Shown: one piece after another, positions 1-20,000 of the stretch | Layout: each line of letters opens with the position of its first letter | Position numbering within the stretch: the first letter of the stretch is position 1 | IMG/VR virus record: IMGVR_UViG_2875535316_000004 | Origin: an uncultured virus (IMG/VR IMGVR_UViG_2875535316_000004) | Lineage: Duplodnaviria; Heunggongvirae; Uroviricota; Caudoviricetes | Direction: 5' to 3' (one strand) | Length of the DNA stretch: 20,000 nucleotides | Notes under the pieces: generated by a model | What the model was told of the DNA's origin: nothing | Seen by the model: the letters and a program-made list of their open reading frames with translations, nothing else | Database searches by the model: none | Position numbers and translations under genes: made by a program

Positions 1-1942
1 CACCTTCATCAGCATGCTTTATTCATTGGAATACTTAGTTATGCATTTAAATGAAATGGCTTCAGGCACGATGCCGGGCGTATTAAATGACACTCTTGTT
101 ATGTTATCGGCATCGACCCTTTCCACTGATCCGCTATGGGATGGGCTCTGGGGAAAGGGTGAGCTATCTTGCGAGCCTGTTGACTTGAGTGTATTGAATT
201 ACTGCCCAATCGTTTATCACGACGACAAGCCTCACCCTCTGCTTTACATTCCAAGATTCTACCGAATTACTCGCATGAATGTAAAAATGCCAACCAATAC
301 TGGCGAAATAGCCCATGTAAACGAGCCTAGAGTCATAACAAATGATATCCGCTTAACGCAACTAATGTGTGAAACAGGCATTCGCCAGCACCATTTGATC
401 TGGTTGGATAGAGACGCGTATGACAAGTATGTCCCTGACAGTAAAAATCGACCTCTCGCTCCGCTGTACGTAAGCACCGACAAGGCTCACGGCCCTTGGA
501 GCGCAATTATTTCACGGTACGTCCTAGATTTATTGGGGCGACAACGCGATTGGTACGATAGCTGTTCGGATCCTAGTTTCGACGACAAGCTGTGGTATGG
601 AAATCAAAAGGACTCTCCATTTGGAATGCTAAGACCACTGTTCCGAACTCAACAATCTCCTGGATCTTGGACAAACTACCGCAGCTTTCGTCTGCTACTG
701 GTCGGCATGCAGTATCTTATCCGAATTCAGTTCAAGGACACCAAAACGCGAGAGCTGATTAAGTTTAAGTATGAACGAGGTATCCCCCCCACTTCAATCG
801 CACACCTTGAAATAGACGACCTCGCCAAGTTGTCACACTTAAAGCTAAATAGCGATATTACACCGCATGGACTTAGGGCCGGATTCGTGTCTGAAGCCAT
901 AAAATTCCTTCCGCCCTCCCTCATTGGACGGTACTTCACGGGGCAGAGTGAAAACCTCGTGTACTACTATCTACTCCTTCACGATGAAGGCGCGCTCAGC
1001 CATGACGAAATGCTATGCGAGATGCTAATGCGTAATCAAAGCAGGGTAATGGATGGGAATGCGCCACTAATGGCCAAAACCATTATTGAGCTCAACATGC
1101 GCTTACAGAAAGCCATTCTCACAAATCCAGACGAAGCTATTACAACGCATAGACTAATGAGTTTGTCACGCATCAAAAAAGCCCCTAACGGCCTTGATCT
1201 CATCAGAGCCAAAGATGTAACTGAGTTTGCCTTTAACGCCACACATATCTGCCCATTCAATAACACATGCCCTCAAGAAGTTATCCAAATGCTAGGGGCA
1301 ACGAATGCATGCGCTCTTTGCCCCTATGCCGTAAGAGGCGTCGAACACATTCCTGCTATCGGGGCTCAAAAAGACCAGTATAAGGAATTTATGGTAGGCA
1401 TTCTCACAATGATTCAGGAATTGCTTCGTCGAAAGCCGGATCAGCGAAGTGAGGAAGACATGGAAAAGCTTGAACGTGAGCACGATCATTATGCGCGTCA
1501 GGCCGTAATGCTTGAGGCCCTCGAGCTACAACTAATCGAAATGACTAATAACGGTCAAGCTAACGCTTTGATTGCGAAAAATGGTCAAGAAATAATCGGG
1601 CACTATAAAAAAATACAAATCGATTCTGACTCCAAGCTTTTGAAGAGGATCATTGATACTCAAAACTTCCCAGACCTTACCAGCCCCGACCTGGACTGCA
1701 GGCTTTCTGTGCTTCGGGGAACGTTGCTTATGTATCAAGGAGACATGAGAGAACATCTAAAAATAGGACAACATGATGATTTCACACCTTCCTCCAAGGC
1801 AGCCACTCTGATTTCAAGCCTAGTGCGAAATGAATCCATGAGCACGATGGAAATTTATAAGATCTGCGCATCCGCTGAGCAAATTTATCGAACTGAAATA
1901 AAACCAACCGCCGTAATCTCAAAATATTTGAGCGCAAGCTAA
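1..1942 (+). CDS. Large tyrosine recombinase/integrase (GmtZ/VPA1269-like architecture), 5'-truncated by the window
   Basis: The frame is open back to the window edge. Catalytic motifs: ETGIR (Arg), STDK (Lys), TPHGLR (HxxR), FTGQ...VYYY (Tyr). A C-terminal Cys cluster (CPFNNTC...CALCPY) is followed by a coiled coil. Confidence 0.75.
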   Translation, partial: TFISMLYSLEYLVMHLNEMASGTMPGVLNDTLVMLSASTLSTDPLWDGLWGKGELSCEPVDLSVLNYCPIVYHDDKPHPLLYIPRFYRITRMNVKMPTNTGEIAHVNEPRVITNDIRLTQLMCETGIRQHHLIWLDRDAYDKYVPDSKNRPLAPLYVSTDKAHGPWSAIISRYVLDLLGRQRDWYDSCSDPSFDDKLWYGNQKDSPFGMLRPLFRTQQSPGSWTNYRSFRLLLVGMQYLIRIQFKDTKTRELIKFKYERGIPPTSIAHLEIDDLAKLSHLKLNSDITPHGLRAGFVSEAIKFLPPSLIGRYFTGQSENLVYYYLLLHDEGALSHDEMLCEMLMRNQSRVMDGNAPLMAKTIIELNMRLQKAILTNPDEAITTHRLMSLSRIKKAPNGLDLIRAKDVTEFAFNATHICPFNNTCPQEVIQMLGATNACALCPYAVRGVEHIPAIGAQKDQYKEFMVGILTMIQELLRRKPDQRSEEDMEKLEREHDHYARQAVMLEALELQLIEMTNNGQANALIAKNGQEIIGHYKKIQIDSDSKLLKRIIDTQNFPDLTSPDLDCRLSVLRGTLLMYQGDMREHLKIGQHDDFTPSSKAATLISSLVRNESMSTMEIYKICASAEQIYRTEIKPTAVISKYLSAS

Positions 1943-1958
1943 GATTAAGGATAACACT

Positions 1959-2642
1959 ATGAAATCCTCGGATAAGTCTAGGTTTACGGCTTATATCAAC
2001 AGACGTACAGAGCACAATGAAAAGCTCCTGACTGTGGCGCTCCGCACCCTCGACCCAGAGAAGCACGATGATATAACTTCATACTGCAAAGCTCTGAGCT
2101 TGATAATTTCCGAACTGAGATTGGCAAAGTCGAGTGATGGGGGATCGCCATATCACGGCCGGCAAGTTCGCTCGCAAAGCTACACTACGTTGCTGCGCAA
2201 CCCTGCATATAGAAAATTGATTGAAGCCAAATTCTTTCAAGATGCACATCTGCCGACCGCTCCAATCAGCGAGGACATTGAATACTTGCACCTTGAAATC
2301 ACTCGACTCCAAGCCGAAAACAATCTACTGACAAACAAGGTGCTGCGCCTCGACTCGAAAAGCACTCACCAAGATATTGAAAACAATTACAGCACTGAAA
2401 CTCAACGACTTCAGCGCCAAGTACACGTCTTACTAAAAGCTTATAAAGGAGTCAGAATTAGTTCAAGAGGGGTTGTTGACGAGCGCTATGAAGACAAGCT
2501 GAACAGCAACTTGCTAGGACTTTATGGCATTTACGGACTAATCCTCACTCCGTCCGAGCTTAAAGAAATCGAAAGCGCTCAAAGGGAACTTCCCGAAGAT
2601 TTAAAAGTAAACCTAACCAAGTCTTTATCCCTCTTGCGCTAA
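1959..2642 (+). CDS. Integrase-associated coiled-coil protein (GmtX/TnpC-like position)
   Basis: 227 aa, 16 bp after the integrase, with SD AAGGA. Contains a TLLRNPAYRKLIE segment followed by a heptad coiled coil. Confidence 0.55.
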   Translation: MKSSDKSRFTAYINRRTEHNEKLLTVALRTLDPEKHDDITSYCKALSLIISELRLAKSSDGGSPYHGRQVRSQSYTTLLRNPAYRKLIEAKFFQDAHLPTAPISEDIEYLHLEITRLQAENNLLTNKVLRLDSKSTHQDIENNYSTETQRLQRQVHVLLKAYKGVRISSRGVVDERYEDKLNSNLLGLYGIYGLILTPSELKEIESAQRELPEDLKVNLTKSLSLLR

Positions 2643-3120
2643 CTCCTTATGCCATACCGTTAAGCTCTATCCGTGAGGATAGTGCTAAGGCTAGCTTAGC
2701 TATCAGATAGCACTTGATTAGGCAAACGCCTGGAGAATATATATATTTTGCACGCATCCAAGTGATAATTGGACTCGTAGCGTAATCACATCGCGCAAAT
2801 TCCCCCTTTCACAGACACCTTAATAGTGGCTACGGGACAAAGTCCGATATTTTACTGACGGTATGAATCTGCTCCTCTAGTTGCATCTGCCTCCTGTATA
2901 ATTTTATGACACCGAGGGATTTGTGCCTCGTCATAACAGATACGCCCATGAGAAAGCACGGGATTGACAAGCGAGCCCTGGGCGCACCTGCATAGTTCCA
3001 GATGAGGTCACACACTTTATCAGCGATCAGTCAATACATAGCTAGTTAACTTCATAGGTCACGATGGTGATGTCTTGATTGATAGCCAGCGAATTCTGGC
3101 GTGCCCCCTCGTACCGGGAC

Positions 3121-3207
3121 AGCTATCATAAACCGCGCTCAATCGGGCTCGGCGATCTGCTCTTACATCCTCACTGCCCCGCCCTCCTGGCTTCACGCTC
3201 CGCTTGC
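3121..3207. repeat. Degenerate copy of the conserved structured repeat
   Basis: agctatcataaaccg...ctcgg...catcctcac...cgctccgcttgc aligns with the copies at 8457, 9708 and 12601. A further 3' fragment lies at 3391-3411. Confidence 0.55.
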
Positions 3208-3245
3208 TTACGAGAAGCGTAACACAACGTAAGACGTGCTAGCCG

Positions 3246-3379
3246 TTTCGATCACGGGCCGCCCTGTGGCGCTCAAGAAGTGTCATTTCCTGCTGCCACT
3301 TTGACAGGAACTTCAGCCAGTCATGCAAGTAGGCACCTTCAGGTACCAGGGTTGAGCCGTAGCTTGCGCACATAAAGCG
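3246..3379 (-). pseudogene. Remnant paralog of the 3' part of the 9009..9431 gene
   Basis: 134-bp ungapped similarity to 9037-9170 (tttcgatcacgggccgc...gtagcttgc...aagcg). Confidence 0.8.
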
Positions 3380-3576
3380 TCCCTCCCGCTACGCCTCCGC
3401 GCTCCGCTTGCCCTTTCAGAGAGAAACCACATCAGCGCCTCCTTGAAGAGACCGCAGCACTGGACTCAGGCAGCTTCGACATTAGAAGATGGCCTTGCGC
3501 CATAGGCCTCGCTAGCAGTCTGCCTAGTCCGAGCCAGCTTACTATTCAAGTATCTCGTAGCGATCAGGTCAATTAT

Positions 3577-4273
3577 GTGAAAGCGTTTCTGAAGTACGCA
3601 AAGCGGATCGAGCAAGACGATCAGAAATCCGTGGCAAGCCGCAAAATGTGGCCAGCTATGGTGGAAAGAATCCACTTGATTTTTGAGGAGTTCAAAAAGT
3701 CACCTCTGGCGCACAACTATGGCTCACTGTATCTCCATGATGCCGCCCATGAAAAACTGAAACACCTGCCTCAGCATGCCTACCTTGGCCATTTGCAGCT
3801 GACCCGCGGCCTCAGGCGACTTGGGTTGAGTGAGCTGGTCACAAGCGAGGAAAATCCAGAGGGCTTCGTCTGAATCGTTTGGAAAAAGACGCTGCCATGT
3901 GGTTCGCGCAGTCTCCGTCGGGGGCTGTGTCTGTTCTCATTGCGCCATATAAATCTTCGCTGGCGAAAATGGTCGAAGAGAACATCATTCTTGGAGTTTA
4001 CTCGAGTCCTGAAAGCTAACTGGCAAGGTGATCAGGGGGCTGTTCTCTACGTTCTTCAGATATCTCTCCATAACGAGCGCCCACCGTCAACAGAGCGTGA
4101 GGGATTATGCCTGGCGGTTGTGGCTGATGTACAAGGATGCCAGGACAGAAAAGCACGAAGGGTTCATCAAATTGATGGAGAGGCTACTACTTGCCGCTGG
4201 TGCCGGAGCCTGTATCTGGGTGATTATCCCATCAGCTACGAACCCTGGAGCAAATGCTCAAGCGCAGCAGTAG
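3577..4273 (+). pseudogene. Hypothetical protein with a C-terminal hydrophobic segment, broken by two frameshifts
   Basis: 3577..3873 continues in another frame (RLNRLEKDAAMWFAQSPSGAVSVLIAPYKS...), then shifts again near 4015 into KLTGKVIRGLF... (4028..4273). Confidence 0.6.
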
Positions 4274-4446
4274 TCCGTAAACGCGGCCCCTCATGGCACT
4301 CAAGCATCAGCTCAGCCTGAACGCCTCTGCGCGAACAAGTGGCTGGAACTTGCGATGCCACGGCAGGAGGATGCCTCTCGTTGCACCCCCGCTCCCCCGC
4401 CAGATTCCCTATCGCTGAGCTCACCTCGTAAGGCCCGACCTGACCG

Positions 4447-5346
4447 TCAGCTGGGACTTTTATAGCCAGGGGCAAGCTTGGCAGTTTTAACACCATAGAG
4501 AGCCAGAGGGTCGCTCAACCAGAGTCGATATGCCTCGTCTGCAATGCTGTGATCTGCCGAGCAGTCCACGTGGTACTGCTGCAATACATACCCAGCCATA
4601 GCTGCACGCACACGCAGCTTGAGCACACCGTCAGGCATGTCGTAGTCCCGCATCATGATCTGAGCGCAATTTTTATCAGGATGCGGGACTAGGGGTAGAT
4701 CCAGCATCCGATTCCACTGGTCATCATTTTTGAGATTCTCTTTCTCCAGGGGCTTCTGCCCCTGCTGAATCTGGGCGGCTGTAATCCGAGCCAGCACGAA
4801 GTCGATGAAATCTTCGCGCTTCCTGTCGTAAGCCCTAACGTGCCAGCGCATACCATCACAGCTGATTGCGAAAGGCACAATTTCACGCTCAGATTCGCCC
4901 GAGGCCGACGTATAGCTGATTTTCACTACTCGGCTCAGGCTGATCGCTCGTGAAATCGGTGCAAGGATCTCTACTTTAGGCTGGCTGAGCAGCGAAACGG
5001 ACTCGTTGAGAATTAGCGGCTTCTCACCGTCCAGACTGTACCCGTATCCCTGCGTCAGAGCATAGAGCACTCGCTCAGTAGGATGAGCTACCAACGGGGT
5101 GAATGTTTCACGAATCACGTAAAGCTTGCTGACAGTGTCGAGCTCAGTATTGTGAGGAGCGATCTCACGATACTCAGCAAAATCTCGAGTAGCAGCCGCA
5201 GCGCCCAAACCGAATCGATCCATCAGGTCGTTACGCGAGACCACACCCGTGAAATACAGGCGAAAATCGATGTAAACCAGACGCTCCCGCTGTGCCCGGC
5301 TGTAGTCGCTCAAGTTACTCATGTCTACTCCGTCTTGCATTTCCAC
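4447..5346 (-). CDS. WYL-domain transcriptional regulator, BrxR/CapW-like (wHTH-WYL-WCX)
   Basis: N-terminal RERLVYIDFRLYFTGVVSRNDLMDRFG wHTH. WYL core REIVPFAISCDGMRWHVRAYDRKREDFIDFVLARI. The start may be the ATG at 5322. Confidence 0.9.
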   Translation of the reverse strand: MEMQDGVDMSNLSDYSRAQRERLVYIDFRLYFTGVVSRNDLMDRFGLGAAAATRDFAEYREIAPHNTELDTVSKLYVIRETFTPLVAHPTERVLYALTQGYGYSLDGEKPLILNESVSLLSQPKVEILAPISRAISLSRVVKISYTSASGESEREIVPFAISCDGMRWHVRAYDRKREDFIDFVLARITAAQIQQGQKPLEKENLKNDDQWNRMLDLPLVPHPDKNCAQIMMRDYDMPDGVLKLRVRAAMAGYVLQQYHVDCSADHSIADEAYRLWLSDPLALYGVKTAKLAPGYKSPS

Positions 5347-5403
5347 CGTCTTACCTATCTTGCACTCCGACCAAGAACCTGGCCGGTCGTTTCATCAGGG
5401 CTC

Positions 5404-5451
5404 ATCATAGCACACGATCGCTTGACCTAATCAAATTGATGATGATAGGCT
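5404..5451. promoter_or_regulatory. Overlapping divergent promoters with a central palindrome (candidate WYL operator)
   Basis: Plus strand: TTGACC (5422-5427)-N18-TAGGCT (5446-5451) with an extended TG. Minus strand: TGn-TATGAT (5412-5404). Palindrome ATCAA-A-TTGAT at 5430-5440. Confidence 0.5.
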
Positions 5452-5705
5452 TTGCGCACGGTGTCGATAGGCCCTAATTCATAGCACATGACGTGAGTCG
5501 CAATGGGCATGGATGGAGCAAATCAGCCAGAAACGAAAAAGCCGATCAAGTTCGCACCTTGACCGGCTTTAGGGAAAAGATATCTGAACAGGTTCCAGAT
5601 ATCTCTCGCGCTTTTGTTCAGAAAGCTCTGCGATGGTAGCCCTTGTGGCCTGCTGACGCAAGGGTAGCGAGTTCTGTGTTCGAGCCTTCTCAGAGGAGAC
5701 ACTCC

Positions 5706-5852
5706 ATGTCCCAACTCGAGATGTTCGATAAGCCCGAAGGCGAAGGCGAGGTCATCTACCGCATGACCATACGCACTCGCAACGGCAAGGTGATACGTCG
5801 CGCGAACGGCCAGCCGTTCCGCATCGTGATTCGCCCTAAAGCGGCCAATTGA
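5706..5852 (+). CDS. 48-aa basic small protein (MSQLEMFDKPEGEGEVIYRMTIRTRNGKVIRRANGQPFRIVIRPKAAN)
   Basis: Strong SD GAGGAGA at 5693-5699 before ATG 5706. A hairpin gggcac/gtgccc follows at 5876-5891. Confidence 0.75.
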   Translation: MSQLEMFDKPEGEGEVIYRMTIRTRNGKVIRRANGQPFRIVIRPKAAN

Positions 5853-5921
5853 TTTTGACCGCTTAACAGAGCTCGGGGCACGTTAGTGCCCTGCCCTCTC
5901 TCGCTACCTGATGAAAAATTC

Positions 5922-6341
5922 ATGAGCCTAGAGTTTTATGACCGCAAGGGTATGCCTGTCGCATACACCGATGACGACGAGCACATCTATTCATTTGATG
6001 GTCGTCCAGTCGCATACTTTTACAGTGACTCCGTTTACTCCTATCGGGGTCGGCACCTTGGATTCTTTAGGCGCGGGTTAATTCACGACAACGGTGGTCT
6101 TCTCGTCCTTATCACACCTGACTCAATGGGTGGCACGCTTAAGCCTCTCCTTCGTCCATTGCCTACAAAAGGCGCTCAACGAACGATTCCTACGAAGAAA
6201 ATTCGCAGATCTCTATCAGAATCGCCCGTCTTCCTAACCATTAGCTCGCGCATTTCTCCTCAGCAGTTTTTCCCTGAGGTATCAATCAAGCTGGTTTACT
6301 GCAGCAAGGCTCGCTTACCAGAATCGGCTTGCGCCCAGTAG
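5922..6341 (+). CDS. 4-fold beta-flower-like repeat protein
   Basis: Four repeats of the type FYDRKGMPVAY / IYSFDGRPVAY / VYSYRGRHLGF / IHDNGGLLVL, then a Pro/Lys/Arg-rich tail. Confidence 0.65.
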   Translation: MSLEFYDRKGMPVAYTDDDEHIYSFDGRPVAYFYSDSVYSYRGRHLGFFRRGLIHDNGGLLVLITPDSMGGTLKPLLRPLPTKGAQRTIPTKKIRRSLSESPVFLTISSRISPQQFFPEVSIKLVYCSKARLPESACAQ

Positions 6342-6389
6342 GACAGCAGCGGCTGGCCCTGCGCGGCGGGTATCTAAGAGGCGTTTGTA

Positions 6390-7004
6390 ATGGAAGACCT
6401 GGCGACAAAAATCATCCCACTGGTTCAGACGCTGATCCCTGGCTTTCTCACCGCCATGATTTTCTACTGGCTGGCAGATGTGAAAAAGCCTGGCCAGTTC
6501 GAACGCACAGTTCAGGCACTGATCGGTACCGGCCTGATAACCATGATGATCGCAGGTATCAAGGTAGGCCTGAGCTGGGTTGGTGAGCATTACTTCACGC
6601 TGGGTGAGTGGAGTCCCCAGGTAGAGAGTGTCTGGGGTATCGGTCTGGCGGTGGCGCTGGGTTTACTCCTGGCCTTCGCGTCAAACCATGACTACCTATA
6701 CCGGTTCGCGAGATGGCTGACTCTTACCTCTCGCTCCTCCTATCCGGAGTGGATTTATGCATTCCGCAAGCGGGAAGGCATGAGCGTCGTGCTGACCCTA
6801 CTCGATGGTCGTCGGCTGTTCGGGTATCCCGCAGTTTGGCCGACCGATCCTAAGGAAGGGCATTTTCTTATCACTCACCCGTGTTGGATGGACGAGAACA
6901 ACCAGTGGATAGAAACACCTGGCATTGAGAGCTATCTCATCGCCAACTGCGACGTCTACCTGATCGAATTTTTAGAAGAGGTAACCGAAAGTGAGCAACG
7001 ATAA
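6390..7004 (+). CDS. DUF6338-like membrane protein (3 N-terminal TM helices plus a soluble beta domain)
   Basis: SD GAGG. LIPGF motif, three hydrophobic helices, and C-terminal VVLTLLDGRRLFGYPAVWPTDPKEGHFLITHPCW. Confidence 0.7.
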   Translation: MEDLATKIIPLVQTLIPGFLTAMIFYWLADVKKPGQFERTVQALIGTGLITMMIAGIKVGLSWVGEHYFTLGEWSPQVESVWGIGLAVALGLLLAFASNHDYLYRFARWLTLTSRSSYPEWIYAFRKREGMSVVLTLLDGRRLFGYPAVWPTDPKEGHFLITHPCWMDENNQWIETPGIESYLIANCDVYLIEFLEEVTESEQR

Positions 7005-7131
7005 CCGACCTAAGCAGCATGTGCTTGAGCAGCGGGTTGCCAACGATGGCATGAACGTCAGCCCTCCGGCACCAACCAATATCCGCCCTAAAGCACCACC
7101 ACCAGCCCCGCCAAAAGCACCGAAAAAATAA
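6991..7131 (+). CDS. Pro-rich micropeptide 1 (46 aa: MSNDNRPKQHVLEQRVANDGMNVSPPAPTNIRPKAPPPAPPKAPKK)
   Basis: GTG start with SD GAGGT, overlapping the end of the DUF6338-like gene. Translated manually. Confidence 0.7.
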   Translation: MSNDNRPKQHVLEQRVANDGMNVSPPAPTNIRPKAPPPAPPKAPKK

Positions 7132-7140
7132 GAGGCCGAA

Positions 7141-7269
7141 ATGTACGAAGAAAGAGGTATATCGCCCCAACCGCGCCGGCCAAGTACCGGACAGTCAAGT
7201 CCATCTAAACCATTTGCCCAACGTCCAGCTACACCTCCGAAAGCCCCACCACCACCCAGCAAACGGTGA
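7141..7269 (+). CDS. Pro-rich micropeptide 2 (42 aa: MYEERGISPQPRRPSTGQSSPSKPFAQRPATPPKAPPPPSKR)
   Basis: SD GAGG immediately after the peptide 1 stop, ATG at 7141. Confidence 0.7.
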   Translation: MYEERGISPQPRRPSTGQSSPSKPFAQRPATPPKAPPPPSKR

Positions 7270-7274
7270 TCAGC

Positions 7275-7388
7275 ATGACCAATCAAACTGGCGGCAAGGT
7301 TCACGTCAATGACGGCATAAGCAAGCAGACAACCAGTCAGCGCCCGGCAGCACCACCAGCTGCCCCGCCGCCTCCTCCAAAGCGCTAA
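7275..7388 (+). CDS. Pro-rich micropeptide 3 (37 aa: MTNQTGGKVHVNDGISKQTTSQRPAAPPAAPPPPPKR)
   Basis: SD GGTGA overlaps the peptide 2 stop, ATG at 7275. Shares NDG[IM] and RPxAPP motifs with peptide 1. Confidence 0.7.
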   Translation: MTNQTGGKVHVNDGISKQTTSQRPAAPPAAPPPPPKR

Positions 7389-7550
7389 AGCTGTGAACAG
7401 AGGAAGAGGTGGTGTTTGGAATTAGGGACATGTGCCACGGATTGGCAAGCTTTCATGGCACTGATATCAGGCCCGGGAATCACACCGATGGTAGGATTAC
7501 GCGCCTCCTTCTGGACTCAGAAGTGTCTTTCCCCTGCGCTCGGAGCTCGC

Positions 7551-8372
7551 GTGAACAACCTAGACGTGCAGCAAATCCTTCCCTTCGTCATTACTGCAGT
7601 TAAGCAAGCTGGGCAGCTCCTAGCTCAGGAATACGTCCGCCCTAGTGGTCGCCGGGGCCACGGGGATAAGGCAGACATCGACCTTGAAATTGAGGAAACC
7701 CTCCGAGCCGAACTTCTGAAGCTCCTGCCATGCGATTGGTGGGGTGAGGAGACGGGGCATGTGTTAACGGGGAACAGCCTGTGCTGGGTGGTTGATCCGA
7801 ACGATGGCACTAGCGATTTTTTGCGTGGGCATGCGGGTTCAGCAGTGTCTGTCGGCTTGCTCCAGGAAAACTTGCCGGTACTAGGTGTTGTGCACGCACC
7901 GGTCACTGCCAATGGTGAGTCGGATTGCATTGCTTGGGCTGCCGGCATGGATCATCTGCTACGCAATGGCACGCCGATTCGGGTCGATCTTTCTCAACAA
8001 GATCTCGCCGACGGCAGCCTTGTAATGGTTAGCACTGCAGCGTCCGGTAAGCCCAACATCAATCGAGAGCTCTGCTCGCCTGGTGATTTCCACCCGATGC
8101 TGTCAATCGCTTACAGGTTGGCTCGGGTTGCTGCTGGGGATGCCGTATGTGGTGTTTCGCTCTATCCGGTGTCAGCTCACGACGTCGTTGCAGGTCATGC
8201 GTTGTTGATTGGCGCGAATGGGGTGCTGGTTGACGAACAAGGAGCTCCCATTCGCTACCAGAGTGAGGCAGAGATGCTTCGGGTATCCAACAGATGCTTC
8301 GGCGGAGCGCCAAGGGTATGTGCTGATCTGGTAGCTCGAGATTGGAGCAAGGTCTTTGCGAAAGATGCCTAA
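7551..8372 (+). CDS. Inositol monophosphatase family protein
   Basis: GEE and WVVDPNDGT metal-binding motifs, plus SAHDVVAG. Likely GTG start at 7551 after GGAG (ORF-track start 7416). Confidence 0.85.
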   Translation: MNNLDVQQILPFVITAVKQAGQLLAQEYVRPSGRRGHGDKADIDLEIEETLRAELLKLLPCDWWGEETGHVLTGNSLCWVVDPNDGTSDFLRGHAGSAVSVGLLQENLPVLGVVHAPVTANGESDCIAWAAGMDHLLRNGTPIRVDLSQQDLADGSLVMVSTAASGKPNINRELCSPGDFHPMLSIAYRLARVAAGDAVCGVSLYPVSAHDVVAGHALLIGANGVLVDEQGAPIRYQSEAEMLRVSNRCFGGAPRVCADLVARDWSKVFAKDA

Positions 8373-8456
8373 TGATGAGCAACAACCCTGTTAGCAGGAT
8401 CTGAATACCCTTTAAACCTAGCCTCTCGGATTTGTAGCGTGCCGCCTCTGGCGGAT

Positions 8457-8535
8457 GGCTGTCGTGAACCGAGCCCCGCCTGGCGGGTCTCGGCCCTGCC
8501 GGGCTTCCATCCTCACGCCTGCGCGCTCCGCTTGC
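8457..8535. repeat. Conserved structured repeat, copy A
   Basis: ggctgtcgtgaaccgagcc-[ccgcctggcgg]-gtctcggccctg..gggcttccatcctcacgcctgcgcgctccgcttgc. Confidence 0.85.
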
Positions 8536-8573
8536 TGGGAAGGCGCTAGGGCCGCCATGCAGGAGAGTGACGA

Positions 8574-8741
8574 ATGCTGACCATTATTCCCATGAGCCAA
8601 GCTCATAGGCGCCTCAGGCGCCTAGTAGCGCTAGTCGCCAAGGGACACACTTTTATCATCACCAAAAACGGCAAGCCGTTAGTATTGCTGGACGCGCCCA
8701 AACCATCCGATCAGCAAGAGCAGTAGCCAGGGAACTATGAG
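8574..8741 (+). CDS. Phd/YefM-like antitoxin (55 aa), orphan
   Basis: SD AGGAGAG. MLTIIPMSQAHRRLRRLVALVAKGHTFIITKNGKPLVLL matches the Phd N-terminal pattern (L..LV.....G..FIITK.GKP). Confidence 0.65.
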
Positions 8742-8831
8742 ACATAGAGAGCCTATGAGTCCGGATGCGGTTGTGAGCGTTTCCTGCAACCGCTGCGGCA
8801 AAGCATGTCACCCGGATGGAAAGGAGGTTAG

Positions 8832-9020
8832 ATGACGACCCACAATGACGATCAGCATGCAGCTACAGAGGCATATGAACGCAAGCAGGGTCGGGGTCGA
8901 CCTGAATTCCTGAACCAGGACACTCTTGATCGCGTGGCCCATGACCATGCGAAAGACCTCGTTGAGCTAGGTGCAAAATCAGCAATCCATCCCCTGCCAT
9001 CAACAGACTCAAAGGACTGA
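8832..9020 (+). CDS. Small hypothetical protein (62 aa)
   Basis: Perfect SD AAGGAGGT. Paralogous remnants occur at 12817 and 13167. Confidence 0.7.
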   Translation: MTTHNDDQHAATEAYERKQGRGRPEFLNQDTLDRVAHDHAKDLVELGAKSAIHPLPSTDSKD

Positions 9021-9431
9021 TTTGGTGTGATTGCCCTTTCGATCACGGGCCGCTCTGTGGCGCTCAAGGTGGGTCATTTCCTGTTGCCACTTTGAAAGGA
9101 ACTTCAACCAGTCGTGCAGATAGGCGCCTTCAACTACACGGGTTGAACCGTAGCTTGCACACGAGAAGCGCTCACGCCACGGTTCCGGTATAGCGTCGTC
9201 CCGCAAGATGGCTATCCCAATCGGATGAGGCTCAGAGGCTACCTGATTCGCGACCTCGTCAACGGTGGCGATCCGACCTGACCCAAGCCAAGCTTGTTCC
9301 TGCTGGTCAATCTCATCCAGCACCCTCAAAACACATAGTGCTCTTGGATCTCCAGGGGCAAGGTGAGCGAGCGTCCATAATGTTCTTCGCCGGCGGGTTT
9401 CACGGAGATGAAGCGAATCATCACTGGCCAT
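9009..9431 (-). CDS. Hypothetical protein (140 aa)
   Basis: Lies in an operon with 9443..9661. A paralog remnant at 3246-3379 supports coding status. Confidence 0.7.
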   Translation of the reverse strand: MASDDSLHLRETRRRRTLWTLAHLAPGDPRALCVLRVLDEIDQQEQAWLGSGRIATVDEVANQVASEPHPIGIAILRDDAIPEPWRERFSCASYGSTRVVEGAYLHDWLKFLSKWQQEMTHLERHRAARDRKGNHTKSVL

Positions 9432-9442
9432 GGCGTCAATTC

Positions 9443-9661
9443 CTAGTGTGGCTTGCGACCGTGCCCGCCCTCGCCGGCGAGCATGCCCTCAACGAACTCG
9501 ATGGACATCTCCAGCTCGCCCTCGGTTTCCTTGAAGACCGATTCAAGTGATGGATGAGCGCCTGAGGCGCGAAGCTTTGCTATCAGATCCAGGAGCTCTC
9601 GGCCTTGGGCCATGGTCATTTGGATGCTGCAGTACACAGTGTCCTTCGCATCTCGACTCAT
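9443..9661 (-). CDS. Small hypothetical protein (72 aa)
   Basis: SD GGAGA before ATG 9661, downstream of repeat copy B. Confidence 0.65.
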   Translation of the reverse strand: MSRDAKDTVYCSIQMTMAQGRELLDLIAKLRASGAHPSLESVFKETEGELEMSIEFVEGMLAGEGGHGRKPH

Positions 9662-9707
9662 ATGTTCTCCAGTCAACATGCCATAGCGGTGCGCGCCCTA
9701 AAGGGTC

Positions 9708-9784
9708 GGCTGGCGTGAACCGAGCCACCTTTCAGTGTCTCGGCCCTCCGGGCTTTCATCCTCGCGCCTGCGCGCTCCGCTTGC
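9708..9784. repeat. Conserved structured repeat, copy B
   Basis: ggctggcgtgaaccgagcc-[acctttcagt]-gtctcggccctccgggctttcatcctcgcgcctgcgcgctccgcttgc. Confidence 0.85.
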
Positions 9785-9856
9785 TTGGACGCCGGCAACC
9801 TCTGGCGCGGCGGACGAGTACAGCGAGGACGGCGATGATCAAGCCGCCCCTCTCTT

Positions 9857-10435
9857 TCACTTGTGAAGCTTGCTGAAACGGGTCGCTAACGTAGCAGGCT
9901 CCATCACCATCCAGCTCTGTGGGTCAGCCGTACATTTTACCATTCGCCAGGCCGCATGAAGGAAAAACGCTGCCGCTAGCCCACCTTCGACTATTGCACA
10001 CGTCGTTATCTGCGAGATTTCAACACCAGTGATACCCAAAAAGCGCACTAGATAAATGGTGGCGGGCCAACCCAAAACAAACACGACGGCAAAAGCTATC
10101 ATCGCGTAGAAAGCAAAATAGGTAGGAACTTGCCACCGATACTTGGTAGCAAAATTTCTCACACCTTTATTATTGTCAAATCCGTAGAGGACTCCAAAGT
10201 TTTTCTCTTTATTCTTGGAGTTTTTGACAATGGCGTACAGCGTAACGTCGTCGCCGTCATTAAGCTCTTCGTAAAACTCCGCTTCCATTTGAAGGTTCGG
10301 TATTTTATGGCCGTCCAGGCTCACGGTCGCTTTAAGCCCCTTGCTCATCCGATCCGTCACCTTAACGTAATCGAGCTTTCCCGAGACTTTCGCGCAGTCG
10401 AATTTAATCACTACATATCCTATGAATTCAGCCAA
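9857..10435 (-). CDS. Membrane protein (N-terminal beta-rich domain plus 2 TM helices)
   Basis: 192-aa ORF with two hydrophobic segments near the C-terminus. The start codon is uncertain. Confidence 0.7.
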   Translation of the reverse strand: MAEFIGYVVIKFDCAKVSGKLDYVKVTDRMSKGLKATVSLDGHKIPNLQMEAEFYEELNDGDDVTLYAIVKNSKNKEKNFGVLYGFDNNKGVRNFATKYRWQVPTYFAFYAMIAFAVVFVLGWPATIYLVRFLGITGVEISQITTCAIVEGGLAAAFFLHAAWRMVKCTADPQSWMVMEPATLATRFSKLHK

Positions 10436-10593
10436 TCGAGGTATGTGGGTCAGCGCCGTCCTCGCCTAGCCAACGAGGCCGGAAGCACCCGCCCAGACAG
10501 CTTGAGCAAGCCTTTCTGCCCCATCAAGGGGACTATAAACCGTCGAATGGGGCATGGCAATCTGACTTCATGCTCCATTTGCTGGAGCGTTTT

Positions 10594-11040
10594 ATGCTGC
10601 CCCGCCATGCACTCGCGGCTGTCATCCGCGCTCTCCGAGCGATAAAGGGTGTGAGCCAGGCGGAGTTGCCTGCAGACCGCAAGCACCTCTACAAGCTCGA
10701 GGCCGGTCTTTCCAACATCAGTCTCGACATGCTCGTTCAACTGGCTCAATCGCTAGATGTAGCTCCGGCCACGCTCGTGGTTCTATTACAGGCAATTGAC
10801 CAGTCATCCACGCCCGATTCGATCATCGACAGGGTAAGGTCTGAGCTGGTGGATTTTGATCGACTGGGCGGGACTGCAGAATTGGGTCGACAGGTCGAAC
10901 TGGGTGGAGAGCAATCCAGGAACGCTGCTATTGAGGATCGAACAGCTGCGATTCAAGCGTGCAAAGCCAAGGGCCTCACTCAACGACAAACGGCTGCTGA
11001 ACTAGCCCTTTCGAAGTCTACCGTTGCTAGGGCGTGGTGA
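10594..11040 (+). CDS. XRE-family HTH regulator with a second C-terminal HTH
   Basis: IRALRAIKGVSQAEL...LYKLEAGLSNISLDMLVQLA (XRE) and KGLTQRQTAAELALSKSTVARAW (HTH). Confidence 0.8.
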   Translation: MLPRHALAAVIRALRAIKGVSQAELPADRKHLYKLEAGLSNISLDMLVQLAQSLDVAPATLVVLLQAIDQSSTPDSIIDRVRSELVDFDRLGGTAELGRQVELGGEQSRNAAIEDRTAAIQACKAKGLTQRQTAAELALSKSTVARAW

Positions 11041-11146
11041 CAGCAGATCGCGCACCGTTGCCTCACGGCAGCCGAACCTCAATGTCCATCTAGGTGGAGA
11101 CAGTGATGCTGTTGATCCATAGATGCGTGATGTATAGCCTTGTGGT

Positions 11147-11271
11147 GTAGGTGTCTGGCACCAAACCCTCAGCGCTGAGGAAATGACCTCTTTACCGGCA
11201 CACCCAAAGCCCGCCTGGAAGAGCCAGAGATCCCGAGCGACACCGCTGAACCGCCGATTGGCGGTTTTTTT
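11147..11271 (+). ncRNA. Candidate ~125-nt sRNA or attenuating leader upstream of the sirtuin
   Basis: Promoter TTGATC (11112)-N17-TAGCCT (11135). 5' GGTGTC pairs with GACACC (11239-11244). Internal palindrome cctcagcgctgagg. Ends at a terminator. Confidence 0.4.
11249..11271 (+). terminator. Rho-independent terminator
   Basis: aaccgcc-gatt-ggcggtt followed by a T run. Confidence 0.7.
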
Positions 11272-11302
11272 CTGCCTCACGCTACGCTCCCGGAGGGATG
11301 TC

Positions 11303-12067
11303 ATGACAATGGACGCTGCTGCACTCCAGCTTCGAAGCGCGCAACGCGTAGTGGTGTTTACGGGGGCGGGCGCGTCAGCTGAGAGCGGGATCCCGACCTT
11401 CAGAGAGGCATTGACTGGACTTTGGGAACGATTCGATCCGGCTCAGTTAGCGACCCCTGATGCTTATCGTGCGGATCCGTCCCTCTGTTGGGGCTGGTAT
11501 GAGTGGCGCCGTCGAAAAGTAGCTTTAGCGCAGCCAAATGCTGCACACCATGCGATAGCTGAGCTCGCCAGGCGTGTGCCTAAGCTGACAGTCGTCACGC
11601 AAAACGTCGATGACTTACATGAGCGTGGTGGAAGCCTTGAGGTGATCCATTTGCACGGCAGCCTGAACTCCCCCAAGTGTATAGACTGTGGGCTTACCCA
11701 TACACTTGCCCTTCCCTTGGATACCCTTCCCGAAGGTGGGGTTCGCCTGGAGCCGCCTCGATGCAGCGGATGCAATGGGTTTATTCGCCCTGGGGTAGTC
11801 TGGTTCGGAGAATTGTTGCCTGAGCAAGCTTGGAGCGACGCCTTGGAGGCAGCAGAGGATTGCGATTTCTTTCTATCGGTCGGGACTTCAGGGATCGTTT
11901 ACCCAGCAGCCGAGCTTCCGCTTCGCGCCCTGGGGAATGGCGCAACGGTCGTCCACGTAAACCCGGTGGTTTTCAATGTCAGCAGCCAGGAGCATTTTTT
12001 GGAGGGGGCTGCATCACACATGCTGCCAACCCTCCTCCGCCGTGCGTTCCCTGATGCGGGGATCTAG
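11303..12067 (+). CDS. cobB: NAD-dependent protein deacylase (Sir2/CobB-like)
   Basis: TGAGASAESGIPTFR, TQNVDDLHERGG, HLHGSL, two CxxC pairs, RPGVVWFGE and GTSGIVYPAA. SD GGAGG. Confidence 0.9.
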   Translation: MTMDAAALQLRSAQRVVVFTGAGASAESGIPTFREALTGLWERFDPAQLATPDAYRADPSLCWGWYEWRRRKVALAQPNAAHHAIAELARRVPKLTVVTQNVDDLHERGGSLEVIHLHGSLNSPKCIDCGLTHTLALPLDTLPEGGVRLEPPRCSGCNGFIRPGVVWFGELLPEQAWSDALEAAEDCDFFLSVGTSGIVYPAAELPLRALGNGATVVHVNPVVFNVSSQEHFLEGAASHMLPTLLRRAFPDAGI

Positions 12068-12186
12068 ATCCAATCTTCTTCGCGACGGATGATGGTCATC
12101 AGATGCTCCCAGGCTGTTCGATATGTCCCCCGACGGTAGCCAGCTTCGCGCCAGTTTCAATACCACGCGGCTTACCGAGCCGTACT

Positions 12187-12513
12187 CTACCCGGAGGAGG
12201 TCAGCGAGGCGAACCATTCCGCGTAGGGCGTGCTGGTGACCTTGCGTCGGTTGTAGTCCGGGCTGCCATCAGTCCACCAAACAGCTCCGCGCTCCCCTAG
12301 CGCTAGTTTGGCAGCGTGGACACTTGCCCTGGCCCGTTGCAGTGCTGATGCGTCGTCTTCTGCTTTGGCTTGCTTAACGGCGCGACGAGCTCGCATCAGA
12401 TCGCCGACCAGTGCTTGCCTGGTAGCTTCAGAGAGACCTGGGTTAGAGCAGCGCCACAGCGTCTCTTTGACGACGAAATATCGACCGTCTGGAGTATGGG
12501 GATGTGTTGGCAT
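12187..12513 (-). CDS. Conserved hypothetical protein (108 aa)
   Basis: TPDGRYFVV..LWR.SNP...ALGERG.VWW.DG.PD.NR pattern. The ORF-track extension to 12651 runs over repeat C. Confidence 0.7.
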   Translation of the reverse strand: MPTHPHTPDGRYFVVKETLWRCSNPGLSEATRQALVGDLMRARRAVKQAKAEDDASALQRARASVHAAKLALGERGAVWWTDGSPDYNRRKVTSTPYAEWFASLTSSG

Positions 12514-12600
12514 TGGATCTCTGCGGTTCGACCTTTCCAGATACGACCTTGATGGCCGCCGGGCGGTTCTCGTGAAAGGATCTGTGTGCCCTAAGGGCCC

Positions 12601-12677
12601 GGCTGTCGTAAACCGAGCCGTCGCCGACGTCTCGGCCCTGCGGGCGTCCATCCGTCACGCCTGCGCGCTCCGCTTGC
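12601..12677. repeat. Conserved structured repeat, copy C
   Basis: ggctgtcgtaaaccgagcc-[gtcgccgac]-gtctcggccctgcgggcgtccatccgtcacgcctgcgcgctccgcttgc. Confidence 0.85.
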
Positions 12678-13166
12678 CTGCAGCTGGAATTCGGAACATT
12701 TTCTATATAATCGTTCAAGGATCACGGAATACTCGGCATAGATGCCCTAGGCCAGCCTCGGTTGGTCGATGATCCACCCTTCTGAGCTAACAAGCGCTCT
12801 TAACCAAAGACAAGCGATGACCCACAAAGACGACCAGGATGCAGCTATCGTGGCGCTGCGGCGCGTGTTCAGCAGATCACTTCGACCTGGCTGAATCTGG
12901 TTGACGATATCGCTGCCATGCAGCAGCTGATGAATGCTCTACACGGATTGAGCCTGCTGTCCGGAGAGCGCCGTGTGGCTAAGCAGGAGTAGCTGCAGAC
13001 AAGGTACGCCGGCACGCCCAAAGGGGATTTGCTCACGCGGCTGTTTGGCTCCGGATGCGAATGATGGAAAACGTGCCGCACAATGCCTGATGCTTACATA
13101 GCTCTACAAACAGGCGGCCAGCTTGCAATACATTAACTGACCGTAAATCCATCCAAGGCCGCACCG

Positions 13167-13325
13167 ATGACCTCAAACGAAAAAAACACGAAGAACAAGC
13201 AGGCCACCGCCGCATACGAGCAGAAGCAAAACCGAAAGCGACCTGCCTTTCTCAACTAGGCCACGCTTGACCAGATCGCGCTTGATCACTCGCAATACCT
13301 CAAAGAGGTAGGTGCTAACAAGTAA
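13167..13325 (+). pseudogene. Paralog of 8832..9020 with an in-frame TAG
   Basis: ATAAYEQKQNRKRPAFLN*ATLDQIALDHSQYLKEVGA vs ATEAYERKQGRGRPEFLNQDTLDRVAHDHAKDLVELGA. TAG at 13257. Confidence 0.75.
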
Positions 13326-13352
13326 GGATCGCTGAATTACCTAGGTGACGAC

Positions 13353-13595
13353 TTGTGGGAGAGAACATGCAGTTTCAAAAAACTCGAGACCCTGAACGAG
13401 TTGAGGTTGAGCTCCGTGCAGCTGTCCATGCAGCCGCTGGCTATCCACCACCAGTACATGATCGAGCGTTGGATGAAGAGTCAATCATCCAGTCAGCCAA
13501 GCTCGCCCGAGCTCTCGCGCCTTGTAAAGGAGATTCGAGCTCATCACCTGACTGAGCGCTACCTCACCTATGGCGAGGCAGGTTCAAAGTGCTAG
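13353..13595 (+). CDS. Possible small hypothetical protein
   Basis: 80-aa ORF filling the gap, convergent with 13592..13810 with a 4-bp overlap. Start uncertain. Confidence 0.35.
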   Translation: MWERTCSFKKLETLNELRLSSVQLSMQPLAIHHQYMIERWMKSQSSSQPSSPELSRLVKEIRAHHLTERYLTYGEAGSKC

Positions 13596-13810
13596 TGACT
13601 TGGCTCGGGAGGGCCGCCTAGGGCCCGAAGCTGATAGTCCGTGACGCTCTGAAAGCGATGTTCAGCCATCAGACGCAAATGCTCGAGTTCCTTGCCAGAA
13701 ACACCATCTGCTTGCGCCTGGTGGTACCGCTTCAGCGCCTCGACCGCTTGAACGTACATCGGATCGTCCGGCATCAAAACGTTGCTAAGATCCTTATGCT
13801 TCATGGTCAT
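13592..13810 (-). CDS. Small helical hypothetical protein
   Basis: 72 aa, translationally coupled (ATGA overlap) to 13807..14055. Confidence 0.65.
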   Translation of the reverse strand: MTMKHKDLSNVLMPDDPMYVQAVEALKRYHQAQADGVSGKELEHLRLMAEHRFQSVTDYQLRALGGPPEPSH

Positions 13811-14055
13811 CTCACTGAAGTCGGGAAGGGCAGGCTTGAGTCGATGACAACGACATTCTGCTTTTCGGTGGCAGGATCATCGGGCTCGCCCGCAAACCAA
13901 CTGAGCGACTCGTAGCCCATGATTTTCCCTTCACGCACAACGTCTTCATAGCACACCACAGCGTCCTCCAACGCAGAACAATCGGATCGCGGAATCAGCA
14001 CCGGTAAGGTTGGGTCATACTTGCGCAACTCTTTGATCAACTCACCAACATTCAT
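13807..14055 (-). CDS. Small acidic hypothetical protein (phage-like MxVxELIxxL N-terminus)
   Basis: SD GAGGAG, 82 aa. Confidence 0.7.
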   Translation of the reverse strand: MNVGELIKELRKYDPTLPVLIPRSDCSALEDAVVCYEDVVREGKIMGYESLSWFAGEPDDPATEKQNVVVIDSSLPFPTSVR

Positions 14056-14300
14056 AATTACTCCTCGGATTCCAGCACCGTCTACCTCGTCGATGGGCAG
14101 AGCATAGTCGGCGGCTCACATGCATTCACTGGCCAGCAGAGTCGTGAGTGCAGTCGCCTAACGTGAACCAATTGCACCAAACAGTCTTTGGGCATTTCTA
14201 ACATTCGTGCAACGGGACTCTACCGGCCCAGATAGTGGCGCATAGCCACACACCAGCTACGCTGAGAGGCCATCCCCACCGCACACAGGGAAGTCCCGCC

Positions 14301-16070
14301 ATGCATGCGTTGAGCAAAATCCACATCCAAAACTTCCGCTCTTGCAATCAAGTCTTTTTGCCGCTGGGTGATTTCACCCCACTGGTTGGTCAAAACAATG
14401 CAGGGAAATCCACGATCCTCGACGCGATCAGGTTGGTGCTTGCGCCAAAGGCATTTGCAAAGACAGATGCAAACGACCCCAGCCAGCCGATCATCATCAG
14501 TGCATGCGTATCTGGCATCACTGAGGAACTGATCGAACAAATTCCTGAAGCCAAGCATCGAGCCGCGATTACCCCCTACTGCATCGGCGGAAACCTTTGG
14601 ATAAGGATTTCTGCATCAGGCTCAGCAAAGCCGACTTCGGAGGTCTGGGCAGACGCCAATCTAGACGAGCAAGGCCTGCCTGCGTCCTGGCGCTCCTATC
14701 CCACGGGGCTGCCGCAGGCTATTTCGGCATTGTTACCTGAGGCGTTGCACATCCGCGCCATGGACGATGTCCAGGAGGACTTAGGCAAAGGCAAAGCAGG
14801 CAGCACAATTCGAGGACTGCTGGACGAAATCATGGCGCCTATCCTCACCGCGCACCAAGAAGTACAGGACGCACTCACAGCGGTCAGGAACATCCTGGGC
14901 GCCGACGGCGAGAATAGATCCCCTCTCCTGACAGATTTTGATAACAGTGCCAACAGTGCCCTCTCCAGCTTCTTCCCTGGCTTGCTGCTGAACCTGGACG
15001 TACCATCTATCGACGTTAAGGAGTTCTTCAAAAGTGGTGATTTAAACGTGACCGATGAGATATCCGGTCAAACCAGGCGATTCGACACCCTAGGTAGCGG
15101 TGCACAGCGTGCGATCCAAATGGCATTGATACGGCTTCTGGCTGACATTAGAAAAACCCGCGATCAAGATCTTGCCCGTCGACTCCTACTGATCGACGAG
15201 CCCGAAATTTTTCTCCACCCGCAAGGTGTCAGGGGCCTCCGGGAAGCGCTCCAGATGCTTTCAAAATCTGGCTACCAAGTGGTGTTCACCACGCACTCGC
15301 CATTGATGGTAAGCAGGGATAACGCCCCAGATACGGTGATCGTTCGCAGGTCACGAGAGCACGGCTCGGAGGTTCGCGTCCCCATGGGTGCAGCGGTTGC
15401 GCAAGCTATCTCAGAGGCACAAGCCCAATCTCGAACTCTCTTTGAGCTTGGGAACATTGCTGAGATCTATTTTGCCGAAAAGGTGATTCTCTGCGAGGGC
15501 AAGACCGATCAGAGGCTACTACCTCTCATCTACGAAAAGCTCTATGGAGTAAGGCCTGAGCTCGAACGTATTTGCTTTGTTGCTCTCGGTAGCTGCACGT
15601 CCATTCCCAAGGGCTTTTCTGTACTGACAGCCATGGGCATCAAATGCGGTGTGATCGCAGATTTGGATTTCGCATTCACTCATGCCAGGGGCACCTGGCT
15701 ACCGAAGGAATGCGAAGAGATGACTAACGTCAAGTCTGTGCTTCAAACTGTTAGCCAAGCTGAAGGCTTCCAACTCGGTGGCCACGGGATGCCTCAGAAC
15801 TCCAGAAGCGGAACAGCGGCCGACTGCTGGGCTGCTTTTGCGAGACATACTGACGGCCAAGCACTCGCAAACGCTGCTCATGAAGCTATGAAAGAATTCA
15901 ATACCTGGGTCTGGCCAATGGGGTGCATTGAGGATGCCTTGAACATCACGGAGAAGGGAGAGGCAGCGATAATCGCTCAGGAAGACAGCATTAGGAGTTG
16001 GCAGCCAGCAGTGATTGATCAGGAGTATCCGGTTTTCCGTAGCACTCTGGACTGGATGCGAGCCATCTAA
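14301..16070 (+). CDS. OLD-family ATP-dependent nuclease (ABC ATPase plus TOPRIM)
   Basis: Walker A GQNNAGKST, signature LGSGAQR, Walker B LLLIDEPE, H-loop TTHSP, TOPRIM CEGKTD and ADLD. Confidence 0.9.
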   Translation: MHALSKIHIQNFRSCNQVFLPLGDFTPLVGQNNAGKSTILDAIRLVLAPKAFAKTDANDPSQPIIISACVSGITEELIEQIPEAKHRAAITPYCIGGNLWIRISASGSAKPTSEVWADANLDEQGLPASWRSYPTGLPQAISALLPEALHIRAMDDVQEDLGKGKAGSTIRGLLDEIMAPILTAHQEVQDALTAVRNILGADGENRSPLLTDFDNSANSALSSFFPGLLLNLDVPSIDVKEFFKSGDLNVTDEISGQTRRFDTLGSGAQRAIQMALIRLLADIRKTRDQDLARRLLLIDEPEIFLHPQGVRGLREALQMLSKSGYQVVFTTHSPLMVSRDNAPDTVIVRRSREHGSEVRVPMGAAVAQAISEAQAQSRTLFELGNIAEIYFAEKVILCEGKTDQRLLPLIYEKLYGVRPELERICFVALGSCTSIPKGFSVLTAMGIKCGVIADLDFAFTHARGTWLPKECEEMTNVKSVLQTVSQAEGFQLGGHGMPQNSRSGTAADCWAAFARHTDGQALANAAHEAMKEFNTWVWPMGCIEDALNITEKGEAAIIAQEDSIRSWQPAVIDQEYPVFRSTLDWMRAI

Positions 16071-16120
16071 GCGAGTAGACCCAGGTACTTCATCTAGAAA
16101 AGCCTCCTTTGCCGCACCGA

Positions 16121-16150
16121 TGATAAAGCCCCCATCAGGGGGCTTTATCA
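16121..16150. terminator. Probable bidirectional terminator between the convergent OLD and mvaT genes
   Basis: Perfect 13-bp stem tgataaagccccc-atca-gggggctttatca. Confidence 0.75.
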
Positions 16151-16168
16151 ATCTACCGGTGGAGCTTG

Positions 16169-16537
16169 TTACTGGGCGAGCCAGCCTTCCACCACGTCAG
16201 AACCGTATTTAGCTTTCCATTCCTTGAGCAGCTTGTGATTGCCGCCCTTGGTTTCGATGAGCTCGCCGTTGTGCGGGTTCTTATACAGCTTAACCTGGCG
16301 TGCACGACGCGGGGACTTTTCAGCTGCTGCAGGGGCAGCGGTACGACGGCTGGCTTGAGGATCCAGAATGTTGATGATGTCGCGCAAGCTATACCCATAC
16401 TTGGCCAATAGATCACGCAGTTTGGTCTCAAACTCGATCTCCGCTTGCAGCTCGGCGGATCCTTTCATCGCTTCCAGTTCGGCCAGCTGTGCGGCCAATG
16501 TTTGCTCAAGCTTACGGAATTCTGCGAGACGGGACAT
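16169..16537 (-). CDS. mvaT: MvaT/MvaU-family H-NS-like nucleoid protein
   Basis: MSRLAEFR...EIEFETKLRDLL and YKNPHNGELIETKGGNHKLLKEWK. Probably an accessory paralog. Confidence 0.9.
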   Translation of the reverse strand: MSRLAEFRKLEQTLAAQLAELEAMKGSAELQAEIEFETKLRDLLAKYGYSLRDIINILDPQASRRTAAPAAAEKSPRRARQVKLYKNPHNGELIETKGGNHKLLKEWKAKYGSDVVEGWLAQ

Positions 16538-16654
16538 ATGAAATCCTGAGGTTTTTAAAAGACAGGTGCATTCTAGCGATAAGTTTCGAGCTTAGCTTAG
16601 TTTTCTTAGCAGCAGTTAGGATTCCTGCTCACTCGGAATACTGATCGCCTTAAC

Positions 16655-17260
16655 CTACTGCCCCCTCGCTCGTCGTTCGAGCTCATCTAGACCCCGAACC
16701 CTCTGCTCCAAATCTTGATCTCTGTCCCACTCCCCCGGGCCCACCTTCTCTTTGGGCAAGCCGGCAAATTCAGCCAGTCGACTTATAATCTTGGACACCT
16801 CTAGGCCTAGAACTGCATACCCTCGTTGCCGAGTCCAAAAGAACTCACAATGATCGGGAGGGTCGTAATTGTACTCCTGGATCGCGCTGAGCTTACCGTG
16901 GAGCTTGTCTTGATAATCCGGGATGCGGATTATCGAATACATCAAATTCTTTGGAAGCAATTTCCAGTTGATGTCGATATCAAGCGGATTAAAGGCCGGT
17001 ACAGTCGTGACCGTTTTCCATTCGCCATCCTCCCCTGCAGGCTGCCCTTGCCAAGTTCCATCGTCCCTAGCGACTTCCAAGCATTCAGTGGCGAAACGGT
17101 CGAGATGGGAGATCAAGAGGATCCCCGCATACGATATATCTCGCTTGTCCTTCCGCCGAGTTGCGCCCCATTCCTTGGCCAAAACGAAAGCGTTGCCCAG
17201 CAATACACCAGTGATCCCAGCTACTGCTGAAATGATGGCCGAAACATTCCCTGCATCCAC
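16655..17260 (-). CDS. Hypothetical protein with a single N-terminal TM helix
   Basis: 201 aa, GTG start after SD GGAGG, hydrophobic segment VSAIISAVAGITGVLLGNAFVLA. Confidence 0.75.
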   Translation of the reverse strand: MDAGNVSAIISAVAGITGVLLGNAFVLAKEWGATRRKDKRDISYAGILLISHLDRFATECLEVARDDGTWQGQPAGEDGEWKTVTTVPAFNPLDIDINWKLLPKNLMYSIIRIPDYQDKLHGKLSAIQEYNYDPPDHCEFFWTRQRGYAVLGLEVSKIISRLAEFAGLPKEKVGPGEWDRDQDLEQRVRGLDELERRARGQ

Positions 17261-17430
17261 CCGCCACCTCCTGCTTATAGATCGCTATTGATGCATTCAC
17301 GATGAGTTGCCCTCATCACTTTCAGTAGTCAATACATCTCCCGCCTGAGCTATTGACCCTGAGCCATGGAGTCAAAACGGAACGCCGATAACTAAACCTA
17401 GAGTTTGATGTCCGACGTTGAGAGTGCCCG

Positions 17431-18558
17431 TCAAACTCGATCAGTGGTTGGAGTCTCAATCTCCCAAGGTGGTATGAAAATCCCTCCGTCCTGGACATCG
17501 CTATTGCTTGTTAGGGCTTCAATTTCGTTTATCGGCAAGGTGTCAGCGTAACGCTCGAGGACAGGAACGCGTACCAGCAAAGTGCGAAGACGAGCCTTGA
17601 ATCTTAAGCCGTCCGGGTGACCACAAGCTATGAGTCTACCGACTTTGCCCATAAGCCTGCGAACCTCCCGCTCAAGGTCAATTGACAGCGGGCCAGGCTC
17701 AGCGGCTGCCTGAAGTTCAATCCGCCTCACCATGGCGCGTATCAGCCTGCGCTCGTCCTTAGGAATACCTGGACTAGCCCTATCAACAGTCAATCCTGTC
17801 ACTGTGACAGCTCCCGGCTCACTCACCTCTAGGAGAGAATGACCGCGCCGACGGATATGGAGCTTACTGCGCTTCTGCTGACAACCCTTCTGGCTCAGCA
17901 TCCATGTGACAGCGGAAATTATACGGCTCTTAGCTTCGGGGAGAATTTCTGACTTGCTCGAGACGGTGATGTCATCCGCAAACCGGGAGTACGCGAGCCC
18001 CTCTGACCCCAACTGCTTCACCAATGCTGGCTCTACATTCCAGAAGACTAGATTGGCAAGGTAGCTACTTGTACTGGCCCCTTGTGGTACTTGCCCAGCA
18101 CGAGTCGTCAGCGCTGCCAGCAGGGATGAGACCTCACTCGAGAACCCAAAAAAACCGGAAAAAATTTCTTTCACATGTGCCGTGGTAATCGAAGGGAAGA
18201 AGTTTTTGATGTCCTGTAGAATGATGGATTTCGAGCCGGCATGTGACCGGGCATTTGAGTATATGCTACGCGGTTGCGCAACGTCTCGAATGCCACCATG
18301 GAGGTAGACCGGGTATTTCACTTTGATCAAGATACGATCAACGATTTTGCGTTGGATCGCCTTCAATGGCTCGAATGCATCAAACGTATCCCTAGGTGAG
18401 CCATCTCTTTTTTTCTGAGGGACATATCGATAAAGGTTTGAGCTTCGTTTGGCGATTGCAACGAGCAGAGCCTCTGGCTCAGCAAGCGCAAGAGACAGTG
18501 CTTTCAGGCTATAGATAGGACGATGAGGATAAAGGGGAGCTTCCATGGCCAGCCTCAT
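17431..18558 (-). CDS. Retron-type reverse transcriptase (Ec48-like clade)
   Basis: KKRDGSPR, retron region X NARSH (NAxxH), DIKNFF, PQGASTS, catalytic FADD (17971-17982) and region Y VTGL. Confidence 0.9.
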   Translation of the reverse strand: MRLAMEAPLYPHRPIYSLKALSLALAEPEALLVAIAKRSSNLYRYVPQKKRDGSPRDTFDAFEPLKAIQRKIVDRILIKVKYPVYLHGGIRDVAQPRSIYSNARSHAGSKSIILQDIKNFFPSITTAHVKEIFSGFFGFSSEVSSLLAALTTRAGQVPQGASTSSYLANLVFWNVEPALVKQLGSEGLAYSRFADDITVSSKSEILPEAKSRIISAVTWMLSQKGCQQKRSKLHIRRRGHSLLEVSEPGAVTVTGLTVDRASPGIPKDERRLIRAMVRRIELQAAAEPGPLSIDLEREVRRLMGKVGRLIACGHPDGLRFKARLRTLLVRVPVLERYADTLPINEIEALTSNSDVQDGGIFIPPWEIETPTTDRV

Positions 18559-18627
18559 CAGTGAACGGCTGGCTCATCGTGTGAACCAGCCATCCCAAGA
18601 AATCGAATGGTGTAGTTTGTTGCGTCA

Positions 18628-18834
18628 TTAGATTTCCTCAAGGAGCGATACGACATGCTCCTTCAAAAATTCGTATCCTTGCGCGCCTTTTTCCCAGAGC
18701 CACACATAGTACGGTATACGCCTCAACATCTTGGTCAACCTTGCAACCAGAGACTTAAAACGCTCCCATTTACTAGGACGTGGTAGCTGAGATGAAGCGA
18801 CTTGGGTGACGCGAGCATCTTCATTGCTGTGCAT
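18628..18834 (-). CDS. Small amphipathic protein, candidate retron effector (68 aa; alternative GTG start at 18876 gives 82 aa)
   Basis: MHSNEDARVTQVASSQLPRPSKWERFKSLVARLTKMLRRIPYYVWLWEKGAQGYEFLKEHVVSLLEEI, located between the predicted ncRNA and the RT on the same strand. Confidence 0.6.
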   Translation of the reverse strand: MHSNEDARVTQVASSQLPRPSKWERFKSLVARLTKMLRRIPYYVWLWEKGAQGYEFLKEHVVSLLEEI

Positions 18835-18939
18835 TTTCTGGCGCGTTTTACGCGCCAGTGACTTTAAAGTTTTCACGATTGATGATTCCCATCGACTTGG
18901 CACATGCCCCGCCGCTAGACATTCCGGGCCGAAAGGAAC

Positions 18940-19068
18940 GCTGAAGATGCCACTACAAACTACAGTTCCGCTTATCAAGTCCCTTGATAAGCCGTCCGCC
19001 GCACAACTCCATCACTTCGCTTAGCCGTCTGGGTCGAAACACATGGGACACCGTTATGGCATCTCAGC
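18940..19068 (-). ncRNA. Predicted retron msr-msd RNA
   Basis: Flanking inverted repeats GCTGAGATGCCA (19068-19057) and TGGCATCTTCAGC (18952-18940), with 1 bulge. They enclose a perfect 10-bp hairpin at 18970-18992 (msd-like). Confidence 0.6.
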
Positions 19069-19263
19069 ACTACGAACCAAGGAGCTTAGGGGCAGTGACC
19101 GCGCGCCGAAGATAGCCGTGGTGAACACCAAGGCCGGTCAGTTTCCTGACCATCAACTGCAAGCCCGAATTTTTTCAATCGTGTTTAAAGAGCACCTGGG
19201 CGAGACGCCCAGCTGCCACTATCTATACCGAACAAGCGAAGCGGTATCAAGTACCTTTTGTTG

Positions 19264-19448
19264 CCTACTATTTCTCTCGCCACCGACTGAGCCGCCGCGA
19301 ACAGGTCACCCCTGATTTCGTTCGGTTGGCAGAGGTCGAACAGCAGAACCTCTGCCTTGCTGTAGTCGGAAGCCCTCCCGGTACACCCGTTCCACGCCCT
19401 CCTTCGCTGTCTTTGTCCGCAAACACGTATCGTCAGTTGGGTATGGCG
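19264..19448 (-). pseudogene. umuC: umuC/rulB (Y-family Pol V) C-terminal remnant
   Basis: PYPTDDTCLRTKTAKEGVERVYREGFR, then a frameshift into YSKAEVLLFDLCQPNEIRGDLFAAAQ. Confidence 0.75.
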
Positions 19449-19562
19449 CATTCATTTATGGCTGATTTGCCGGGGTGACTCGGCGAGCAAGCAGTCGCCC
19501 CTCCCATATCCTTTGGTTGGACATCGTGAGCTTGACCTGCACCGGAGCGGGGTGCGGGATGC

Positions 19563-19808
19563 TCAATGAGCCACGCTGCTGACCTGAAGCTCATACCTCG
19601 CTTGTGTCAACTCCGTCTCAGCCTTCTGCAGCTCAGCTTTGACGCCCGTCCACATCAACACCAATGTGGCAATCTTTTCGCGAGAGGCCGTCAATTCCTC
19701 GCCCATCACGGCCAACTCGTTCTCCAGCAACAGACACTGCTGCTCGAGCAGTTCCTCGCGCGAGAAAAAAGCAAAGCGATCATCAAGGGTCTGGTCTGGC
19801 TTGTTCAT
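19563..19808 (-). CDS. Small coiled-coil hypothetical protein
   Basis: MNKPDQ...REELLEQQCLLLENEL... heptad pattern. Start uncertain. Confidence 0.55.
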   Translation of the reverse strand: MNKPDQTLDDRFAFFSREELLEQQCLLLENELAVMGEELTASREKIATLVLMWTGVKAELQKAETELTQARYELQVSSVAH

Positions 19809-19862
19809 AACGCGCATCACCGCGAGTAGTACAAATGTTCTCCTCACGAGCTTAGCGAGATA

Positions 19863-19882
19863 TACTGGATGCATCAACAGTG
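19863..19882. promoter_or_regulatory. LexA (SOS) box
   Basis: TACTGGATGCATCAACAGTG = CTG-N10-CAG (19865-19880), close to the rulB remnant. Confidence 0.7.
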
Positions 19883-20000
19883 TTTCGACGGAACGGTAGC
19901 TCCTCATGACCGAAAGGCCAGGCCAGCCCACAGGCTTCGAGACTGCGCGGAAATCCCACGTGGACTTCACCGGAGACACGCTCAAGCGGAGGTATCGCAT

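What the first reader, a model, noticed from the sequence alone, without database searches (positions are those of the whole stretch)
6390..7388. DUF6338-like membrane protein followed by an array of three paralogous Pro-rich micropeptides
Seen in sequence: three back-to-back ORFs (46, 42 and 37 aa), each with its own SD and tightly coupled, all below the ORF-track cutoff. They share a (ND/ER)G[IM][SN] motif and a C-terminal RPx[AT]PPxAPP..K[KR]-stop tail, while the DNA has diverged, which suggests selection at the peptide level. Inference: a dedicated membrane protein/peptide system. Options include processed or exported signal peptides, RiPP-like precursors with the Gly motif as cleavage site, Pro-rich antimicrobial-like peptides, or EF-P-dependent polyproline translation sensors acting as antitoxins for a membrane effector. 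I know of no characterised function.
Basis: partly seen in the sequence, partly recalled or inferred. Interest (0 to 1): 0.8.

Follow-up and report, generated by a model that had tools for sequence, protein, structure and literature searches.

The report
Membrane protein with proline-rich micropeptides
A small membrane protein is followed, here and in nearly every relative I examined in many bacterial groups and prophages, by one to four tiny unannotated proline-rich genes, which marks an undescribed two-part system of unknown, possibly anti-phage, function.

Summary
Window 6390-7004 encodes a DUF6338 protein (Pfam 56.4 bits, cut-off 26.5). Three coupled ORFs of 46, 42 and 37 aa follow, with shared Pro-rich tails.

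They are real genes:
- pN is far below pS against orthologues.
- In 78 related genome loci, 77 have such an ORF right after DUF6338, against 3 of 495 control genes.
- A peptide HMM hit 88 of 15,071 small ORFs, all directly downstream of DUF6338.
- The same holds in 66 of 66 readable IMG/VR prophage contigs and in Pfam-defined samples (15/15, 14/14, 4/4).
- The P. stutzeri orthologues were detected by mass spectrometry (PMC10433244), whose authors called them unconserved.

The conserved core is only DUF6338 plus peptides. Neighbours vary: prophage moron slots, Tn7 cargo, and positions beside Thoeris, IetAS, SIR2 and caspase genes. In the window itself: WYL, a beta-flower gene, Old and a retron.

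The AF2 model gives three TM helices plus a cytoplasmic Sm/LSm-fold domain (Z 10).

My best reading, which is inferred, is that the basic Pro-rich peptides bind and control a ring-forming membrane Sm-like protein in a mobile exclusion or abortive-infection module. Binding could not be tested here. RiPP and MscS membership are not supported.

The scan had not found this before.

The parts
6390..7004 (+). DUF6338 protein, 204 aa. It has three N-terminal transmembrane helices (model residues 2-28, 36-67, 76-99) and a C-terminal Sm/LSm-fold domain (about 117-197).
   Evidence: Pfam PF19865 matches at E 3.9e-15, 56.4 bits against cut-off 26.5. The AF2 model has pLDDT 82.7. Foldseek against the PDB gives Sm proteins with E down to 2.9e-5 and TMt about 0.8. 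VIA gives Z 10.0, rmsd 2.1, 74 residues aligned to 1loj_A. There are 90 homologues, mostly Pseudomonas.
6991..7131 (+). Micropeptide P1, 46 aa, GTG start inside the end of the DUF6338 gene (14-nt overlap). It carries the NDGMNVSPPAP core and a Pro-rich basic tail. This is the ancestral type found beside most relatives.
   Evidence: pN 0.13-0.16 against pS 0.69-0.71 versus L001-L003. Alignment A2 holds 30 first peptides from many phyla. It is the homologue of P. stutzeri SEP5, detected with 114 PSMs.
7141..7269 (+). Micropeptide P2, 42 aa (MYEERGISP... type), with AAGAGG 5 nt upstream of its ATG.
   Evidence: pN 0.08-0.09 against pS 0.58-0.61. The same peptide type is present in L001-L003, L005-L007, L009 and L010.
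7275..7388 (+). Micropeptide P3, 37 aa from its ATG (..NDGISKQTTSQRP.. type), with GGTGA 6 nt upstream.
   Evidence: pN 0.08-0.10 against pS 0.81-0.87. It is the homologue of P. stutzeri SEP2, detected with 44 PSMs.

Best explanation
This is a self-contained, horizontally mobile two-part module.

Part one is an inner-membrane protein with three TM helices (N-terminus out, C-terminus in). Its cytoplasmic domain has the Sm/LSm fold, a fold that normally assembles into 6- or 7-membered rings.

Part two is one to four translationally coupled cytoplasmic micropeptides. They are about 44 aa, carry a net charge of about +5, are 24% proline and have no hydrophobic segment.

I propose that the peptides bind the cytoplasmic Sm-like domain and keep the membrane protein inactive or assembled. 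The likely contacts are the peptides' (N/D)(E/D)G core and polyproline-II tail against the domain's conserved Trp/Pro-rich beta2-beta3 loop and acidic C-terminal tail. I further propose that the module works in lysogens and defence islands as a phage-exclusion or abortive-infection device. Hard-to-translate, probably short-lived polyproline peptides would then act as the labile inhibitor.

What is shown: the genes, their conservation and coupling, the fold, the genomic contexts, and translation of orthologues.

What is inferred: topology, ring formation, peptide binding (my odds about 0.6), a defence or exclusion role (about 0.4), and the labile-inhibitor logic (about 0.2).
For: Obligate pairing:
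- 77 of 78 genome loci against 3 of 495 control genes.
- 66 of 66 readable IMG/VR loci: 53 by filter and 13 by eye.
- Pfam-defined samples: 15/15 Pseudomonadaceae and 4/4 Bacteroidota, 14/14 Gammaproteobacteria.
- An HMM of the peptides hit 88 of 15,071 small ORFs in 1.08 Mb, all directly downstream of DUF6338.

Coupling: the first peptide overlaps the DUF6338 stop in 44 of 66 loci and starts within 20 nt in 20 more.

Only the pair is conserved. WYL, orf69 and Bflower recur only in L001-L003, and the IMPase gene only in L003.

The peptides are made and tolerated. P. stutzeri SEP1, SEP5 and SEP2 gave 85, 114 and 44 PSMs at 98-100% coverage, while the DUF6338 protein itself was not detected. That DUF6338 is 52% identical to the window's.

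Fold: Sm/LSm. A weak second model of a distant clade again ranks Sm proteins first.

The conserved loop GYP..WP..P is clade-specific, and it changes together with the peptide type.

Context:
- In the window: WYL, a Bflower gene (the Cernunnos domain), Old and a retron RT.
- Elsewhere: Thoeris, ThsB plus caspase, SIR2, PDC-S65, IetAS, MTases and a Tn7 element.
- Prophage moron slots in the tail, nin and Q-rusA regions.

Distribution is patchy: 16/301, 5/301 and 15/400 genomes over the Pfam cut-off.
Against: - No binding, oligomer or toxicity test could be run.
- DUF6338 and the peptides hit no PADLOC or PHROG model.
- tblastn found no match in 50,697 deposited phage records.
- In several Pseudomonas genomes the flanking genes are ordinary (LysR, dehydrogenases), which fits a non-defence accessory role equally well.
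- The order effector-then-inhibitor with coupling is unusual for toxin-antitoxin pairs.
- The peptides were abundant and intact in P. stutzeri, which does not suggest rapid turnover.
- A Planctomycete plasmid copy has no Pro-rich ORF downstream.
- Four loci carry a peptide variant with an acidic tail instead of a Pro tail.
Confidence: 0.4

Rival explanations
1. A membrane-tethered Sm/Hfq-like ring that binds RNA or a nucleotide, with the basic Pro-rich peptides as small accessory subunits. The role would be in the envelope, stress response or RNA localisation, not in phage defence.
For: The C-domain matches Sm, LSm and Hfq proteins, which bind RNA as rings. The peptides are basic (+5). Expression is constitutive in P. 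stutzeri under two growth conditions. Some Pseudomonas loci have ordinary chromosomal neighbours.
Against: Distribution is patchy, at about 2-5% of sampled genomes. The module is repeatedly placed in prophage moron slots, Tn7 cargo and defence islands. No RNA element is detected in the window.
Confidence: 0.15
2. The small ORFs act mainly through their translation. They would be polyproline, EF-P-dependent ribosome-stalling sensors that tune the operon's mRNA or the expression of DUF6338. The peptide products themselves would be by-products.
For: 81 of 88 peptides carry PPP or longer runs, 17 carry at least 5 and the longest run is 11. They are tightly coupled to DUF6338.
Against: They lie downstream of the only conserved gene, not upstream of it, and nothing is conserved after them. 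One DUF6338 clade has partner peptides of the INEG/GYQP type with no polyproline run. Non-proline motifs are conserved with low pN. The full-length peptides accumulate.
Confidence: 0.1
3. The peptides are exported products (a signal, a RiPP-like precursor or a Pro-rich antimicrobial peptide), and DUF6338 is their exporter or immunity protein.
For: A small membrane protein sits next to multiple variable peptide paralogues. The composition is cationic and Pro-rich.
Against: The peptides have no leader, signal or hydrophobic stretch (LipoP 'CYT' in Table S5). No maturase, peptidase or ABC transporter is conserved nearby. Pfam finds nothing in 30 peptides. The P. stutzeri peptides were found at 98-100% sequence coverage.
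Confidence: 0.08
4. The small ORFs are lineage-specific de novo or noise ORFs without function, as suggested for P. stutzeri in PMC10433244.
For: The authors found no tBLASTn hits beyond P. stutzeri at their thresholds of 60% coverage and 40% identity.
Against: Homologous peptides lie beside DUF6338 in Gamma-, Beta-, Alpha- and Deltaproteobacteria, Bacteroidota, Spirochaetes and Nitrospirae records. Selection is strongly purifying.
Confidence: 0.02

Closest known systems
DUF6338 operon with SEP1, SEP5 and SEP2 of Pseudomonas (Stutzerimonas) stutzeri ATCC 14405 (PMC10433244; I read passages of the main text and Table S5)
   Same: It is the same gene family. Its DUF6338 is 52% identical. Three downstream Pro-rich peptides are homologous to the window's P1 and P3 types. 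It gives direct mass-spectrometric proof that such peptides are made.
   Different: The paper describes one strain, calls the peptides unconserved and possibly de novo, and proposes no function. Here they prove to be a family-wide partner of DUF6338 in many phyla and in prophages.
Sm / LSm / Hfq proteins
   Same: The fold of residues about 117-197: an N-terminal helix plus five bent strands, with an Sm1-like V.L.L.DG..L.G pattern.
   Different: The domain is fused to three TM helices. Sequence identity is only 6-18%. Ring formation and RNA binding are untested. The profile search of PDB sequences found nothing significant (best E 1.4).
MscS mechanosensitive channels (architecture recalled: three TM helices, an Sm-like beta domain, a heptamer)
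   Same: The order of parts is the same: TM helices, a Gly/Ala-rich last helix, then a small beta domain.
   Different: No homology is shown. hhalign of A1 against an MscS alignment gives probability 0.45% and E 0.13. Pfam finds only DUF6338. There is no MscS C-terminal alpha-beta domain.
Small beta-barrel modules that read polyproline-II ligands (SH3 with RxxPxxP or PxxPxR; recalled)
   Same: The tails RPxxPPxxPP..K/R fit both SH3 ligand consensus patterns. The partner domain is a small SH3-like barrel with conserved Trp, Tyr and Pro residues.
   Different: This is an analogy only. The domain is Sm-like and not SH3, and no binding was tested.
Membrane-acting prophage exclusion, abortive-infection and toxin-antitoxin-like modules (RexAB, HK97 gp15, DicB; recalled, apart from the DicB abstract listed)
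   Same: A small inner-membrane protein encoded in prophage moron slots and defence islands, with a small protein partner.
   Different: There is no sequence or fold relation to any of them, no PADLOC model, and no tested function.
Pro-rich antimicrobial peptides (apidaecin, oncocin, Bac7; recalled, cited by PMC10433244)
   Same: Cationic and proline-rich.
   Different: These peptides are longer, poor in Arg, have no export signal, and are abundant inside a healthy producer.

Membership tests
Pfam DUF6338 (PF19865) | HMM score above the gathering threshold over most of the model | tested here: met
   56.4 bits against 26.5, profile positions 11-203 of 205.
DUF6338-plus-micropeptide module (defined here) | A small (about 35-60 aa) Pro-containing ORF on the same strand that starts at or just after the DUF6338 stop | tested here: met
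   The window has three such ORFs. Relatives: 77/78, 66/66, 15/15 and 4/4, 14/14.
Sm/LSm fold | An N-terminal helix plus a five-stranded bent beta-sheet that superposes on Sm proteins | tested here: met
   VIA Z 10.0, rmsd 2.1, 74 residues aligned. Foldseek found 108 matches at E<=0.001, and the listed ones are Sm, LSm or related proteins.
Sm/LSm fold | Assembly into hexameric or heptameric rings, and RNA binding | not testable with these tools
MscS family | Sequence or profile similarity to the MS_channel core | tested here: not met
   hhalign probability 0.45%. There is no PF00924 hit on the protein.
RiPP precursor cluster | A conserved neighbouring maturation enzyme, leader peptidase or exporter | tested here: not met
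   Neighbours differ from locus to locus. None of these is conserved.
Ribosome-arrest or EF-P sensor leader peptides | A stalling motif placed upstream of, or overlapping, the regulated gene | tested here: not met
   Polyproline is present in 81 of 88 peptides. The ORFs, however, lie downstream of DUF6338, no downstream gene is conserved, and the GYQP clade lacks polyproline.
Known anti-phage systems (PADLOC-DB 2.0) | A match to a system's protein model | tested here: not met
   No model matches DUF6338 or the three peptides.
Toxin-antitoxin or abortive-infection pair | Toxicity of one partner that the other neutralises | not testable with these tools
   This needs expression experiments.

The most novel reading that the evidence does not exclude
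This is a new class of prophage- and island-borne immunity. A ring of membrane-anchored Sm-like domains forms a latent pore or injection block. Polyproline micropeptides hold it shut, and their supply depends on EF-P-assisted translation. When infection disturbs translation the plug is lost, and the cell either excludes the phage or dies. The peptides would be the first bacterial polyproline ligands of an Sm-like domain.
Probability: 0.15. Interest if true: 0.9.

Novelty: categorically new. Interest (0 to 1): 0.75.

Why it matters
- It turns a domain of unknown function into a defined two-component system with a testable partner.
- It reveals a micropeptide family that annotation misses. RefSeq leaves the 45-aa ORF unannotated in an E. 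coli prophage. Only 26 relatives were gene-called among 1.84 billion representative proteins.
- It corrects a published claim that these peptides are strain-specific de novo genes.
- It offers a compact candidate for a new phage-exclusion or membrane-effector mechanism that exists in lambdoid prophages of E. coli and can be tested there.
- It is also an unusual natural case of conserved polyproline runs of up to 11 residues, and of an Sm-fold domain tethered to the membrane.

Tried and rejected
Binding therefore stays untested.
- No whole genome is held for the window.
- Megablast of 5400-8500 found nothing in the E. coli genomes, plasmids or phages.
- tblastn of DUF6338 found no deposited phage and one plasmid. 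That copy (Paludisphaera) sits after IetA-IetS and has no Pro-rich ORF.
- A search for longer, fused homologues found none (weak evidence). The peptide profile found no DUF6338-length fusion.
- MscS homology is not supported.
- The PDB sequence-profile search gave only a chance-level hit at E 1.4. The ESM Atlas gave only DUF6338 clusters. BFVD gave one uncharacterised full-length look-alike and phage Sm-like proteins without function.
- Pfam on 30 peptides and PHROGs on the module gave nothing.
- The promoter and terminator scan was at chance level.
- Rfam and tRNA scans of the window found nothing.
- RNA libraries: contigs of two biofilm metatranscriptome runs (X18, X19), 100% identical, cover 5419-5900, 5955-6235, 6447-6683, 6737-6981, 6999-7178 and 7516-7843. 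DNA carry-over cannot be excluded and contigs give no expression level, so I count this only as a hint.
- My first strict peptide filter missed 14 of 80 loci, and the viral filter missed 13 of 66. Reading the frames showed peptides in those loci.
- The second AF2 model (GYQP clade, 5 sequences) has pLDDT 61 and its Foldseek matches are all above E 0.001. This is suggestive only.
- Earlier scan notes found by words concerned other Pro-rich peptides in other organisms and did not bear on this case. The look-up by sequence found nothing.

Full report
**What is in the window.** Four ORFs lie on the + strand.
- DUF6338 is at 6390-7004 (204 aa).
- P1 is at 6991-7131 (46 aa, GTG start). It overlaps the DUF6338 stop by 14 nt.
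- P2 is at 7141-7269 (42 aa).
- P3 is at 7275-7388 (37 aa from its ATG).

Each peptide has an SD-like site upstream: GAGGT, AAGAGG and GGTGA. Pfam confirms DUF6338 at 56.4 bits against a cut-off of 26.5. The P2 and P3 tails share 12 of 15 residues, and 11 of those 12 use different codons.

**The small ORFs are genes.** Against the orthologous loci L001-L004 the sense frames show pN 0.08-0.16 and pS 0.58-0.87, and most differences fall at third codon positions (for example 4/7/26 for P1). The antisense frame that shares wobble positions also looks constrained, which is an expected artefact. It carries stops in the orthologues over P2 and four stops over P3, so it is not a conserved ORF.

A published proteogenomic study of P. 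stutzeri ATCC 14405 (PMC10433244; I read passages of the main text and Table S5) sequenced three Pro-rich small proteins directly behind that strain's DUF6338 gene. They gave 85, 114 and 44 PSMs at 98-100% coverage. The same genome region is locus L167. Its DUF6338 is 52% identical to the window's, and its peptides align with P1 and P3. So close homologues are translated and they accumulate.

**The pairing is a rule of the family.** A scan of one genome per species found 206 relatives, of which I kept 80 loci.
- A Pro-rich ORF of 25-80 aa starts within -60 to +100 nt of the stop of 77 of 78 DUF6338 genes with enough downstream DNA. The same holds for only 3 of 495 other ORFs of at least 90 aa in those loci (p 8e-91). 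The single miss, L070, fails only my regular expression.
- An HMM of 30 first peptides (A2) was run over all 15,071 small ORFs of 149 loci (1.08 Mb). It hit 88 ORFs, all immediately downstream of DUF6338 on the same strand. These cover 77 of 149 loci. The other loci carry more divergent peptide subtypes.
- In IMG/VR, 68 contigs encode a relative. Of the 66 with enough downstream DNA, 53 passed a filter, and reading the frames showed a peptide in the other 13.
- Samples defined only by the Pfam model gave the same answer: 15/15 Pseudomonadaceae and 4/4 Bacteroidota loci over the cut-off, and 14/14 Gammaproteobacteria.

Copy number runs from 1 to 4, with separate expansions in different clades (L005-L007; L125, L126, L129, L139). 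The first peptide overlaps the DUF6338 stop in 44 of 66 loci, 28 of them by a 4-nt overlap. It starts within 20 nt in 20 more.

**What the peptides look like.** The 88 peptides called in the genome loci have a median length of 44 aa, a net charge of +5 and 24% proline. None has a hydrophobic stretch, and 78 of 88 end with K or R in the last four residues. PPP or longer runs occur in 81 of 88, and the longest run is 11.

The window-type consensus is M..K..(NPPPP)..R..NEG.NVNPP.P..(R/K)P.PPPPPP..K. A second DUF6338 clade, the one that scores best against the Pfam model, is followed instead by peptides of the form ..INEG(Y/W).P..GYQP..GYQP..PP(G/K)(D/E)(E/R). These have no polyproline. Four loci keep the NG(M/L)NI.PPP core but have an acidic tail. 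The strict N(E/D/N/G)G motif is present in only 15 of 66 first peptides. The common P. fluorescens-group subtype has DGK instead. Pfam knows none of these peptides.

**What the membrane protein looks like.** AF2 with 29 homologues gives pLDDT 82.7. The model has helices at 2-28, 36-67 and 76-99, two short helices, and then five strands at 132-195. Residues about 117-197 superpose on Sm, LSm and Hfq proteins. Foldseek gives E down to 2.9e-5 with TMt about 0.8. VIA gives Z 10.0, rmsd 2.1 and 74 aligned residues, with 40 chains at Z>=8.

The most conserved soluble stretch is LLDGRRLFGYP..WP..P..G.F. It resembles the Sm1 pattern and places W150 and P151 in the beta2-beta3 loop. My reading of it as Sm1-like is from recall. 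In the GYQP clade this loop is replaced by a different, equally conserved sequence. A shallow second model of that clade (pLDDT 61) again ranks Sm proteins first, but only at E>=0.003.

The topology (N-terminus out, C-terminus in) is my inference from the charged loops. The architecture recalls MscS, but profile comparison gives probability 0.45%, so I do not claim homology.

**Context.** Only the pair is conserved. The window's WYL regulator, orf69 and beta-flower gene recur only in the closest loci L001-L003, and the IMPase-like gene recurs only in L003.

The window itself is a defence island. It holds a WYL regulator, a 4-fold beta-flower protein, a Phd-like ORF, an HTH plus SIR2 pair, an Old nuclease (E 1.5e-208), and PDC-S67 with a retron-type RT. 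PF21784, the beta-flower domain, is the domain of the integron-borne anti-phage system Cernunnos (bioRxiv 10.1101/2024.07.02.601686, section 7).

In 27 other genome loci the two flanking genes on each side vary. They include:
- Thoeris in Tn7 cargo (L007);
- ThsB plus caspase (L005);
- a SIR2 protein (L010);
- a PDC-S65 caspase (L017);
- IetA-IetS (L028, and again on the Paludisphaera plasmid);
- a NERD-type helicase and a PIN protein (L071);
- methyltransferases, MazF plus an integrase, and phage genes;
- in other loci, LysR regulators and metabolic genes.

In 34 IMG/VR loci the module sits in classic moron positions:
- between tail-assembly and minor-tail genes (L087, L096, L108, L127, L138);
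- in front of NinB (L095, L100, L109);
- on the opposite strand between a Q-like antiterminator and a RusA-like resolvase (L125, L126, L129, L139);
- beside methyltransferases.

An E. coli lambdoid prophage carries it too. RefSeq annotates the DUF6338 gene there but not the 45-aa peptide that overlaps its stop.

The family is patchy: 16/301 Pseudomonadaceae, 5/301 Bacteroidota and 15/400 Gammaproteobacteria genomes over the cut-off.

**Interpretation.** The shown facts are these:
- an obligate, coupled pair;
- cytoplasmic basic peptides that can adopt polyproline-II structure;
- a membrane-anchored Sm-like domain with a conserved Trp/Pro loop and an acidic tail;
- mobility, and prophage and defence-island contexts;
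- abundant peptides in a healthy cell.

The simplest account is that the peptides are ligands or subunits of the membrane protein (my odds 0.6). I also think the module is an accessory of mobile elements that acts at the membrane against incoming phage (0.4). A labile-plug, antitoxin-like logic is attractive but speculative (0.2).

The clade without polyproline, and the position of the peptides downstream of the only conserved gene, argue against a purely translational (EF-P sensor) role. The lack of any conserved maturase or exporter, and of any leader, argues against RiPP or exported-peptide readings. Conservation across phyla refutes the de novo reading of PMC10433244.

**Novelty.** I searched the paper library for DUF6338 (one paper), for PF19865 (none), for Sm-like with anti-phage and transmembrane (two unrelated WYL papers), and for proline-rich small proteins in prophage exclusion (nothing relevant among the 15 listed). 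Supplements of bioRxiv preprints were not open to me.

Apart from the single-strain proteomic report, I found no description of the pairing, of the Sm-like fold of DUF6338, or of any function.

Noticed in passing
window 4447-6341: A WYL regulator (4447-5346, minus strand) is divergent from a conserved small ORF (5643-5852, conserved part from residue 18) and a 4-fold beta-flower protein (5886-6341, PF21784, E 2.4e-24). The trio recurs in L001-L003. PF21784 is the domain of the anti-phage system Cernunnos. This may be a WYL-controlled Cernunnos-like unit separate from the DUF6338 module.
   Followed up: partly
window 7416-8372: An inositol-monophosphatase/CysQ-like gene (PF00459, E 1.9e-27, below all NCBIfam cut-offs) starts 28 nt after P3. 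It recurs only in L003, so it is not part of the core module. Its role in a defence island is unexplained.
   Followed up: partly
window 14235-18558: An Old-family nuclease (PADLOC Old, E 1.5e-208) is followed on the minus strand by a PDC-S67 protein (16655-17260) and a retron-type reverse transcriptase (17431-18558; RT_V at 9.8e-74). No Rfam retron RNA was detected.
   Followed up: no
window 8574-8726 and 10570-12067: A 50-aa Phd/YefM-like antitoxin ORF has no obvious toxin partner. An HTH protein is followed by a CobB-like SIR2 deacylase (NF001753, 275 bits).
   Followed up: no
window 2-2642: Two large ORFs (646 aa, open at the 5' end, and 227 aa) have no Pfam family. The second has only weak PADLOC hits (CARF_HEPN, HamA, E about 0.002).
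   Followed up: no
L028:663-4728 and L149:472-4717: IetA-IetS (AAA ATPase plus S8 protease defence pair) lies directly upstream of DUF6338 in a Rheinheimera genome (with a peptide) and on a Paludisphaera plasmid (238-aa DUF6338, no Pro-rich ORF). This may be a three-gene variant.
   Followed up: partly
L186:4609-4746: In an E. coli lambdoid prophage, RefSeq annotates the DUF6338 gene but not the 45-aa Pro-rich ORF that overlaps its stop. A 555-nt gap in the annotation follows.
   Followed up: yes
L004, L011: Two very short contigs (1141 and 438 bp) filed under Streptomyces carry DUF6338 that is 81-84% identical to the Pseudomonas-type window protein. They look like contamination of those assemblies.
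   Followed up: no
L026:4618-4782; L093, L094, L118: A peptide variant keeps the NG(M/L)NI.PPP core but ends in an acidic tail instead of the Pro-rich basic tail.
   Followed up: partly
L038:3447-3743: A 98-aa ORF that matches only the C-terminal half of DUF6338 (E 2e-24) lies just upstream of the full-length gene. It is a partial tandem copy.
   Followed up: no
control genomes: The Pfam DUF6338 model also matches Haloferax volcanii over the cut-off. I could not check whether archaeal members have partner peptides.
   Followed up: no
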